From Bacteroidales bacterium (GTDB taxonomy: Bacteria > Bacteroidota > Bacteroidia > Bacteroidales > UBA6680), in contig JAOARD010000047.1 in assembly GCA_025210735.1 (NCBI GenBank), forward strand, positions 69,579 through 133,578: a DNA stretch of 64,000 bases. Reading direction: 5' to 3'. Under the pieces are notes generated by a model. The model worked only from the letters and a program-made list of their open reading frames with translations, did not search any database and was not told the origin of the DNA. Positions 1 through 64,000 of this stretch are shown here, one piece after another. The position numbers and the translations under genes are program-made. Position 1 is the stretch's first letter. Every line of letters starts with the position of its first letter.

Positions 1-384
1 ATCGTCAATAACATATACCGGGATTAATGAAAAATCAACCATTCCTGTCATGGGACTGTTTATATTCATCCCATTCCATCTAACCTGAGTATGCGATGAA
101 GCTGTTCCTCTGAACGATGCTGTTGCAAGAGCTCCTCTACCATTATTTTTTATAAACAGAGAGGTATTTTCTGACAGTAAATCTGACAGCGACATATTAA
201 TTTTCTTCATCAGAACAAGCGTATCTACCTCATCTACTCTCATTCCGGCATCTTCTTTTCTGAATATTCTCTTTGCAGATACTGTAATTTCGCTTATAGA
301 TATTATTGTATCTGAATTCTGTTGTGCCATAATAATTGATGGCACAACAGTTATAAATAAACAAACCAGACTAATATATTTCAT
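1..384 (-). CDS. TonB-dependent outer-membrane receptor, signal peptide and plug domain only (the gene runs off the left edge). It is probably the corrinoid receptor of the riboswitch-led operon.
   Basis: Absent from the ORF track because it is open at nt 1. My translation from the ATG at 384..382 (minus) gives MKYISLVCLFITVVPSIIMAQQNSDTIISISEITVSAKR...SFRGTASSHTQVRWNGMNINSPMTGMVDFSLIPVYVIDD. The 'RG..SS.T.V..NG..INSP..G..D.S.IP' block is the classic TonB-receptor plug signature. It lies on the same strand, 64 nt downstream of 449..1909. Confidence 0.8.
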   Translation of the reverse strand, partial: MKYISLVCLFITVVPSIIMAQQNSDTIISISEITVSAKRIFRKEDAGMRVDEVDTLVLMKKINMSLSDLLSENTSLFIKNNGRGALATASFRGTASSHTQVRWNGMNINSPMTGMVDFSLIPVYVIDD

Positions 385-448
385 TCGTATTAACTTATCT
401 TTTAAAGGTCAGATGTAACTCGCATACCTAACTATCTATGTATTATCG

Positions 449-1909
449 TTACCTCTTAATAAATTTCTCTGACCATATTACATTGTCACAATTTATCTTA
501 ACCAGATAAATTCCATTTGGTAAAGAGGATATATTTATTGGCTGATCTCTGTTATATTCAGATATATTTTTAATAACTCTTCCTGACAGATCAATTATAC
601 TTACAGATGATTTATCAACATCAATATATATAACTGAACATGAAGGGTTAGGATATACTGTAGCTTTTCGGTATCTATAACTATATACATCTGTTGGTTG
701 CTGTGTTTTATCAACAGTTACATTAATATGTGTTGACACAGTTACCTTTACATCCTGATTATCTTTAAGTTTTATAGTTGCTTTTATATCAGCATCAACA
801 GTCTGTTTTGCCACCAGCTTGCCGTTCTCTACAACAACACTGCTGTTATCTGTCTCCCATATAATATCCTTATCTGTAACTACCCGCCCTTTATAAAAAA
901 CAAAAGACTCTATATTAAATTTGTTCTTCTCTATTGTTGCAGGTAACTCTTTAACAACAATATTATACAGCTCTCCTTTAACGCTCTTATCGGGTGCTAC
1001 ATCATATGCTCCTGCAACCTCTGTTGATACTTCTCCTAACCAACCAGCATCGGCAAGTGTTCCGGTATGTACCTTAACAAAATCTATTCTGTTAAGATCA
1101 ACATATTCGCCATCTTTATTAACAGCCCAACTGATATCAAAAGAGTCTCCTCCTGAGTTCTCAACAACATTACGTGTATACGGGTTATCCGGTAAACCAT
1201 TAAATGTTCCTCGTAAAGTATTATCAGCATATCCCCACGGGCGTCCAAAACATGTAACATATGAAGGATTGGACTTATCAACATAGTCTTTAACCATTGA
1301 TCCGCTCAGTATATAATTATCTTCTCCAACATCTGAGAACATGTCTGTATCGGGATAGTATGGTTGTGAATAGAATTTATTGGCAAGTACTGCTCCGCTA
1401 TTTCCCATATTGTCTTTCCACGGAACATCTGTTGCAACATCCTTTTTAGGGTTAGTGTATGTTACACTGTAGTTATTTACAGTTGATGAAAAATGGTAAT
1501 CGCTACCTGCCAGTTCATACCATGTATCATCAGGCAAACCATTACCATTCTCATCTTTCATAACTGAAACTATTCCCGGTTCAGACCATGTTACAAGATT
1601 ATCTATCTGTGGGTTAGCAATATTCTTAAGCGGATTCCCGTATACAATAAAATCTACTCCGTAAGGGTTATCTTCATGGTTTTCAACAGGATTCTCGAAT
1701 TTAAAAACAACATAGCCACCAAATGCTCCAAGTGTGAGATGCCCCATAATACCTCCAATAATTGATTTGGCAGTCTCCGGTTGTCCCCATGCTGAGCTAT
1801 TTACAAACTGTCCGGGTCCAGGTTTATATTCCAAAACCTTATTAATATATTGTGAATGTGCTAATAAAGTTGCAAACAGGCTCGCTAAAAGCAAACAAAA
1901 TCGTCTCAT
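449..1909 (-). CDS. Secreted protein with a Por/T9SS C-terminal sorting domain, function unknown (second gene of the riboswitch-led operon).
   Basis: 486-aa ORF. SpI-type signal peptide MRRFCLLLASLFATLLAHSQ. The C-terminus VYPNPSCSVIYIDV...LPNGIYLVKINCDNVIWSEKFIKR fits the T9SS CTD pattern. The N-domain YKPGPGQFVN...GAFGGYVVFKFENPV looks conserved, but I cannot name the family with confidence. Confidence 0.7.
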   Translation of the reverse strand: MRRFCLLLASLFATLLAHSQYINKVLEYKPGPGQFVNSSAWGQPETAKSIIGGIMGHLTLGAFGGYVVFKFENPVENHEDNPYGVDFIVYGNPLKNIANPQIDNLVTWSEPGIVSVMKDENGNGLPDDTWYELAGSDYHFSSTVNNYSVTYTNPKKDVATDVPWKDNMGNSGAVLANKFYSQPYYPDTDMFSDVGEDNYILSGSMVKDYVDKSNPSYVTCFGRPWGYADNTLRGTFNGLPDNPYTRNVVENSGGDSFDISWAVNKDGEYVDLNRIDFVKVHTGTLADAGWLGEVSTEVAGAYDVAPDKSVKGELYNIVVKELPATIEKNKFNIESFVFYKGRVVTDKDIIWETDNSSVVVENGKLVAKQTVDADIKATIKLKDNQDVKVTVSTHINVTVDKTQQPTDVYSYRYRKATVYPNPSCSVIYIDVDKSSVSIIDLSGRVIKNISEYNRDQPINISSLPNGIYLVKINCDNVIWSEKFIKR

Positions 1910-2129
1910 TTTATAACTGTTTTCTGTCAGAGTATTTTTACAATACTCTGTGTTTATATCTCATTATTATATTTCTCTTTATCAGTAAAAAAGAGTTTTA
2001 ATACTCTTGGTAGTTTTTACAATAACTAAATATGGGTATGCGGCATATTATACCGCATACCCTGAACATTAAACCTTAAACACGTGGATTTTGAGATTTC
2101 GGTTTATTGTCATCCTTTGCAACCAAGGA

Positions 2130-5100
2130 CTATTGTTTTATTATTTTATTAATAGTTGTACTCTTACCTGAAATAATCTTTACAAAGTATACTCCTGACT
2201 TAAGATCTGATATATCTATAAATGAATCAGTGTTGTAGTTAAGATCTTTGTAAACAATCTTTCCGTTTATTGTATATACCGATATCTCAACGTTTTCTCT
2301 ATCAGGTACTGATACAGCAAACCTATCGTTTACCGGATTAGGGTAGATATTAACAGATAGTTCATCAGCACTGTTTATAGCTGTTGCAACTTTATTAACC
2401 TCTACGTTAAGTGTTACGGCTACAGTTTTACCATTTGATGTTGCTGTTATCTGAATTGCAGCATCTCCATATTTATCTTTTGCGAAAGCCAGAGTAAGGT
2501 TATCGCCATTAACCGTTGCTGTAACCAAATCCTCATTGCTATTTGATGTTACAGCTTTTGTTATGGCAGAGTTATCATCATCTGCATCGGTAAATACTCC
2601 GGACAGATCAATAACCTTATTGTCAGCATTCTGATTAACAACAATTTTTGATACAGATTTCTTAACAACAGGAGCCTGATCTGCTTTTACTGTAACTGAC
2701 ACCTGAGTTGTTACACTCTTTCCGTTTGATGTTGCTGTTATCTCTACTGTTGCATCGCCGCTCTTTCCTTTAGTAAACGACAGAGTTAGGTTGTTATCAA
2801 CCAGTGTTACTGTTACCAGACTCTTATTACTGTTTGATTTAACCGCTTTTGTTATTGCTGCATCATCGTTATCGGCATCGGTAAATGTATTTGTAAGGTC
2901 AATTACAACATCAGCAGCATCCTCTTTAACTGTTACAGCATCTATAGCTGTTTTTACTGTAGGAGCCTGATCTTCACCAACCGATACTGTAATGTCTGTA
3001 TCTACTGTTTTACCTCTTGATGTTGCTGTAACAGTTATTACTGCATCGCCACTATTTGATGATATCAATGATATTGTTAGCATTTTACCATTAAGTACTG
3101 CATTAACAAGCGATGTATTATTGTTTTTCTTGATAGCAACTGTTATAGCATTATCATCATCATCGGTATCGGTAAATGTATCAGACAGATCAACCTTAAT
3201 ATCTGACGATCCTATTTTTACTGTTATCGGATCAACTGCCTTTTTCACTACAGGTGCCTGATCTGCTGTAACTGTAACAGCAACTGTAGTTGTAACAGTC
3301 TTTCCGTTTGATGTTGCTGTAATATCTATATTTGCATTACCACTCTTACCATCAATAAAATCTAATGTAAGATTACTACCTGTTATAGATGCATTTACAA
3401 TTTTATCGTTACTATTAGCTGTTACAGCTTTAGTAATTGCTGCATCGTCGTCGTCAGCATCAGTAAATATATTTGTAAGATCTATTACAGTATCATCTGA
3501 ACTCTCTCTAACATTTACAGGATTTATTGCTGTTTTTACAGTTGGAGCCTTGTCTTGTTTAACTGTTACTTTCACAACTTTCTCTGTCAATACTCCATTT
3601 GAGTTAGCCTCAAACGTAACATTAACAATGCCCTCTTTTACTACATCTGGTGTAACTGTAATTACCCCATTATTAATTGTTACACTAACAACGTCAGGGG
3701 CAGATACGGATTTCACATTCAGAAGTATTGCCGCTTTATTATTATCTACATCGCTTACAACATCAATAACATTAAGTGTTCGTGCTGTGTGATCATCTCT
3801 CTCAAATACCATATCTGAGATTGATACTACCGGTGCATTAGCATCCGGGAAAACCGGAAGCGCAGGGAACCAGTAATAAGGATCAAGTGGATGCTCTCCC
3901 TCTATTGTTCCATCGGTACCCGAATATACATATAGTGTATTAGTAAGGCTGTTTGTACTCCAACCATCCTTCTTTCCTAACACATAAATACTATTGGTTA
4001 CCGGATGTATACGCATTCCTGCACCATAAAGTACCATATTGCCCGGAAGTGTGAATAGTGGTGTGTTAAGTGAATTGGCATCACCCGGTATATATTTATA
4101 TACTTTGTTTACTCCGGCAAACATTCCACCTGGAGGGCACCAGTAGATAGCATTCTCTGTATTACTTGCACATAAACTATTTGCTGTCCATGCATACCAT
4201 GGTGCCGGAATTTTTGCATGCGATGGCAAATCTATCTTCTCTACAGCAAGTGTATAAGGATCAACCTTTATTATTTTACTTCCTGCACCAATCCATACCT
4301 TACCATCTATAGTTTGCGTTAATCCTGCATATGAATCTCCGGTAATCTCTGAATGAACAGCATCAGTTTCCGGATTTATAACATATACTTTATCTTTCTT
4401 AACTGCAAAAACATACTTTGTTGTGCGTAGCATATTTCCAATCTCGCCATCAACATTCTCTATCTTAGCGCCAACAGTTTCTGTTTTTATGTTAAACAGA
4501 TATATACCTTTAGATGTACTTATATATCCTTTATCAGGAGTTACACCAACAAATGCTCTTCCGTCTGATTTCATTCCTGTTTCGCCCGGAAGAAACTCAT
4601 CATAACTGTTTTTGTGTTTTAATGTTGTTGCATCTGCAATAACCATACGTGGCTGTTGCTTAGACATAAAGTAGAAGTTTCCTCCGTATATTGTTCCAAA
4701 CTGTGTTGTTACACCAAACTTTTTATCATGATTCTCCTGACGATAAGCTCTGTATATAAACTTATTATCGTTAGTAAAGTAGTTTACAGATCCCAGATCG
4801 TGTCCGAACCAATCCTCATTAACAATAAATACACCATTGCTATAGTTTACATCTCTGAGTTCAACCTTAAACTTATCAGTAACCTCTTTTGAATTGGCTG
4901 TTGCTTTAACTGTTATCTCAGTCTCTCCTGCCATATCGGCACTGTAATCAATTGTAAGCGTACTGTTTTTTACAGATGTTGTTGCCAGTGCACTATTTGT
5001 ATTTCCTGATACCTCAAATGTAATATCATCGCCATCTGTATCTTTAAAGTGATTAAGCAGACTAATTGTTGTTGATTTAGGATTCTTTGGTAAACAGATA

Positions 5101-6419
5101 TCATTTATCTGCTCCTTAACAACCGGATCATTATCAGCCCTTACATCTACACTAAACTGAGCTGAAGCCTTTTTACCACAAGATACAGCATCAATCTTAA
5201 TATCAGCCAATCCGCTTTTACCTTCTGCAAAAGACATCTCAAGCACACCACTATTTATAGATGTAGTAACAAGCTCTGTATTGCTATTAGAAACAACCTT
5301 ATACATTAAGTTATCTCCGTCAGGATCGTTAAAATGGTTGCTCAGTGTAATATTGTGTGGCACACCAGATATTGCACTCTGATTAGTAATAGCACTTGCA
5401 ATTACCGGACTTTTATCTGTTTTTGCCGGTACTGCTATCGACTCATCCGGGCCTACATTACTTCCGTAATCTCCAACCTTTGAGAAGTTCCATCCATCAT
5501 GACAACCATGAGTAAGATCTCTGCCTGATGCTCCAACGGGAGAGAATGCCCACTCTTCAGTTGCAGAAGCTTTTATATAGAATGCCCAGAAACCATTCAT
5601 CCAGCCACTATTCCAGTAATCTGTAGGATCAATAGGTGTCCAGCCATCAAAGTTATACTGATCAAGCACTATTATTCCCTGCTCATTTACCATTGCTACT
5701 TTATCCTCCTTATTTACTCCAAGCGGTCCTGTTTTATTATAGTCATAACCATAACCACCAAATGCTGTTCCGTACTGAGTCCCCGTAATTGCCATCAGAT
5801 AAAAACGGTAATCATCTTTAGCTAGCGTTAATAACATCTGCTCACTTGTTGATGTTCCGTCCCAACGATATCCCCAGAATATAGGCTTATCATGATCCTT
5901 CCACTTAATGGTTATCATAGCCTGATTTCCACCATTACCTGTCCAGAATTCAACGCTCTCCATGTCACTGTTTATAGTAACATTAAATGTCTTTTGCTTT
6001 ACAACACCTCCTTTATCTGATTTTATAACCAAAACCACAGGATCTGAAGTAAAGTTTGCAGCCACATATTGCAGGCTCATTTTAGCACCATTTATTGTTG
6101 GAGTAAGTGCAGAGTTGTTGCTGTTAGATACTACAGAAAATGTAAAGTCTGAAACATTATCGCCTTCAGCACAAAAATATGGCTCTAATGATATTAACTC
6201 TGTTGTAAGGTCGTTTACAAGATGTAATGCAATCTCACTCTCTGTTACCGGTGCCGATTTATAACTTTCCGGTCTCTGCTTAAAGGTAAGAGGAGTTTCT
6301 ACCGATCTGCTATTAACAGGCCAGTGCCCCTGTTTTTTTGTACCAAATGGTACATTTTGAGCGTACAAACCCAATGTGCAACACAAAAATGTTACAATAA
6401 TTAAGTACATTTGTCTCAT
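2130..6419 (-). CDS. Giant mosaic cell-surface protein with about eight Ig/cadherin-like modules, a central beta-propeller-like segment and a T9SS C-terminal sorting domain (first gene after the cobalamin riboswitch).
   Basis: 1429-aa ORF. Signal peptide MRQMYLIIVTFLCCTLGLYAQ. Recurrent ~95-aa modules, e.g. 'VIDLTNIFTDADDDDAAITKAV..NSN...V.......LTL.F..GKSG.A.I.ITATSNGK.V'. A central segment (nt 3845..4838), 'FIVNEDWFGHDLGSVNYF...KVYVINPETDAV...IYVLGKKDGW', resembles YncE/DUF5074-type propellers from memory. The C-terminus NIYPNPVNDRFAVSV...SGVYFVKIISGKSTTINKIIKQ is a T9SS CTD. Confidence 0.85.
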   Translation of the reverse strand: MRQMYLIIVTFLCCTLGLYAQNVPFGTKKQGHWPVNSRSVETPLTFKQRPESYKSAPVTESEIALHLVNDLTTELISLEPYFCAEGDNVSDFTFSVVSNSNNSALTPTINGAKMSLQYVAANFTSDPVVLVIKSDKGGVVKQKTFNVTINSDMESVEFWTGNGGNQAMITIKWKDHDKPIFWGYRWDGTSTSEQMLLTLAKDDYRFYLMAITGTQYGTAFGGYGYDYNKTGPLGVNKEDKVAMVNEQGIIVLDQYNFDGWTPIDPTDYWNSGWMNGFWAFYIKASATEEWAFSPVGASGRDLTHGCHDGWNFSKVGDYGSNVGPDESIAVPAKTDKSPVIASAITNQSAISGVPHNITLSNHFNDPDGDNLMYKVVSNSNTELVTTSINSGVLEMSFAEGKSGLADIKIDAVSCGKKASAQFSVDVRADNDPVVKEQINDICLPKNPKSTTISLLNHFKDTDGDDITFEVSGNTNSALATTSVKNSTLTIDYSADMAGETEITVKATANSKEVTDKFKVELRDVNYSNGVFIVNEDWFGHDLGSVNYFTNDNKFIYRAYRQENHDKKFGVTTQFGTIYGGNFYFMSKQQPRMVIADATTLKHKNSYDEFLPGETGMKSDGRAFVGVTPDKGYISTSKGIYLFNIKTETVGAKIENVDGEIGNMLRTTKYVFAVKKDKVYVINPETDAVHSEITGDSYAGLTQTIDGKVWIGAGSKIIKVDPYTLAVEKIDLPSHAKIPAPWYAWTANSLCASNTENAIYWCPPGGMFAGVNKVYKYIPGDANSLNTPLFTLPGNMVLYGAGMRIHPVTNSIYVLGKKDGWSTNSLTNTLYVYSGTDGTIEGEHPLDPYYWFPALPVFPDANAPVVSISDMVFERDDHTARTLNVIDVVSDVDNNKAAILLNVKSVSAPDVVSVTINNGVITVTPDVVKEGIVNVTFEANSNGVLTEKVVKVTVKQDKAPTVKTAINPVNVRESSDDTVIDLTNIFTDADDDDAAITKAVTANSNDKIVNASITGSNLTLDFIDGKSGNANIDITATSNGKTVTTTVAVTVTADQAPVVKKAVDPITVKIGSSDIKVDLSDTFTDTDDDDNAITVAIKKNNNTSLVNAVLNGKMLTISLISSNSGDAVITVTATSRGKTVDTDITVSVGEDQAPTVKTAIDAVTVKEDAADVVIDLTNTFTDADNDDAAITKAVKSNSNKSLVTVTLVDNNLTLSFTKGKSGDATVEITATSNGKSVTTQVSVTVKADQAPVVKKSVSKIVVNQNADNKVIDLSGVFTDADDDNSAITKAVTSNSNEDLVTATVNGDNLTLAFAKDKYGDAAIQITATSNGKTVAVTLNVEVNKVATAINSADELSVNIYPNPVNDRFAVSVPDRENVEISVYTINGKIVYKDLNYNTDSFIDISDLKSGVYFVKIISGKSTTINKIIKQ
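2395..3555 (-). repeat. Four tandem ~288-bp coding repeats (Ig/cadherin-like modules) inside the 1429-aa gene.
   Basis: The protein shows four consecutive units: '(A/D)QAP(T/V)VK(T/K)A(I/V).....V......(V/I).(I/V)DL(T/S)..FTD.D(D/N)D.(A/N)AIT.A......' ... 'TATS(N/R)GK(T/S)V'. The DNA repeats strings such as gcatcatcgtcatc / ccgtttgatgttgctgt at about 290-nt spacing. Confidence 0.8.
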
Positions 6420-6454
6420 AGTACAATAAATTAAATTGTTGTATTTATATCTTA

Positions 6455-6496
6455 GGACGACAGGGGTTCGCCAAAACTAACTGTCGTCCCTTTTTT
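6455..6496 (+). terminator. A 9-bp GC-rich hairpin followed by T6 on the plus strand, lying between the riboswitch aptamer and the start codon of the minus-strand operon.
   Basis: ggacgacag (6455..6463) pairs perfectly with ctgtcgtcc (6481..6489), and tttttt follows at 6491..6496. The T-run is only on the plus strand. On the mRNA (minus) strand the hairpin is preceded by A6 and followed by uaagauaua. Confidence 0.3.
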
Positions 6497-6599
6497 ATAT
6501 CATAACCATTTATAAATATTACCATGCTACACTAATAGCATATATTACAATTAATTAACTACTAAATACACTTGATTTTACAGCACACGGTATAACAGA

Positions 6600-6826
6600 A
6601 AGGTATAACAAAACACCGTACCGATCAGCTACCCGTTCTCCGCAGGCTGCAAAACCTATAATCATCTGGCAGGTCTTCTGACTTATTCCGAATACTGAGC
6701 CTTCCCGTTATATCACAGTGGCGCATATTTCAGTACTCATGATTACATTAGTAACCGGAACTTACAGCAGCGGGAACTGTTGCCGACTCTCACGACATTC
6801 CCTTTTAATCCAGTTTCAACAGTTAA
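6600..6826 (-). promoter_or_regulatory. Cobalamin (adenosylcobalamin/B12) riboswitch aptamer.
   Basis: The minus strand reads AAAAGGGAAUGUCGUGAGAGUCGGCAACAGUUCCCGCUGCUGUAA ... GCGCCACUGUGAUAUAACGGGAAGGCUC ... AAGUCAGAAGACCUGCC. These are the three conserved blocks of the B12 element: GGGAA..GGUG.AA..C...CCCGC..CUGUAA, then GCCACUG..GGGAAGGC, then the B12 box AGUCAG.AGACCUGCC (plus-strand 6668..6683). It sits about 180 nt upstream of the 6419 start codon on the same strand. Confidence 0.9.
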
Positions 6827-6852
6827 TTGAACAATGAAACCAAATGACGACG

Positions 6853-6860
6853 CAAATATA
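6853..6860 (-). promoter_or_regulatory. Candidate Bacteroidetes -7 promoter box (TAnnTTTG) for the riboswitch-led operon.
   Basis: Plus-strand caaatata equals minus-strand TATATTTG, about 27 nt upstream of the first conserved aptamer block. Confidence 0.45.
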
Positions 6861-7056
6861 TGTATATTTTATTTGCCCTTGTACGTTATTTATTGAAAAT
6901 TTATAAATGTGTGTTATCTAACATTATAACTCTTCAAACAACGTTATAAATAAGATTTACTAATTATAAATACATCCTGATTGTTTTAAATATAACCTCA
7001 CAGTACTAAAACATAATATATCATTCAGAATATTTAATCTAATTAAATCTTGCTTT

Positions 7057-7074
7057 TATATTCCATGGAATATA
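7057..7074. promoter_or_regulatory. Perfect 18-bp palindrome TATATTCCATGGAATATA overlapping the queD promoter, a candidate operator.
   Basis: The sequence tatattccatggaatata is its own reverse complement. It sits between a cTTGc (-33-like, 7049..7053) and the -7 box at 7073..7080. Two related half-perfect copies lie at 7603..7644. Confidence 0.55.
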
Positions 7075-7080
7075 AATTTG
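7073..7080 (+). promoter_or_regulatory. Candidate -7 promoter box (TAaaTTTG) for queD.
   Basis: taaatttg matches TAnnTTTG and lies 14 nt upstream of the ATG at 7094, which implies a very short leader. Confidence 0.45.
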
Positions 7081-7093
7081 CAAACAAAAAATA

Positions 7094-7504
7094 ATGAGAG
7101 CAACCGTATCAAGAAAAGTATATTTTAACTCCTCACATAGACTGCACAATAGTAGTTGGTCTGACGAAAAGAATATTGAGATATTCGGGAAATGTAATAA
7201 CAAGTATTATCATGGTCATAACTATACGCTTATAGTAAAGGTTATTGGCAACATAGATTCTGAATCGGGCTTTGTAATTGATATGAAACTTTTAAAACAT
7301 ATTATTACAGAATATGTAATTAATAGGTTTGATCATAAAAATCTGAATATTGAGGTTGAAGAGTTCAAACAATTAAATCCTACAATGGAGAATATTGCAA
7401 TGGTTATATGGAATATTCTGAGAAAAGAGCTGGACAGAGACCTTGATATTATCATAAAACTTCACGAAACCGAAAACAACTGTGTTGAGTACCCCCTTCT
7501 GTAA
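7094..7504 (+). CDS. queD: 6-carboxy-5,6,7,8-tetrahydropterin synthase / 6-pyruvoyl-tetrahydropterin synthase family (QueD/PTPS).
   Basis: 136 aa. 'FNSSHRLHNSSWSDEKNIEIFGKCNNKYYHGHNY' carries the Zn-ligand His residues and the GKCNN catalytic Cys motif of PTPS/QueD. 'DHKNLN' and a C-terminal 'HETENNCVEY' are also typical of the family. Confidence 0.85.
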   Translation: MRATVSRKVYFNSSHRLHNSSWSDEKNIEIFGKCNNKYYHGHNYTLIVKVIGNIDSESGFVIDMKLLKHIITEYVINRFDHKNLNIEVEEFKQLNPTMENIAMVIWNILRKELDRDLDIIIKLHETENNCVEYPLL

Positions 7505-7602
7505 TATAAAATAATCTTATCTGAGAAAACAGCATACACACCTCTTATTTTTAACTCCTTACAAATTGTACAAACAAATAATCTTCTAAAAACTTGCATT
7601 TA

Positions 7603-7644
7603 AAATCCATGGAATATATTTTTACATTTATATTCCATGGATTT
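7603..7644. promoter_or_regulatory. Perfect 16-bp inverted repeat (AAATCCATGGAATATA - 10 nt - TATATTCCATGGATTT). Each arm is a copy of the queD operator motif. It lies upstream of the 7683 gene.
   Basis: Arm 1 is 7603..7618 and arm 2 is 7629..7644, and they are exact reverse complements. Both contain the TCCATGGA core and one perfect TATATTCCATGG half of the 7057..7074 palindrome. The preceding 'cttgcattt' mirrors the 'cttgctttt' before the first site. Confidence 0.5.
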
Positions 7645-7682
7645 AATAGCCATGTTTAACACAATCAACAAAACTATAGAAG

Positions 7683-8309
7683 ATGAGCAACAAAGAGATT
7701 ACAAAAACAGGGTTTATAAGATTTATTAGTCTGCTAACAAGAGATATTATACTGGCTGCAATACTCTATTATGCATGGCTATTTACAAATAGTTGGTTTA
7801 TTGACAACGAATCCGTTCTGTCAACTATAATAGTAGTTGCTGTAGGGCTATTCTCAGGGTTTATGATTAGTCGTAACCTTCATGAATGGGGTCACTATTT
7901 CGGAGCAAAACTATTTGGTGCCCATTGTCCGTTTTATCCGGTAAATAAGTTTGGTATTATATTCGACTATGATGTAAAACAGAATAATGAGATACAGTTT
8001 GCAGGGCTTAGTTGGGGTGGTACATTAGCACACTGGGCAATAGCCATTGCTGCAATATACCTGATAGATGGTAAAGGTTTTGGCGTAGCTGCAATACAGG
8101 CAGGAACAATAGGTTATGTTGCTATGGCAAGCGTTATTGAGCTACCTATAATAATAAGACACACATTTGGTGTACCGGCAGTTAAAGCATACAACTTTAA
8201 TACAAAATTTATAATCAACTTCAACAGAAAAAGAACAATGATTGCAGGTGTTATCACAGGTATTATTACAATAGCAATAAGCCTGTGCACACTTACAAAC
8301 CATATATAA
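7683..8309 (+). CDS. Polytopic membrane protein with an HExxH motif (putative membrane zincin, DUF3267-like).
   Basis: 208 aa with about five hydrophobic helices. 'NLHEWGHYFGAKLFG' is an HExxH motif at a helix end. The family name is from memory only. Confidence 0.45.
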   Translation: MSNKEITKTGFIRFISLLTRDIILAAILYYAWLFTNSWFIDNESVLSTIIVVAVGLFSGFMISRNLHEWGHYFGAKLFGAHCPFYPVNKFGIIFDYDVKQNNEIQFAGLSWGGTLAHWAIAIAAIYLIDGKGFGVAAIQAGTIGYVAMASVIELPIIIRHTFGVPAVKAYNFNTKFIINFNRKRTMIAGVITGIITIAISLCTLTNHI

Positions 8310-8330
8310 TTTAACATATTAACATTCAAT

Positions 8331-8373
8331 AATAAACTGGTAAAATAATAGTAAATAGTGCCAGTTTATTTTA
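8331..8373 (+). terminator. Intrinsic terminator after the 7683..8309 gene.
   Basis: aataaactgg (8331..8340) pairs with ccagtttatt (8361..8370) and runs into tttt. Confidence 0.5.
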
Positions 8374-8397
8374 ACCTATATAAAACAAATTAAACTT

Positions 8398-8826
8398 ATG
8401 AAACGAGTACTATTACTACTATCTGCATTTGTTATACTATCTGTAATTGGCATAAATGCACAATCTGTTACCGGAAAGTGGAAAACAATTGATCCTGAAA
8501 CAGACAAACCATCATCTGTAGTTGAGATATACATTGAGAATGGTAAACTATATGGTAAAATTGTTGAAGTTTTTGGTCAGGATAATCCTGAGAAACTTAT
8601 ATGTAAAGATTGTCCCGGCAAATGGAAAAACAATCCTATTATTGGATTAACCGTACTAAATGGGCTAAAAAAAGATGGAGATAAATGGTCTGGTGACGAT
8701 GTATTATTCTCCAGAAAGAAGAAGAAAACATACAACGGAGCAATATGGCTTGAAGGAGATGTTTTAAAGGTCAGGGTTTATGTTGGCTGGGCCTACACAA
8801 CAAAAGATTGGCACCGCGTAAATTAA
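8398..8826 (+). CDS. Secreted DUF2147-family protein.
   Basis: 142 aa with a signal peptide. 'GKWKTIDPETDKPSSVVEIYIENGKLYGKIVEV' followed by 'Y.G.IW....LKVR' matches my memory of the DUF2147 pattern. Confidence 0.6.
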   Translation: MKRVLLLLSAFVILSVIGINAQSVTGKWKTIDPETDKPSSVVEIYIENGKLYGKIVEVFGQDNPEKLICKDCPGKWKNNPIIGLTVLNGLKKDGDKWSGDDVLFSRKKKKTYNGAIWLEGDVLKVRVYVGWAYTTKDWHRVN

Positions 8827-9095
8827 TCCTTTAAGAAAAACGTCCCGTCAGAATCTGTTCTCCTTTGGCGGGCGTTTTTTTAAACCAGATGTTGTTGTTA
8901 CTCTAAACAAATAGCTGCATTTAGTTTATAATAAAAACTACTATTCATTTCATACCATCCATTCTACCAATGGAACATACATAGCTTCCCGGAAGAGTCT
9001 TCTCATATACAAATTTTCATTCCTAACATACAACAACCTCCCAAACTATTTTTTGCTCTTATAACACAGTGTACTACTACAAACATTTTATATAT

Positions 9096-9103
9096 TATAT
9101 TTG
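9096..9103 (+). promoter_or_regulatory. Candidate -7 promoter box (TAtaTTTG).
   Basis: tatatttg lies 39 nt upstream of the ATG at 9142. Confidence 0.4.
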
Positions 9104-9141
9104 TTACCAAACAAATAATACATTAAAACAACAGCAACATT

Positions 9142-10257
9142 ATGAGAAAAATCACATTACTTTTAATCTCGGTACTGGTACTACACAGCACCTACGCACA
9201 GCAGGCTACATACAAAATGCCAGAGGTTATTAACAACCAAAATCTGAATCTAACTTTTCTAAAGGTAAGATCGGCAACAACAAGTTACTATGTAAACTAT
9301 AAAGTAAAAAACACAGGTAATGGCATTCTTATTATCGACAGAAGCAAAACCAGTATTAAACAAAAAGATGGTACTGCAAATGCTTTAGCAAAAATGTATA
9401 CCATTAAACCAGGTAAAAGCGTAACTGTTTACAACCAGTTCAGAATAAAAGCACCATTAAAAGCAAACGCAGATATATTTGATATTGCTATAGATGGTAT
9501 TAAGTACACAGAGGCTAAAGAGCCTGTATTAAATGCCAAGAAGATAACTCCTGAGAGAGGTTTAGTACAAACTTTTAACGATTTTGAAATCAAAATAATG
9601 GAGTATAATGTACGAACAGGCAGGACTTTTATTGAGGTAAGATGTAAATATAATGGAAATGCCAATAGCCTTGGATATGTTGATCTTTCAAAGATAAATG
9701 TAACCGGAGGCAAGGCTAGTATTGTAAAAAAGGGAGATATTATCCTTACTGGAAAATCGTATACATTTGCAATAAACGTAAAGCCTGATGGCAATGAATT
9801 AAGTCTGGATTTCAGTAACGTGCTGGGTACAATGAAGCTTACTGATCTGAATATTGGAAAAATCACAGTTAAAAGTACCAGATATAAAGAACCTGTTAAA
9901 GACAAAAAGAAAGAGAACAGTGCAAAGCAGGACTCTATAAAGGCTGTAAAAAAAGAGCTATGTGCCCTTAGCTACAATGATTTTGCATCGTTAAGAGCTG
10001 ATATAAAGAAAATCTTAAACGAAGGAGGTAAACCAATTGAAACTTCGCATAAGTTTATCGCTGCAAAAGGTTGTATTAATACAGATCAGATTGTTGAGCT
10101 AATGGAGGTATTCAATCTGGATGGTCAGAGACTTAAATTTGCAAAAATGGCATATAAGTTTACCTCAGATAAACACAGGTTTCATTTAACAGTAGCAAAG
10201 CTATCTTATCTTAAAAACAAGCAGGCTCTTGAGGAGTTTCTTGAGCAACAGCACTAA
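9142..10257 (+). CDS. Secreted protein with a C-terminal DUF4476-like domain, function unknown.
   Basis: 371 aa. Signal peptide MRKITLLLISVLVLHSTYAQQ. The C-terminal 'SYNDFASLRADIKK...TDQIVELMEVFNLDGQRLKFAKMAYKFTSDKHRFHLTV' resembles the DUF4476 pattern (F.FD..RL.FAK.AY) from memory. Confidence 0.6.
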   Translation: MRKITLLLISVLVLHSTYAQQATYKMPEVINNQNLNLTFLKVRSATTSYYVNYKVKNTGNGILIIDRSKTSIKQKDGTANALAKMYTIKPGKSVTVYNQFRIKAPLKANADIFDIAIDGIKYTEAKEPVLNAKKITPERGLVQTFNDFEIKIMEYNVRTGRTFIEVRCKYNGNANSLGYVDLSKINVTGGKASIVKKGDIILTGKSYTFAINVKPDGNELSLDFSNVLGTMKLTDLNIGKITVKSTRYKEPVKDKKKENSAKQDSIKAVKKELCALSYNDFASLRADIKKILNEGGKPIETSHKFIAAKGCINTDQIVELMEVFNLDGQRLKFAKMAYKFTSDKHRFHLTVAKLSYLKNKQALEEFLEQQH

Positions 10258-10316
10258 AACGTAATTTGCTACAGAAAGTTTTTCTTCACGAATAAGACAT
10301 TAAATTAATCTTCAAT

Positions 10317-10348
10317 CAGAGGGTATCAAAACATTTTGGTATCCTCTG
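10317..10348 (+). terminator. Hairpin terminator after 9142..10257.
   Basis: cagagggtatcaaaa / ttttggtatcctctg forms a ~14-bp stem with two G-U pairs on the plus-strand RNA, followed by tttat. Confidence 0.45.
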
Positions 10349-10380
10349 TTTATATCAGCTAAACATATATGAGTGCAAAA

Positions 10381-11064
10381 TCAGAAATATACAACAGGCC
10401 AGATTATATGCCAGACTATGTAGTGAGAGTAACGGAATATAATCATAGACAAAAATCCGTAACGCCTGAATAGTGCAAGTTGCGTAATATTCGACAGATA
10501 TATAAGCAGGGCAAACATAGCTATATCTAATGGCGCAGTTATCAGGTTCATCGCCATTAATCCGCTAACCTGAGTATATGGTTCAAATAATGATATTAAC
10601 AGAGCTACAACCCAGAACACAATTGTGTTATATCGTTTACGCAGAACAACTGTTGATATTAACCATGTTAACAACACAGCCGGAATAAGATGAGATATTA
10701 TCTCGTACAGTGTACCAAATGTAAGATATGTTGGTATTGAGTGAGGAAAGGGTGCATTAAAATTTGGTGCATTAATGTATACACCAAGTACTATTGTGAG
10801 TATTGCAAATGTTACTCCAAACGATATAGGAAGCGAGAAACGATACTTACTCTTTGCTCTTCTGTCCCACCCGGTTTTAAATCTGGCACAACCAGCCAAC
10901 CACATTGATAATAATCCTGCAACAAGAGTAACAATAACCCATAACCAGCTAAACATATTGGCAACCGGATGATCAACATGCCATATTGTAAGCGATGTTT
11001 TTCCTAATATTGTGAACAGAGCTATTACAATATACGCTTTTATATATCGGTTAATTTGCGACAT
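10381..11064 (-). CDS. Polytopic integral membrane protein, function unknown.
   Basis: 227 aa with 6-7 hydrophobic segments. No motif that I can name. Confidence 0.6.
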   Translation of the reverse strand: MSQINRYIKAYIVIALFTILGKTSLTIWHVDHPVANMFSWLWVIVTLVAGLLSMWLAGCARFKTGWDRRAKSKYRFSLPISFGVTFAILTIVLGVYINAPNFNAPFPHSIPTYLTFGTLYEIISHLIPAVLLTWLISTVVLRKRYNTIVFWVVALLISLFEPYTQVSGLMAMNLITAPLDIAMFALLIYLSNITQLALFRRYGFLSMIIFRYSHYIVWHIIWPVVYF

Positions 11065-11257
11065 AGTTAATTGTTTAATTATCAGAAGTTATTATCCAAA
11101 TCCATATTAAAGGTACAAAAGAAATAATACAATACGTAATTACCGCATTAAAATTACTTAACAGTGAAACAATCATCTGTTATTTCTGATTTACAGAGAT
11201 ATATCAAATTAATATTAAAAAGCATATATTAAAACACCAACCGGTTATGATATTTTA

Positions 11258-11265
11258 TAATTTTG
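11258..11265 (+). promoter_or_regulatory. Candidate -7 promoter box (TAatTTTG).
   Basis: taattttg lies 56 nt upstream of the ATG at 11321. Confidence 0.4.
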
Positions 11266-11320
11266 AGCCGTAATAATTACTGTTGATAACCAGTTACAAC
11301 AGTTACAATATTTATCAGAT

Positions 11321-11854
11321 ATGATTGAGGAGTTAATCAAACGCAGAAGTTGCAGAAAATTTACAGATAAAACCGTTGAACCAGAAAAAATAGAATCAGT
11401 TCTTAAGGCTGGTCTGTTAGCACCATCGGGTAAAAACAAGAGACCATGGGAGTTTATGGTTATTGATAATCGCGAGAAACTTGAGAAGATATCAAAAGGA
11501 CGCGAACACGGTTCTGCATTTCTTGCTGACGCCCCTGTTGCAATTGCCGTAATAGCAAATACTGAGGCAACAGATGTATGGGTTGAGGATTGCTCTATTG
11601 CCGCAATTCTTATGCAGATGGAAGCAGAGAAACAAGAGCTTGGATCGTGCTGGGTTCAGGTACGTAACAGAGTTACTCCTGACAATGTACCAACATCTGA
11701 ATATATAAAAGATCTGTTGTCTATCCCATTAGGATATGAGGTGGAATGCGTTATAGCTCTTGGGTACAAACTTAAAGAGCGTAGTAATAATAACCCTGAC
11801 GATCTGTTGATTGAGAAGGTAAGTTATAATAACTTCAGCAATTCATATTTTTAA
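11321..11854 (+). CDS. Nitroreductase-family flavoprotein.
   Basis: 177 aa. 'RRSCRKFTDKTVEPEKIESVLKAGLLAPSGKNKRPWEF' is the canonical nitroreductase N-terminal motif (RRS.R.F...P....I..(I/L)L.A...APS..N.QPW.F). Confidence 0.85.
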   Translation: MIEELIKRRSCRKFTDKTVEPEKIESVLKAGLLAPSGKNKRPWEFMVIDNREKLEKISKGREHGSAFLADAPVAIAVIANTEATDVWVEDCSIAAILMQMEAEKQELGSCWVQVRNRVTPDNVPTSEYIKDLLSIPLGYEVECVIALGYKLKERSNNNPDDLLIEKVSYNNFSNSYF

Positions 11855-11871
11855 CCCAAACATAGAAAGAT

Positions 11872-12564
11872 ATGCATAAGTACAAACATCTCTTTTTTGA
11901 TCTTGACCGCACATTGTGGGATTTTGAATCAAACTCAATTGAGACATTCAGAGATATATTTGGCAAACACAATCTTGGTAAAGTATTTCCTGATTTTGAT
12001 GTGTTTATAAAAACATATAAAAGACACAACGAGATACTTTGGGCAAAATACAGAACCGGAGATATAAAAAAGGAGCAACTACGTAACGACAGATTCCTGC
12101 TAACATTAAAGGAGTTTGGAGTTGATGATATGAGCCTTGCCGTAAAAATGGGTGACGACTATGTTACAATAAGCCCTACAAAAAAGAGAGTATTTCCGGG
12201 TACACATGAAATTCTTGAGTATCTGAGAGGAAAGTACAATATGTATATCATTACAAACGGATTCAGCGAGGTACAATCTGTTAAACTAAAGAACTGCGAC
12301 CTTGAAAAATACTTTGATGGTGTTGTTACATCAGAGATGGCAGGTGTTCAGAAGCCTAACAGAGAGATTTTTCACTATGCTGTAACCAGAGTTAATGCTA
12401 AAAAAGATAGCTGCCTTATGATTGGTGATGATCCGGATACTGATATTATTGGAGCAAAGAACTTTGGTATGGATCAGGTGTACTTTAACTCTATGAATAA
12501 GGAGTGCTCTGTTAAACCAACATTTGCAATTGACTCACTACTTGAATTAAAAGATATACTATAA
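11872..12564 (+). CDS. HAD-IA hydrolase, YjjG-type (noncanonical pyrimidine nucleotidase-like).
   Basis: 230 aa. Motif I 'LFFDLDRTLWDF', then 'ITNG', 'KP' and 'IGDD..TDI.GA' in the HAD order. Confidence 0.75.
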   Translation: MHKYKHLFFDLDRTLWDFESNSIETFRDIFGKHNLGKVFPDFDVFIKTYKRHNEILWAKYRTGDIKKEQLRNDRFLLTLKEFGVDDMSLAVKMGDDYVTISPTKKRVFPGTHEILEYLRGKYNMYIITNGFSEVQSVKLKNCDLEKYFDGVVTSEMAGVQKPNREIFHYAVTRVNAKKDSCLMIGDDPDTDIIGAKNFGMDQVYFNSMNKECSVKPTFAIDSLLELKDIL

Positions 12565-12569
12565 ACTAT

Positions 12570-14162
12570 ATGGCCGAACTGCTTAACCAGAAAGTTTTTC
12601 TAATACTCCTGATAATAACAATAGGGGTTGCAATAGGACGAATAAAGATTGCCGGATTCAATCTGGGAATTGCTGCAATAATGTTTGTTGGTCTGGTTTT
12701 CGGGCATTTTGGCTACCGTGTAGATGGAGATTTCACCAACCTTGGTCTTCTGTTGTTTGTATTTACAATAGGATTACAATCGGGACCGGGTTTTATAAAC
12801 TCATTCAGAAAGAATGGTAAACGTTTGCTATCTCTGGCTGTGGTACTGGTATTCTCAGCATCGTTTATAGCATGGATAAGTTCATGGTTGTTTAACTTTG
12901 ATATTGTTGTGGCTATAGGTCTGTATGCCGGAGCAATGGGTAGTACACCTGGTCTGGCAGCAGGATTGGAGGCCACAGGATCGCCTGATGTGGCAATTGG
13001 TTATGGTATAGCATATCCTTTTGGCGTTATAGGATTCTCATTTCTTATAAAACTATTCCCTAAAATATTTAAGGTAAATCTTAAAAAGAGCGAGAAGGAG
13101 TATCTTGAAGAGATAGAGAAGCAGTATCCGACAATTGTTAGCCGTCTTATATGCGTTAATAATGAGTTCTATCTTGACCGACCATTAAGCGAGCTGAATC
13201 TTCAGGTTGATTTCGAATGTACTGTAACAGGTGTATTTCACAACAAAAAGTTCAGAATGCCGGGTAAAGATACAGTTATAAGACGTAACGATATGGTTAA
13301 GATATCGGGTACAAAAGAGCATATTGATAAACTTGTTGATGAGGTTGGTGAGTTTGTTGCAAAGAAAAAGAGTGAGCCTGATAACTATGTTGTTAAATGG
13401 GTACTTGTAACAAACAAGATGGTTACAAACAAATTCTACAGAGAGATTGACCTGCCTTATAACTACTCTGCAACAGTATCAAAAATAAAACGAAGTGGTA
13501 TTGAGATATCACCAAACCACAACTCTATATTCCGTTTTGGTGATAAATTACAGATTGTAGCACCAAAGAAAAGAATAAAAGAGATATCACAACTGCTTGG
13601 TAACGATAATAAAATGTTATCGGCAATAAACATAATACCTATCTTTTTAGGTATCACATTGGGTTATCTGCTTGGCACAATTAAAATACCAATGTTTGGC
13701 GGAATGAACTTCTCGTTAGGAATTACCGGAGGTGCTATTATTGCCGGATTGGTGCTTAGTGCTATTGGAAAAACCGGACCAGTAGTATGGTCTATGTCCG
13801 GATCATCAAACCAACTATTGCGCGAGGTTGGACTTGCAATATTCCTTGCAGGTATTGGCACAAAAACAGGAGTTTCGTTTGTGCAGACTCTACAAAATAA
13901 CGGAGCTACACTATTTCTGATAGGTGCAGTAATTACTATTGTCCCTGCAATTATAACTATGTTTGTTGGTCATAAGATATTCAAAATGAATTTTCTTACG
14001 CTTATTGGTGCCACAACAGGTATATTAACAAATTCAGCAGGAATGGGACTACTCAATGGTTTTACAAAAACAAATGCATGTTCAATTGCATATGCTATGG
14101 TTTTCCCGTTTGCAATGATACTAATAATAATATTCTCGCAACTACTTGCTATGTTTACTTAA
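12570..14162 (+). CDS. Putative transporter of the YidE/YbjL (aspartate:alanine-exchanger-like) family, with two central TrkA-C-like domains.
   Basis: 530 aa. It has hydrophobic N- and C-terminal halves with an internal duplication, e.g. 'GLQSGPGF' and 'GIGTKTGVSF'. These flank a ~180-aa soluble insert. Confidence 0.7.
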   Translation: MAELLNQKVFLILLIITIGVAIGRIKIAGFNLGIAAIMFVGLVFGHFGYRVDGDFTNLGLLLFVFTIGLQSGPGFINSFRKNGKRLLSLAVVLVFSASFIAWISSWLFNFDIVVAIGLYAGAMGSTPGLAAGLEATGSPDVAIGYGIAYPFGVIGFSFLIKLFPKIFKVNLKKSEKEYLEEIEKQYPTIVSRLICVNNEFYLDRPLSELNLQVDFECTVTGVFHNKKFRMPGKDTVIRRNDMVKISGTKEHIDKLVDEVGEFVAKKKSEPDNYVVKWVLVTNKMVTNKFYREIDLPYNYSATVSKIKRSGIEISPNHNSIFRFGDKLQIVAPKKRIKEISQLLGNDNKMLSAINIIPIFLGITLGYLLGTIKIPMFGGMNFSLGITGGAIIAGLVLSAIGKTGPVVWSMSGSSNQLLREVGLAIFLAGIGTKTGVSFVQTLQNNGATLFLIGAVITIVPAIITMFVGHKIFKMNFLTLIGATTGILTNSAGMGLLNGFTKTNACSIAYAMVFPFAMILIIIFSQLLAMFT

Positions 14163-14458
14163 ACGTTATGCAATATATTCTGGTGATAAACAATCATATA
14201 TATTTTCATAATAACATAAATGCATATTGTTATTATCAAATAATACCACATCAACTGTATATATTTAACACATGTTAATGTGCTGATAATAAAACACTCA
14301 ACAAAACTGTTACACTAACTGCCAAATTTGATCGTAATAAACTTCATTTTTATATGATAAATCAACAGAAAACGTTATATTAAAACGTCTATTTTTATGC
14401 ATGAAAGTTCTCAGTAAAAACCCCATGCTACTGAGAGATACAATTAAACCATATAACG

Positions 14459-14821
14459 ATGAAGATTGAACTTATTGACATTCTAAAGGCTGGTATTGCA
14501 GATGAGAGATCGTGGATATCAAACAACAGGCAAACTGCAACACTCACTCCAACCGGAAAACCTTTCAGACTTGCAGGAACACCCGGACAAAAGTATCGTT
14601 TGGTAATAATAAATCACAGCGATGAGCTTGCGGCTACAACATGTATTGACAATATGAATAAAAAGGGTGCTGTGCGTGGTTATACAGTTGATATAGGACA
14701 GCTTAAAGAGGTAGCTTTTACAATGCCCGATTGTGGATATTTGGTTATATATAATACCACAAAAAACAGTTTTCTAACTCAGCCGGTTATTACATTCTCT
14801 ATAAGGGCTGTAAAAAAATAA
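14459..14821 (+). CDS. Hypothetical protein.
   Basis: 120-aa ORF with no recognisable motif, on the same strand as and just upstream of the FNR-like gene. Confidence 0.45.
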   Translation: MKIELIDILKAGIADERSWISNNRQTATLTPTGKPFRLAGTPGQKYRLVIINHSDELAATTCIDNMNKKGAVRGYTVDIGQLKEVAFTMPDCGYLVIYNTTKNSFLTQPVITFSIRAVKK

Positions 14822-14962
14822 CAGCTACCATTTAGAGTTTAATAACAGTTATTGCAATATCTGCTTTTAACTTATAATGTTATTAGTAACTATAGGTTAG
14901 TGTCTATAAAATACATTCAACAATATAACGCTTTACATGTTTCTTATCTTAAAACATGTAAT

Positions 14963-15628
14963 ATGACTAATGATATACAGGTAGAATTTAAACAGGTTGA
15001 ACTAATAAACAACACTAAAATTGTTAATGGTGTATATTCGTTAAGGTTCCGACGGTTTTTCGATTTTATTCCCGGACAAGTGATAAGCATAAAGCTTACC
15101 GAAGATATGCCCGGCAGATTATATAGTATAGCCTCATCAAACAGGTCAGAATATATTGATATTCTATTTCGGGTACGCTCTGAAGGTCTTCTCTCTCCCC
15201 AACTTGCAAATCTAAGTACTGGAGACAAATTATATATATCTACTCCAATGGGTAATTTCACTGATCAACAAACAGACTCAGTATGGATTGCTGCCGGAAC
15301 AGGTATTGCTCCGTATTTAAGTATGATAAGATCAGGTGTAAAAGGCAAAAAGACATTGATATTTGGAGCATCGTATCGCGATCATTTTTATAATGATAAG
15401 GAGCTGATAAACAACAATATTGTTGATAAATATGTGAGATGTTGCAGCAGAGAGGAACATAACGATTGCTTTTACGGACGAGTAACAGCTTATATTGACC
15501 AGATTAAAGATTTACCAAACAGAAAATACTATCTTTGCGGCAATCCGGAGATGGTTGTTGAGGTGAGAGATAAACTCATAAAAAGAGGTATCGCCTTTAA
15601 CGACATTCTTGCGGAGATATATTTTTAA
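14963..15628 (+). CDS. Ferredoxin-NADP(+) reductase-like FAD/NAD(P)-binding oxidoreductase.
   Basis: The 'RLYSIASS' FAD-binding motif and the 'GTGIAPY' NAD(P)-binding motif are present. I place the start at the ATG at 14963 (MTNDIQVEFK...). The 37 codons upstream in the tracked ORF (from 14852) are AT-rich and low-complexity. Confidence 0.75.
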   Translation: MTNDIQVEFKQVELINNTKIVNGVYSLRFRRFFDFIPGQVISIKLTEDMPGRLYSIASSNRSEYIDILFRVRSEGLLSPQLANLSTGDKLYISTPMGNFTDQQTDSVWIAAGTGIAPYLSMIRSGVKGKKTLIFGASYRDHFYNDKELINNNIVDKYVRCCSREEHNDCFYGRVTAYIDQIKDLPNRKYYLCGNPEMVVEVRDKLIKRGIAFNDILAEIYF

Positions 15629-15637
15629 CTGATTGGT

Positions 15638-16666
15638 ATGGATAAGATAAAACTTCTTGGTAAGACATTAACCGAGCTACAAGAGATTGTTCTTGAACTT
15701 GGTTTGCCAAAATTTAATGCAAAACAGATAGCACAATGGCTATACAAGCACAATGCTTCTGATATAGAGGAGATGACAAATATCTCTAAAAAAACCAGAG
15801 AGCGTCTGGCTGAAAAGTATGAGGTTGGTGCTTACAGCCATACAAACGTACAGACATCTGTTGATGGCACAAAGAAATATCTGTTCCCTACCATAAAAGA
15901 TCAGTTTATAGAATCGGCATATATACCAGACAGAGACAGAGCTACACTATGTGTATCGTCGCAGGTTGGATGTAAAATGGGATGTCTGTTCTGTATGACC
16001 GCACGTCAGGGATTTATGGGACATCTTACATCTGGCGATATTGTTAATCAGGTGCGCAGTCTGCCGGAACGTGAGAATCTTACCAACATTGTATATATGG
16101 GTATGGGCGAACCTCTTGATAACCTTGAAGAGGTACTGAAAAGTATAGAGATTTTTACATCTGACTATGGTTATGCAATGAGTCCAAGACGTATTACTCT
16201 GTCAACTATAGGACTTGTACCTGCAATGCAAGAGTTTCTTGACCGTAGCGAGGCACACTTGGCAATAAGTCTGCACTCACCTTTTGAGCAGGAGCGTAAA
16301 CAACTTATGCCAATAGAATCAGTATACTCACTACACTCAGTTATAGATACTGTTAAAAAGTTTGATTTTGGGCGTCAGCGCAGGGTTTCATTTGAGTATA
16401 TAATGTTTGATGGAGTAAACGATTCGCCACGCCACGCAAGAGAGTTGATAAAACTACTTGGCGATATGCGTTGCCGGGTAAACCTTATTAAGTTCCATCC
16501 TATACCTGACAGTCCGCTTAAAGGATGTCCGCGTGAGAAGATGGAGGCTTTTGAGAATATACTTAAAGCAAAAGGTGTTATGACCACTATCAGATCATCG
16601 AGAGGTGAAGATATATTTGCAGCATGCGGGCTCCTGTCTACCAAAGAGAAATTGAAGAAAAAATAA
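15638..16666 (+). CDS. rlmN: 23S rRNA/tRNA (adenine-C2)-methyltransferase RlmN (radical SAM).
   Basis: 342 aa. It has the 'CVSSQVGCKMGCLFCMT' radical-SAM CxxxCxxC cluster in the RlmN context, then 'NIVYMGMGEPLDN' and a C-terminal 'ACGLL'. Confidence 0.9.
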   Translation: MDKIKLLGKTLTELQEIVLELGLPKFNAKQIAQWLYKHNASDIEEMTNISKKTRERLAEKYEVGAYSHTNVQTSVDGTKKYLFPTIKDQFIESAYIPDRDRATLCVSSQVGCKMGCLFCMTARQGFMGHLTSGDIVNQVRSLPERENLTNIVYMGMGEPLDNLEEVLKSIEIFTSDYGYAMSPRRITLSTIGLVPAMQEFLDRSEAHLAISLHSPFEQERKQLMPIESVYSLHSVIDTVKKFDFGRQRRVSFEYIMFDGVNDSPRHARELIKLLGDMRCRVNLIKFHPIPDSPLKGCPREKMEAFENILKAKGVMTTIRSSRGEDIFAACGLLSTKEKLKKK

Positions 16667-16880
16667 TTATCACTTTGCCAGATAATAAAACGGTATAAAT
16701 ATTGTTTAATAATAGGAATCCTTTGGAGAGTATATTTACGAGCTGAAAACAGATATTAAAGTAACTATAGGTAAAGTTATTAACAAAAACTACTGCCTTA
16801 AATAGTTTTCATACTCTGTCCATAACCGTAAAACTCCTCTGCAAAGGGTTCTTTATATATTAACAGTTTTATACCCTGAG

Positions 16881-18467
16881 ATGAGAAGACTTATTATTCT
16901 GCTTTTTGCAGTAGTAGCAATATCTGCTATACCCGGATGTCATCAACCTGAGAAGATTAATGATACAGAAAGAAGTAACAGTATAACTATCATTTTTAAA
17001 GATGCACCACAAAAATGGAAGATATACAAAGACCGAAACAGTACAGCATACCGTCCGGCAGAAACAACAGTACACTATATATCAGATAATCTTATAACCC
17101 GCAGATTCTCTCCTGACTCGATCCCTACAGGGGATACTCTTACAATAGATACTAAACGCGATATTGTTGAGTTGGAGCATAGCTACTTTGCAATGGAGAA
17201 TCTCTCATACCTGTTCAGAAATGGCGATACTGTTCTGTTTACATATAATAACAGAGTCCCACGCGCTGAGGTTATAAACCGAAAAGAGAGTGATATTGTT
17301 ACAAACTACGAACTACGTAAACGTGAATTCCTTTATAATGAGATGTTCTCTGCTCTGTCAAAATCTAACAGATGGTTTAGCTTTATAAATATTGATTTTA
17401 AGAAACCCCGCGATCTGATTAACGATCAGATAAAGATATATACCAGACGAATGAGAGAGAAGGCTCGTAACCAGTATCGTGATGAGATTGTATTTCTTGA
17501 CTCACTTAAAAATAGCGGAGTTATGTCAGAAACAAAATATCTTTTTTATAAGAACAGTGCCAGATACAGAATAGAGAATATGAACCTGACTGAGCAACAT
17601 GAAAAAGATCCATACAACAGTAAGGTTGACTCAACTATTAACATGCAGTACAACAGTGAGAATCCTATAATACAATTTGATAATATACAACAGAATATGT
17701 ACTCAAGTGCATTCAGAGTACTAACCGATAATTATGTAACTACATATATAACATCAAAGGTATCAACAATAAATAGTACTTATAGTGTTGATGGCATAGA
17801 AACAGGTGGCTCTACTATCAAAGATTACAGAGAGCTGTATGATACACTTATGGTAAGTAATCTGCCTGAAGATCTGCAAAAATACTATCTGCTTGGTACA
17901 ATGGGTAACATAATAAGTAATATGCCTGCCTCAGATATCAGGAAGTACTACAACAAATTCCGTAACGATATTAACGATTCTGCCTACATAGATTATATAG
18001 ATAATAAGTATGGTCTGAAAACAATTGATAACGAAAACAAAAAGAGCGATCTGATGCTGTTTACTACAAATGGAGAAACAGTAACCTATAACGATGTTGT
18101 TGCAAAAAATAAAGGCAAGGTTATATATGTAGATTTCTGGGCGCACTGGTGTAGTCCCTGCTTAAGAATGTTACCTCATGCCGATAAATTAAAGAAGGAG
18201 TATGACAAAAAGGATATTGTCTTTATCTATATATCAAAAGACAGAGATATGGACAAATGGAAATCAGCATGCAAAAAACATGGGATATCAGAGAACTCAT
18301 ATATGATAAAGAATATATATACTTCGCTTCAGCTACAGGATATGATGATTAAATACATACCACACTATATACTGTATAACAAAAAAGGCGATAAGGTATC
18401 ATACTCTGCACCAAGACCCGATAGTAAAAAGATCAGAACTCTTCTGAATAGTTTGATTAAGAAGTAA
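16881..18467 (+). CDS. Lipoprotein with a C-terminal TlpA/thioredoxin-like thiol:disulfide oxidoreductase domain.
   Basis: 528 aa. Lipobox 'AIPGC'. 'VIYVDFWAHWCSPCLRMLP' is a WCxxC thioredoxin-fold active site. Confidence 0.7.
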   Translation: MRRLIILLFAVVAISAIPGCHQPEKINDTERSNSITIIFKDAPQKWKIYKDRNSTAYRPAETTVHYISDNLITRRFSPDSIPTGDTLTIDTKRDIVELEHSYFAMENLSYLFRNGDTVLFTYNNRVPRAEVINRKESDIVTNYELRKREFLYNEMFSALSKSNRWFSFINIDFKKPRDLINDQIKIYTRRMREKARNQYRDEIVFLDSLKNSGVMSETKYLFYKNSARYRIENMNLTEQHEKDPYNSKVDSTINMQYNSENPIIQFDNIQQNMYSSAFRVLTDNYVTTYITSKVSTINSTYSVDGIETGGSTIKDYRELYDTLMVSNLPEDLQKYYLLGTMGNIISNMPASDIRKYYNKFRNDINDSAYIDYIDNKYGLKTIDNENKKSDLMLFTTNGETVTYNDVVAKNKGKVIYVDFWAHWCSPCLRMLPHADKLKKEYDKKDIVFIYISKDRDMDKWKSACKKHGISENSYMIKNIYTSLQLQDMMIKYIPHYILYNKKGDKVSYSAPRPDSKKIRTLLNSLIKK

Positions 18468-18654
18468 TGCCATTAATTATATAACCGAAGACTCCAAAAT
18501 CGGTTTCTTCGGTTATACAATATGCTTCTGTACTAAAAGAGTATAGTATAAACACAATCTACCACAAAACACTATTAATGAACAATATGTTACAATAGGC
18601 ATAACTATTTTCTTAACTTTATACAGTGTATACTACAATATTAATTACCTAAAC

Positions 18655-19812
18655 ATGAAAAAAATTGTAATAGCCCTGTTAATTCTAATTACCCCAAAAA
18701 TTCTGTTTTCGCAACAGACATTAGTAAGTTCAATTGATTCAAAAATTCTTAATGAGAAGAGAACCATCAGGATACATTTGCCAAAATCTTACGATAAGGA
18801 GAAATCATTCCCTTTGATTCTGACATTTGACGGAGAGTATATGTTTTATAGTTTAATCGGCAACACCGAACTATTACTTGCAACAGATAAAATACCAGAA
18901 GTTATTGTTGTTGGTATTGATCAGAACTACGAAGATTCAACAAACAGTTATATCAGATGGCACGATTGTAATTACAATTCCAAAACCGGAGAACCTATTG
19001 ATAAAGGAGTAAAGTTCAAGAAGTTTATAACCGACGAATTGATTCCATATTTAACGGAGAGATATAAAGCAGGAACATACAGAACTCTATCTGGTCACTC
19101 TTTAACCGCAAGCTACTCAAATTTCTTTCTTTCTGATAATTCTGTTTTCAACTCTTTTATACTGATTAGCCCTTATGTTCCTAAGACTATTTCTGAGAAA
19201 ATAATAAGCTCCTTATCTGGTAATAATAATATAGTATCGTATTATATGAGTACCGGTGAATTTGATTTAAGAGGGCATCTAAAAACGGTAAGTATATTAG
19301 ATAGTACAATAAATGCAAGTGCTATTAACAAAGGTATTGAATACTCTTTTAATAACTTCGATAAAGAGACTCACTACTCATTAATAAACAGAAGTTTACC
19401 ATACGGGCTAAAAACAGTATTCAGAGATTATCAGATAATAACTGACAAAGAAGTTAAGTCAGAGAAAGATTTATTAGCCTTTTTAAAAGAGAAATATAAA
19501 AGGATTAATAATAAATATGGTATTAACCTCTCTATACGAAAAGACCACTTAGAAGCTTTGTATTGGGAAGCAGAAGAGAGAGAAGATTGGAGATCGTTAA
19601 AAGAGATAGGTGAGTTCAGCATAAAAATATATCCTGAATATGCTGATGGATACTTTATGTTATCGGAAGTTGAGGAGAACAATAAAAATTACAGTTCTGC
19701 GCTGGAGTTATACAAAAAAGGATTCTCTAAATTGGGCGATGACGTTTTAAATAAAGATGATTTTTACAGAGATCTTAAAAGGCTCGAAAAACTAGCTGAA
19801 GGGGTTAAGTAG
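18655..19812 (+). CDS. Secreted alpha/beta-hydrolase (putative esterase family) with a C-terminal helical/TPR-like tail.
   Basis: 385 aa with a signal peptide. 'R.I.IHLPKSYD...FPLILTFDGEYMF', 'VVGID' and 'LSGHSLTA' (a nucleophile-elbow variant) follow the order seen in PF00756-type esterases, from memory. Confidence 0.55.
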   Translation: MKKIVIALLILITPKILFSQQTLVSSIDSKILNEKRTIRIHLPKSYDKEKSFPLILTFDGEYMFYSLIGNTELLLATDKIPEVIVVGIDQNYEDSTNSYIRWHDCNYNSKTGEPIDKGVKFKKFITDELIPYLTERYKAGTYRTLSGHSLTASYSNFFLSDNSVFNSFILISPYVPKTISEKIISSLSGNNNIVSYYMSTGEFDLRGHLKTVSILDSTINASAINKGIEYSFNNFDKETHYSLINRSLPYGLKTVFRDYQIITDKEVKSEKDLLAFLKEKYKRINNKYGINLSIRKDHLEALYWEAEEREDWRSLKEIGEFSIKIYPEYADGYFMLSEVEENNKNYSSALELYKKGFSKLGDDVLNKDDFYRDLKRLEKLAEGVK

Positions 19813-19830
19813 ATAAAACTGTTAAAATAA

Positions 19831-20277
19831 ATGGGATACAATAGAGAGATTATTGTAATAAAGAAAATAGATTATAATAGTTACACAGCAACTGATCTGG
19901 TTAATTATCTTAAAGAAACTATATGGTATCCTTCACTTTTTGTAATAGACACAGGTGATGATTTTAACTGGATTCAACTTGAAAAAGCAGAAAATGGGGA
20001 ACTAGAGTTTGAGCATATATTAAAAAGCAAAACACTCAGAGATGAATATATTGGATTTACCATCATAAACAAACATAATAACAGAATAGTAACAGTTAAC
20101 TTAAACTCTTCAGAAATAATTTTTACACTAGATATTGGTAAAGATGATAATGAATCTGAATGGTTTGAATGGTACTATAACAGTTTAATTAAACAATCTG
20201 ACGAACTGTTTGAGATATCAAGCAGAATTGAGTTTAGAAGTGGATATAATAATGAAGTTATAGAAACTATAGAGTAA
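19831..20277 (+). CDS. Hypothetical small acidic cytoplasmic protein.
   Basis: 148-aa ORF, 19 nt after the esterase stop. It has no signal peptide and very low GC (about 23% in the line I counted). Confidence 0.5.
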   Translation: MGYNREIIVIKKIDYNSYTATDLVNYLKETIWYPSLFVIDTGDDFNWIQLEKAENGELEFEHILKSKTLRDEYIGFTIINKHNNRIVTVNLNSSEIIFTLDIGKDDNESEWFEWYYNSLIKQSDELFEISSRIEFRSGYNNEVIETIE

Positions 20278-20443
20278 AGATATATACTATAAAACATTAC
20301 ATTAATTAATAGTAGTAACTAACCTTATTATAAATTTCAGACACCATGAAATTATATTATCAGGCATAATATTATCAATAGTATTAATTTACAACCATTT
20401 ATTTTCTTTATTAATAACACTAAAGGTTTACCCATAAAACCTA

Positions 20444-20896
20444 CTACTCTTTTCCTTTGGCATGAGATGGATATTTTATTATATAGTATACATTCCCTAA
20501 TGACATAAAAAGTCCAAATATCATCAATACAATCCATAACCATGTAGCTTTTGAATATGGATATATAACTTCTCCATCTACAATAAGTTGTTCTATATTA
20601 TTATTCTCATTATACCATATTTTAGCCCTCTTTCCAACAATTGCTTTTTCTGTCAATACTGGAAACATTTTCTCATAATATATACTATACCATCTATCAT
20701 TAACCTTAATATCAAAAGGGGCATCATCCCATCTTATTTGAGTATGTGTTATATTTCCTTCAACTATTGGATAATCATCAGCTGTTTTATTTAGGTTATT
20801 AATACTATAAAAGAAAATTATAATACCTATAAAAACAAACCAAAATGATCTATAATAGGAAGATTTAAGAAAAAATGATTTTGTCTTTGTATCCAT
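20444..20896 (-). CDS. Small two-TM membrane protein, translationally coupled to the 1443-aa gene.
   Basis: 150 aa. It has hydrophobic helices FWFVFIGIIIFFYSI and WLWIVLMIFGLFMSLG around a ~90-aa loop. Its ATG overlaps the upstream stop as TAATG at 20896. Confidence 0.65.
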   Translation of the reverse strand: MDTKTKSFFLKSSYYRSFWFVFIGIIIFFYSINNLNKTADDYPIVEGNITHTQIRWDDAPFDIKVNDRWYSIYYEKMFPVLTEKAIVGKRAKIWYNENNNIEQLIVDGEVIYPYSKATWLWIVLMIFGLFMSLGNVYYIIKYPSHAKGKE

Positions 20897-23800
20897 TATT
20901 TATTAAGTTCTTTTTCTATTTCAAGTATAAGTGTATTTATGTCCTTAAACAATTCTGGATCAATTTCATTAACCAATAAAGCTTTTGATGAAGACCATGA
21001 TAAACTCAAATCAGTAAATAAATCTCTATCTTTATTAATATTTCTGATGTCAAAAACAGCAAGGTCATAAATCATAGTAAATTTCCTCCAATTTGATAAG
21101 AAGCTAGAACCTGCACTAGTTTTCTTTTCTATAAGTCTATATATACGCTTATTCAATAAGACTAAATCTACAGATGATTTAATAACACCAATCAATTTAA
21201 TGCTAAAAACAAACTTTCCAACCTTTGATATAGCTTGAAGTTCCCCTAATCCCACCGCTAAAGAAATTAGTGTAACAGCAATATCTATAGATCTTAATTC
21301 TGTTTCTCTATACATATTATAATTTATCCATTCAAAATAAAATGCTGGTAAAGGAACAACATCGTTATGTACAGATTCCTTAAGGTGTCCATAATTTGAT
21401 TTCAGTTCCAAACCTATCAGATCGCAATATCCAACTGATTTTTTATAACCAATAAAAGCTGTTGTTGTATTTGCGGTTTTATTATATGCAGCGTAAGGAC
21501 TCTCCATCTGTTCATTTCTATATGTTAACGAAACATTTCCTGTTACAATTAACGAATCCGGTTTCTTTGTAAATGAGTTAGTTATTGATATCCCAATATT
21601 ACCTGTTCTAGTCTCATTAACAAATAATCTAGTATGTGGTAAATTAATCAATTTTTCTCTTATATCATCTTGCTGATAAAACAGTATTGTCAAAGCTCTA
21701 ATAAAATTAGTATAGTTTTTAAATGATACGTTACCATCACTTCTTAGTTTATAGAAAAGCTTTGTTCTTCCCAATATCTCAAAAAACGTTATAGCATTAT
21801 GATTTGGCGTTGTATTTATCAGATCAACAATTGTACTTATATTCTCATTTGCATTCTCTGACAACTTCTCTATATAATCCACTCGTCTTTCACTAGATAA
21901 TGCTTCATAAAAACATTTTGGTAGTTGTTTAATAATAGATCCTATATCTTCTTTATTATCCAATTTATTTAATAAGATCTCAATATCTCTATCGACTTCA
22001 GATTTATCAGAAATAATATAATTATAAAGCCATTTAGCGGACTCAGAATCTCCATATAGCTTCTTCCCATATACAGAAAATTCCAACTTAGACTTATCCT
22101 TACCAACAGATACGGTGTTGTTGTCTATGTTTACAATATTTACATTAATATAAGAACTATTCTTATCCTGCAACTCTGCAACAATTCTTGTAAAGTTTCT
22201 TCCTATCAAGGAAACTGAAGCATCTTCAATTGGTTCTTTACGTAACTTATAATATTCCCGCATATTCAACAATTCTTTATTCCAATATCTCATACATCTG
22301 ATATCTTGAATAATTGAACTTATCCATGTTACCGGAGCGTATTCCCCCTCCTCTTCGTCCTGGAAGAGGCCGGTCATATTTTCGGGGTTGTGGCAGTAGT
22401 CCCATTGGTATTTGAAGAGGGCTGTTGAGTCTGGTGATATTGTGTAGTCCATAAGGTTGTTGGTTGTTCCACGAACCAGAGGATAACTGCTGTTGCTGCA
22501 GAATGTATGCCACAGGCGGAATATCCCGTGTCCGCACTCATGGGCTACGGTATGTACAAACTCTTTTGACGACATCTGTTCAGGGTTAAATACAAATCCT
22601 ACCTGTGTTTTAAGTGCCCAGCGTCCTTTTAATCCTAATCGGTTTGTTCTTCCCGTAGAGGCCTCAGGAGCCATTACTATATAAAAACTACCATTGTCGT
22701 AAGCAGGGTGTCGTCTTACAGCTTTCTTAAATGCACGTGTTTCGCGGGTATAGTTACTTATCAGTCCTGTCTCTCCGGCATCAACTTTTCCGTCGCCATC
22801 TTTATCAAACCTCACCTTGCCAAGATCAATCTCCGAAACACGGAAACTGATTATACTCTGACTATATATCCTGTTTAGTTCACGTTGCAGTTCCGATACT
22901 GGCACTGCCGGATTATTTCCGTTTGCTTTTGCCACAACAAGATCAACAGGCTGATTACTATATGATATTACATCTATCCAAGCAAGTTCTTTTATAACCT
23001 TGTTACCTTCATCATCTTTGGTTATATATTGTGCTGTTACCCTGTTAACATCTTCGTGTGAGGTTCCTGTAAGCTGTACCTTAATATACTGTGCTTTTCT
23101 GTTCTTACCTGCTGTTGTTTGTGCTGTAAGTTTTTTACTATTACTATCTGTAAATAGTATATGCTCTCTGGTAAGTGTATCAATATCTGTTACCAGTTCT
23201 GCAACTATATATGCGCTCTTACCGGACTCAACAGATCGCCAAGGGATGTAGTAATTATTATCGTCATACTGATACCTATTGTAAGCTCCACCAGTTATCA
23301 TCTGGTTATAACGTGGTAGATCAAATCCTCCCGTTACATCAAGTGGTGATATAAATCGTAACCTTACAGATTCTCCACTACCGTTATCCGATCCTGAACC
23401 TCCCGATCCTCCGGCACCACCTCCTGATGTCTTTATTACCTCACCTCCTTTAACCACATATGTATCAGTTGCAGATGAATTGCTATCACCTGTCCCTCCT
23501 GTTTTATCAACAATAGTAATCTCCTTTTTTCCTGTCTTTATTGTATCGCCTTTTGTATCAACAATTATTATATCACCTTTATTATCAATAATAACTGTAT
23601 CCACTCCACTACCATTTGTTAACGACAGAGTATCGCCCGATATACTAAACTTATCATCATCAGTATCATCTGTGGTTGAATTATCGTTACCACACACTCT
23701 GAACTTAACATCATCGCCCCTTACAGACAGTACTTTTCCTTTTGACACCTGCATACTATTTGTAACAGTGATATTTCTGAAGTAGTGTTTTATCTTTGCT

Positions 23801-25227
23801 CCAACCAGAGGTACAAACATATCGCAGGTTCCTGAAAACTGTCCGTCTGATCCCTCTACAGATGTTATTGTTGCCGGAAACCCATTTACTGTTATTACAT
23901 CATCTACCTGAAGCTCTGCCAATGGTGTATAATCTGTGATATCAACACTTATCTCCTGTCCGGTACATTTCAGTTCACGATAACTATTATCAGGCACAGG
24001 TGTACTAAACGATAAAGGATATGTCCAGTCGCTATATATACCATTATCGCATATATTCCGAATCTGTATCTCATATGTTCTGTCTGCACTAAGCTGATTT
24101 ATTAACACCGACCCTTCGCTGCTGTTATAGGTATACCAGTCGCTGACATCATCACCAATCTCTCTTACACGTAACTCCGACTCCTGATCAACATCATCAT
24201 TCTGCCACTCTACTGTGGTGTTGCTGTTTCTTACATCCCGTGTTGATATATTGTAAGGCTTGCGACACTCCTGCCCAAAGGTAAATGACTTAGGCTGACT
24301 ATATCCGTTATTCTTAAACAACAGATAGTTTTCGTTATCAACAACACGTATTCGCCATACATAACTTCTTCCTGGAATAAGCATTGGATTATCTGAGTTA
24401 TATATCAGTGTAGTAAAATCTGTATCAGTTGTAAATATTGGTCGCTGAGAGCGTACAACAATCTCAGGCGATACAGACAGGTCCTTCTGTTCAAATAGCT
24501 GAAATATATAATTAATCTCCGAGTTGCCTACAGGTGCACTAATATGGCGCCTAACCCATGTAAATGTTATATTCTGTGGATATCTGGCTATAATAGTACT
24601 TCCATTTTCGGGCTGTACCTGTAACGGAGGATCGTTTTCTCTAATCCAGATAACATTTATTGCCTGATTTGATATTGGTATATTTCGGTGATACTCATAT
24701 ACCTTAACTTTAATTCTGTATAGCCCTTCGGGCAATCGTAAACTGCGCTGGAACAGGTTACTACCCGTACCTGTTGCATTAACAGCTTGCTTGCTAAAAT
24801 ATTGCGATAACTCACTATCCTCAATTTTGTAACTCTCTCCACCATTTATATATATTGGTCGCGGAGTAAACGATTGATTTGTACTTATTGTAAATCCGTT
24901 GCTGTTCTCTATTGAGAAATAGATACGAATTGGCAAAGGTCGTGTACTATTAAAATCCTTGTACAATACCCTGATGTTAAACAGAGGGTTTATTCCGCTA
25001 TAGTAATTCTCTAAAAGTGGTGAATTTGGAGTACCAATATTAAGTGTTACCTGAACCGGATACCCTTGCGATTCTGCTCTTATAAACAGTGTTAAAAAAA
25101 GAGTAATAATTAAAATCAGACGCAACAGAGTTTTGTTTAACCATTCTGAAATGGGAAAATCAGATGTACTGAAACTGATATGATGCAGTACTGATGTTCT
25201 TAATACAGGGGACTCAGACCAGTGCAT
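20896..25227 (-). CDS. Giant secreted multidomain protein with an Fn3-like domain, a Gly/Ser linker, a zincin (HExxH) metallopeptidase-like domain and an AT-rich helical C-terminal module.
   Basis: 1443-aa ORF. Hydrophobic signal-like segment LLRLILIITLFLTLFIRAES. The Fn3-like segment is 'NTTVEWQNDD...YEIQIRNICDNGIYSDWTYPLSFST'. The linker is 'GGGAGGSGGSGSDNGSGE'. There is a 'DKDGDGKVD' Ca-binding-like loop. The zincin motif is 'HTVAHECGHGIFRLWH'. A hydrophobic stretch, IDIAVTLISLAVGLG, lies near the C-terminus, and there is no T9SS CTD. Confidence 0.8.
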   Translation of the reverse strand: MHWSESPVLRTSVLHHISFSTSDFPISEWLNKTLLRLILIITLFLTLFIRAESQGYPVQVTLNIGTPNSPLLENYYSGINPLFNIRVLYKDFNSTRPLPIRIYFSIENSNGFTISTNQSFTPRPIYINGGESYKIEDSELSQYFSKQAVNATGTGSNLFQRSLRLPEGLYRIKVKVYEYHRNIPISNQAINVIWIRENDPPLQVQPENGSTIIARYPQNITFTWVRRHISAPVGNSEINYIFQLFEQKDLSVSPEIVVRSQRPIFTTDTDFTTLIYNSDNPMLIPGRSYVWRIRVVDNENYLLFKNNGYSQPKSFTFGQECRKPYNISTRDVRNSNTTVEWQNDDVDQESELRVREIGDDVSDWYTYNSSEGSVLINQLSADRTYEIQIRNICDNGIYSDWTYPLSFSTPVPDNSYRELKCTGQEISVDITDYTPLAELQVDDVITVNGFPATITSVEGSDGQFSGTCDMFVPLVGAKIKHYFRNITVTNSMQVSKGKVLSVRGDDVKFRVCGNDNSTTDDTDDDKFSISGDTLSLTNGSGVDTVIIDNKGDIIIVDTKGDTIKTGKKEITIVDKTGGTGDSNSSATDTYVVKGGEVIKTSGGGAGGSGGSGSDNGSGESVRLRFISPLDVTGGFDLPRYNQMITGGAYNRYQYDDNNYYIPWRSVESGKSAYIVAELVTDIDTLTREHILFTDSNSKKLTAQTTAGKNRKAQYIKVQLTGTSHEDVNRVTAQYITKDDEGNKVIKELAWIDVISYSNQPVDLVVAKANGNNPAVPVSELQRELNRIYSQSIISFRVSEIDLGKVRFDKDGDGKVDAGETGLISNYTRETRAFKKAVRRHPAYDNGSFYIVMAPEASTGRTNRLGLKGRWALKTQVGFVFNPEQMSSKEFVHTVAHECGHGIFRLWHTFCSNSSYPLVRGTTNNLMDYTISPDSTALFKYQWDYCHNPENMTGLFQDEEEGEYAPVTWISSIIQDIRCMRYWNKELLNMREYYKLRKEPIEDASVSLIGRNFTRIVAELQDKNSSYINVNIVNIDNNTVSVGKDKSKLEFSVYGKKLYGDSESAKWLYNYIISDKSEVDRDIEILLNKLDNKEDIGSIIKQLPKCFYEALSSERRVDYIEKLSENANENISTIVDLINTTPNHNAITFFEILGRTKLFYKLRSDGNVSFKNYTNFIRALTILFYQQDDIREKLINLPHTRLFVNETRTGNIGISITNSFTKKPDSLIVTGNVSLTYRNEQMESPYAAYNKTANTTTAFIGYKKSVGYCDLIGLELKSNYGHLKESVHNDVVPLPAFYFEWINYNMYRETELRSIDIAVTLISLAVGLGELQAISKVGKFVFSIKLIGVIKSSVDLVLLNKRIYRLIEKKTSAGSSFLSNWRKFTMIYDLAVFDIRNINKDRDLFTDLSLSWSSSKALLVNEIDPELFKDINTLILEIEKELNK

Positions 25228-25292
25228 ATTTAAGTTCTAGTAGCAGTTCAACTATAGTGTAAACTACTCTTTATATTAAAGATAATGAATTA

Positions 25293-25709
25293 TCAGGAAG
25301 TAATAAACCTATTTTTAATCTTATTATCCGGAATTTCGCACGTCTCTCTCTTTCCAAAAATCCGATATCTGTTTCTTGATATTAACATATATATAGAATC
25401 GCGTATTGGAGCCGGAATATATATAAGGTAGTAGAGGAATCTCCACAACCTGTTTAGTTCACGCGATATTAACAGAGCGGCAGTGCTCTTAACGTATATA
25501 TTACCAGAGCATATATAAACAAGTGTTTTGTTTGATATATGCTCTGCTTTATACCTTTTTAACAGATCTTTACTAAAATCCGATTGCATCGCCGCAAACC
25601 TGAAGATCTGTTTATGGTCGTGTTTTATTATAAATCTTACGGAACTGTTACAAAGGTTACACACTCCGTCAAACAGTACTATATGTTTATGTATGTTATC
25701 GTCATTCAC
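25293..25709 (-). CDS. DCC-family thiol-disulfide oxidoreductase (DUF393).
   Basis: 138 aa. The N-terminal 'VLFDGVCNLCNSSVRFIIKHD' is the DUF393/DCC1 CxxC signature. Confidence 0.8.
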   Translation of the reverse strand: MNDDNIHKHIVLFDGVCNLCNSSVRFIIKHDHKQIFRFAAMQSDFSKDLLKRYKAEHISNKTLVYICSGNIYVKSTAALLISRELNRLWRFLYYLIYIPAPIRDSIYMLISRNRYRIFGKRETCEIPDNKIKNRFITS

Positions 25710-25740
25710 TCAGATAAAACACCTGCTAAGCCTTGTTGGT

Positions 25741-26694
25741 TCAAAAACTGACAGCCATATACATACCCAATATGTAGTTTTCAAAATTTATCTCTTTGTC
25801 AGATCTCAGATAGTTATCCATAGAGTATATCATTGGTGTTTTATAGAGTTTTACCTGATACCCGCCATAAGCTCCCAGATATAAAAGATCGTTGGTTGAT
25901 ACCGGTATCTTAAAACCAATATTGAATCCCGCGTACCCAACAAACTGATTAAATCTCAAATCAAGCTCTTTGTCTTTCAGATATGTCTCCAAATCAATTG
26001 TATGTGTGGCATCGCTATTTATTAACCTGTAATGCATTAGTTTAACAGCAACTCTTGGAGCAACAAAGAATATTTTGTTATCAATAAATTTGTACTCAAA
26101 AGCAAGCCCATACTGTGTAGTATTAAACTGCACATCCAAATCTCTATTCAATGAATCTTTTCGCCAATTAGCACCTATACTAAATCCCAGATAGTACTTT
26201 TTATACTCCGCTCCTATCTCAATAGCAGCAAGTGTTTGTGTACCCGACATAAAGTCTGTGTTATAGTTGTTCAGCAGAGAGTTATACTGTTTAAAACTTA
26301 CTCCGTATACATTTACATCTATACTTAGCCTCATCCTTATTGGTGCAAACAGTAATTTTGGGCTTTCAGGCTCCTTCTCTTTATAAACAACAGTGTGTTT
26401 ATTACCTGATAGTTTCACCTGCAAATCAGTGGTGTTTCCGTCAATCTTTACTAGTTTTGACTTATATCCGATTAACGAGAAAGTGAGAGTCAGCGAATCG
26501 TTACTGCTCTTATCTATTGTAAATTTACCATTGGTATCGGTAAATGAAAAGCCTCCGTTATTTATATTAATTGTAACACTTTTTAATGGTTTGTTTGTTA
26601 AAGAGTCAATTACCAAACCATTTATGGTTGTGCTCTGTGCAATTACAAACAGAGGGATAACAAGGGTTATCAACAGGGTATACAGACGTTTCAT
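25741..26694 (-). CDS. Outer-membrane protein with a carboxypeptidase-regulatory-like (CarboxypepD_reg) N-domain and a beta-barrel.
   Basis: Start chosen at MKRLYTLLITLVIPLFVIAQS (ATG at 26694). 'INGLVIDSLTNKPLKSVTININ...TDTNGKFTI' is the CarboxypepD_reg pattern. The rest has alternating-hydrophobicity strands and a terminal aromatic residue (...MAVSF). Confidence 0.6.
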   Translation of the reverse strand: MKRLYTLLITLVIPLFVIAQSTTINGLVIDSLTNKPLKSVTININNGGFSFTDTNGKFTIDKSSNDSLTLTFSLIGYKSKLVKIDGNTTDLQVKLSGNKHTVVYKEKEPESPKLLFAPIRMRLSIDVNVYGVSFKQYNSLLNNYNTDFMSGTQTLAAIEIGAEYKKYYLGFSIGANWRKDSLNRDLDVQFNTTQYGLAFEYKFIDNKIFFVAPRVAVKLMHYRLINSDATHTIDLETYLKDKELDLRFNQFVGYAGFNIGFKIPVSTNDLLYLGAYGGYQVKLYKTPMIYSMDNYLRSDKEINFENYILGMYMAVSF

Positions 26695-26824
26695 AGTAAA
26701 AAAAAAATTTACCATACTAAACCCGCAAATTCAGCAATGCAAAACCAAACTCAATATTACCGGTTTTGTATGTTTTGTGTTTTAATCAATTATTAAGGTA
26801 CTAAATTTACAAACAAAGACTATA

Positions 26825-26858
26825 CCAAAACGGCAGATATATGTAAGTATATCTGCCG
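26825..26858 (-). terminator. Intrinsic terminator after the 745-aa lipoprotein gene.
   Basis: cggcagatata (26831..26841) and tatatctgccg (26848..26858) form a perfect 11-bp stem. On the minus strand it is followed by uuuugg. Confidence 0.65.
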
Positions 26859-26883
26859 TCTATCTCAGTTATTTTATATTATT

Positions 26884-29121
26884 CTATTTGTCAGAGTATA
26901 ACCAATAGTATGAACACTCATTAATAATATCGTTTACATAGTTTGTGTTACTATACTCATCCTTTAACATATCAAACTCTTTACGATATCCCATATCAAT
27001 TTTTCGCTTTTCAAGTACCGAAACACTCTCAGGGTTCCATCCTACCGATCTGTAGTCGATATCGTTTTTATTACAATATATATAGTAGTTACTCTGTCTT
27101 GCTTTTGCTGCACCAAACAGACATTTAGCCTTCATCTCTTTATCTGTGGTAGATTTATATGCTTTAACATAGTTATTAAATGCAACAGAACAATCAGCAT
27201 TACCATGTATTTCATAACTTGATCTATAATACTCTTTAGCATTCCAGCAAACACCAAAATAGGTAGTGTTGTAGTATGCATTACCTAACAGGAAGTAATC
27301 AAATGTAGATGCCTTATCAGTATCAACAAGACCTTTTATTTTAATCAGGATATTAACAAACTTTAGCTTTGAGTATTTTATAGCTGGTTTATCAATATTT
27401 ATTTTATCCTCCGGATAGAAGTTAAACGGATTATAACTCAGATAGAAATCAGGATAGCTCTCTGCAATAACCTTAGGTTTTACCTCCGTAAACAGATCCC
27501 TTGCTTTCTCAAGCTTATCCTCTTTTAGATATGCTGTAGCCAACATCTCTTTAAGAACCATCAATCTGTAACTTTTTTTATCTGATTTCTTCTCCTTTCT
27601 CCATTCGTTATGTATAAAATATTTCCAGTAGTTAGGTATAAGAACTCTTTTAATAAACTCCGATTTATTGTTATCATTCTCTACAGCAATCAGCTTCTTT
27701 ACATTATCAATATTAAGATCACTACGCAGAGTTGATATACCTCCTTTAAACATAAATTCCATGTTGCTGTTTTCGCCTCGCATAAGCTGTAGCCACTTAA
27801 GCGATATTGATTCAAGCTCAGAATTATAGACCTTCATAAATCTGTTCTCACCATTCAACAGATCATCATTCTCTATTGATAATAGTGCTGTAAGTGATCT
27901 GTTAAGGTCAAGCTGTTTTTTAAACTCCTTTTTCCCCTTCTCAGATACTTTTGCAACAATACTCTTTGATTCATCCAGCTTACCTGTAAGAATCTTAAGA
28001 TACGATTTAGCAACCCTATAGAAATCTTTAGTCTTTACACGTTTATTAACAAGAGCAATATCAATAAATCTGTTTACCCTGTTTATATAGTCAACAATCT
28101 GTTTATCGGTATTCTTATTGTTGTATATCTTATATAATACAGATTCTGACATATCATTATCCATTACATGCGCCTCTATCTTATTTATCTCACGTGTAAT
28201 AAGCGATGGTAAAAAGTCTGATGCCGGATCTATCTCATATATCTTCTCAATATCGTACATACCAACAGATGCAGGAGCAAGTGCCCTGTTAAAATATAGT
28301 GCTATACGCTCATCATTGGTTTTACATCGTGCCAAAACATCGTCCCACTCATTGTCTGTTTTAAACTTTAAAGAGTAGTATACAGATGATCTGTTACCCG
28401 GCGAGTTAGCAAACACCTTTACAAAATTATATAATCCGGTAACCCTGCTTCCTAATATTATCTGAACTCCGGCAATATGGTTAAGTGCCCAGTACTTCAT
28501 CAACTCAGAGCCATCAACATTCACATAGTTGTTCTTATAAAAGTTATGACATCTGTCATACTTCTTACCGTAACGCAGAAGTTTAATATACTGGAATCCC
28601 CATCTGCTCTTAAGAAACTGATCTGACTCTTCAGAATACTTATCAAAGGCTTCATCGGCATATTTTAGTATCTCCGGAATATCATTCTCGCTATCGTCCC
28701 AATAGTCGTAATTATTACAGTACTGCTCTATCTGTTTTGAGAAGATCAGGTAAGCCATCTCCTTTTTATACATTCTGGCAATTGTATTAAGCACCGAACT
28801 ATTTGATGCCCCTCTCATAGCCTCCTTAAGCGATTCTGCAGGTAGTTTATATACCAACTCATCAACCTTATCGTAGGTTAAAGGTTTTCCGAAATAGTTA
28901 AGCCACTCCTTAATATTTGCATCCTTCTCTGATCCAAATTCAAATGACATTCTTCCTATATCATCATACATTAACCGGGCATAACGTCCCTCTGCTAATA
29001 CATATTTGGGGTTAAAGAATGAGTAGTTACTAAACTCATCGCCATAATAACCACAACCAGATAATTTACCTGCATACAAAAAGCTAATTAAAGCTATTAC
29101 GCAGATTTTCAAATTTCTCAT
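26884..29121 (-). CDS. Large lipoprotein, function unknown.
   Basis: 745 aa. Signal peptide plus lipobox 'AGKLSGC'. It is helix-rich and TPR-like in places, with no catalytic motif that I recognise. Confidence 0.75.
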   Translation of the reverse strand: MRNLKICVIALISFLYAGKLSGCGYYGDEFSNYSFFNPKYVLAEGRYARLMYDDIGRMSFEFGSEKDANIKEWLNYFGKPLTYDKVDELVYKLPAESLKEAMRGASNSSVLNTIARMYKKEMAYLIFSKQIEQYCNNYDYWDDSENDIPEILKYADEAFDKYSEESDQFLKSRWGFQYIKLLRYGKKYDRCHNFYKNNYVNVDGSELMKYWALNHIAGVQIILGSRVTGLYNFVKVFANSPGNRSSVYYSLKFKTDNEWDDVLARCKTNDERIALYFNRALAPASVGMYDIEKIYEIDPASDFLPSLITREINKIEAHVMDNDMSESVLYKIYNNKNTDKQIVDYINRVNRFIDIALVNKRVKTKDFYRVAKSYLKILTGKLDESKSIVAKVSEKGKKEFKKQLDLNRSLTALLSIENDDLLNGENRFMKVYNSELESISLKWLQLMRGENSNMEFMFKGGISTLRSDLNIDNVKKLIAVENDNNKSEFIKRVLIPNYWKYFIHNEWRKEKKSDKKSYRLMVLKEMLATAYLKEDKLEKARDLFTEVKPKVIAESYPDFYLSYNPFNFYPEDKINIDKPAIKYSKLKFVNILIKIKGLVDTDKASTFDYFLLGNAYYNTTYFGVCWNAKEYYRSSYEIHGNADCSVAFNNYVKAYKSTTDKEMKAKCLFGAAKARQSNYYIYCNKNDIDYRSVGWNPESVSVLEKRKIDMGYRKEFDMLKDEYSNTNYVNDIINECSYYWLYSDK

Positions 29122-30097
29122 AATTGTTTAAGTTTACCAATTTACTATTCAGATTATACAGGATAACTTTCTCCGGAGCTTTGTTCATCTTACTGTTAAT
29201 AAGTGTTGCTCCTTCTATTATATCATCAAAGCTAACCTCCTCTACTCTAATCACATCATCAATATAGAGATACTGTCCGTTAAAGTACCCATTTGTTTTA
29301 ACTTTCAGTTTACCATGTTCCGCAATAAACATACCAGTACCTGTTGTATCGCTAAAATTCATTGGGTGTATTATTTTAACAGGTTTTCCGAATCTGTACA
29401 CAACACCCCATGAGAATAGTGGTAATGCAACATCAAGTGGTAGTTTATACTTACTTATGTTTCCTATATAACTCTCTAATATTCTGATATCAAATATTGA
29501 ATTATTTGTGCTCGGTTTATAAATATCGCCCATATTATATACCATAAGAGCTCCACGGTCAACCGGTGGAACACCTGTAATTTCAGGATACTTAATCTGG
29601 TGCAGGCGTATTGTTACCGATAGCTGAATATTGTCATCCAACTCATCTCTTATCCTCTTTAGCAGCTCAAAGTATATTGGTCTGCTCTTCTTTGTCCAGT
29701 CACAATCTATCTGTATCTGGTTAATATCCTGAATACTATATTTATCGGCTATCTTATTTATGAGTGTCACAACATCCTTTGCCAGCGTCGCTACCTTGTT
29801 TCCCGGAATATTGTACAACGATCTGTTTGTAATAAATACACATGGTATTATATCTCTGTTTAATACTGTGCTATCTATATTTACAACAGATTTTGGTCTG
29901 AAAGCATACCTCTTATTTTTAATATCTATATCGAAAAAACGAACATAAAGATCCTCTACATTAAGTTTTTGAAGTAGTGCTGCTTTATCTGTTGATATCT
30001 CTGCACTGTTTTTCCAGTTATAGAATGATATATCGGTTTTTGAGTTACTACAAGCAATCAACAGAACTATACATAGTCCTGATAAAAATCTGATCAT
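29084..30097 (-). CDS. Lipoprotein, function unknown (possibly TIM-barrel-like).
   Basis: 337 aa. Lipobox 'LLIAC'. The internal 'IQIDCDW' and alternating beta/alpha pattern are suggestive only. The 3' end overlaps the next gene's start by 38 nt. Confidence 0.7.
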   Translation of the reverse strand: MIRFLSGLCIVLLIACSNSKTDISFYNWKNSAEISTDKAALLQKLNVEDLYVRFFDIDIKNKRYAFRPKSVVNIDSTVLNRDIIPCVFITNRSLYNIPGNKVATLAKDVVTLINKIADKYSIQDINQIQIDCDWTKKSRPIYFELLKRIRDELDDNIQLSVTIRLHQIKYPEITGVPPVDRGALMVYNMGDIYKPSTNNSIFDIRILESYIGNISKYKLPLDVALPLFSWGVVYRFGKPVKIIHPMNFSDTTGTGMFIAEHGKLKVKTNGYFNGQYLYIDDVIRVEEVSFDDIIEGATLINSKMNKAPEKVILYNLNSKLVNLNNYEKFENLRNSFN

Positions 30098-30261
30098 AAG
30101 TTAACAGGTATTTGTTACACAAATCTAATCAATTATATCCTTGTATATTACCATTTATACAATTTATTATATACTGTAATAACAGGTTTTGCTTTATGTT
30201 CTCCTCTCTTGGTAAAAATGATTAAATTAGTAACAACCAATTATATAAAAACCAATATATT

Positions 30262-31950
30262 ATGAAGAGAGTCTTTCTACTATTAACTGCCTGTGTATGC
30301 CTGATAGCAAACGCACAAGACAGAATTACCGGAAAACAGTTTGCCACCCGGTCTGAGGTTATAGCACAAAACGGAATGGCATGTACTAGTCAGCCAATTG
30401 CCACACAGGTTGCAATTGATATTCTTAAGAAAGGAGGAAATGCCATTGATGCTGCCATTGCTGCAAATGCTGTTCTTGGTCTTGTTGAACCAACCGGAAA
30501 TGGTATTGGAGGCGATCTGTTTGCTATAATATGGGATGCCAAAACAGAGAAACTTTACGGATTAAATGCCAGTGGCAGATCGCCCAAAAGTCTGAATGTT
30601 GAGTATTTCAGAGATAATGGATATAAAAAGATTCCTTCGTTTGGCCCGCTTCCGGTATCGGTTCCGGGATGTGTTGACGGATGGTTTGAGATGCACAACA
30701 GGTTTGGCAAAATGAAGATGAAGGAGATTCTTAATCCTGCAATTACATATGCAAAAGATGGTTTTCCGGTAACTGAGCTCATTGCTTATTATTGGAAACG
30801 AAATGCAGAGATTCTTAAACAGTATCCTAATTTTAGCACGGTATATATGCCAAACGGAAAAGCTCCCGCAAAGGGTGAGATATTCAGGAATCCGTATCTG
30901 GCAAATACACTTGAGAAGATATCTAAAGGGGGGCGCGATGCTTTTTATAAAGGCGATATAGCAAAGACTATTGCAAAATATATGAAACAGAATGGTGGCT
31001 TCCTGAGTTATAACGATCTTGCTACACACAAATCGGAATGGGTAGAGCCTATATCAGTAAATTACCGTGGTTATGATGTTTGGGAGTTACCACCAAACGG
31101 ACAAGGTACAGCAGCTCTGCAGATGCTGAATATTCTTGAGAAATATAACATCAGAGAAATGGGATTTGGCAGTAAGGAGTATGTACATCATTTTGTAGAG
31201 GCCAAGAAACTGGCTTTTGAAGACAGGGCAAAGTTTTATGCTGATCCTGATTTTGCAAAGATACCAATAGCGAAACTTATATCTGACTCATATGCCGATA
31301 AACGAAGAGCACTTATAAACCCTGAAAAGGCAGCAAAGAGTTTTGATGCAGGAGAACTTGAGCAAGGCAATACAATATATCTTACTGTAGCTGATAAGTA
31401 TGGTAATATGGTTTCGCTTATACAGAGTAATTATCGTGGTATGGGTTCTGGAATGACTCCTGATAATCTGGGTTTTGTTCTGCAAGACAGAGGTGAGTTG
31501 TTTAATATTACTGATGATAACCATATGAATGCTTACAAACCAGGAAAGAGACCTTTTCATACAATTATTCCGGCATTTATTACAAAGGATGGTAAACCAT
31601 GGGTTAGCTTTGGTTTAATGGGTGGAAGTATGCAACCACAAGGACACGTTCAGATAGTAATTAATATGATAGATTTTGACATGAATCTGCAGGAGGCAGG
31701 TGATGCACCAAGAATAAGGCACGATGGATCGTCGCAACCAACAGGTGAGAAGATGAAGAACGGAGGTGTTGTACAACTTGAGAACGGATTTAATTACAAT
31801 GTGATACGAGAACTTATGAAGATGGGGCATAAAGTTTCATATTCAAACGGAGGTTATGGAGGCTATCAGGCAATAATGGTAAACAACAAAACAAAGGTAT
31901 ACTTTGGTGCATCAGAATCAAGAAAAGACGGACAATCAGCAGGATACTAA
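30262..31950 (+). CDS. ggt: Gamma-glutamyltransferase.
   Basis: 562 aa with a signal peptide. It has 'GGNA.DAA.A', the autoprocessing/nucleophile region 'QGNTIYLTVADKYGNMVSLIQSNY', then 'PGKRPFHTIIP' and 'GLMGGSMQPQGHVQ', all hallmark GGT blocks. Confidence 0.9.
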   Translation: MKRVFLLLTACVCLIANAQDRITGKQFATRSEVIAQNGMACTSQPIATQVAIDILKKGGNAIDAAIAANAVLGLVEPTGNGIGGDLFAIIWDAKTEKLYGLNASGRSPKSLNVEYFRDNGYKKIPSFGPLPVSVPGCVDGWFEMHNRFGKMKMKEILNPAITYAKDGFPVTELIAYYWKRNAEILKQYPNFSTVYMPNGKAPAKGEIFRNPYLANTLEKISKGGRDAFYKGDIAKTIAKYMKQNGGFLSYNDLATHKSEWVEPISVNYRGYDVWELPPNGQGTAALQMLNILEKYNIREMGFGSKEYVHHFVEAKKLAFEDRAKFYADPDFAKIPIAKLISDSYADKRRALINPEKAAKSFDAGELEQGNTIYLTVADKYGNMVSLIQSNYRGMGSGMTPDNLGFVLQDRGELFNITDDNHMNAYKPGKRPFHTIIPAFITKDGKPWVSFGLMGGSMQPQGHVQIVINMIDFDMNLQEAGDAPRIRHDGSSQPTGEKMKNGGVVQLENGFNYNVIRELMKMGHKVSYSNGGYGGYQAIMVNNKTKVYFGASESRKDGQSAGY

Positions 31951-31959
31951 ATAAAAAGT

Positions 31960-32000
31960 GAAAGCCCCTTTGAATACAACTGTGTTCAACCGGGGCTTTC
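31960..32000 (+). terminator. Hairpin after ggt.
   Basis: gaaagcccc (31960..31968) pairs with ggggctttc (31992..32000), with an inner ttgaa.aca/tgt.ttcaa stem. The trailing T-run is weak. Confidence 0.45.
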
Positions 32001-32216
32001 TAATTAACAACCAACCGTAATTTTATGACTATCCTGTTTGTACTCCATATAACAAAAACTAACTACAAGAGCACACGGTTTAAGGTTACTAATATTGTGT
32101 TATCCAAATAGAAATATCTCGTGATGAGATATAATACAAAACCGAAACAAAAGTAATCAGTTTACCCATTCATAAAACAGATAGTTTACCTTTTGCTTAC
32201 CACTAAAACATCTGTT

Positions 32217-35015
32217 TTAAAGCTTCATAATCTTCCTGGTTATCTCACCAGACAATGTATTAATATTGATAATATAAATTCCGGATTGCAGATTATCTGT
32301 ATTAACAATATAGCTATCAGACCATACATTGTATCTGTTAATTAATCCACCTCCGGTATTATACACAGCAATGGTCTCTATAATATTATCAGACTCAATT
32401 ATAAAAAACGATTTAACCGGGTTTGGATAGATATTTATTGTTAAAGCTTCCCGGTTATCAACATTGGTACTTATATCTTTAATAAGCATTGTAAAATCTT
32501 CAGTAAATCTTAGTCCGCTATTATCAATTGCGTCAATTGCAATACCATATTCTTTATAATCAACATCTTCAAATCCGGATTTCACAATAAGTTTGTTACC
32601 CTGTATTTGAAAATGATCATTATCTGATATCTCAAAACTAAGCTGATCGCCACTGTCAGGATCAGTTCCTGATATAATTGCAACTTCAGTTCCTGTAACA
32701 GTATTTTTAAGTACCTCAACATTCGATAAAGATATATCTGTTGGCCTCTCATTTATATCTGTTATTGATATGGTAAACTCTTTCTCTATATACTCACCTC
32801 CATTATCTGTTACTTTAACCCTTATTGCATATGAGTTTTTCCCTTCATAATCAGATTTCGCCTCAACCAGAAGTTTATCTCCCGATATTGTAAATGCTGC
32901 ATTATCGTTACCTGTACCTGTAAAACTATATGTAAAGGTATCGCCTGCATCGGTATCTGTGGCACTAAAAACTCCTATCTCTGTACCTTTGGCACAGTTT
33001 TCATCTACACAGTTTTCAGATAATTTAAGTTCCGATGGTTTGTCGTTAATATTATTAACTGTAATTGTTAAATCAGATTCTGTAAAAAGCCCCCCGTTAT
33101 CTGTTCCACGTACCTTTATTGTATAACTGCTCTTTGTCTCAAAATCTACATCTGTATTTGTTTTAAGAGAGTTCCCAGATATCTGAAACGAACTATTATC
33201 GGTACCTCCTGATGCAAATGTATAAGTAAAGCTATCTCCATCATCAACATCGGTAACAGATAGTTGGCCTATAACTGTACCTACAGATACATTTTCATTT
33301 ATCCGGTTATTCGTAATCTGTAAATTATCTGGTTGTTCATTCTCATTTGTAACAGAAATATTTATATCCTTCTCTGTTGACAGTCCTCCGTTATCTTCCG
33401 CTTTAATTCTTACTGTATATGTCTTTTTTGTTTCATAATCAAACGTACTATTTGTCTTTAATACATTACCTGTAATCTGAAATGAGTTATTATCAGTACC
33501 TCCTGATGCAAAAGTATATGTTACACCATCACCCGTATCCTGATCTGTAGATGATATGGTACCAACATCTGTGCCCGAACTCATATTCTCCTGAATTGAG
33601 TTGTTTGTTAACTGAATATTCTCTGGTGCTTCATTTATACCGGAGACAGTAATTGTAAAGTTCTCTTCATAAAACAGATCTCCGTTATCGGTGGTTCGTA
33701 TCTTTACTGAATAACTATCTTTTGTTTCAAAATCAATATCAGTATTAGTCTGAAGTGCATTACCTGATATTCTGAATGAGCTATTATCAGCTCCTCCTGA
33801 TGCAAAGGTATATGTAAAATTATCTCCACTATCAACATCAGTTGTTGTAAAGGTTCCTATACTTGTCCCAACAGATACATTTTCTGTAATCTGATTATTT
33901 GATAATTGTAACGCCGTAGGATTTTCGTTTACATTTGATACTGTAATTGTAACAGTCTCATTATCGGAAAATTTACCATCATTAACATTAACTGTAACAT
34001 CTATTGTTGGCGTAACCTCCTTATTAAGTAAAGTATTACTCTTAACTTTTATCACTCCGTCAACCTCTCCTATCTCAAATGTATTTGTAGCATCGGTAAT
34101 TGAATATGTAGCAGGGTTCTTAACAGGGTCAGCATCTGTAAACTCAATAGTTCCAACAGTAGTTGCATTTGCTGAGTTCTCAGGTACAGATAGTGTTGTT
34201 GTTGTTATTACCGGTTCGTTATCGTTAACCTGTACTGTAATATTATTTGTTATAAGTGTCTGTCCTGAGAATTCTGTATTGGTCATTTCGCATGTATATA
34301 CACCTATTGATGTTGGTGTATACTTACTTGTTGTTGCACCTGAAATTGTATTTCCGTCTTTCTTCCATACAAATACCGTATTTACACTATTTATCGTCTC
34401 CTCTGCAGATAGATCAATCTCCTGATTTACATAAACTATTCTCTCTTTATAAAGATCTTTCTGAGGAAAACGATTTTCAATAGAGTTGCCTATAAGGATA
34501 TTTATCTGTGAAAAAGGAAGTCGGTTATTCCTGCAATCAAGAAGATCAAACTCATGAGATGTAGGTATACTTATTGTCTCAATCTCATTATTATTACAGT
34601 ATAACTGATTCAATGTTGTATTAGAAGAGAGGTTTAACGCTGTTATTTGGTTGTTATCACAAAACAGTCTGGTTAGAAGAAGATTATTTGATATATCAAT
34701 GCTAGTCAATGAATTATCGTTACATACAATCTTCAGCAATTTTACAAATACCGACAAATCTATAGATTCCAGACTCTTACCATTAACATTTAACTCCTGA
34801 ATGCGTTTCGGATTATCTGATGACCATGTTACACCTGTCCATGAGCCGTAATCTGTTCCTGACCATCCTAACGTATTAGATAGGTTATCATTAAGCATTT
34901 TATTTAATCCGGCAACATCACCATCGTGAAAACCATCATCATTTGAGTCCTGAGCCGATACTGCTATTATACCATACTGGCATATAAAGCATACAATAAG
35001 TAATATTTTCTTCAT
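32217..35015 (-). CDS. Surface adhesin-like protein with leucine-rich repeats, six cadherin-like domains and a T9SS C-terminal sorting domain.
   Basis: 932 aa with a signal peptide. LRRs appear as 'L..L.C..N.LT.(I/L)D(I/L)S.N..L'. The six ~98-aa units follow 'NE.P..(L/I).(L/I).N..I.EN...GT.(I/V)G......D.D.GD.(F/V)TY.FASGG.DN..F.I.GN.L.T....D(F/Y)E.K..Y...(I/V)...D.GG'. The C-terminus INIYPNPVKSFFIIE...SGIYIININTLSGEITRKIMKL is a T9SS CTD. Confidence 0.85.
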   Translation of the reverse strand: MKKILLIVCFICQYGIIAVSAQDSNDDGFHDGDVAGLNKMLNDNLSNTLGWSGTDYGSWTGVTWSSDNPKRIQELNVNGKSLESIDLSVFVKLLKIVCNDNSLTSIDISNNLLLTRLFCDNNQITALNLSSNTTLNQLYCNNNEIETISIPTSHEFDLLDCRNNRLPFSQINILIGNSIENRFPQKDLYKERIVYVNQEIDLSAEETINSVNTVFVWKKDGNTISGATTSKYTPTSIGVYTCEMTNTEFSGQTLITNNITVQVNDNEPVITTTTLSVPENSANATTVGTIEFTDADPVKNPATYSITDATNTFEIGEVDGVIKVKSNTLLNKEVTPTIDVTVNVNDGKFSDNETVTITVSNVNENPTALQLSNNQITENVSVGTSIGTFTTTDVDSGDNFTYTFASGGADNSSFRISGNALQTNTDIDFETKDSYSVKIRTTDNGDLFYEENFTITVSGINEAPENIQLTNNSIQENMSSGTDVGTISSTDQDTGDGVTYTFASGGTDNNSFQITGNVLKTNSTFDYETKKTYTVRIKAEDNGGLSTEKDINISVTNENEQPDNLQITNNRINENVSVGTVIGQLSVTDVDDGDSFTYTFASGGTDNSSFQISGNSLKTNTDVDFETKSSYTIKVRGTDNGGLFTESDLTITVNNINDKPSELKLSENCVDENCAKGTEIGVFSATDTDAGDTFTYSFTGTGNDNAAFTISGDKLLVEAKSDYEGKNSYAIRVKVTDNGGEYIEKEFTISITDINERPTDISLSNVEVLKNTVTGTEVAIISGTDPDSGDQLSFEISDNDHFQIQGNKLIVKSGFEDVDYKEYGIAIDAIDNSGLRFTEDFTMLIKDISTNVDNREALTINIYPNPVKSFFIIESDNIIETIAVYNTGGGLINRYNVWSDSYIVNTDNLQSGIYIININTLSGEITRKIMKL
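32483..34229 (-). repeat. Six tandem ~294-bp cadherin-domain coding repeats.
   Basis: The DNA string cctcctgatgcaaa(t/a/g)gtata recurs near 33201, 33500 and 33790 at about 294-nt spacing. The protein units are listed under the CDS. Confidence 0.8.
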
Positions 35016-35261
35016 ATCTGTTCTTCAGTTTACTAACCAAATCAATATATAAGTTATTAAAAACTTTCGTTAACGTCAATAGATATACTTATTTTTTCTT
35101 CCACTTTACACAGGTTATTAGTATCTGAACTATTGATATTATTGAAAAATAATGATCTGTCAATGGTTAGGAATCTAAGAAAATATTTATGCAGGGGAGT
35201 TATGTTTATATAATTTTTTTGTAGAACCGAATCTTACTGTTCGGTTTTATACTAATATGAT

Positions 35262-35293
35262 AAAAAAATAGAGCGATACTACAGTACCGCTCT
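35262..35293 (-). terminator. Intrinsic terminator after the M16 peptidase gene.
   Basis: The minus strand reads agagcg-gtactgtagtat-cgctct followed by auuuuuuua. Confidence 0.6.
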
Positions 35294-35326
35294 AATTATA
35301 ACTTGCCTGATTAATCAGGTATATTT

Positions 35327-38263
35327 TTAGTAGTTAAAAACATCTTGCAATGATAATTCTGTAACCTCTCCCAGTTGCTTAAGTTTGTTCATATCAACAA
35401 GCTTTTTATTAGCAATAACCAGATAGTTATACTTATTACCTTTTACATTCTCATCAAAGAACTTCTGAATATCATCAATACTCATTTCAGATACCTTCTC
35501 GTAAACATCTTTACGCATATCTGTCTTAATACCTTTGTCAAGGTTATTAAGTTTTGTCCAGAAGATATTTGATTTTGTTATTCTTGATGTCTCAATCTTT
35601 TTAAGCATAGCATCTTTAGCTGTATTAAATGCTTTATCAGATTTTCTCATATTCTCAAGCAGATCATACATAGCATCAGTTGCTGTACCAAGCTTGTCAA
35701 CCTGTGTTGCCACAAATCCAAGAATATAATCTGGCTTATGAAGCTTGCTTCCTTGCGAGTAGCTTGCAAATGCCGAGTAAGCAAGTGCTTTACTCTCTCT
35801 TATCTCCTGAAATACAACAGAACCCATTCCGCCACCATAATACTCATTAAACAGGCGTGTAACAGGAGTCATACTCTTATCAAACTCATCGCGCTTAGTA
35901 AACATTATAATATTAGCCTGTACCATATCATAATCTACAAAGAATACTCTGTTCTTATCTGTTGATAACTCTTTATACTCTGTTTTCTCAGGTATTGCTG
36001 CTAAAGCATCTGGTGTTACATGATACTTGTTAAGTACAGACTTAACAGTCTCAGGAGTATCTTGTCCGTAATACAATATTCTGTGAGGATATGTAGTAAG
36101 ACTTGCAACCTTTGCTACCAATGTTTCAGGATCAATTGCATTAAGCTGCTCTTCTGAAAGAATATTTGTTATCGGGTTGTTTTTACCATACATTCCGTAG
36201 TTTAACATTCCATCCCAAAGTATTGCTGATTTGTTAAGTTTCAGATTTTCTCTGCGTTGTAATATATTATCAACATACTTTTTGTATGCCTCTTTATCAG
36301 CTTTTGCATTTTTAAGCAGATGCTCTACAAGTTCAACACCTTTATCAAACGATTTTTTCAGACCACTAACTGTTATGTATGATCTGTCTCTTCCGGTACT
36401 TACATAGTATGAAAGACCATGCTTAAAGAACTCCTCACTAAGCTCAGATGCGCTATATTTTGTTGTTCCAAGATACTCAAGATAATCAACAGCCAGTGCC
36501 AATTCCTTGTTATGATCTTCGCCCATATCTATTACATACTGTAGTCTGAAGATCTCATTAGTATTGTTTTTAATATAGTTAAACTCAATACCATCTTTAA
36601 ACTTCTCTGTAATCATGCTCTTCTCAAAATCTACATAAACAGGCTTCAGGCGTTCTGTTTTCTCAGCAAGAAGATTAACCATAAACTCACTCTGAGAGTT
36701 TCTGTCAATTGGTACAGGAGTAATAGATGGCTTATCAACCTTTACAACTGAATCATCGTTTCCTTTGCGCTTATACACTACTACATAGTTATCTTTATAG
36801 TGAGTATTTACAAAATCAACAATCTGCTGCTTTGTAATTTTTTCAAGACGATCTATCTGGCTAATAACATGGTTCCACTCAACCTCTTCAGCAAAAGCCT
36901 GTGCAAACAGGTGTGCACTGCTGTTACTCTCTGCTCTACGCAACATATTAACCTTAAAATCGTTAATAATAGCGCTCAACAACCACTCATCAAACTCACC
37001 TTTTTTAATCTTCTCAATCTCTGCAAGAATAAGATCTTTTACCTCTTCAAGAGTCTGACCAGCTTTAGGTTTTCCTCCAAAGTAGTGAACCCCGTAATCT
37101 TTCATAAAATCAGTACCACAAAATGCTTCAAGTACCTTCTGTTCTTTTATAAGGTTAAGATCTATTAATCCTGCTTTGCTGTTATTAAGAATCATATCAA
37201 CAAGATTAACCATATCAGCATCTTCCGATCCTACACCGTTAAATCTGAATCCCATAAACAGATTCTCATCAGTTGGTCCAAAAACCTCAGCTACAACAGG
37301 AGCAGTTATCTCTTTTTCAGGAGCAAACTCTTTTTTAACTCTCTTATCTGACGACTCAAACTTACCCCAGTACTTATCAATAAGTTGTATTGTCTTTTCA
37401 AAATCAAGATCTCCTGAAAGACATATAGCCATATTATTTGGTACATAATATGTATCAAAATAGTTATGGATATTTACCATTGATGGATTCTTAAGGTGCT
37501 CTGCCTTACCAATAACTGTTTGTGTTCCGTACGGATGTGTTGGGAACAGTTTCTCATAAAGTTTTGTCCAAACCTTATCATCGTCATCGTCCTGTCCCAT
37601 ATTAAACTCCTCATAAACAGCCTCAAGCTCTGTATGGAAAAGTCTAAGAACAAGTGTACTAAATCTTTCGCTCTCAATCTTAAGCCACTTCTCAAGTTCA
37701 TTAGATGGTATATTGTTCATATACACAGTACGCTCATTTGAGGTGTATGCATTTGTTCCTCTTGCTCCAATTGAGCTAACAAGTTTGTCGTACTCATTCG
37801 CAATAGCATACTTTGAAGCCTCTTGCGATACTTTATCAATCTCTTTATAGATTTCCTTTTTCTCTTCAGGATTATCTGTAACTTTATGCTTCTCATAAAG
37901 ATCAGATATCTTTTCAATTAATTTAGACTCCTCTTCCCAATTAGATGTTCCAAACTTTGATGTCCCTTTAAACATCATATGTTCAAGGTAGTGCGCCAAC
38001 CCGGTTGTCTCTTTAGGATCATAAGTAGAACCAGCTTTAACCGGAATGTAGGTTTCAATACGGGGCTCGTCTCTGTTAACTCTTAAATAAACTTTTAGAC
38101 CATTTGCAAGCGTATAGATTCTTGCGTTCATAGGGTCGTTAGTAACCGTTTCATATGCATAACCATTTGAATCGGTCTTTGTCTCAACTTTGTACTTCTC
38201 ATTAGTACAACTTCCTAGTACTAATAGCAATACAAAAGAAAGCAGCAAAGTGTACTTTTTCAT
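35327..38263 (-). CDS. M16 (insulinase/pitrilysin) family zinc peptidase, fused active and inactive halves.
   Basis: 978 aa. Lipoprotein-like signal 'LVLGSC'. 'GLAHYLEHMMFKGT' is the inverted HxxEH zinc motif, and 'NAYTSNERTVY' follows. Confidence 0.9.
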   Translation of the reverse strand: MKKYTLLLSFVLLLVLGSCTNEKYKVETKTDSNGYAYETVTNDPMNARIYTLANGLKVYLRVNRDEPRIETYIPVKAGSTYDPKETTGLAHYLEHMMFKGTSKFGTSNWEEESKLIEKISDLYEKHKVTDNPEEKKEIYKEIDKVSQEASKYAIANEYDKLVSSIGARGTNAYTSNERTVYMNNIPSNELEKWLKIESERFSTLVLRLFHTELEAVYEEFNMGQDDDDDKVWTKLYEKLFPTHPYGTQTVIGKAEHLKNPSMVNIHNYFDTYYVPNNMAICLSGDLDFEKTIQLIDKYWGKFESSDKRVKKEFAPEKEITAPVVAEVFGPTDENLFMGFRFNGVGSEDADMVNLVDMILNNSKAGLIDLNLIKEQKVLEAFCGTDFMKDYGVHYFGGKPKAGQTLEEVKDLILAEIEKIKKGEFDEWLLSAIINDFKVNMLRRAESNSSAHLFAQAFAEEVEWNHVISQIDRLEKITKQQIVDFVNTHYKDNYVVVYKRKGNDDSVVKVDKPSITPVPIDRNSQSEFMVNLLAEKTERLKPVYVDFEKSMITEKFKDGIEFNYIKNNTNEIFRLQYVIDMGEDHNKELALAVDYLEYLGTTKYSASELSEEFFKHGLSYYVSTGRDRSYITVSGLKKSFDKGVELVEHLLKNAKADKEAYKKYVDNILQRRENLKLNKSAILWDGMLNYGMYGKNNPITNILSEEQLNAIDPETLVAKVASLTTYPHRILYYGQDTPETVKSVLNKYHVTPDALAAIPEKTEYKELSTDKNRVFFVDYDMVQANIIMFTKRDEFDKSMTPVTRLFNEYYGGGMGSVVFQEIRESKALAYSAFASYSQGSKLHKPDYILGFVATQVDKLGTATDAMYDLLENMRKSDKAFNTAKDAMLKKIETSRITKSNIFWTKLNNLDKGIKTDMRKDVYEKVSEMSIDDIQKFFDENVKGNKYNYLVIANKKLVDMNKLKQLGEVTELSLQDVFNY

Positions 38264-38621
38264 TTGTCAAACTTTTTTTTTGAAATTAAATTTAATCAAT
38301 ACTCAACCATAAATGTTTAAACTAAGATTTACTCATAGAGTATAGGATAGTCATTGTATAAACATTGTCTTTTCGACTCTAAATTAACGAATATAAATCC
38401 TAAGTTATTATAACTTTTGATTTTTTAACATATGCAAAAAGGTAGCTACCCGATTAACAGTTACACAAACTATCACCATTATAACAAAATCACCTGTAAA
38501 ACAAGTTTAACATAGCTCATCTAAACATTATCTATCTGCGTTTGTTTATAGAGCAGAATTTATTAAAAATGATTCTAAACAAGCATAAGAATTAGCATCA
38601 TCATATTATCAAATTAATGTT

Positions 38622-41027
38622 ATGAAGAGATATACAACTTTAAAGATAGAGAGGGAGGAGATTCTCTCAGATTATAAACTTGGTAATTTAAGCCGACAGA
38701 TAAGTTTACTTGGGAGAAAAGAGGTACATACCGGAAAAGCAAAATTCGGTATTTTTGGCGATGGTAAAGAGGTTGTACAGATTGCACTTGCTAAACAATA
38801 CAGAAAAGGCGATTGGCGATCGGGTTATTACAGAGATCAGACATGGATGATGGCTGCCGGAATATTTTCGGCAGATGAATTTTTTCATCAGCTATACGGA
38901 CAGACAGATCCGAATTTGAATAAAGGAAATGGTGGACGATCATTTAATAATCACTTCTCGACACCAAATATTGATGATAATGGTGAGTGGCTTAATCTTA
39001 CAGATCAGAAAAATACATCGGCAGATATCTCGCCTACTGCCGGACAGATGCCAAGACTGCTTGGTTTAGCGCAGGCATCAAAACTATTCCGTGAGAATAA
39101 AGAACTTAATGAATACAAGGGTTTATCGATATCTGGTAATGAGGTTGCTTTTGGATCAATTGGTGATGCAAGTACATCTGAAGGCCATTTCTGGGAGACT
39201 ATGAATGCAGCTGCTGTAATGCAGGTACCAATGGCAATGACTGTATATGATGATGGTTATGGTATATCGGTTCCTAAAAAATATCAAACTACAAAAGAGA
39301 GTATTTCTGAGGCTCTTAGTGGTTTTGATATTAAGAAAAAGGGTGAGAGAGGTATACACATATACAGAGGAAAAGGATGGGACTATGCCGGACTATTGGA
39401 TATGTTTGCAGAGGGTGTTGATAAGTGCCGTACAAATCATACACCAATACTGTTTCATGTTGATGAGGTTACTCAACCACAAGGACACTCAACATCTGGT
39501 TCGCACGAGAGATACAAAAATAAAGAGAGACTTCAGTTTGAGAAGGATTTTGATTGCCTTGTAAAGATGCGCGAATGGATTATTGAGGAGAAAATTGCTA
39601 CAGCAGAGGAGCTTGACAATATAGAGAAAGAGGCAGCGAAAGAGGCTCTGGATGCAAAAAAGAGAGCTTGGAAACAGTTTACAGCACCTCTTAAGAAAGA
39701 GAGAGAAGAGCTTGTTAAGATAATAAACAACAGATCGTGTGTTTGTGAAAGAGAGGGTATTGATAAGGTTGGTGAGATTACTAACGACCTGCAGAAGATA
39801 ATGAGTCCTATACGTAAGGATAATATTAGTGCGGTTAAAAAGATTCTAAGACACGTATGTACTGATTGTACTAAACGCAGAGAGCTGCAAAGAGATCTGT
39901 CTAAATGGCTTGAACGCAACTACAAAGATGGAAGCAGAAGATATAGCAGTAAACTTTACGTAGAGAAACATTCGCCAATTGATATTACCGAAGTAAAACC
40001 AGACTTCTCTGATGATTGGGTAAACGGTAGAGAGATACTAAGAGATAACTGGGATTATCAGTTTAAAAACAATCCGTTGCTTGTGGCTTTTGGTGAGGAT
40101 GTTGGAGGTATTGGTGGCGTTAACCAGACCTTTGAAGGCATGCAGAGCAAGTATGGTGAGATAAGGGTTACCGATACAGGAATCAGAGAGGCTACAATAA
40201 TGGGACAGGGTATTGGTCTGGCATTAAGAGGGTTAAGACCAATTGCTGAGATTCAGTATTTTGATTATCTGCTATATGCACTACAAACAATGAGTGACGA
40301 TCTGGCTACAACACATTACAGAACAGCCGGAAAACAGATTGTACCGCTTATTGTATCAACCAGAGGTCACAGATTAGAGGGTATCTGGCACTCCGGATCG
40401 CCACTAAGTATGGTTATAAACTCAATAAGAGGTGTGCATGTTTGTGTACCAAGAAATATGACACAGGCCGCAGGTATGTATAATACTCTGTTAAAAGGTA
40501 ATGATCCTGCTCTTGTTATTGAGCCTCTTAACGGATACCGATTAAAAGAGCAAAAACCTAATAATATTGGTGAGTTCACAATTCCGTTGGGTGTACCGGA
40601 AATTCTAAAAGAGGGTACAGATGTAACACTTGTAACATACGGATCGTGCGTACGAATTGCAGAAGAAGCTGTTGAGCAATTAAAAGAGTTTAATATATCT
40701 GTTGAGCTTATTGATGCACGTACATTAATTCCTTTTGATATTAACAGTATTGTTAAGGAGTCTGTAAAGAAGACCAGCAAACTTGTTGTTTTTGATGAGG
40801 ATGTACCAGGTGGTGCTACAGCATTTATGCTTCAGAAAATTATTGAGGATCAGAAAGCATTTTATCATCTGGATTCAGAACCAAGAACAATATCTGCCAA
40901 AGAGCACAGACCTGCGTATGCTACAGATGGCGATTACTTCTCAAACCCTAATGCTGAGGATGTATTTGAGACTATATACGCAATTATGCATGAACAGAAT
41001 CCGGGTAAATATCCAAGATTGTATTAA
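38622..41027 (+). CDS. Thiamine-diphosphate-dependent 2-oxoacid dehydrogenase E1 component, fused alpha and beta subunits.
   Basis: 801 aa. The N-half carries the TPP motif 'GSIGDASTSEGHFWETMNAA...YDDGYGIS'. The C-half has transketolase-like pyrimidine-binding and C-terminal domains ('DTGIREATIMGQGIGLA', 'EIQYFDYL', 'VTLVTYGS'). Confidence 0.8.
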   Translation: MKRYTTLKIEREEILSDYKLGNLSRQISLLGRKEVHTGKAKFGIFGDGKEVVQIALAKQYRKGDWRSGYYRDQTWMMAAGIFSADEFFHQLYGQTDPNLNKGNGGRSFNNHFSTPNIDDNGEWLNLTDQKNTSADISPTAGQMPRLLGLAQASKLFRENKELNEYKGLSISGNEVAFGSIGDASTSEGHFWETMNAAAVMQVPMAMTVYDDGYGISVPKKYQTTKESISEALSGFDIKKKGERGIHIYRGKGWDYAGLLDMFAEGVDKCRTNHTPILFHVDEVTQPQGHSTSGSHERYKNKERLQFEKDFDCLVKMREWIIEEKIATAEELDNIEKEAAKEALDAKKRAWKQFTAPLKKEREELVKIINNRSCVCEREGIDKVGEITNDLQKIMSPIRKDNISAVKKILRHVCTDCTKRRELQRDLSKWLERNYKDGSRRYSSKLYVEKHSPIDITEVKPDFSDDWVNGREILRDNWDYQFKNNPLLVAFGEDVGGIGGVNQTFEGMQSKYGEIRVTDTGIREATIMGQGIGLALRGLRPIAEIQYFDYLLYALQTMSDDLATTHYRTAGKQIVPLIVSTRGHRLEGIWHSGSPLSMVINSIRGVHVCVPRNMTQAAGMYNTLLKGNDPALVIEPLNGYRLKEQKPNNIGEFTIPLGVPEILKEGTDVTLVTYGSCVRIAEEAVEQLKEFNISVELIDARTLIPFDINSIVKESVKKTSKLVVFDEDVPGGATAFMLQKIIEDQKAFYHLDSEPRTISAKEHRPAYATDGDYFSNPNAEDVFETIYAIMHEQNPGKYPRLY

Positions 41028-41050
41028 ATTACATCAATTATAAAGAGTAC

Positions 41051-41086
41051 AAAAAAGGTTGTGCAAATCGTAGTGCACAACCTTTT
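41051..41086. terminator. Bidirectional intrinsic terminator between convergent genes.
   Basis: ggttgtgca (41057..41065) and tgcacaacc (41074..41082) form a perfect 9-bp stem, flanked by A6 on the left and T4 on the right. Confidence 0.7.
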
Positions 41087-41106
41087 ACTTTATAGTAGCT
41101 TTTCTG

Positions 41107-41664
41107 TTATTCTTCAATACTATCATCAGGCTCAGGGATAACTGTTATATCAGAAGCTTTTACAGTAACCATTGATATATATCCTTTTTCAGAAGCCTTA
41201 AGTCGCTCACGAATACCATCTATCTGTCTGTTTAATATCGCAAGGTTCTTCTTTTTTGCCTTCAGTCTGTCAATATACTCACCATCCAGGCATGGCTCTT
41301 TATCAATATGACAAAGTGTAGTCTTTTTATCTTCAAGTATCTTAACATCATCTTCGGTAATCCTTGTCTCTGAAACAACACCTTTTATAGCAAGTGTTTT
41401 TCCTTTATACTCCTTATCAAACTTTGCCTCAAGAGTACCCGGTTCAATCTTTACTATCTGTCCGTTATCGCCAATAAGTTTCATCTTTCTGCAATCATAG
41501 GAACATACGTGCACAACACGGCCTTCAACAACAACCTCTTTGTCTACATACTTATCAACATTTTCAAGTAGACCTTCAACTTTCAGTGTATCAACTTTTT
41601 TTTCATCAGACGTACATCCTGCAATAAGAAATGCAGTGATAACTATACTTATCAGAAATCGCAT
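41107..41664 (-). CDS. Lipoprotein, function unknown.
   Basis: I place the start at MRFLISIVITAFLIAGC (ATG at 41664, lipobox LIAGC). The upstream 39 codons of the tracked ORF are not signal-like. Confidence 0.6.
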   Translation of the reverse strand: MRFLISIVITAFLIAGCTSDEKKVDTLKVEGLLENVDKYVDKEVVVEGRVVHVCSYDCRKMKLIGDNGQIVKIEPGTLEAKFDKEYKGKTLAIKGVVSETRITEDDVKILEDKKTTLCHIDKEPCLDGEYIDRLKAKKKNLAILNRQIDGIRERLKASEKGYISMVTVKASDITVIPEPDDSIEE

Positions 41665-41877
41665 AATTAAATAGTTTTGGTAAAACACAAATATATAATT
41701 TATACTCATGTAACCATAAAAACAAAAAGCAGATATTATCACTCTCATATTTTTATTGAAAAATATCTGATTTTGTTTCAAGCAATTAACGTTTAAATTT
41801 CTGTTTTAGTTTTTAATTAACTAATTTATGGCATACTTTTTATTAAGTAATAAACAGATAAACAAAACTAAAATATT

Positions 41878-42561
41878 ATGCGATTTTTAAAATTATTGAT
41901 ACTGTTAGCATTCATTTCTTCAACACAGTTTACTAATGCACAAATGGTTGAAACCACAAAACCATACATTCAGGTAAACGGAATGGCAGAAAAAGAGATT
42001 ATTCCTAATGAGATATTCCTATGGATAAGGATAGCTGACAAGGAGACTAAAAAAGGTGTTGATATTCTTGAGAACAAGATGAAAAAGGAACTTAAAAAGA
42101 TTGGTATAGATCTTAAGCATCTGGTTGTTCAGAACGCTTACAGCTCTCTTAACCAAGGTTTCTGGTCAGATAAGATTGAAACTACAAGATCATATGAGTT
42201 AAAGCTTTCAACAGCTGAGGAGACTACAAAAGTGCTTAAGATGTTAAAAGGTATTGGGATTCCTTCAGCAGGTATTTCAAGAACATATCATAGCGATATG
42301 GAGAAGATAAAGATGGATGTTAAGATTGAAGCAATTAAGAATGCTAAAACAAAGGCATCAACACTTATGTTGGCTATTGATGAGAAGATTGGCAAACCAA
42401 TACGTGTTATTGAGGTTGATTACTACGGAGGTCCTGGATATATGCAGTACAGAGCAAAAGGATATGCCGCTGAAGCAGCTATGGCTGAATCACTGCCTGC
42501 ACTTGAGTTTAAGAAGATTAAAATTCAGTATAAAGTTGAGGTTAGATTCGAGATTCCTTAG
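41878..42561 (+). CDS. SIMPL/DUF541-family periplasmic protein.
   Basis: 227 aa with a signal peptide. 'YIQVNGMAEKEIIPNEIFLWIRI' and the C-terminal 'KIKIQYKVEVRFEI' follow the SIMPL layout from memory. Confidence 0.55.
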   Translation: MRFLKLLILLAFISSTQFTNAQMVETTKPYIQVNGMAEKEIIPNEIFLWIRIADKETKKGVDILENKMKKELKKIGIDLKHLVVQNAYSSLNQGFWSDKIETTRSYELKLSTAEETTKVLKMLKGIGIPSAGISRTYHSDMEKIKMDVKIEAIKNAKTKASTLMLAIDEKIGKPIRVIEVDYYGGPGYMQYRAKGYAAEAAMAESLPALEFKKIKIQYKVEVRFEIP

Positions 42562-42582
42562 TTTTTTATGAAAGAATCTGGT

Positions 42583-42625
42583 AATGCCATATCTTAATTT
42601 CACACTTAAGGTATGGCATTATTTG
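42583..42625 (+). terminator. Long hairpin after the SIMPL gene.
   Basis: aatgccatatcttaa / cttaaggtatggcatt forms a ~15-bp stem with one mismatch, followed by atttgtat. Confidence 0.5.
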
Positions 42626-42646
42626 TATCTGAACAGCTGTTTTCTG

Positions 42647-44176
42647 TTAGCTCTTTTTAGATTTCACTCTCTTCTTTATCCAGATAAACGCACCTGTAAT
42701 AATAAGTATAAGTGTGAATATCCCAGTTAACGGAATATATAGTATGTAAAATATCCCAAGTATTGGTTCAAATATTCTTCCTGTATGAACCTCAAGAGCA
42801 ACGTTCCATAATGGCATTCCCTGCTGCTTTATAATATGCGGAACATCACCAAATGTACTCTTTGTTACACAACCTCTTGCATAATCAAAAATAAACTCAT
42901 TCTGTTCGTTCTCTATATATCCTGATATCATATTCTCTGACACCGGAGGTCCCATCTTTTTAACCTGTCTGTAAGGTGTTCTTTTTATATAATCAAAAAC
43001 CAACCCGCTCTCAGTATTCCATAAATAGAGACCAGAAAATGAACCAACCATAAATTCATTGTCTGCTACCTGCCTGAAAACATTAACACCCATAACACTG
43101 TATGGTGGTTGGCTCTCAAACTTAACAGGTGTTGATTTCATAAACTTATCGGTATAGTAGAATCCTGAATTAGTGAGTATAATAAACCTGCTATTCACAT
43201 CGTCGTAATGTATGCCTCTGAGTTTTAAGAACCATGCATTATCATTATCCAGATGGGTATATTTTAATCTCTGAACATCGGTATTGGCAATTGGTATTAA
43301 TAACGGAGGACGCAAAAACATTCCGGTTAATGCAAGAATAAAAAGAAACAGAGCTCCTGCTATACCTAATACTCTATGCCACTTAACAGATTTTGAGAAT
43401 AGTGGTTTTGATATTTTATTTGATCTCTTTCTGTTTTTTCGTCTGCGCATAAATCCGGGCATGAACATATACAGAATACCTGTAACCGAAAGTACAATAA
43501 CCAAAAGACCTAAAGCATCAACAAATAGTTTTCCGGGCATTCCGAACAACTCGCCACTATGTATGTACCATAGTGTCCGGAATAGTGATATATCGCTTTT
43601 ATATCCTTCCGGCGCTTTTAATTCTATATCAACAAACTTAGGATCGTTCTCAGCAGCAACAAGAACCTGCGAACGTGTCATAACCCATAATGAGTCATTA
43701 ACAGTAGTTATTCCCTCTATTCTCTTCTCATCGGTTGGTATATCTACAACAACCCATTGTTTCTGCTCTTTTGAGTACCTGTACAGCCCAAACTTTGTTC
43801 CTGCAAACAGATTATCATTTTTGGTGTAGTTTAAACAGGTAATATTTCTGTTATCGCTCCCTTCAGGAAATCCGCGATTAAAATCTACAAAACTATTATA
43901 ACTGTCGTATGTTATCCACACACCAATACCGCCATAGATAACAGATACACTATCGGTAAAGTTAACAGCACCTTTAACTGCTCCGTTATTCCAATTATCT
44001 ATTCCGTATTTATCTGGTAATATTTTGCGCGATATATCTATCCCGGAAACCACATTACGGTGGTTCATTATTATTCCGGATACTGCATAAAGTATAAGAA
44101 ATAGTGATAGTATTACTCCCGGCCAACGATGCAACCGTTTAGACAAAACTCTCTTTTTTGTTTTTTTTGGTTTCAT
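42647..44176 (-). CDS. PepSY-associated transmembrane protein (PiuB/FoxB-like).
   Basis: 509 aa. The N-terminal 'LHRWPGVILSLFLILYAVSGIIMNHR' and a second 'WHRVLGIAGALFLFILALTGMFL' are the paired PepSY_TM helices. A large beta-rich periplasmic domain lies between them. Confidence 0.7.
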   Translation of the reverse strand: MKPKKTKKRVLSKRLHRWPGVILSLFLILYAVSGIIMNHRNVVSGIDISRKILPDKYGIDNWNNGAVKGAVNFTDSVSVIYGGIGVWITYDSYNSFVDFNRGFPEGSDNRNITCLNYTKNDNLFAGTKFGLYRYSKEQKQWVVVDIPTDEKRIEGITTVNDSLWVMTRSQVLVAAENDPKFVDIELKAPEGYKSDISLFRTLWYIHSGELFGMPGKLFVDALGLLVIVLSVTGILYMFMPGFMRRRKNRKRSNKISKPLFSKSVKWHRVLGIAGALFLFILALTGMFLRPPLLIPIANTDVQRLKYTHLDNDNAWFLKLRGIHYDDVNSRFIILTNSGFYYTDKFMKSTPVKFESQPPYSVMGVNVFRQVADNEFMVGSFSGLYLWNTESGLVFDYIKRTPYRQVKKMGPPVSENMISGYIENEQNEFIFDYARGCVTKSTFGDVPHIIKQQGMPLWNVALEVHTGRIFEPILGIFYILYIPLTGIFTLILIITGAFIWIKKRVKSKKS

Positions 44177-44278
44177 ACTTGTCTTTTAAAGGTATGTGTA
44201 ACTATCATATACAATAATCATTGCGTGTAAAAGAAACCTCTACACAAAAGCGAACAACCACTTATTATTGTGATAGTT

Positions 44279-45037
44279 TTATCGTTTTACTACCAGAATG
44301 AATGCAAAGCTATTTTCCGGATCAAATTCAGTCCTGTTGAATGCACCAAACGTATCAACAACACCAAACCCATTATCTTTGGCTTGTCTTATTATCTCTT
44401 CGGGCAGAAATGGAGTAAGTACCTCTCTGTTTGTTATCTGCTGATTTGTGCTTTTGTCGGTAAGTACCGTGTCAAAATTTACTCTGCCATCAGTACGTTT
44501 CCAGCAGTATTCCCTCTCAAACCTGATTTTGTCGTTATCAATTATTGGCAATTTTGTCTCTCTGTCAACATCGTATCTGTTATAGTTTACAACCTGAATA
44601 ACAAATAGTCCGTCTGGTTTCAACACACTCTTTACACTTGCAAACAGTCTGTTTAACTGATCTATATCGGTAAGATGAGCAACTGTATTGCCTACAGAAA
44701 ATGCTAAATCAAAATCTACGTTGTTAAAGACTTTATCAACATCCAACATACTTGCTGACACAAAATTCCCGGAGATTTCAGAACGTACTCTTCCTTTTGC
44801 TATACTCAGCATTTCATCATTAAGGTCTATACCATACGGAATAGCTCCTTTATCAGTTATATACTCAGAAAATCCTCCTGTAGAACAACCAATATCAAGA
44901 ATATTTTCTCTTTCCGAACCTATATAATCGGTTATAAGCGATGCCTTAACTTCGGAAACAGGAAATATATAGTCGTAATAATCTGTAATTGATGTATAAA
45001 AGTCCATAATATGGGCAAGGGGAGATACCCCTTGCAT
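44279..45037 (-). CDS. Class I SAM-dependent methyltransferase.
   Basis: 252 aa. Motif I is 'ILDIGCSTGGFSEY', followed by an acidic 'GIDLNDEM' post-I motif and 'LKPDGLFV'. The start could instead be the Met 10 codons downstream (MDFYTSITDYYD). Confidence 0.8.
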   Translation of the reverse strand: MQGVSPLAHIMDFYTSITDYYDYIFPVSEVKASLITDYIGSERENILDIGCSTGGFSEYITDKGAIPYGIDLNDEMLSIAKGRVRSEISGNFVSASMLDVDKVFNNVDFDLAFSVGNTVAHLTDIDQLNRLFASVKSVLKPDGLFVIQVVNYNRYDVDRETKLPIIDNDKIRFEREYCWKRTDGRVNFDTVLTDKSTNQQITNREVLTPFLPEEIIRQAKDNGFGVVDTFGAFNRTEFDPENSFAFILVVKR

Positions 45038-45040
45038 ATT

Positions 45041-45286
45041 TTAATAGTTAATTCCTGCCGCCATAATATTCTTTGCATCAAATGCATGACATGGAGTAAC
45101 GCCATACACCATTTCGCATTTAGGGCATTTTCCTTCAAATTCAGACATTGTAAATGTCTCATTACACTCAACACAGGTTATCTCCATAGGCATTGGCATT
45201 AGCTGATCTGCAAAACCCATCATTCTAATTTTATCTACTACCTGCTTTCCGTTCTCAAAACTTCCTGAACAACCATCATGTGCCAT
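45041..45286 (-). CDS. Small Cys-rich zinc-ribbon-like protein.
   Basis: 81 aa. 'CVECNETFTMSEFEGKCPKCEMVYGVTPCH' contains CxxC...CxxC. Its stop is 3 nt from the methyltransferase start. Confidence 0.6.
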   Translation of the reverse strand: MAHDGCSGSFENGKQVVDKIRMMGFADQLMPMPMEITCVECNETFTMSEFEGKCPKCEMVYGVTPCHAFDAKNIMAAGINY

Positions 45287-45318
45287 AACAATCTCTCTTT
45301 TACTATTTTTACCAAAAA

Positions 45319-46335
45319 TTATTTTAATGAGGTTATAACCTCTCCTTTTCTAAGTTTGTATCTAAGGTTCTGAACTATTTTGTCCATCTCATTTAGTTCA
45401 GTAAGAAACTCACGCTCATCCTGACTGGTCTCAATAACCTTATTTATACCACCATTCTTAATTACAATACGTCTGTCGCCCATAAGTGCCAGTATAGGAT
45501 CGTGTGTTGCCATAAGAACAATCTTCTCCTCTCCTACAAGAAGTTCCAGAGCCTTCTTTCTGTCGATACCGGCATTCTCAATCTCATCAATAAGAACAAT
45601 TGGCGATTTACTTAATATCGCTGTATCAGCAATCATAAGCGCCCTACTTTGTCCTCCACTTAAGCTTGTTACTGGTGTCGACAAATCAAACTTCTCTCCG
45701 GCCAGATTATTTGCCGATGATATTATTCGTTGTATCACCTCCTCTACATTCTCTACTAAACGACTCTGTGCATGCAGTTCAAGAAACTCCTGAACTGTAA
45801 GATCCATCACAAAGTTCATATTCTGCGATAACTGAGCAACAAGTTTATTACCAGATGTAAGTCTCCATTTTTTATCTGATTCCTCTCCATTTATAAGTAT
45901 AGATCTTGACGTAGGCGTATCCTTCTGTGCAACCCACTCAATGTCTGCCAGAAGTCTGCTCTTTCCTGAACCTGTTGGCCCAACAATACATATAATCTCA
46001 CTTTTTCTGATAGTCAGCTCTTCAAAGTTTTCTGCTTCGCCAAACTTATTGGTTCCCGGCAAAATTGTAAGGCTGTCAACACCATTCTCTTTATCATCGC
46101 CAATAAACGATAACATCTGATTTACATACTCAACAAGAGAGTTTACCATTACATCAACATCAATAGCTCTGTCTTCGGCCTCCTCCTCATCAAACTTCTC
46201 AAGATACTGAACAAAGGTTAACTTCTCATTCTGGTCTATCTCAAGACTCTGATCTGCAAAAAATCCTTCAACAAACGGGTATTTCCCTCTAAGATCAGAT
46301 ATTGATATCTTCTTTATATCCTCTTTTGTAATCAT
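45319..46335 (-). CDS. Soluble ABC-type ATPase with an ~100-aa N-terminal DUF1858-like extension and no cognate permease nearby.
   Basis: 338 aa. Walker A is 'GPTGSGKSRLL', the signature is 'LSGGQSRAL', Walker B is 'VLIDEIENAGID' and the H-loop is 'ATHDP'. The N-terminus 'ISISDLRGKYPFVEGFF' parallels the N-terminus of the 47190..48425 product. Confidence 0.8.
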   Translation of the reverse strand: MITKEDIKKISISDLRGKYPFVEGFFADQSLEIDQNEKLTFVQYLEKFDEEEAEDRAIDVDVMVNSLVEYVNQMLSFIGDDKENGVDSLTILPGTNKFGEAENFEELTIRKSEIICIVGPTGSGKSRLLADIEWVAQKDTPTSRSILINGEESDKKWRLTSGNKLVAQLSQNMNFVMDLTVQEFLELHAQSRLVENVEEVIQRIISSANNLAGEKFDLSTPVTSLSGGQSRALMIADTAILSKSPIVLIDEIENAGIDRKKALELLVGEEKIVLMATHDPILALMGDRRIVIKNGGINKVIETSQDEREFLTELNEMDKIVQNLRYKLRKGEVITSLK

Positions 46336-47030
46336 TTGTCATCCTCCATATTCATTTTACGAACATTACCCATCTGATACGATTTACCAATACGGGTCTC
46401 TCCTAAACAGTAAGAACATAGTGCCGAAGGCATTGAGAATCGTAGTTTCTTACCAACAAGAGTATCAACTTTATCTTTTTCGTCATATAGCAGTGTGCTA
46501 AGCTCAAAAGCTCCCTGACCACTAAGTCCGTTAACATGCATTGTAACAGCCGATGGATTAACAGTCTGAACACGCGAGGCAAACACCTCTCTCTCAGCCT
46601 GCGATACAATATCGCCTTTTGTAATAACCACTATATCTGCCATCTTAAGCATTGGCCCAACCTTTTTTGGTGTGTTAATACCACTAAGGTTATCAATTAC
46701 ACATATCGATTTAATCTCTTTTATATACGGAGAACATCTGTTACAAAGACCTGCACTCTCTGTAATTAACAGATCTAGTCCTAACTCAATCCCCCACTGT
46801 GTAACCTCCTCTATATTACTCACAAAGTAGTGATCAGGACATTGTGATCCTGACAGTCCTTTACGAACAGGTACACCAGCTTTCTCATATAATTTATCAT
46901 CATCTGTCGCAAGACAGTCAAACTTTACTACACCAACTTTTAAACCTCTCTGCTTTATTGCATCAATTGTCTTTATTATCACAGATGTTTTACCTGTTGA
47001 CGGAGGTCCGGAAAATGTTACTAGATTCAT
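46332..47030 (-). CDS. G3E-family (HypB/UreG/CobW-like) metallochaperone GTPase.
   Basis: 232 aa. The P-loop is 'GPPSTGKTS'. 'GSQCPDH' parallels GKECHLDAH of HypB. 'ITESAGLCNRCSP' parallels ENVGNLVCP. 'VITKGDIV' is an NKxD-like motif. There is an extra C-terminal 'CSYC'. Its stop overlaps the ATPase start as ATGA. Confidence 0.75.
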   Translation of the reverse strand: MNLVTFSGPPSTGKTSVIIKTIDAIKQRGLKVGVVKFDCLATDDDKLYEKAGVPVRKGLSGSQCPDHYFVSNIEEVTQWGIELGLDLLITESAGLCNRCSPYIKEIKSICVIDNLSGINTPKKVGPMLKMADIVVITKGDIVSQAEREVFASRVQTVNPSAVTMHVNGLSGQGAFELSTLLYDEKDKVDTLVGKKLRFSMPSALCSYCLGETRIGKSYQMGNVRKMNMEDDK

Positions 47031-47189
47031 ATCTCTGAATTTTCATTTTCAATTGTTATATGAAACCCGCATGTTTACTCGTTTTTCGCTATCAGAAAAA
47101 GTTATATTCATGCCTTATTCATATCATAATGGTTTTACAATCACAAATATCTATAATCAAACGGATATTTCAGTATTCTGGTTCATTAA

Positions 47190-48425
47190 TTATTTAATAG
47201 CATTATTAAATAGTGTTTCGCAATGCTCAATTAATGCTCCAATATCATTGTTGTATATATAATCCCAGCCTACCCACATAAACTTGTTTTCAGCCGGAAG
47301 TTTATTATCCACTTCAGGATGCACACTCGGGAATAGTCCCTGATGCGATAGCAGTTCACCAATCTCTTTTGACATAAATACATCTGCAATTGGTTTTATC
47401 TGCTCTCTCTTTTCTCCTTTGGTAAGCATAAAAATCGGGCTTATTATTGCGCCGTCTTTTGGCCACACAGCAATCATGCTACTACCAGGCTTAACCATTT
47501 TTGTAAAGAAGTAAGGCATTATAGTTACAACAGGTTTCTCTGTTTTACTACGCTCAGATTTCACCATCTCAGCCGGATGCATACTACGTAACAAATTACG
47601 TCCAAGGCTTACAACACCTTCGTCGCCATACTCTTTCTGAATATGTAACAGCATTGCATTAAACAGGTCAAAATCGCTAACAGGTAAACTTATACTGTTC
47701 TCAAACTCCGGCTTAAGAACATCCTGCCAAGTCATTGGAACCTCTCTGCCTTTAAGTTCACCCTTATTAACAAGAAAAACTGCCGGCACAGCTGCTATTG
47801 TTGAGTAATAACCTTTTGGATCTCTTAATGAAAGGTAGTCGTTTTCAAAATCTTTATTATACTTATCGTAATCGGCAAAATCTTTAAATACATCCTGTTT
47901 CATGAATTTACCCATAAGGTCAGCTTCAAAAAATAGATCAAATCCTGCTGATAAGAAAATATCTGATAATTCAGAAGAGTCGTTAGCTGAACGCACATAA
48001 TCCTTTATGCTATCAAGTCCCATAGATGCAGCCTGCAAACTTGTCTCAACCTCATAACCGCTCTCATCCTTAAAACTCTCCAGAAATGCATCAAGTTTCT
48101 CAACAAGTGGTAAACGAACAGGGCATGGCAACAACCCCTCAATTCTTATATCTTTATCACCTTTTATCTCTCCCTTTACTGATTCTTTATCAGCGTTATT
48201 ACGAGTCTGATCAATAGCCTCAACAAGTAACTCCTCAAGCGATGTAATGCTTATCTGCTTAATTGTTGCAGCAACTTTAAGGGTAATAGATTTTCCGAAA
48301 GTTTTTCTTTTTGACTCCTCGGCAATTTGTGAAAAACCTTGCGCAAGGAGTACATTCAATGTTTCAGGGTATTTCTCTGTTATATCAAAAAGAGAATCTT
48401 CTACTTTAAAATATCTGTTTTCCAT
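47190..48425 (-). CDS. Cytoplasmic protein with an N-terminal DUF1858-like domain fused to a periplasmic-binding-protein (Fe3+/polyamine SBP-like) fold.
   Basis: 411 aa with no signal peptide. The N-terminus 'FKVEDSLFDITEKYPETLNVLLAQGF' is a DUF1858/ScdA_N-type helix bundle (from memory). The remainder ('LLPCPVRLPL...FLSAGFD...AAVPAVFLVNK...VWPKDGAIISPIF') reads as a type II SBP fold. Confidence 0.65.
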   Translation of the reverse strand: MENRYFKVEDSLFDITEKYPETLNVLLAQGFSQIAEESKRKTFGKSITLKVAATIKQISITSLEELLVEAIDQTRNNADKESVKGEIKGDKDIRIEGLLPCPVRLPLVEKLDAFLESFKDESGYEVETSLQAASMGLDSIKDYVRSANDSSELSDIFLSAGFDLFFEADLMGKFMKQDVFKDFADYDKYNKDFENDYLSLRDPKGYYSTIAAVPAVFLVNKGELKGREVPMTWQDVLKPEFENSISLPVSDFDLFNAMLLHIQKEYGDEGVVSLGRNLLRSMHPAEMVKSERSKTEKPVVTIMPYFFTKMVKPGSSMIAVWPKDGAIISPIFMLTKGEKREQIKPIADVFMSKEIGELLSHQGLFPSVHPEVDNKLPAENKFMWVGWDYIYNNDIGALIEHCETLFNNAIK

Positions 48426-48484
48426 CTGTCTTTTTCTTTTATTTTTCTATTTCGGTATTTCGGTACCGATTTACTTTGCAAAGG

Positions 48485-48520
48485 TTAAAAAAAATTCCGA
48501 GTTTACAAACCCGAAATTCT
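48485..48520 (-). terminator. Intrinsic terminator after the ECF sigma gene.
   Basis: The minus-strand RNA AAUUUCGGG-UUUGUAAA-CUCGGAAUU forms a 9-bp stem (two G-U pairs) followed by U8. On the plus strand the same pairs become C-A mismatches, so it should work for the minus strand only. Confidence 0.65.
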
Positions 48521-48555
48521 TTTTTTTATCCTAATACTATAATTAATATGACTAA

Positions 48556-49059
48556 TTATCTATAATCTTCCAGTTCTTTCATCAATTTTTGTCTTGAGAA
48601 GAAAATTCTACTCTTAACTGTACCTATTTTAAGGTTCAACTCCTCAGCTATCTCCTTATACTTAAACCCTTGAGTATGCATCTGAAAAGGTATTCTGAAC
48701 TCATCACTCAACTGGTTAATCTTCTTGGTTATCTCGTTGGTTGAGTATCTTATCTCAGGAGTATCCTGAGTATGCTCACCACCCTGATTTATATAATACT
48801 GATTATCTGTTGAGTCGTTTGTAGTTTTACGTTTAACATTTCTGCGGTAATTATTAATAAATGTATTACGCATTATTGTAAACGCCCACGCCTTTAAATT
48901 TGTAGACTCTTCAAACTTATCTTTATATGTTAATGCTTTTAAATATGTCTCTTGTAATAAATCTCTAGCCTCTTCAGGATTAGATGTTAAACTTAAAGCA
49001 AATCTCTCTAAACTACTCTGAAGGTTTAAAAGCTGATAATTAAATTCATTTGTTGCCAT
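48556..49059 (-). CDS. ECF-type RNA polymerase sigma-70 family factor with no adjacent anti-sigma gene.
   Basis: 167 aa. Region 2 is 'DLLQETYLKAL...F...NLKAWAFTIMRNTFINNYRR'. The region 4 HTH is 'GFKYKEIAEELNLKIGTVKSRIFFSRQKL'. Confidence 0.85.
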   Translation of the reverse strand: MATNEFNYQLLNLQSSLERFALSLTSNPEEARDLLQETYLKALTYKDKFEESTNLKAWAFTIMRNTFINNYRRNVKRKTTNDSTDNQYYINQGGEHTQDTPEIRYSTNEITKKINQLSDEFRIPFQMHTQGFKYKEIAEELNLKIGTVKSRIFFSRQKLMKELEDYR

Positions 49060-49477
49060 TGCTTTGTTGTTTTTGTTGTTTTACTGTTTTATTATACTCC
49101 AAATGTATACATTAAAATCATTCTAAACAAATCCACACATACCGTAACTAACTGTAAATAACACCAGTTACAAAGGTAGTAAAAAGATACATTATTCTGG
49201 TATTTAATTACTTATATAAGTAATTAGAGTGTTTTATGTGAATTTAATCTAAATAAGAATTTAACATTTTTTAACATTTAGGTTTGCTACTATTTTTTCT
49301 CAAAATCCCATATCTGCTAGCATAATACTTTAAGCTACAATAATTTATACAGAAAAGCAAATTATATGGCAATAAATACACATAAATCATATGTATTCCA
49401 CTAAAGAGTTAGAACATATACAAAACACAAATGTTTATAACAAAACGATCGATAAAGGGCTAAAAATAGATCTATAT

Positions 49478-50551
49478 TCAGAATTCAAATAGTAATTGTA
49501 CCGGCTCTGAGTTGTCCGGATGTGAGAAGTTTGAGATAGAAACTCCCATTAATCTGATTGGTTTTATAAGATACTCCTCACTTTGCAATAATAGCTTAAC
49601 ATATTTATGGAGTTCATTAAAATCTCTTACAGAATGGTCAAGTGTTTTGCTTCTTGTAAAGCTTGTAAAATCAGAATACTTAATCTTGAGTGTAATTGTT
49701 CGTCCTGACAAACCTTTATCACTCATCCTCTCCATAAGCTCAAGCTCTATCTTATATAACTCTGCAATTACCTGAAACTTTGTTGTAAGATCTTTCTCAA
49801 ATGTATATTCAGCTCCTAATGATTTACGCTCTCTGAATGCATTTACAGGCCTGTTGTCTCTGCCTCTGCATATCTCATAAAAGAACACCCCCTGCTTACC
49901 AAAAAGCCTTATCATATCATCAATTGACATTCCTCTTAGGTCTTTGCCATAGTGTATGCCTAATGAATGCATCTTTTTTGCAGTAACAGCACCAATACCA
50001 AAAAACTGTTCAACGGGTAACTCATTAATAAACTCAATAGCATCATCTTCCGGTATATTAAAATACCCATTTGGCTTATTAATATCAGATGCTTTTTTTG
50101 CCAGAAATTTATTAAAAGATATGCCTGCCGATGCAGTTAACGATGTCTCTTCATATATCCGGTTTCTAATATTATTGGCTACCTCAACAGGATCTGTTAA
50201 ACCCAGTTTATTGTTTGTAACATCCAGAAATGCCTCATCTATTGACAATGGTTCAACAAGGTCGGTAACATCTTTAAATATCTTCATTACCTGTTTAGAT
50301 ACATCAAGATATACGTCGCGTCTCATTTTGGCAAATATAAGATCAGGACATAGTTTTTTAGCTCTTACTGACGACATTGCCGATCTGACACCAAATTTAC
50401 GTGCCTCATATGACGCTGCTGATATCACCCCTCTGTCGGAATCTGATCCTACAGCAACCGGCTTACCTTTATAGTCAGGATTATCTCTCTGCTCAATTGA
50501 AGCATAAAAGGCATCCATATCTATATGTATAATTTTCCGATTGCTTAACAT
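49478..50551 (-). CDS. dinB: DNA polymerase IV (Y-family).
   Basis: 357 aa. It has 'IIHIDMDAFYASIEQRDNP', 'SIDEAFLDVT' and 'SAGISFNKFLAKKASD..KP'. Confidence 0.95.
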   Translation of the reverse strand: MLSNRKIIHIDMDAFYASIEQRDNPDYKGKPVAVGSDSDRGVISAASYEARKFGVRSAMSSVRAKKLCPDLIFAKMRRDVYLDVSKQVMKIFKDVTDLVEPLSIDEAFLDVTNNKLGLTDPVEVANNIRNRIYEETSLTASAGISFNKFLAKKASDINKPNGYFNIPEDDAIEFINELPVEQFFGIGAVTAKKMHSLGIHYGKDLRGMSIDDMIRLFGKQGVFFYEICRGRDNRPVNAFRERKSLGAEYTFEKDLTTKFQVIAELYKIELELMERMSDKGLSGRTITLKIKYSDFTSFTRSKTLDHSVRDFNELHKYVKLLLQSEEYLIKPIRLMGVSISNFSHPDNSEPVQLLFEF

Positions 50552-50750
50552 AGTTCTGTTTTACCACAAAAGTAAACCATTTGCACCAGATAAATTATAC
50601 CTCAGAAACTTTTTTAATCTGTATTATTTATAATGATATGGTAAAATACAATAGAACAACAATTTAAGCTTTATCATTATTATTAGAACATGCAGAACTG
50701 ATAAATCAGTGTTTATCATCAACTTAAAAATGTACGTTATTAACAGACAA

Positions 50751-51784
50751 TCATTCTACAGTAAACTCAAATATAGTTTTATGTTCATATTGTTGGTTCG
50801 GATGTAAGGTGTTGTCATCAAATGTATCTAATCTGTTTCCATCCGGGTAACCTTGTGTCTCAATACATATTGCACTAAATTTCCCATATGGTACACCTCC
50901 TTTTCCAACATCAGAACCATCAAGAAAGTTCCCGGTATATATCTGTACACATGGCTGGGTAGTATATACATTCATTCTTCGTCCACTTTCTTTGCAGTAT
51001 AATGACGATACTGGTTCTCCATTTACCGACGAACTATTTAATACAAAGTTGTTATCTAAACCACCTGTACTATTAATAACCCCGGTAAGTCCATTCTCAA
51101 CTCTCAAATCAAGAATAGTATCCTCAACATTTAATATCTCGCCAGTAGGCACCATCTCCTGGTTATTAACAGTATATCTGTCTGCCGATACCATAAGTGA
51201 GTGATTCTTTACATCCGGAAGATTTACATTATTAACTCCGTTAAGGTTAAAGAAGGAGTGATTGGTAAGGTTAACTGCTGTTGTTTTATCTGTTACAGCA
51301 CTATAGTTTATCTCAATACTGTTAGTATCTGTGAGTCTGTAGCCAATCTTCACTTGCATATTTCCCGGATAGCCCTCTTCACCATCAACAGACAGATAAG
51401 AGAATACAACCTCATTATCTGAATAGCTATCTACATCCCATACAACACTGTCAAATCCTTTATCTCCACCATGCAGATGGTTATTGCCATTATTACATGT
51501 AAGTCTGTATGTTTTATTTTCAATGGTCAATAAGCCTTCTTTTATCCTATTGGTACAACGGCCTATTACAGCTCCAAAATATCTGTTTCCTGTAATATAT
51601 TCGTCAATGGTATTGTATCCTAATACTATATCGGCAAATACACCTTGTCTGTCAGGCACATTTACCGATATAATTTTACATCCATAGTTAGTAACAACAA
51701 CAGACATCCCGTTACTATTATTTATAGTAAAGGTATATATTAATTTACCATTATGTTCAGATGTATGCTGTTGTAACTGTATCA

Positions 51785-51785
<1 letters not shown>
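50751..51785 (-). CDS. galM: Aldose 1-epimerase (galactose mutarotase).
   Basis: 344 aa. It has 'GR.TNRI', 'NNGNNHLHGG..GF', 'NLTNHSFFNL' and 'ICIETQGYPD'. Its start overlaps the upstream stop as TAATG. Confidence 0.85.
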
Positions 51786-57944
<6,159 letters not shown>

Positions 57945-57960
57945 AATAAATAGTAATGTT

Positions 57961-57978
57961 AACTGGTTGGTACCAGTT
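57961..57978. promoter_or_regulatory. Inverted repeat AACTGGT-TGGT-ACCAGTT containing TGGTACCA, a candidate GntR-type operator.
   Basis: It lies 17-34 nt upstream of the regulator's ATG (57944). The 7-bp arms are exact complements, and the TGGTACCA core matches the generic GntR/FadR-type 'GT..AC' palindrome. Confidence 0.45.
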
Positions 57979-58079
57979 GGGTGTTGGTGTAAATTTATTA
58001 AAAAATTGATTGCTTAAACATTAAGCTCTATAAAATTCATTCAATATACTTTTAAATTTATTTATCAGATAGTCAACAT

Positions 58080-59717
58080 CTACCAGAAAACAACATACAG
58101 CAGTGTTAAAACAATAAGAATAACATACGATGCTATATTAAATCCGGCAGAGGTTGTAAAAGTCTTCCTCTCTATAGCTATACCTTTATCATCTACAGCC
58201 CATCTGTTCTGTATGTAACTAACCACTGCAATAACTATCATTGTTGCCACACATGTAATCATCATCTGATGCATCCACGGAAAATCAGGTATAAGTTTTA
58301 GACCACCTGCTATAAACATAGATACAACTACTCCAATAATAGCTCCTCTGTTTGTAGCCCATCGCCAGAACAGCCCCATTAAGAATACTGCCAGAATTCC
58401 CGGGCTAACAATTCCTGTATACTCCTGTATAAACTGAAATGCCTGCGGCAATGTTCCCAGATTAGGAGCAATTATACATGCTATAACTATTGCTACAAAT
58501 GCCGTTATGCGTCCGGTATTAACAGTCTGTTTATCTGTTGCTTTTTTATTTATATATGGTCTGTATATATCCATTGTAAATATTGTAGCTGTTGAGTTTA
58601 GCATTGATGCCAGTGATGATACTATTGCTGCAGAGAGAGCTGCAAGCACCAACCCTTTAAGACCAACAGGAACAAAACGGCTTATAAGCCACGGATAGGC
58701 TTTATCATTATTAATACCATCTGCTGTAGTAAATGCCTCCTGAACGCCATCAATTGTTGCTGTACCATCGGGCGACATATACATTACATATGCTATTATA
58801 CCCGGTATTACAACTATAAGCGGAACTATTAGTTTAAGAAACCCTGCAAATATTATCCCCTTCTGCGATTCACGTAACGACTTTGCTGCAAGTGTACGCT
58901 GAATTATATACTGGTTAAATCCCCAGTAATATAGATTGGCAACCCACATACCACCAACCAGAACTGCAATTCCGGGCAAGTTTATATACTCTGTATGATC
59001 TTTACTGAGAATCATCTCAAAATGCTCCGGTGCCACACTGTATATATGTTTTAATCCAGCAACCACACCACCATCTGGCGTTACGTTATCAAGTGCAAGG
59101 AATGTTGTTATCAGACCTCCTACTATAAGAAGTACAACCTGAATAACATCTGTCCATGCAACAGCCGACAGACCTCCCCAAAGAGAGTATGCTGCGGCAA
59201 ACATTGCCAACCCGATTATACTGTAAATAATCATAGATCCATCGCCTGTACCCACAACTGTATCAATTGCTTTTGCTCCCAGATACAACACCGATGTAAG
59301 GTTAACAAACACAAACAGAGCAATCCAGAATACTGCCAGAATAGATTTTAGGTTTGTGCTAAAACGTTTCTCTATAAATTCGGGTATAGTATATAGTCCC
59401 TTCTCTATAAATACCGGTAAAAAGTACTTCCCAACAATTATAAGTGTAAATGCAGCCATCCACTCATACGATGCTATTGCCAAACCAATTGCAAAGCCTG
59501 AACCCGACATACCAATAAATTGCTCTGCCGATATATTTGCAGCAATAAGCGATGCCCCTATTGCCCACCATGGCAACGATTTACCTGCCAAAAAATAGTC
59601 CTCAGCACTCTTCTGGTGCCCCTTTTTATCGCGCGATACCCAGAGTCCTACTCCAAGTATCAAAACAGCATAAGCTGCAAAGATTATATAGTCTAATACA
59701 GACAGGTTACCATTCAT
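58080..59717 (-). CDS. Sodium:solute symporter (SGLT-type Na+/galactose-glucose cotransporter).
   Basis: 545 aa with about 14 TM segments. The N-terminal 'DYFLAGKSLPWWAIGASLIAANISAEQFIGMSGSG' is the SSF signature region. Confidence 0.9.
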   Translation of the reverse strand: MNGNLSVLDYIIFAAYAVLILGVGLWVSRDKKGHQKSAEDYFLAGKSLPWWAIGASLIAANISAEQFIGMSGSGFAIGLAIASYEWMAAFTLIIVGKYFLPVFIEKGLYTIPEFIEKRFSTNLKSILAVFWIALFVFVNLTSVLYLGAKAIDTVVGTGDGSMIIYSIIGLAMFAAAYSLWGGLSAVAWTDVIQVVLLIVGGLITTFLALDNVTPDGGVVAGLKHIYSVAPEHFEMILSKDHTEYINLPGIAVLVGGMWVANLYYWGFNQYIIQRTLAAKSLRESQKGIIFAGFLKLIVPLIVVIPGIIAYVMYMSPDGTATIDGVQEAFTTADGINNDKAYPWLISRFVPVGLKGLVLAALSAAIVSSLASMLNSTATIFTMDIYRPYINKKATDKQTVNTGRITAFVAIVIACIIAPNLGTLPQAFQFIQEYTGIVSPGILAVFLMGLFWRWATNRGAIIGVVVSMFIAGGLKLIPDFPWMHQMMITCVATMIVIAVVSYIQNRWAVDDKGIAIERKTFTTSAGFNIASYVILIVLTLLYVVFW

Positions 59718-59730
59718 ATCTTAGGTTTTA

Positions 59731-60888
59731 TTAGGTTATTATCTTCTTAACTCCATCATCGGGCTCAACAACATAGAACTCTGGTTTTAACCCCGTTCTA
59801 CAAGTATATTTATCTTTTACTGTTGCTATAAAACTATTAATACTCTCTCTCTTCACAACCGATACTGTACAGCCTCCAAACCCTGCACCGGTCATTCTAG
59901 ACCCTACTACACCATCACACCTTCTGGATTCCTCAACCATAATATCAAGTTCATCACCTGTAACCTCATACAGATCGCGCAACGAGTCATGGCTCTCATT
60001 CATCAACTTACCAAACTCAACTATATTATTATCAACAAGTGCTTTACAGGCCTCTACTACTCTGTTATTTTCATAAACAACATGCTCTGCTCTGTCTCTT
60101 AAAAGCTTGTTATCAATATGTTGTTTATACCTTTCAAAGGTATCTGTAGTAATATCGCAAAGATGTCCTGCATCAATATATTTCGATATCGCTTTTAGTG
60201 CCAACTCGCACTCTCCTCGTCGCTCATTATATTTTGAATCAGCAAGTTCCCTCTTTTTGTTTGTATTGGCAATTACAATTGAGCACCCGTTAAGCTCAAC
60301 CGGAACATATGTATATTCCAACGTATTACAGTCTAATCTTATTGCGCTATTGGCTCTGCACATAGCAACGGCAAACTGATCCATTATACCACAATTAACA
60401 CCAACAAATTCATTCTCTGCTCTTTGTGCCAGCAATGCTATATCTCGGTTTGTTATATTAATTCCGTATAAATCTGCAATAGCAAAGGCTGTAACTACCT
60501 CAACTGATGCAGATGACGACAATCCGGCACCATTTGGCAAATCGCCATAGAGCATTATATCAGCACCTCTGAATTTATGACCTTCGCCATACAGAAGTTT
60601 TAAAACTCCAAGCGGATAGTTCACCCACTCATCGCCATCTTTTGATATATCATTCAGCTTATACTCACCTCTGTAACTGAAGTTTAACGAAGCAAGGTTA
60701 ATTGTATTATCAGCACGTTCTCTTATCAACAGATATGTACCCATTGATATTGCACACGGAAACACCTCGCCACCATTATAATCTATATGTTCGCCTATAA
60801 GATTTACCCGCCCCGGGGCAAAATATACATTAACAGAACCTTTGCCATATAAGGCAAAGAACTCCTTTTCAAGAATATGAATATTCAT
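59731..60888 (-). CDS. galK: Galactokinase.
   Basis: 385 aa. It has the galactokinase signature 'GRVNLIGEHIDYNGG', the GHMP motif 'PNGAGLSSSAS' and 'GARMTGAGFGGC' (here SRMTGAGFGGC). Confidence 0.95.
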   Translation of the reverse strand: MNIHILEKEFFALYGKGSVNVYFAPGRVNLIGEHIDYNGGEVFPCAISMGTYLLIRERADNTINLASLNFSYRGEYKLNDISKDGDEWVNYPLGVLKLLYGEGHKFRGADIMLYGDLPNGAGLSSSASVEVVTAFAIADLYGINITNRDIALLAQRAENEFVGVNCGIMDQFAVAMCRANSAIRLDCNTLEYTYVPVELNGCSIVIANTNKKRELADSKYNERRGECELALKAISKYIDAGHLCDITTDTFERYKQHIDNKLLRDRAEHVVYENNRVVEACKALVDNNIVEFGKLMNESHDSLRDLYEVTGDELDIMVEESRRCDGVVGSRMTGAGFGGCTVSVVKRESINSFIATVKDKYTCRTGLKPEFYVVEPDDGVKKIIT

Positions 60889-61040
60889 TGGATTTTTCGG
60901 ATTGTAATACTCTTTCGGACAATAAATGTATCAAATGCTATTTAATAAACAATAAAAGATTAAGTAAATGTTACGTATTAAACAAAAAGATACTGTGTAA
61001 CCATAGTTAAAAAACAGTTATAACTTTTTATTAAACCAAG

Positions 61041-61048
61041 TATATTTG
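61041..61048 (+). promoter_or_regulatory. Candidate -7 promoter box (TAtaTTTG).
   Basis: tatatttg lies upstream of the mnmC/D-like gene. Confidence 0.4.
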
Positions 61049-61159
61049 CAGTGTTGTTTACATATAAAGAAATTAGGAATGAGCTGATATGGTTACTCAC
61101 ACACGAGAATGATTAAATTATGCGAGTTCCATATGACCTTTAAAAACGAATTTAGACAT

Positions 61160-61822
61160 ATGAAACCAAGACTTATAAAGACCGAGGATGGGTCGCACAC
61201 ACTATATATTGAAGAGATGGATGAGCAGTACCACTCAATTCATGGTGCTATACAAGAGAGTAACCATGTATTTATTGAGGCTGGACTAAAGCATGTTGAG
61301 GATGAAAACATAGTGATATTTGAAGCCGGGTTTGGTACTGCTTTAAATGCTCTGCTTACATATGTATATGCAAAACATAATAATAAAAAGGTACACTTTC
61401 ATACTATTGAGTTGTACCCTATAGAGCAGAGTCATGTTGATGCTCTCAACTACCCTGAAGTACTTGGCGAGGAGTATCTGGATACCTTCAGAAAATTGCA
61501 TGGTGCCAAGTGGGATACCACAACTGTTATTGATGATATAATGACTATTACAAAGCACAATAAAGATCTTACCACATTTAAACATAGTGCTGTGTACAAC
61601 CTTATATATTTTGATGCCTTTGCCCCTGACAAACAGCCTCATCTGTGGACAGAAGATATATTTAACAATATTGCGCAAAACACATCTAAAAACGGTATAT
61701 TAACAACCTATTCTGCCAAGGGAGATGTAAGAAGGGCTCTTATGAAGGCTGGTTTTGAGATTGAGAGAATTCCGGGCTCTCCGGGTAAAAGGCAGATGAT
61801 GAGAGGTACTAAAACCGATTAA
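61160..61822 (+). CDS. tRNA (mnm5s2U34) methyltransferase, MnmC methyltransferase-domain / MnmD-like.
   Basis: It has 'TEDGSHTLY...EQYHSIHGAIQESNHVFI', 'IFEAGFGTALN' (SAM motif I) and 'IYFDAFAPDKQPHLWT'. I prefer the ATG at 61160 (MKPRLIKTEDGS). The tracked ORF begins at 61109. Confidence 0.75.
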   Translation: MKPRLIKTEDGSHTLYIEEMDEQYHSIHGAIQESNHVFIEAGLKHVEDENIVIFEAGFGTALNALLTYVYAKHNNKKVHFHTIELYPIEQSHVDALNYPEVLGEEYLDTFRKLHGAKWDTTTVIDDIMTITKHNKDLTTFKHSAVYNLIYFDAFAPDKQPHLWTEDIFNNIAQNTSKNGILTTYSAKGDVRRALMKAGFEIERIPGSPGKRQMMRGTKTD

Positions 61823-61841
61823 TCCTCTAATAAAAGACACT

Positions 61842-62174
61842 ATGGACAAAACAGAAAAACAGGAGATTATAGACAGACTTAATACAGAAAAGCAAAAGGT
61901 TGAGAAACGTATTGAGGAGTTAAAAGAGCTTACAAAACCAATATCACCTGAAAATGCAATTGGAAGAGTAAGCCGTATGGATGCTATAAATAACAAATCT
62001 ATAAACGAAGCTGCACTGAGAACAGCCGAGACAAAGCTTAAACGTATAAACTTTGCACTGAGCAGAACAGATGATCCAACATTTGGAACCTGCACTAGAT
62101 GCGGTAACCCTATACCTTTTGGCAGATTAATGGTTGTTCCGGGAAGTACAACCTGTGTAAAATGTAGTGGATAG
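61842..62174 (+). CDS. DksA/TraR-family C4 zinc-finger protein.
   Basis: 110 aa. A coiled-coil N-half is followed by 'GTCTRCGNPIPFGRLMVVPGSTTCVKCS' (CxxC-N17-CxxC). Confidence 0.8.
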   Translation: MDKTEKQEIIDRLNTEKQKVEKRIEELKELTKPISPENAIGRVSRMDAINNKSINEAALRTAETKLKRINFALSRTDDPTFGTCTRCGNPIPFGRLMVVPGSTTCVKCSG

Positions 62175-62267
62175 CAGTAAAACCTCTACCTATTACTATC
62201 TGACAATCTGAATAAAAAGAGCTTGTTTTAAGCATACGCTCATAATAGATATTCTATTAATTATAAG

Positions 62268-62328
62268 CCTGATAATATTGTTGATATTTGCTGAAACAGT
62301 AAAACGATAATATTATCAGGTTTTTTTT
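62268..62328 (+). terminator. Intrinsic terminator after the DksA/TraR gene.
   Basis: cctgataatatt (62268..62279) and aatattatcagg (62309..62320) form a perfect 12-bp stem with a 29-nt loop, followed by T8 at 62321..62328. Confidence 0.6.
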
Positions 62329-62380
62329 ATCATTTATCATAAATGATAGATATAATTATTGTTTTGTGTGATAAAAAGAA

Positions 62381-62388
62381 TAGTTTTG
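62381..62388 (+). promoter_or_regulatory. Candidate -7 promoter box (TAgtTTTG).
   Basis: tagttttg lies 35 nt upstream of the ATG at 62423. Confidence 0.4.
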
Positions 62389-62422
62389 CGCCGCTAATTT
62401 ATATTATAACTAGAGAAACGAA

Positions 62423-63001
62423 ATGGAAAACGCAACAACCTTTGTAAAAAAGGACACAACAGCTAATCCGGGACCTCTTGGTCTTTGCGGGTTTGGATTA
62501 ACAACAATCTTGCTTAACCTGCACAACGCAGGACTATTTGGTCTTGACACAATGATTCTTGCAATGGGAATCTTTATGGGTGGTCTTGTTCAGGTTTATG
62601 TTGGTAAAATGGAGTGGAAGAAAAACAACATGTTTGGTACAATGGCATTTACATCGTACGGAACATTCTGGTTAACTCTTGTATTCCTAATGATTATGCC
62701 AAAAATGGGACTTGGAGAAGCTCCGTCTAAGGTAGCTATGGGTTACTATCTTACTGTTTGGGGAGTTCTTTCACTAGGATTCTTTGTAGCTACACTTAAG
62801 CTAGGTAAGATGATGGCTGTTCTTTTTGGTACTGTAGTTCTGCTTTTTGCTCTTTTAGCAATTGCAAACTTTACAGGAAGTCACCTTGTTCATACTATTG
62901 CAGGTATTGAAGGTGTTATTTGTGGTTCTATAGCAGTTTATATGGCTATGGCACAACTTTTTGAGTCTGTTTACGGACGTCAAATCCTTCCGTTGAAGTA
63001 A
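62423..63001 (+). CDS. satP: Acetate/succinate uptake channel, GPR1/FUN34/YaaH (SatP) family.
   Basis: 192 aa with six TM segments. The N-terminal 'NPGPLGLCGFGLTTILLNLHNAG' is the family signature (NP.PLGL.GF..TT..L). Confidence 0.9.
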   Translation: MENATTFVKKDTTANPGPLGLCGFGLTTILLNLHNAGLFGLDTMILAMGIFMGGLVQVYVGKMEWKKNNMFGTMAFTSYGTFWLTLVFLMIMPKMGLGEAPSKVAMGYYLTVWGVLSLGFFVATLKLGKMMAVLFGTVVLLFALLAIANFTGSHLVHTIAGIEGVICGSIAVYMAMAQLFESVYGRQILPLK

Positions 63002-63029
63002 TCAACAGGTTGTTTTAAAGATATTCAGA

Positions 63030-63061
63030 GCCGTCCTTATTAAGTTAAGGGCGGTTTTTTT
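63030..63061 (+). terminator. Intrinsic terminator after satP.
   Basis: ccgtcctt / aagggcgg forms an 8-bp stem with one G-U pair, followed by T7. Confidence 0.65.
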
Positions 63062-63072
63062 ATACCTAAAAA

Positions 63073-63597
63073 TCAATCGCCGACAGGTATCGGTAAATCA
63101 TAAAAAGGATCGTGTCTTGAGTTCAGATCATTTAACAGACTATCATTAATTATTGTCAAGCTCCAACTTCCAAATTGGTTTCCTGAACCAAGTCTACATT
63201 TATCTAACTCAATATAATCTCCGTTAATGGTATCGTACCATTCGTACTGATAACAATTCCGGAAATCACCGATTCTCTTTCTGAAACGACACTCTGATAC
63301 AACATTTAGTAAAGAATTAATCTCTGATACAATAGAATCCGCCTGCTTATCATCAATACCAAACCACATAATATTCCATATTGTATCTGCTACAGCTCTG
63401 CATAAAAGATTTGAGTCTGCTTTGTGTTTAAGAAACTTGAACCTTCTCTCATCATCTATATTCACACAGTGCCATTCATCACTAACTCTGACACCTGTAG
63501 AATAATCACAACAATTAACCTTTATAACATCACTATTGTTACAACTCAAAAGCAAGGCTATAAATATTACGCTAATGAACCTGTTTACAACCTTCAC
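63073..63597 (-). CDS. Lipoprotein, function unknown.
   Basis: 174 aa. Lipobox 'LLLSC'. It is Cys-rich and I recognise no family. Confidence 0.55.
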   Translation of the reverse strand: MKVVNRFISVIFIALLLSCNNSDVIKVNCCDYSTGVRVSDEWHCVNIDDERRFKFLKHKADSNLLCRAVADTIWNIMWFGIDDKQADSIVSEINSLLNVVSECRFRKRIGDFRNCYQYEWYDTINGDYIELDKCRLGSGNQFGSWSLTIINDSLLNDLNSRHDPFYDLPIPVGD

Positions 63598-63619
63598 AAC
63601 TATTACTCCCTATAGCTTA

Positions 63620-63961
63620 TTATTTACTAACAACCTCCCAAACAACACTTACTGTAGAACTGCACTTTACTCTCTTTGGTTTTATTGTCAACCTTTTGTT
63701 CTTATTATAAATCTCATCCTCCTCTATAATATCATAATTTACAAATCCATATTTAGACTTTACAACTTTCTTAAAATCGAATTCCGAACTCTTTTCTTTT
63801 TTCTTCTTAGCCACAATATCAAACCCCAGTTTAGTTAGCCTTTTATTCACTCTGGTTTTCTGCTCCGGGCTCATAGAGAAATCAATATAACATTCAAAAT
63901 TAAAGCAATCTTCATTTGTTATATCAACTATGGTATTCAAATTTTCAGGAGTATTTTTCAT
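63620..63961 (-). CDS. Hypothetical small protein.
   Basis: 113-aa ORF with a Lys-rich middle and about 23% GC in the line I counted. I recognise no family. Confidence 0.45.
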   Translation of the reverse strand: MKNTPENLNTIVDITNEDCFNFECYIDFSMSPEQKTRVNKRLTKLGFDIVAKKKKEKSSEFDFKKVVKSKYGFVNYDIIEEDEIYNKNKRLTIKPKRVKCSSTVSVVWEVVSK

Positions 63962-64000
63962 CTTAACTTTAACAAAAACATATCCCAGATATCCTTTATT

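Follow-up and report, generated by a model that had tools for sequence, protein, structure and literature searches.

A 1429-residue Bacteroidales protein encoded behind a cobalamin riboswitch and carrying two candidate corrinoid-binding domains

The 64,000-nucleotide stretch of Bacteroidales DNA analysed here (the window) contains a gene for a secreted protein of 1429 residues, and the locus raises the question of what this long mosaic of domains is for. A reading made from the sequence alone saw two putative capture domains displayed on a repeat stalk and proposed vitamin piracy. That interpretation is largely supported by the present analysis, which suggests that the protein is a surface-displayed scavenger of B12 (corrinoid), made under B12 scarcity, with both heads as proposed binders. 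We put the probability of this reading at about two in three. The features are collected in Table 1. A copy of the gene with 98% identity is present in Bacteroidales bacterium UBA6680, contig DKJY01000125.1.

Table 1. Features of the locus, with positions in the window (aa numbers refer to the 1429-aa protein)
Feature	Position	Strand	Basis
BtuB-like TonB-dependent receptor gene, 5' part (signal peptide and plug), leaves the window	1..384	(-)	Translation
Gene for 486-aa B12-binding protein of the BtuH type, likewise bearing a T9SS sorting domain	449..1909	(-)	PDB and Pfam matches
G+C-rich hairpin, 13 bp, in the 220-nt spacer between the 1429-aa gene and the BtuH-type gene	2034..2062	(-)	Consensus scan only
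Gene for 1429-aa secreted multidomain protein	2130..6419	(-)	ORF list and translation; stop codon counted in the range
T9SS type A C-terminal sorting domain (CTD), aa 1356-1429	2133..2354	(-)	PF18962, 56.5 bits (cut-off 27); TIGR04183, 53 bits (cut-off 23)
Five Ig/cadherin-like modules, putative membrane-proximal stalk, aa 860-953, 956-1050, 1053-1147, 1150-1244, 1247-1341	2397..3842	(-)	Repeat HMM
DUF5074 seven-bladed-propeller-type domain, BtuK1-like, with NEDWFGH loop, aa 527-858; candidate corrinoid-binding head 2	3846..4841	(-)	PF16819
Ig/cadherin-like modules 2 and 3, aa 335-426 and 429-521	4857..5417	(-)	Repeat HMM, iE 2e-34 and 2e-39
Trp/Gly-rich (WG) domain, long transcobalamin-beta-like (SLBB / DUF4430-like) form, aa ~153-315; candidate corrinoid-binding head 1	5475..5963	(-)	Homologues, AF2, Foldseek, hhalign
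Ig/cadherin-like module 1, divergent, aa 54-149	5973..6260	(-)	Repeat HMM, iE 2.1e-7
Signal peptide, aa 1-20, putative cleavage between MRQMYLIIVTFLCCTLGLYA and Q	6360..6419	(-)	Translation; cleavage site inferred
Cobalamin riboswitch aptamer, upstream of the 1429-aa gene (~230 nt to its start codon)	6651..6859	(-)	Rfam RF00174

The layout described from the sequence (signal peptide, one Ig module, a Trp/Gly-rich segment, two Ig modules, a propeller, five Ig modules and a CTD) was reproduced by translation of the open reading frame and by HMM searches, and this mosaic architecture is not due to chance. Eight Ig/cadherin-like modules, arranged 1 + 2 + 5, were detected using a repeat HMM built on the six clear modules of the protein itself; pairwise identity among the last four is 49-65%. 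By Pfam score the modules are bacterial Ig/cadherin-like, the region of modules 2 and 3 matching Big_9 with 28.4 bits (cut-off 23.6) and Cadherin_5 too. The domain boundaries were also confirmed. The globular segment proposed at nt 5480..5958 corresponds to aa 155-314 and matches the Trp/Gly-rich domain delimited by homologues (aa ~153-313), and the propeller block at nt 3845..4838, ie aa 528-859, coincides with the Pfam DUF5074 match at aa 528-858. No canonical lipobox was found when the translated N-terminus was inspected.

The propeller block had been likened to the DUF5074/YncE-like proteins that accompany TonB receptors, and a profile search placed it in DUF5074 (PF16819) over the full profile (positions 1-353 of 353; 340.8 bits, E 1.1e-101). 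Its nearest solved relative, found using phmmer against the PDB and aligned over aa 527-857, is BtuK1 with cyanocobalamin (9S6C, E 8.6e-13); the affinity of BtuK1 for CNCbl is in the nM to pM range. Six of the eight positions reported to contact B12 in BtuK1 are identical in the window propeller (E23, W25, H28, T60, Q62 and K76). At the remaining two, E77 is replaced by Q and position 102 is D. The contact positions are kept in 38-49 of the 51 propellers that are fused to a WG domain. The two altered positions would fit a propeller that is a non-binding paralogue, with capture left to the WG domain and BtuH alone, as would the example of BtuK2, which resembles BtuK1 in sequence and yet does not bind B12. 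However, the window propeller retains the full length of the loop that is reduced in BtuK2 (NEDWFGHDLGS, compared to NEGWFGHGSGS in BtuK1), and the same search of the PDB recovered BtuK1 but not BtuK2 (4R5O) at E<=1. With six contact positions identical to those of BtuK1, a non-binding propeller is considered unlikely.

The proposal that both heads bind corrinoid also depends on the WG domain, for which sequence searches of Pfam, NCBIfam and the PDB gave no match. An AlphaFold (AF2) model of the segment had a pLDDT of 88.9 and a pTM of 0.86, and was compared with the PDB using Foldseek. All of the first 17 structures in the ranking were beta-domains of intrinsic factor, transcobalamin or haptocorrin, or the DUF4430 protein 3U7Z. 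Their probabilities were 0.91-1.0 and their TM-scores 0.64-0.71 when normalised to the isolated beta-domains, with individually weak E-values (0.014-0.14) and TM-scores of 0.35-0.46 when normalised to the query. The domain holds an insertion of about 50 residues which has no counterpart in transcobalamin and is unique to the long form. The model also displays a helix followed by a beta-hairpin, the defining feature of the transcobalamin-like SLBB clade. In the model the WG domain folds like the beta-domain found in the human carriers of B12, and an isolated transcobalamin beta-domain alone binds both CNCbl and cobinamide. The resemblance to DUF4430 that had been noticed in the tail of the segment stood in structure and through intermediates, but not as a direct match, since the Pfam DUF4430 model does not recognise the domain even at E<=10. 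Using hhalign, the WG family profile aligned end to end with shorter 115-aa units (probability 99.8%), and the C-terminal part of the shorter WG relatives passes the DUF4430 threshold. The tail motif aligns with the DUF4430 core, the C-terminal part alone giving a weakly significant P of 2.6e-4.

The WG family is widespread and unnamed, comprising 795 homologous clusters at 50% identity. Fourteen loci, drawn from several phyla, could be evaluated, and in 13 of them a cobalamin riboswitch lies upstream of the WG-domain gene on the same strand. Seven non-Bacteroidota loci were chosen by the WG domain alone, and six of them have the riboswitch (Kiritimatiellota, Desulfobacca and the four unclassified loci L001, L169, L170 and L171); the sole exception among the 14 is the Armatimonadota locus L045, with no upstream riboswitch. 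Two capture domains on a stalk had been thought an unusual design. This proved not to be so: among the 150 top-ranking representatives of the family, 52 are fusions of a WG domain with a DUF5074 propeller, and BtuGH is a precedent. Fusion with a BtuH domain was found once among the same 150, and some WG-domain proteins have BspA-type LRR or Big_2 arrays in place of propellers.

The link to the riboswitch might signify only that the WG domain belongs to the B12 machinery. Corrinoid would then be bound by the propeller, together with the neighbouring BtuH, and the WG domain would be an accessory module for docking to BtuG/BtuB or BtuH, for anchoring to glycan or capsule, or for vesicle targeting. 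The btu operons contain proteins, BtuK2 and BtuL, which do not bind B12 in vitro, so that belonging to such an operon does not prove binding. Sugar (polysaccharide-export) and DNA binders, too, are members of the SLBB superfamily (PMC1796856), and the B12-contact residues of transcobalamin could not be placed on the WG model; the missing Pfam DUF4430 match and the insertion confined to the long form point in the same direction. On the other hand, in several loci the riboswitch is followed by a small set of genes, one of which encodes a protein made up of signal peptide, WG domain and anchor (P0174, the first gene past the aptamer in locus L047; P0153 in Dysgonomonas; and P0001), and in some phyla with such loci neither BtuB or BtuG nor a propeller turned up in the vicinity. 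Moreover, the top structural neighbours are exclusively B12 carriers, with none from the sugar- or DNA-binding SLBB clades, and the hairpin is that of the transcobalamin clade. A purely accessory role for the WG domain is, on balance, rather doubtful.

Independent backing for the proposed vitamin piracy comes from genomic context which the sequence-only reading had not seen. The aptamer matches RF00174 over its full length (model positions 1-189 of 189) and scores 91.6 bits (gathering cut-off 31.5; E 2.1e-21). Downstream, on the same strand, the BtuH-type gene is followed by the BtuB-like receptor gene. Residues 18-303 of the BtuH-type protein match 8BLW_B (E 1.7e-42) and BtuH2-CNCbl (7BIZ_A, E 7.4e-37), and PF18962 is found at its residues 418-484. 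The BtuB-like fragment matches Bacteroides thetaiotaomicron BtuB2 (phmmer E 2.7e-32), as does a full-length copy of 674 aa in locus L003 (E 4.5e-126). A strong hairpin, possibly a partial terminator or an RNA-processing site, precedes these two genes, so that their transcription together with the 1429-aa gene is uncertain. Within the window itself no btuG gene was seen. In Bacteroidales relatives the WG-domain gene comes after btuB-btuG-btuH, and since a separate BtuG is encoded there beside BtuB, with which it works, the 1429-aa protein is not the lid. The same context bears on the view that the protein is a general adhesin or structural protein of the surface, exported by the type IX secretion system (T9SS), whose heads bind some other ligand, such as heme or another tetrapyrrole, or glycans of host or dietary origin. 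Long Ig/cadherin-repeat proteins bearing a CTD are typical T9SS adhesins, the LRR and Big_2 arrays that replace some propellers would suit such a role, and the term 'transcobalamin-like' appears in a preprint on ECF-like heme uptake in Lactobacillus sakei. Against this, a cobalamin riboswitch lies directly upstream here as in nearly all the evaluable loci, BtuH and BtuB genes adjoin, and BtuK1 contact residues are kept in the propeller, which makes an adhesin highly improbable.

A B12 scavenger with two binding heads could operate as follows. With ample corrinoid inside the cell, the riboswitch would keep the gene silent; the aptamer itself is observed, and its mode of control we infer. The protein would be exported by Sec and then by the T9SS, and, on the model of other cargo with a type A CTD, this domain would be cleaved off and the new C-terminus joined to surface lipopolysaccharide. 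The five C-terminal modules may then serve as a stalk which keeps the propeller off the membrane, with the WG domain placed further out, past two more Ig modules. The propeller would bind corrinoid through the face bearing the NEDWFGH loop, as in BtuK1, and the WG domain through its beta-grasp face and hairpin, as in the transcobalamin beta-domain. Both heads may hand ligand inward to the T9SS-anchored BtuH-type protein, which would pass it to the BtuB transporter, presumably with a BtuG lid encoded past the window edge.

Compared to known systems, the WG domain shares with the beta-domains of transcobalamin, intrinsic factor and haptocorrin the predicted fold, including the helix and hairpin insert, and with DUF4430 the C-terminal W-x-Y ... 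L-x-x-G-x-x-D-x-W motif. It differs in an N-terminal FWxGxGxN...WGYRW motif and in its insertion, which bring it to 165 aa compared to about 100-115 aa, and it lacks an alpha/alpha-toroid partner. For bacterial members of the transcobalamin-like clade it was predicted in 2007 that they would be secreted or surface-located and fused to Ig modules and propellers (PMC1796856), a description that fits the WG domain. The bacterial and archaeal members described then were Firmicutes and archaeal proteins tied to CbiO/CbiQ transporter genes (Burroughs et al. 2007, PMC1796856), whereas the WG domain occurs in Bacteroidota, Kiritimatiellota, Armatimonadota and Desulfobacca, behind cobalamin riboswitches. 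BtuH2 (BT_1956, 7BIZ) and BtuJ (DUF4465, 9I2L) are surface corrinoid binders of the same proposed relay, and a clear BtuH-type domain is encoded by the adjoining gene, with a T9SS CTD in place of a lipid anchor. Neither head of the 1429-aa protein is itself a BtuH or BtuJ domain, as sequence searches gave no match to either and Pfam no match to PF14717 (DUF4465).

The closest counterpart of the propeller is BtuK1 (BT_1486, B. thetaiotaomicron), likewise a DUF5074 seven-bladed propeller, similar over the whole domain, with the NE(G/D)WFGH loop and most contact residues in common. In both proteins Ig/PKD-type modules precede the propeller, and each is encoded in a riboswitch-controlled btu locus. 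BtuK1, however, is a small lipoprotein, lipidated at the N-terminus and with one PKD domain, whereas the window propeller lies mid-chain in a 1429-aa T9SS cargo with eight Ig modules, a second candidate binding domain and a predicted C-terminal anchor; the two propellers share a modest sequence identity, with differences at E77 and position 102. Of the lids BtuG2 and BtuG3, BtuG2 is also matched by Pfam DUF5074 (73.6 bits) but is distant from the window propeller (25% identical across 181 aa, E 8e-6). A single surface protein with B12-binding domains of two different kinds has its precedent in BtuGH (BT_1490) of B. thetaiotaomicron, although the fusion partner of the window propeller is a transcobalamin-beta-like domain rather than a BtuH domain.

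The minus-strand ORF translates into a secreted multidomain protein of 1429 aa, for which an exact-sequence look-up returned no record. Matches to Pfam and NCBIfam, together with those of an HMM made from the obvious repeats, place its parts in the order signal peptide, one Ig module, the Trp/Gly-rich (WG) domain, two Ig modules, a propeller, five Ig modules and a C-terminal domain (CTD). By Pfam score the repeat modules are bacterial Ig/cadherin-like (Big_9, Cadherin_5). NCBIfam TIGR04183 agrees with Pfam on the T9SS CTD (53 bits, cut-off 23), and the protein therefore qualifies as type A cargo. The sequence-only reading had proposed two capture domains on an Ig stalk, placing the WG segment at nt 5480..5958 (aa 155-314) and the propeller at nt 3845..4838 (aa 528-859); the former agrees with the domain layout found here and the latter with the DUF5074 match.

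Features of the locus (nucleotide positions in window coordinates; aa, residues of the 1429-aa protein)
Feature	Position	Strand	Evidence
Cobalamin riboswitch aptamer, RF00174	6859..6651	-	full length, 91.6 bits against 31.5
Gene of the 1429-aa protein (start at 6419)	6419..2130	-	ORF list, translation
Ig/cadherin-like modules, 8 copies	aa 54-149, 335-426, 429-521, 860-953	-	HMM from obvious repeats
Ig/cadherin-like modules, rest of the 8	aa 956-1050, 1053-1147, 1150-1244, 1247-1341	-	same repeat HMM
WG domain	aa ~153-315	-	
DUF5074 propeller	aa 528-858	-	PF16819, 340.8 bits against gathering 27.2, E 1.1e-101
T9SS C-terminal sorting domain	aa 1358-1427	-	PF18962, 56.5 bits against cut-off 27
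Spacer hairpin, 13 bp	2034-2062	-	

The RF00174 aptamer is the sole Rfam match in the 64-kb window. It lies on the same strand as the giant gene and directly upstream, in the 5' leader, which would place the gene in the cobalamin-riboswitch regulon. Downstream on that strand is the gene of a 486-aa BtuH-like protein which ends in a T9SS CTD of its own, and next in line is a BtuB-like TonB-dependent receptor gene, of which only the start falls inside the window. The receptor matches BtuB2 of Bacteroides thetaiotaomicron with E 2.7e-32 in the window and E 4.5e-126 for the full copy in locus L003. No btuG is visible within the window. On the opposite side of the locus the divergently transcribed PTPS, DUF2147, nitroreductase and HAD genes appear unrelated. 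A locus 98% identical to that of the window is present in the MAG 'Bacteroidales bacterium UBA6680'. The 1429-aa protein very probably belongs to B12 acquisition.

The giant gene and the btuH-like gene are separated by a spacer of 220 nt in which a strong hairpin, GGGTATGCGGTAT-AAT-ATGCCGCATACCC, was observed, and co-transcription of the three genes is for that reason only assumed. The Rfam scan found no second riboswitch in the spacer. A sigma-70 promoter scan gave 34 sites where 33.3 were expected in shuffled sequence, ie no better than chance, and no promoter is therefore claimed.

The DUF5074 match of the propeller is complete, covering profile positions 1-353 of 353. Its best solved relative is PDB entry 9S6C (E 8.6e-13, aligned aa 527-857), which is BtuK1 (BT_1486) with bound cyanocobalamin according to a 2026 review (PMC13616437). 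BtuK1 is a PKD-plus-propeller surface lipoprotein which binds cyanocobalamin (CNCbl) with an affinity of nM to pM; its paralogue BtuK2, in which the equivalent loop is shortened, does not bind B12 (PMC13616437). Residue numbers in the review equal the 9S6C chain index plus 12, and when aligned with that offset the window propeller has the same residues as BtuK1 at contact positions E23, W25, H28, T60, Q62 and K76. Two contact positions differ: E77 is replaced by Q, and 102 by D at a point where the alignment is uncertain. The B12-binding loop, NEDWFGHDLGS, has the same length as the NEGWFGHGSGS of BtuK1 and is thus not shortened. Judged by its sequence, the propeller appears BtuK1-like, with BtuK1 as its nearest solved relative and the loop and contact residues present. 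The review lists Asn-62 and Asn-102 as BtuK1 contacts, and chain A of 9S6C reads Gln at both under the offset which fits E23, W25, H28, T60, K76 and E77; the mismatch is either a slip of numbering or naming in the review or a counting error here.

A BtuG lid was considered as another identity for the propeller. BtuG2, the sequence of which was recovered from a gut metagenome contig, likewise falls within DUF5074 (73.6 bits), with 25% identity to the window propeller over 181 aa only. In the Bacteroidales relatives the gene order is btuB, btuG, btuH and then the WG-propeller gene, the BtuG-like protein of 388-421 aa being encoded separately after btuB. The lid reading was rejected on the weak similarity and the separate btuG. 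Given that weak similarity and the match to 9S6C, the propeller is filed as a BtuK1-like DUF5074 domain, and it probably binds corrinoid.

The WG segment (aa 152-335) has no Pfam match even at E<=10, PF14478 (DUF4430) included, so the DUF4430 resemblance noted in the sequence-only reading is not recovered by HMM. It has no NCBIfam match, and neither phmmer nor a 37-sequence profile found anything significant in the PDB; the best sequence matches there, to a viral capsid protein (E 0.014) and a phage nozzle protein (0.05), were discarded as chance. A word-indexed homologue search with the single WG sequence returned one relative, and an exhaustive search was needed to uncover the family. Phmmer against 1.84 billion cluster representatives gave 795 clusters, defined at 50% identity, at E<=1e-3 and 387 at E<=1e-10. 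With a length of about 165 aa, the domain usually stands immediately behind the signal peptide. Source names of these proteins, where given, are 'hypothetical protein' or cite only a PEP-CTERM anchor. In A1, the alignment of long-form WG domains, the nearly invariant positions are W159, G161, G163, W173, G183, Y184, R205, G222, G224, D226, D258, D267, W278 and G296. A DUF5074 propeller follows the WG domain in 52 of the top 150 representatives; a T9SS CTD occurs in 32 of the 150 and a BtuH domain in one. Further partners are BspA-type LRR arrays, Big_2 arrays and DUF4988.

Known btu operons include non-binding proteins, and BtuL (BT_1955), a btu-operon protein tied to vesicle release, does not bind B12. 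Identity of the WG domain with BtuL was rejected, as the WG profile finds nothing at E<=10 in B. thetaiotaomicron locus 2, which was retrieved through a published primer sequence. In loci L022 and L023 a sequence close to the BT1955 primer was also noted, but it falls inside btuB and is spurious. Two WG proteins, P0009 and P0010, carry long BspA-type leucine-rich-repeat (LRR_5) arrays in place of the propeller, and the translated BtuL of B. thetaiotaomicron looks LRR-like by eye, a hint that LRR partners recur in B12 loci.

The AF2 model for aa 147-330, which drew on 28 sequences, was confident, with a pLDDT of 88.9 and a pTM of 0.86. When it was compared with the PDB by Foldseek nothing fell below E = 1e-3, the individual E-values being weak. 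Ranks 1-17 were all chains of intrinsic factor, transcobalamin or haptocorrin, isolated transcobalamin beta-domains (5NO0, 5NP4) or the DUF4430 protein 3U7Z, at a probability of 0.91-1.0 and, with normalisation to the isolated beta-domains, a TM of 0.64-0.71; rank 18 and beyond had a probability of <=0.06. For the predicted structure, such a family-exclusive ranking cannot be due to chance. The elements of the model run in the order two strands, helix 46-56, hairpin 60-68/71-79 and further strands, and in the transcobalamin-like SLBB clade the beta-grasp core characteristically has a beta-hairpin inserted behind its helix (PMC1796856). With its hairpin after the helix and its likeness to transcobalamin, intrinsic factor and haptocorrin, the modelled WG domain would belong to that clade at the level of fold.

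A link to bona fide DUF4430 members is provided by homologues which are T9SS proteins made of short units, each about 115 aa long, arranged in tandem. The N-terminal half of the units carries the WG signature FWVGxGxN...WGYRF, and the C-terminal half matches Pfam DUF4430 above gathering (57.6, 57.8 and 47.6 bits in the representatives P0038, P0103 and P0151, respectively). When A1 was compared with 67 short units by hhalign, columns 1-163 aligned to 1-112 through both halves (probability 99.8%, E 1e-27). The C-terminal part alone aligns to the DUF4430 core in the expected register (P = 2.6e-4), and this is the tail motif that had been singled out in the sequence-only reading. Through this bridge of alignments the window WG domain is best described as a long form of the DUF4430/transcobalamin-beta-like domain in which about 50 aa are inserted. 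P0151, P0103 and P0038 contain three or four tandem units (in P0151, for example, at aa 29-143, 171-290 and 313-432) and could be multivalent corrinoid binders.

A cobalamin riboswitch lies upstream of the WG gene in 13 of 14 evaluable loci. In Bacteroidota it is on the same strand in the window/L003, L004, L015, L025, L026, L036 and L048; loci L035 and L172 start inside btuB, so the riboswitch is not evaluable there, and their WG genes sit in the btuB operon. Loci outside Bacteroidota were picked by the WG domain alone, and a riboswitch is present in L001, L046 (Desulfobacca acetoxidans), L047 (Kiritimatiellota), L169, L170 and L171; only L045 (Armatimonadota) among them has no cobalamin riboswitch. 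An operon of the same btu kind in Dysgonomonas hofstadii encodes P0153, a lipoprotein with a WG domain only.

Several loci have features of their own. Among the relatives that the genome scan found, the L004 ORF (JBGRPZ010000048.1, 7481-12985, 1835 codons between stops) ranked best of those not identical to the window protein, with 45% identity in its best segment. Its WG domain is at position 1043, it also has a DUF5074 propeller, and it lies behind a cobalamin riboswitch. The MAG is labelled Hyphomicrobiales, and the contig is probably mis-binned since its content is unlike an alphaproteobacterial bin. L046 (CP002629) has three tandem pairs in which a c-di-GMP-I riboswitch lies about 180-210 nt beyond a cobalamin riboswitch (1571-1747/1923-1998, 3803-3979/4155-4230 and 7259-7393/7600-7675), each upstream of small operons for WG and weakly BtuH-like secreted proteins; a fourth c-di-GMP-I match is at 1169-1247. 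Dual control of a surface-protein operon by B12 and c-di-GMP looks unusual. A prepilin-type N_methyl/SBP_bac_10 (DUF1559-like) gene precedes the WG gene, often one with a PEP-CTERM-type tail, in L001 (7165-8876), L169 (4154-5975), L170 (3424-5582, with an extra 284-aa gene in between) and L045 (5258-6639). Three of these four pairs are behind a cobalamin riboswitch, and in L001 the gene after the pair is weakly BtuH-like. The pairs suggest an uncharacterised B12-regulated surface system outside Bacteroidota.

The analysis establishes what the domains are, the presence of the regulatory RNA, the gene neighbourhood and the association across the family; corrinoid binding, surface anchoring and the order of relay we infer. 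When corrinoid is scarce the riboswitch would permit expression of the giant gene, and the protein would be exported via Sec and then T9SS and, if it behaves like other cargo with a type A CTD, anchored C-terminally to the LPS of the surface. A stalk would be formed by the five proximal Ig modules, and on it the BtuK1-like propeller and, farther out, the WG domain would capture corrinoids. The BtuH-type protein encoded alongside, itself T9SS-anchored, would receive these and deliver them to BtuB, the BtuG lid of which is presumably encoded beyond the window. For the WG domain itself we lean slightly towards corrinoid binding. To the joint reading, in which it is a new and widespread bacterial corrinoid-binding class, the outermost catcher, and the first catcher in phyla where lids are absent, we assign a probability of roughly 0.5.

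If the joint reading is true, the WG domain is an extracellular, long-form relative of the mammalian transcobalamin/intrinsic factor beta-domain, and a class of at least 795 clusters (50% identity) has been overlooked by current domain libraries. It would be deployed behind cobalamin riboswitches in Bacteroidota, Kiritimatiellota and Desulfobacca, with an Armatimonadota copy lacking one. In Bacteroidales it would be the outermost catcher of a T9SS-anchored, two-headed 'fishing line' that supplies first BtuH and, after it, BtuG/BtuB. Where phyla lack BtuG-type lids, it would be the first surface catcher of B12 to be identified, with pseudopilin-like (N_methyl/DUF1559) and PEP-CTERM proteins under riboswitch control as its partners.

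Microbes compete for B12 and other corrinoids, and this competition shapes their communities in the gut and in the environment. The relay of BtuB, G, H, J, K and L in B. thetaiotaomicron is well described. To our knowledge, the known Bacteroides surface binders BtuG, BtuH, BtuJ and BtuK are without exception lipoproteins and were all discovered in that single model species. The present locus would add a candidate fifth binder class, one with the fold of the beta-domain of the human B12 carriers, found in hundreds of clusters and several phyla, and invisible to Pfam and NCBIfam. Isolated transcobalamin beta-domain binds both CNCbl and cobinamide (Bloch et al. 2017). No description of the long-form WG family, its riboswitch linkage or its fusion to a BtuK-like propeller was found in literature searches. 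Secreted bacterial transcobalamin-like SLBB proteins were predicted as B12 receptors by Burroughs et al. in 2007; some of these carry fused Ig or propeller domains, and they are found chiefly among Firmicutes and archaea, beside CbiO/CbiQ genes (PMC1796856). The locus would connect that prediction with the BtuB system of Bacteroidota. It would also add a different mode of display. BtuK has an N-terminal lipoprotein anchor, one PKD domain and then the propeller, whereas the window protein has no canonical lipobox, carries its propeller at aa 527-858 of 1429 and ends in a T9SS CTD, as a cargo predicted to be anchored C-terminally, with two candidate heads on an Ig stalk.
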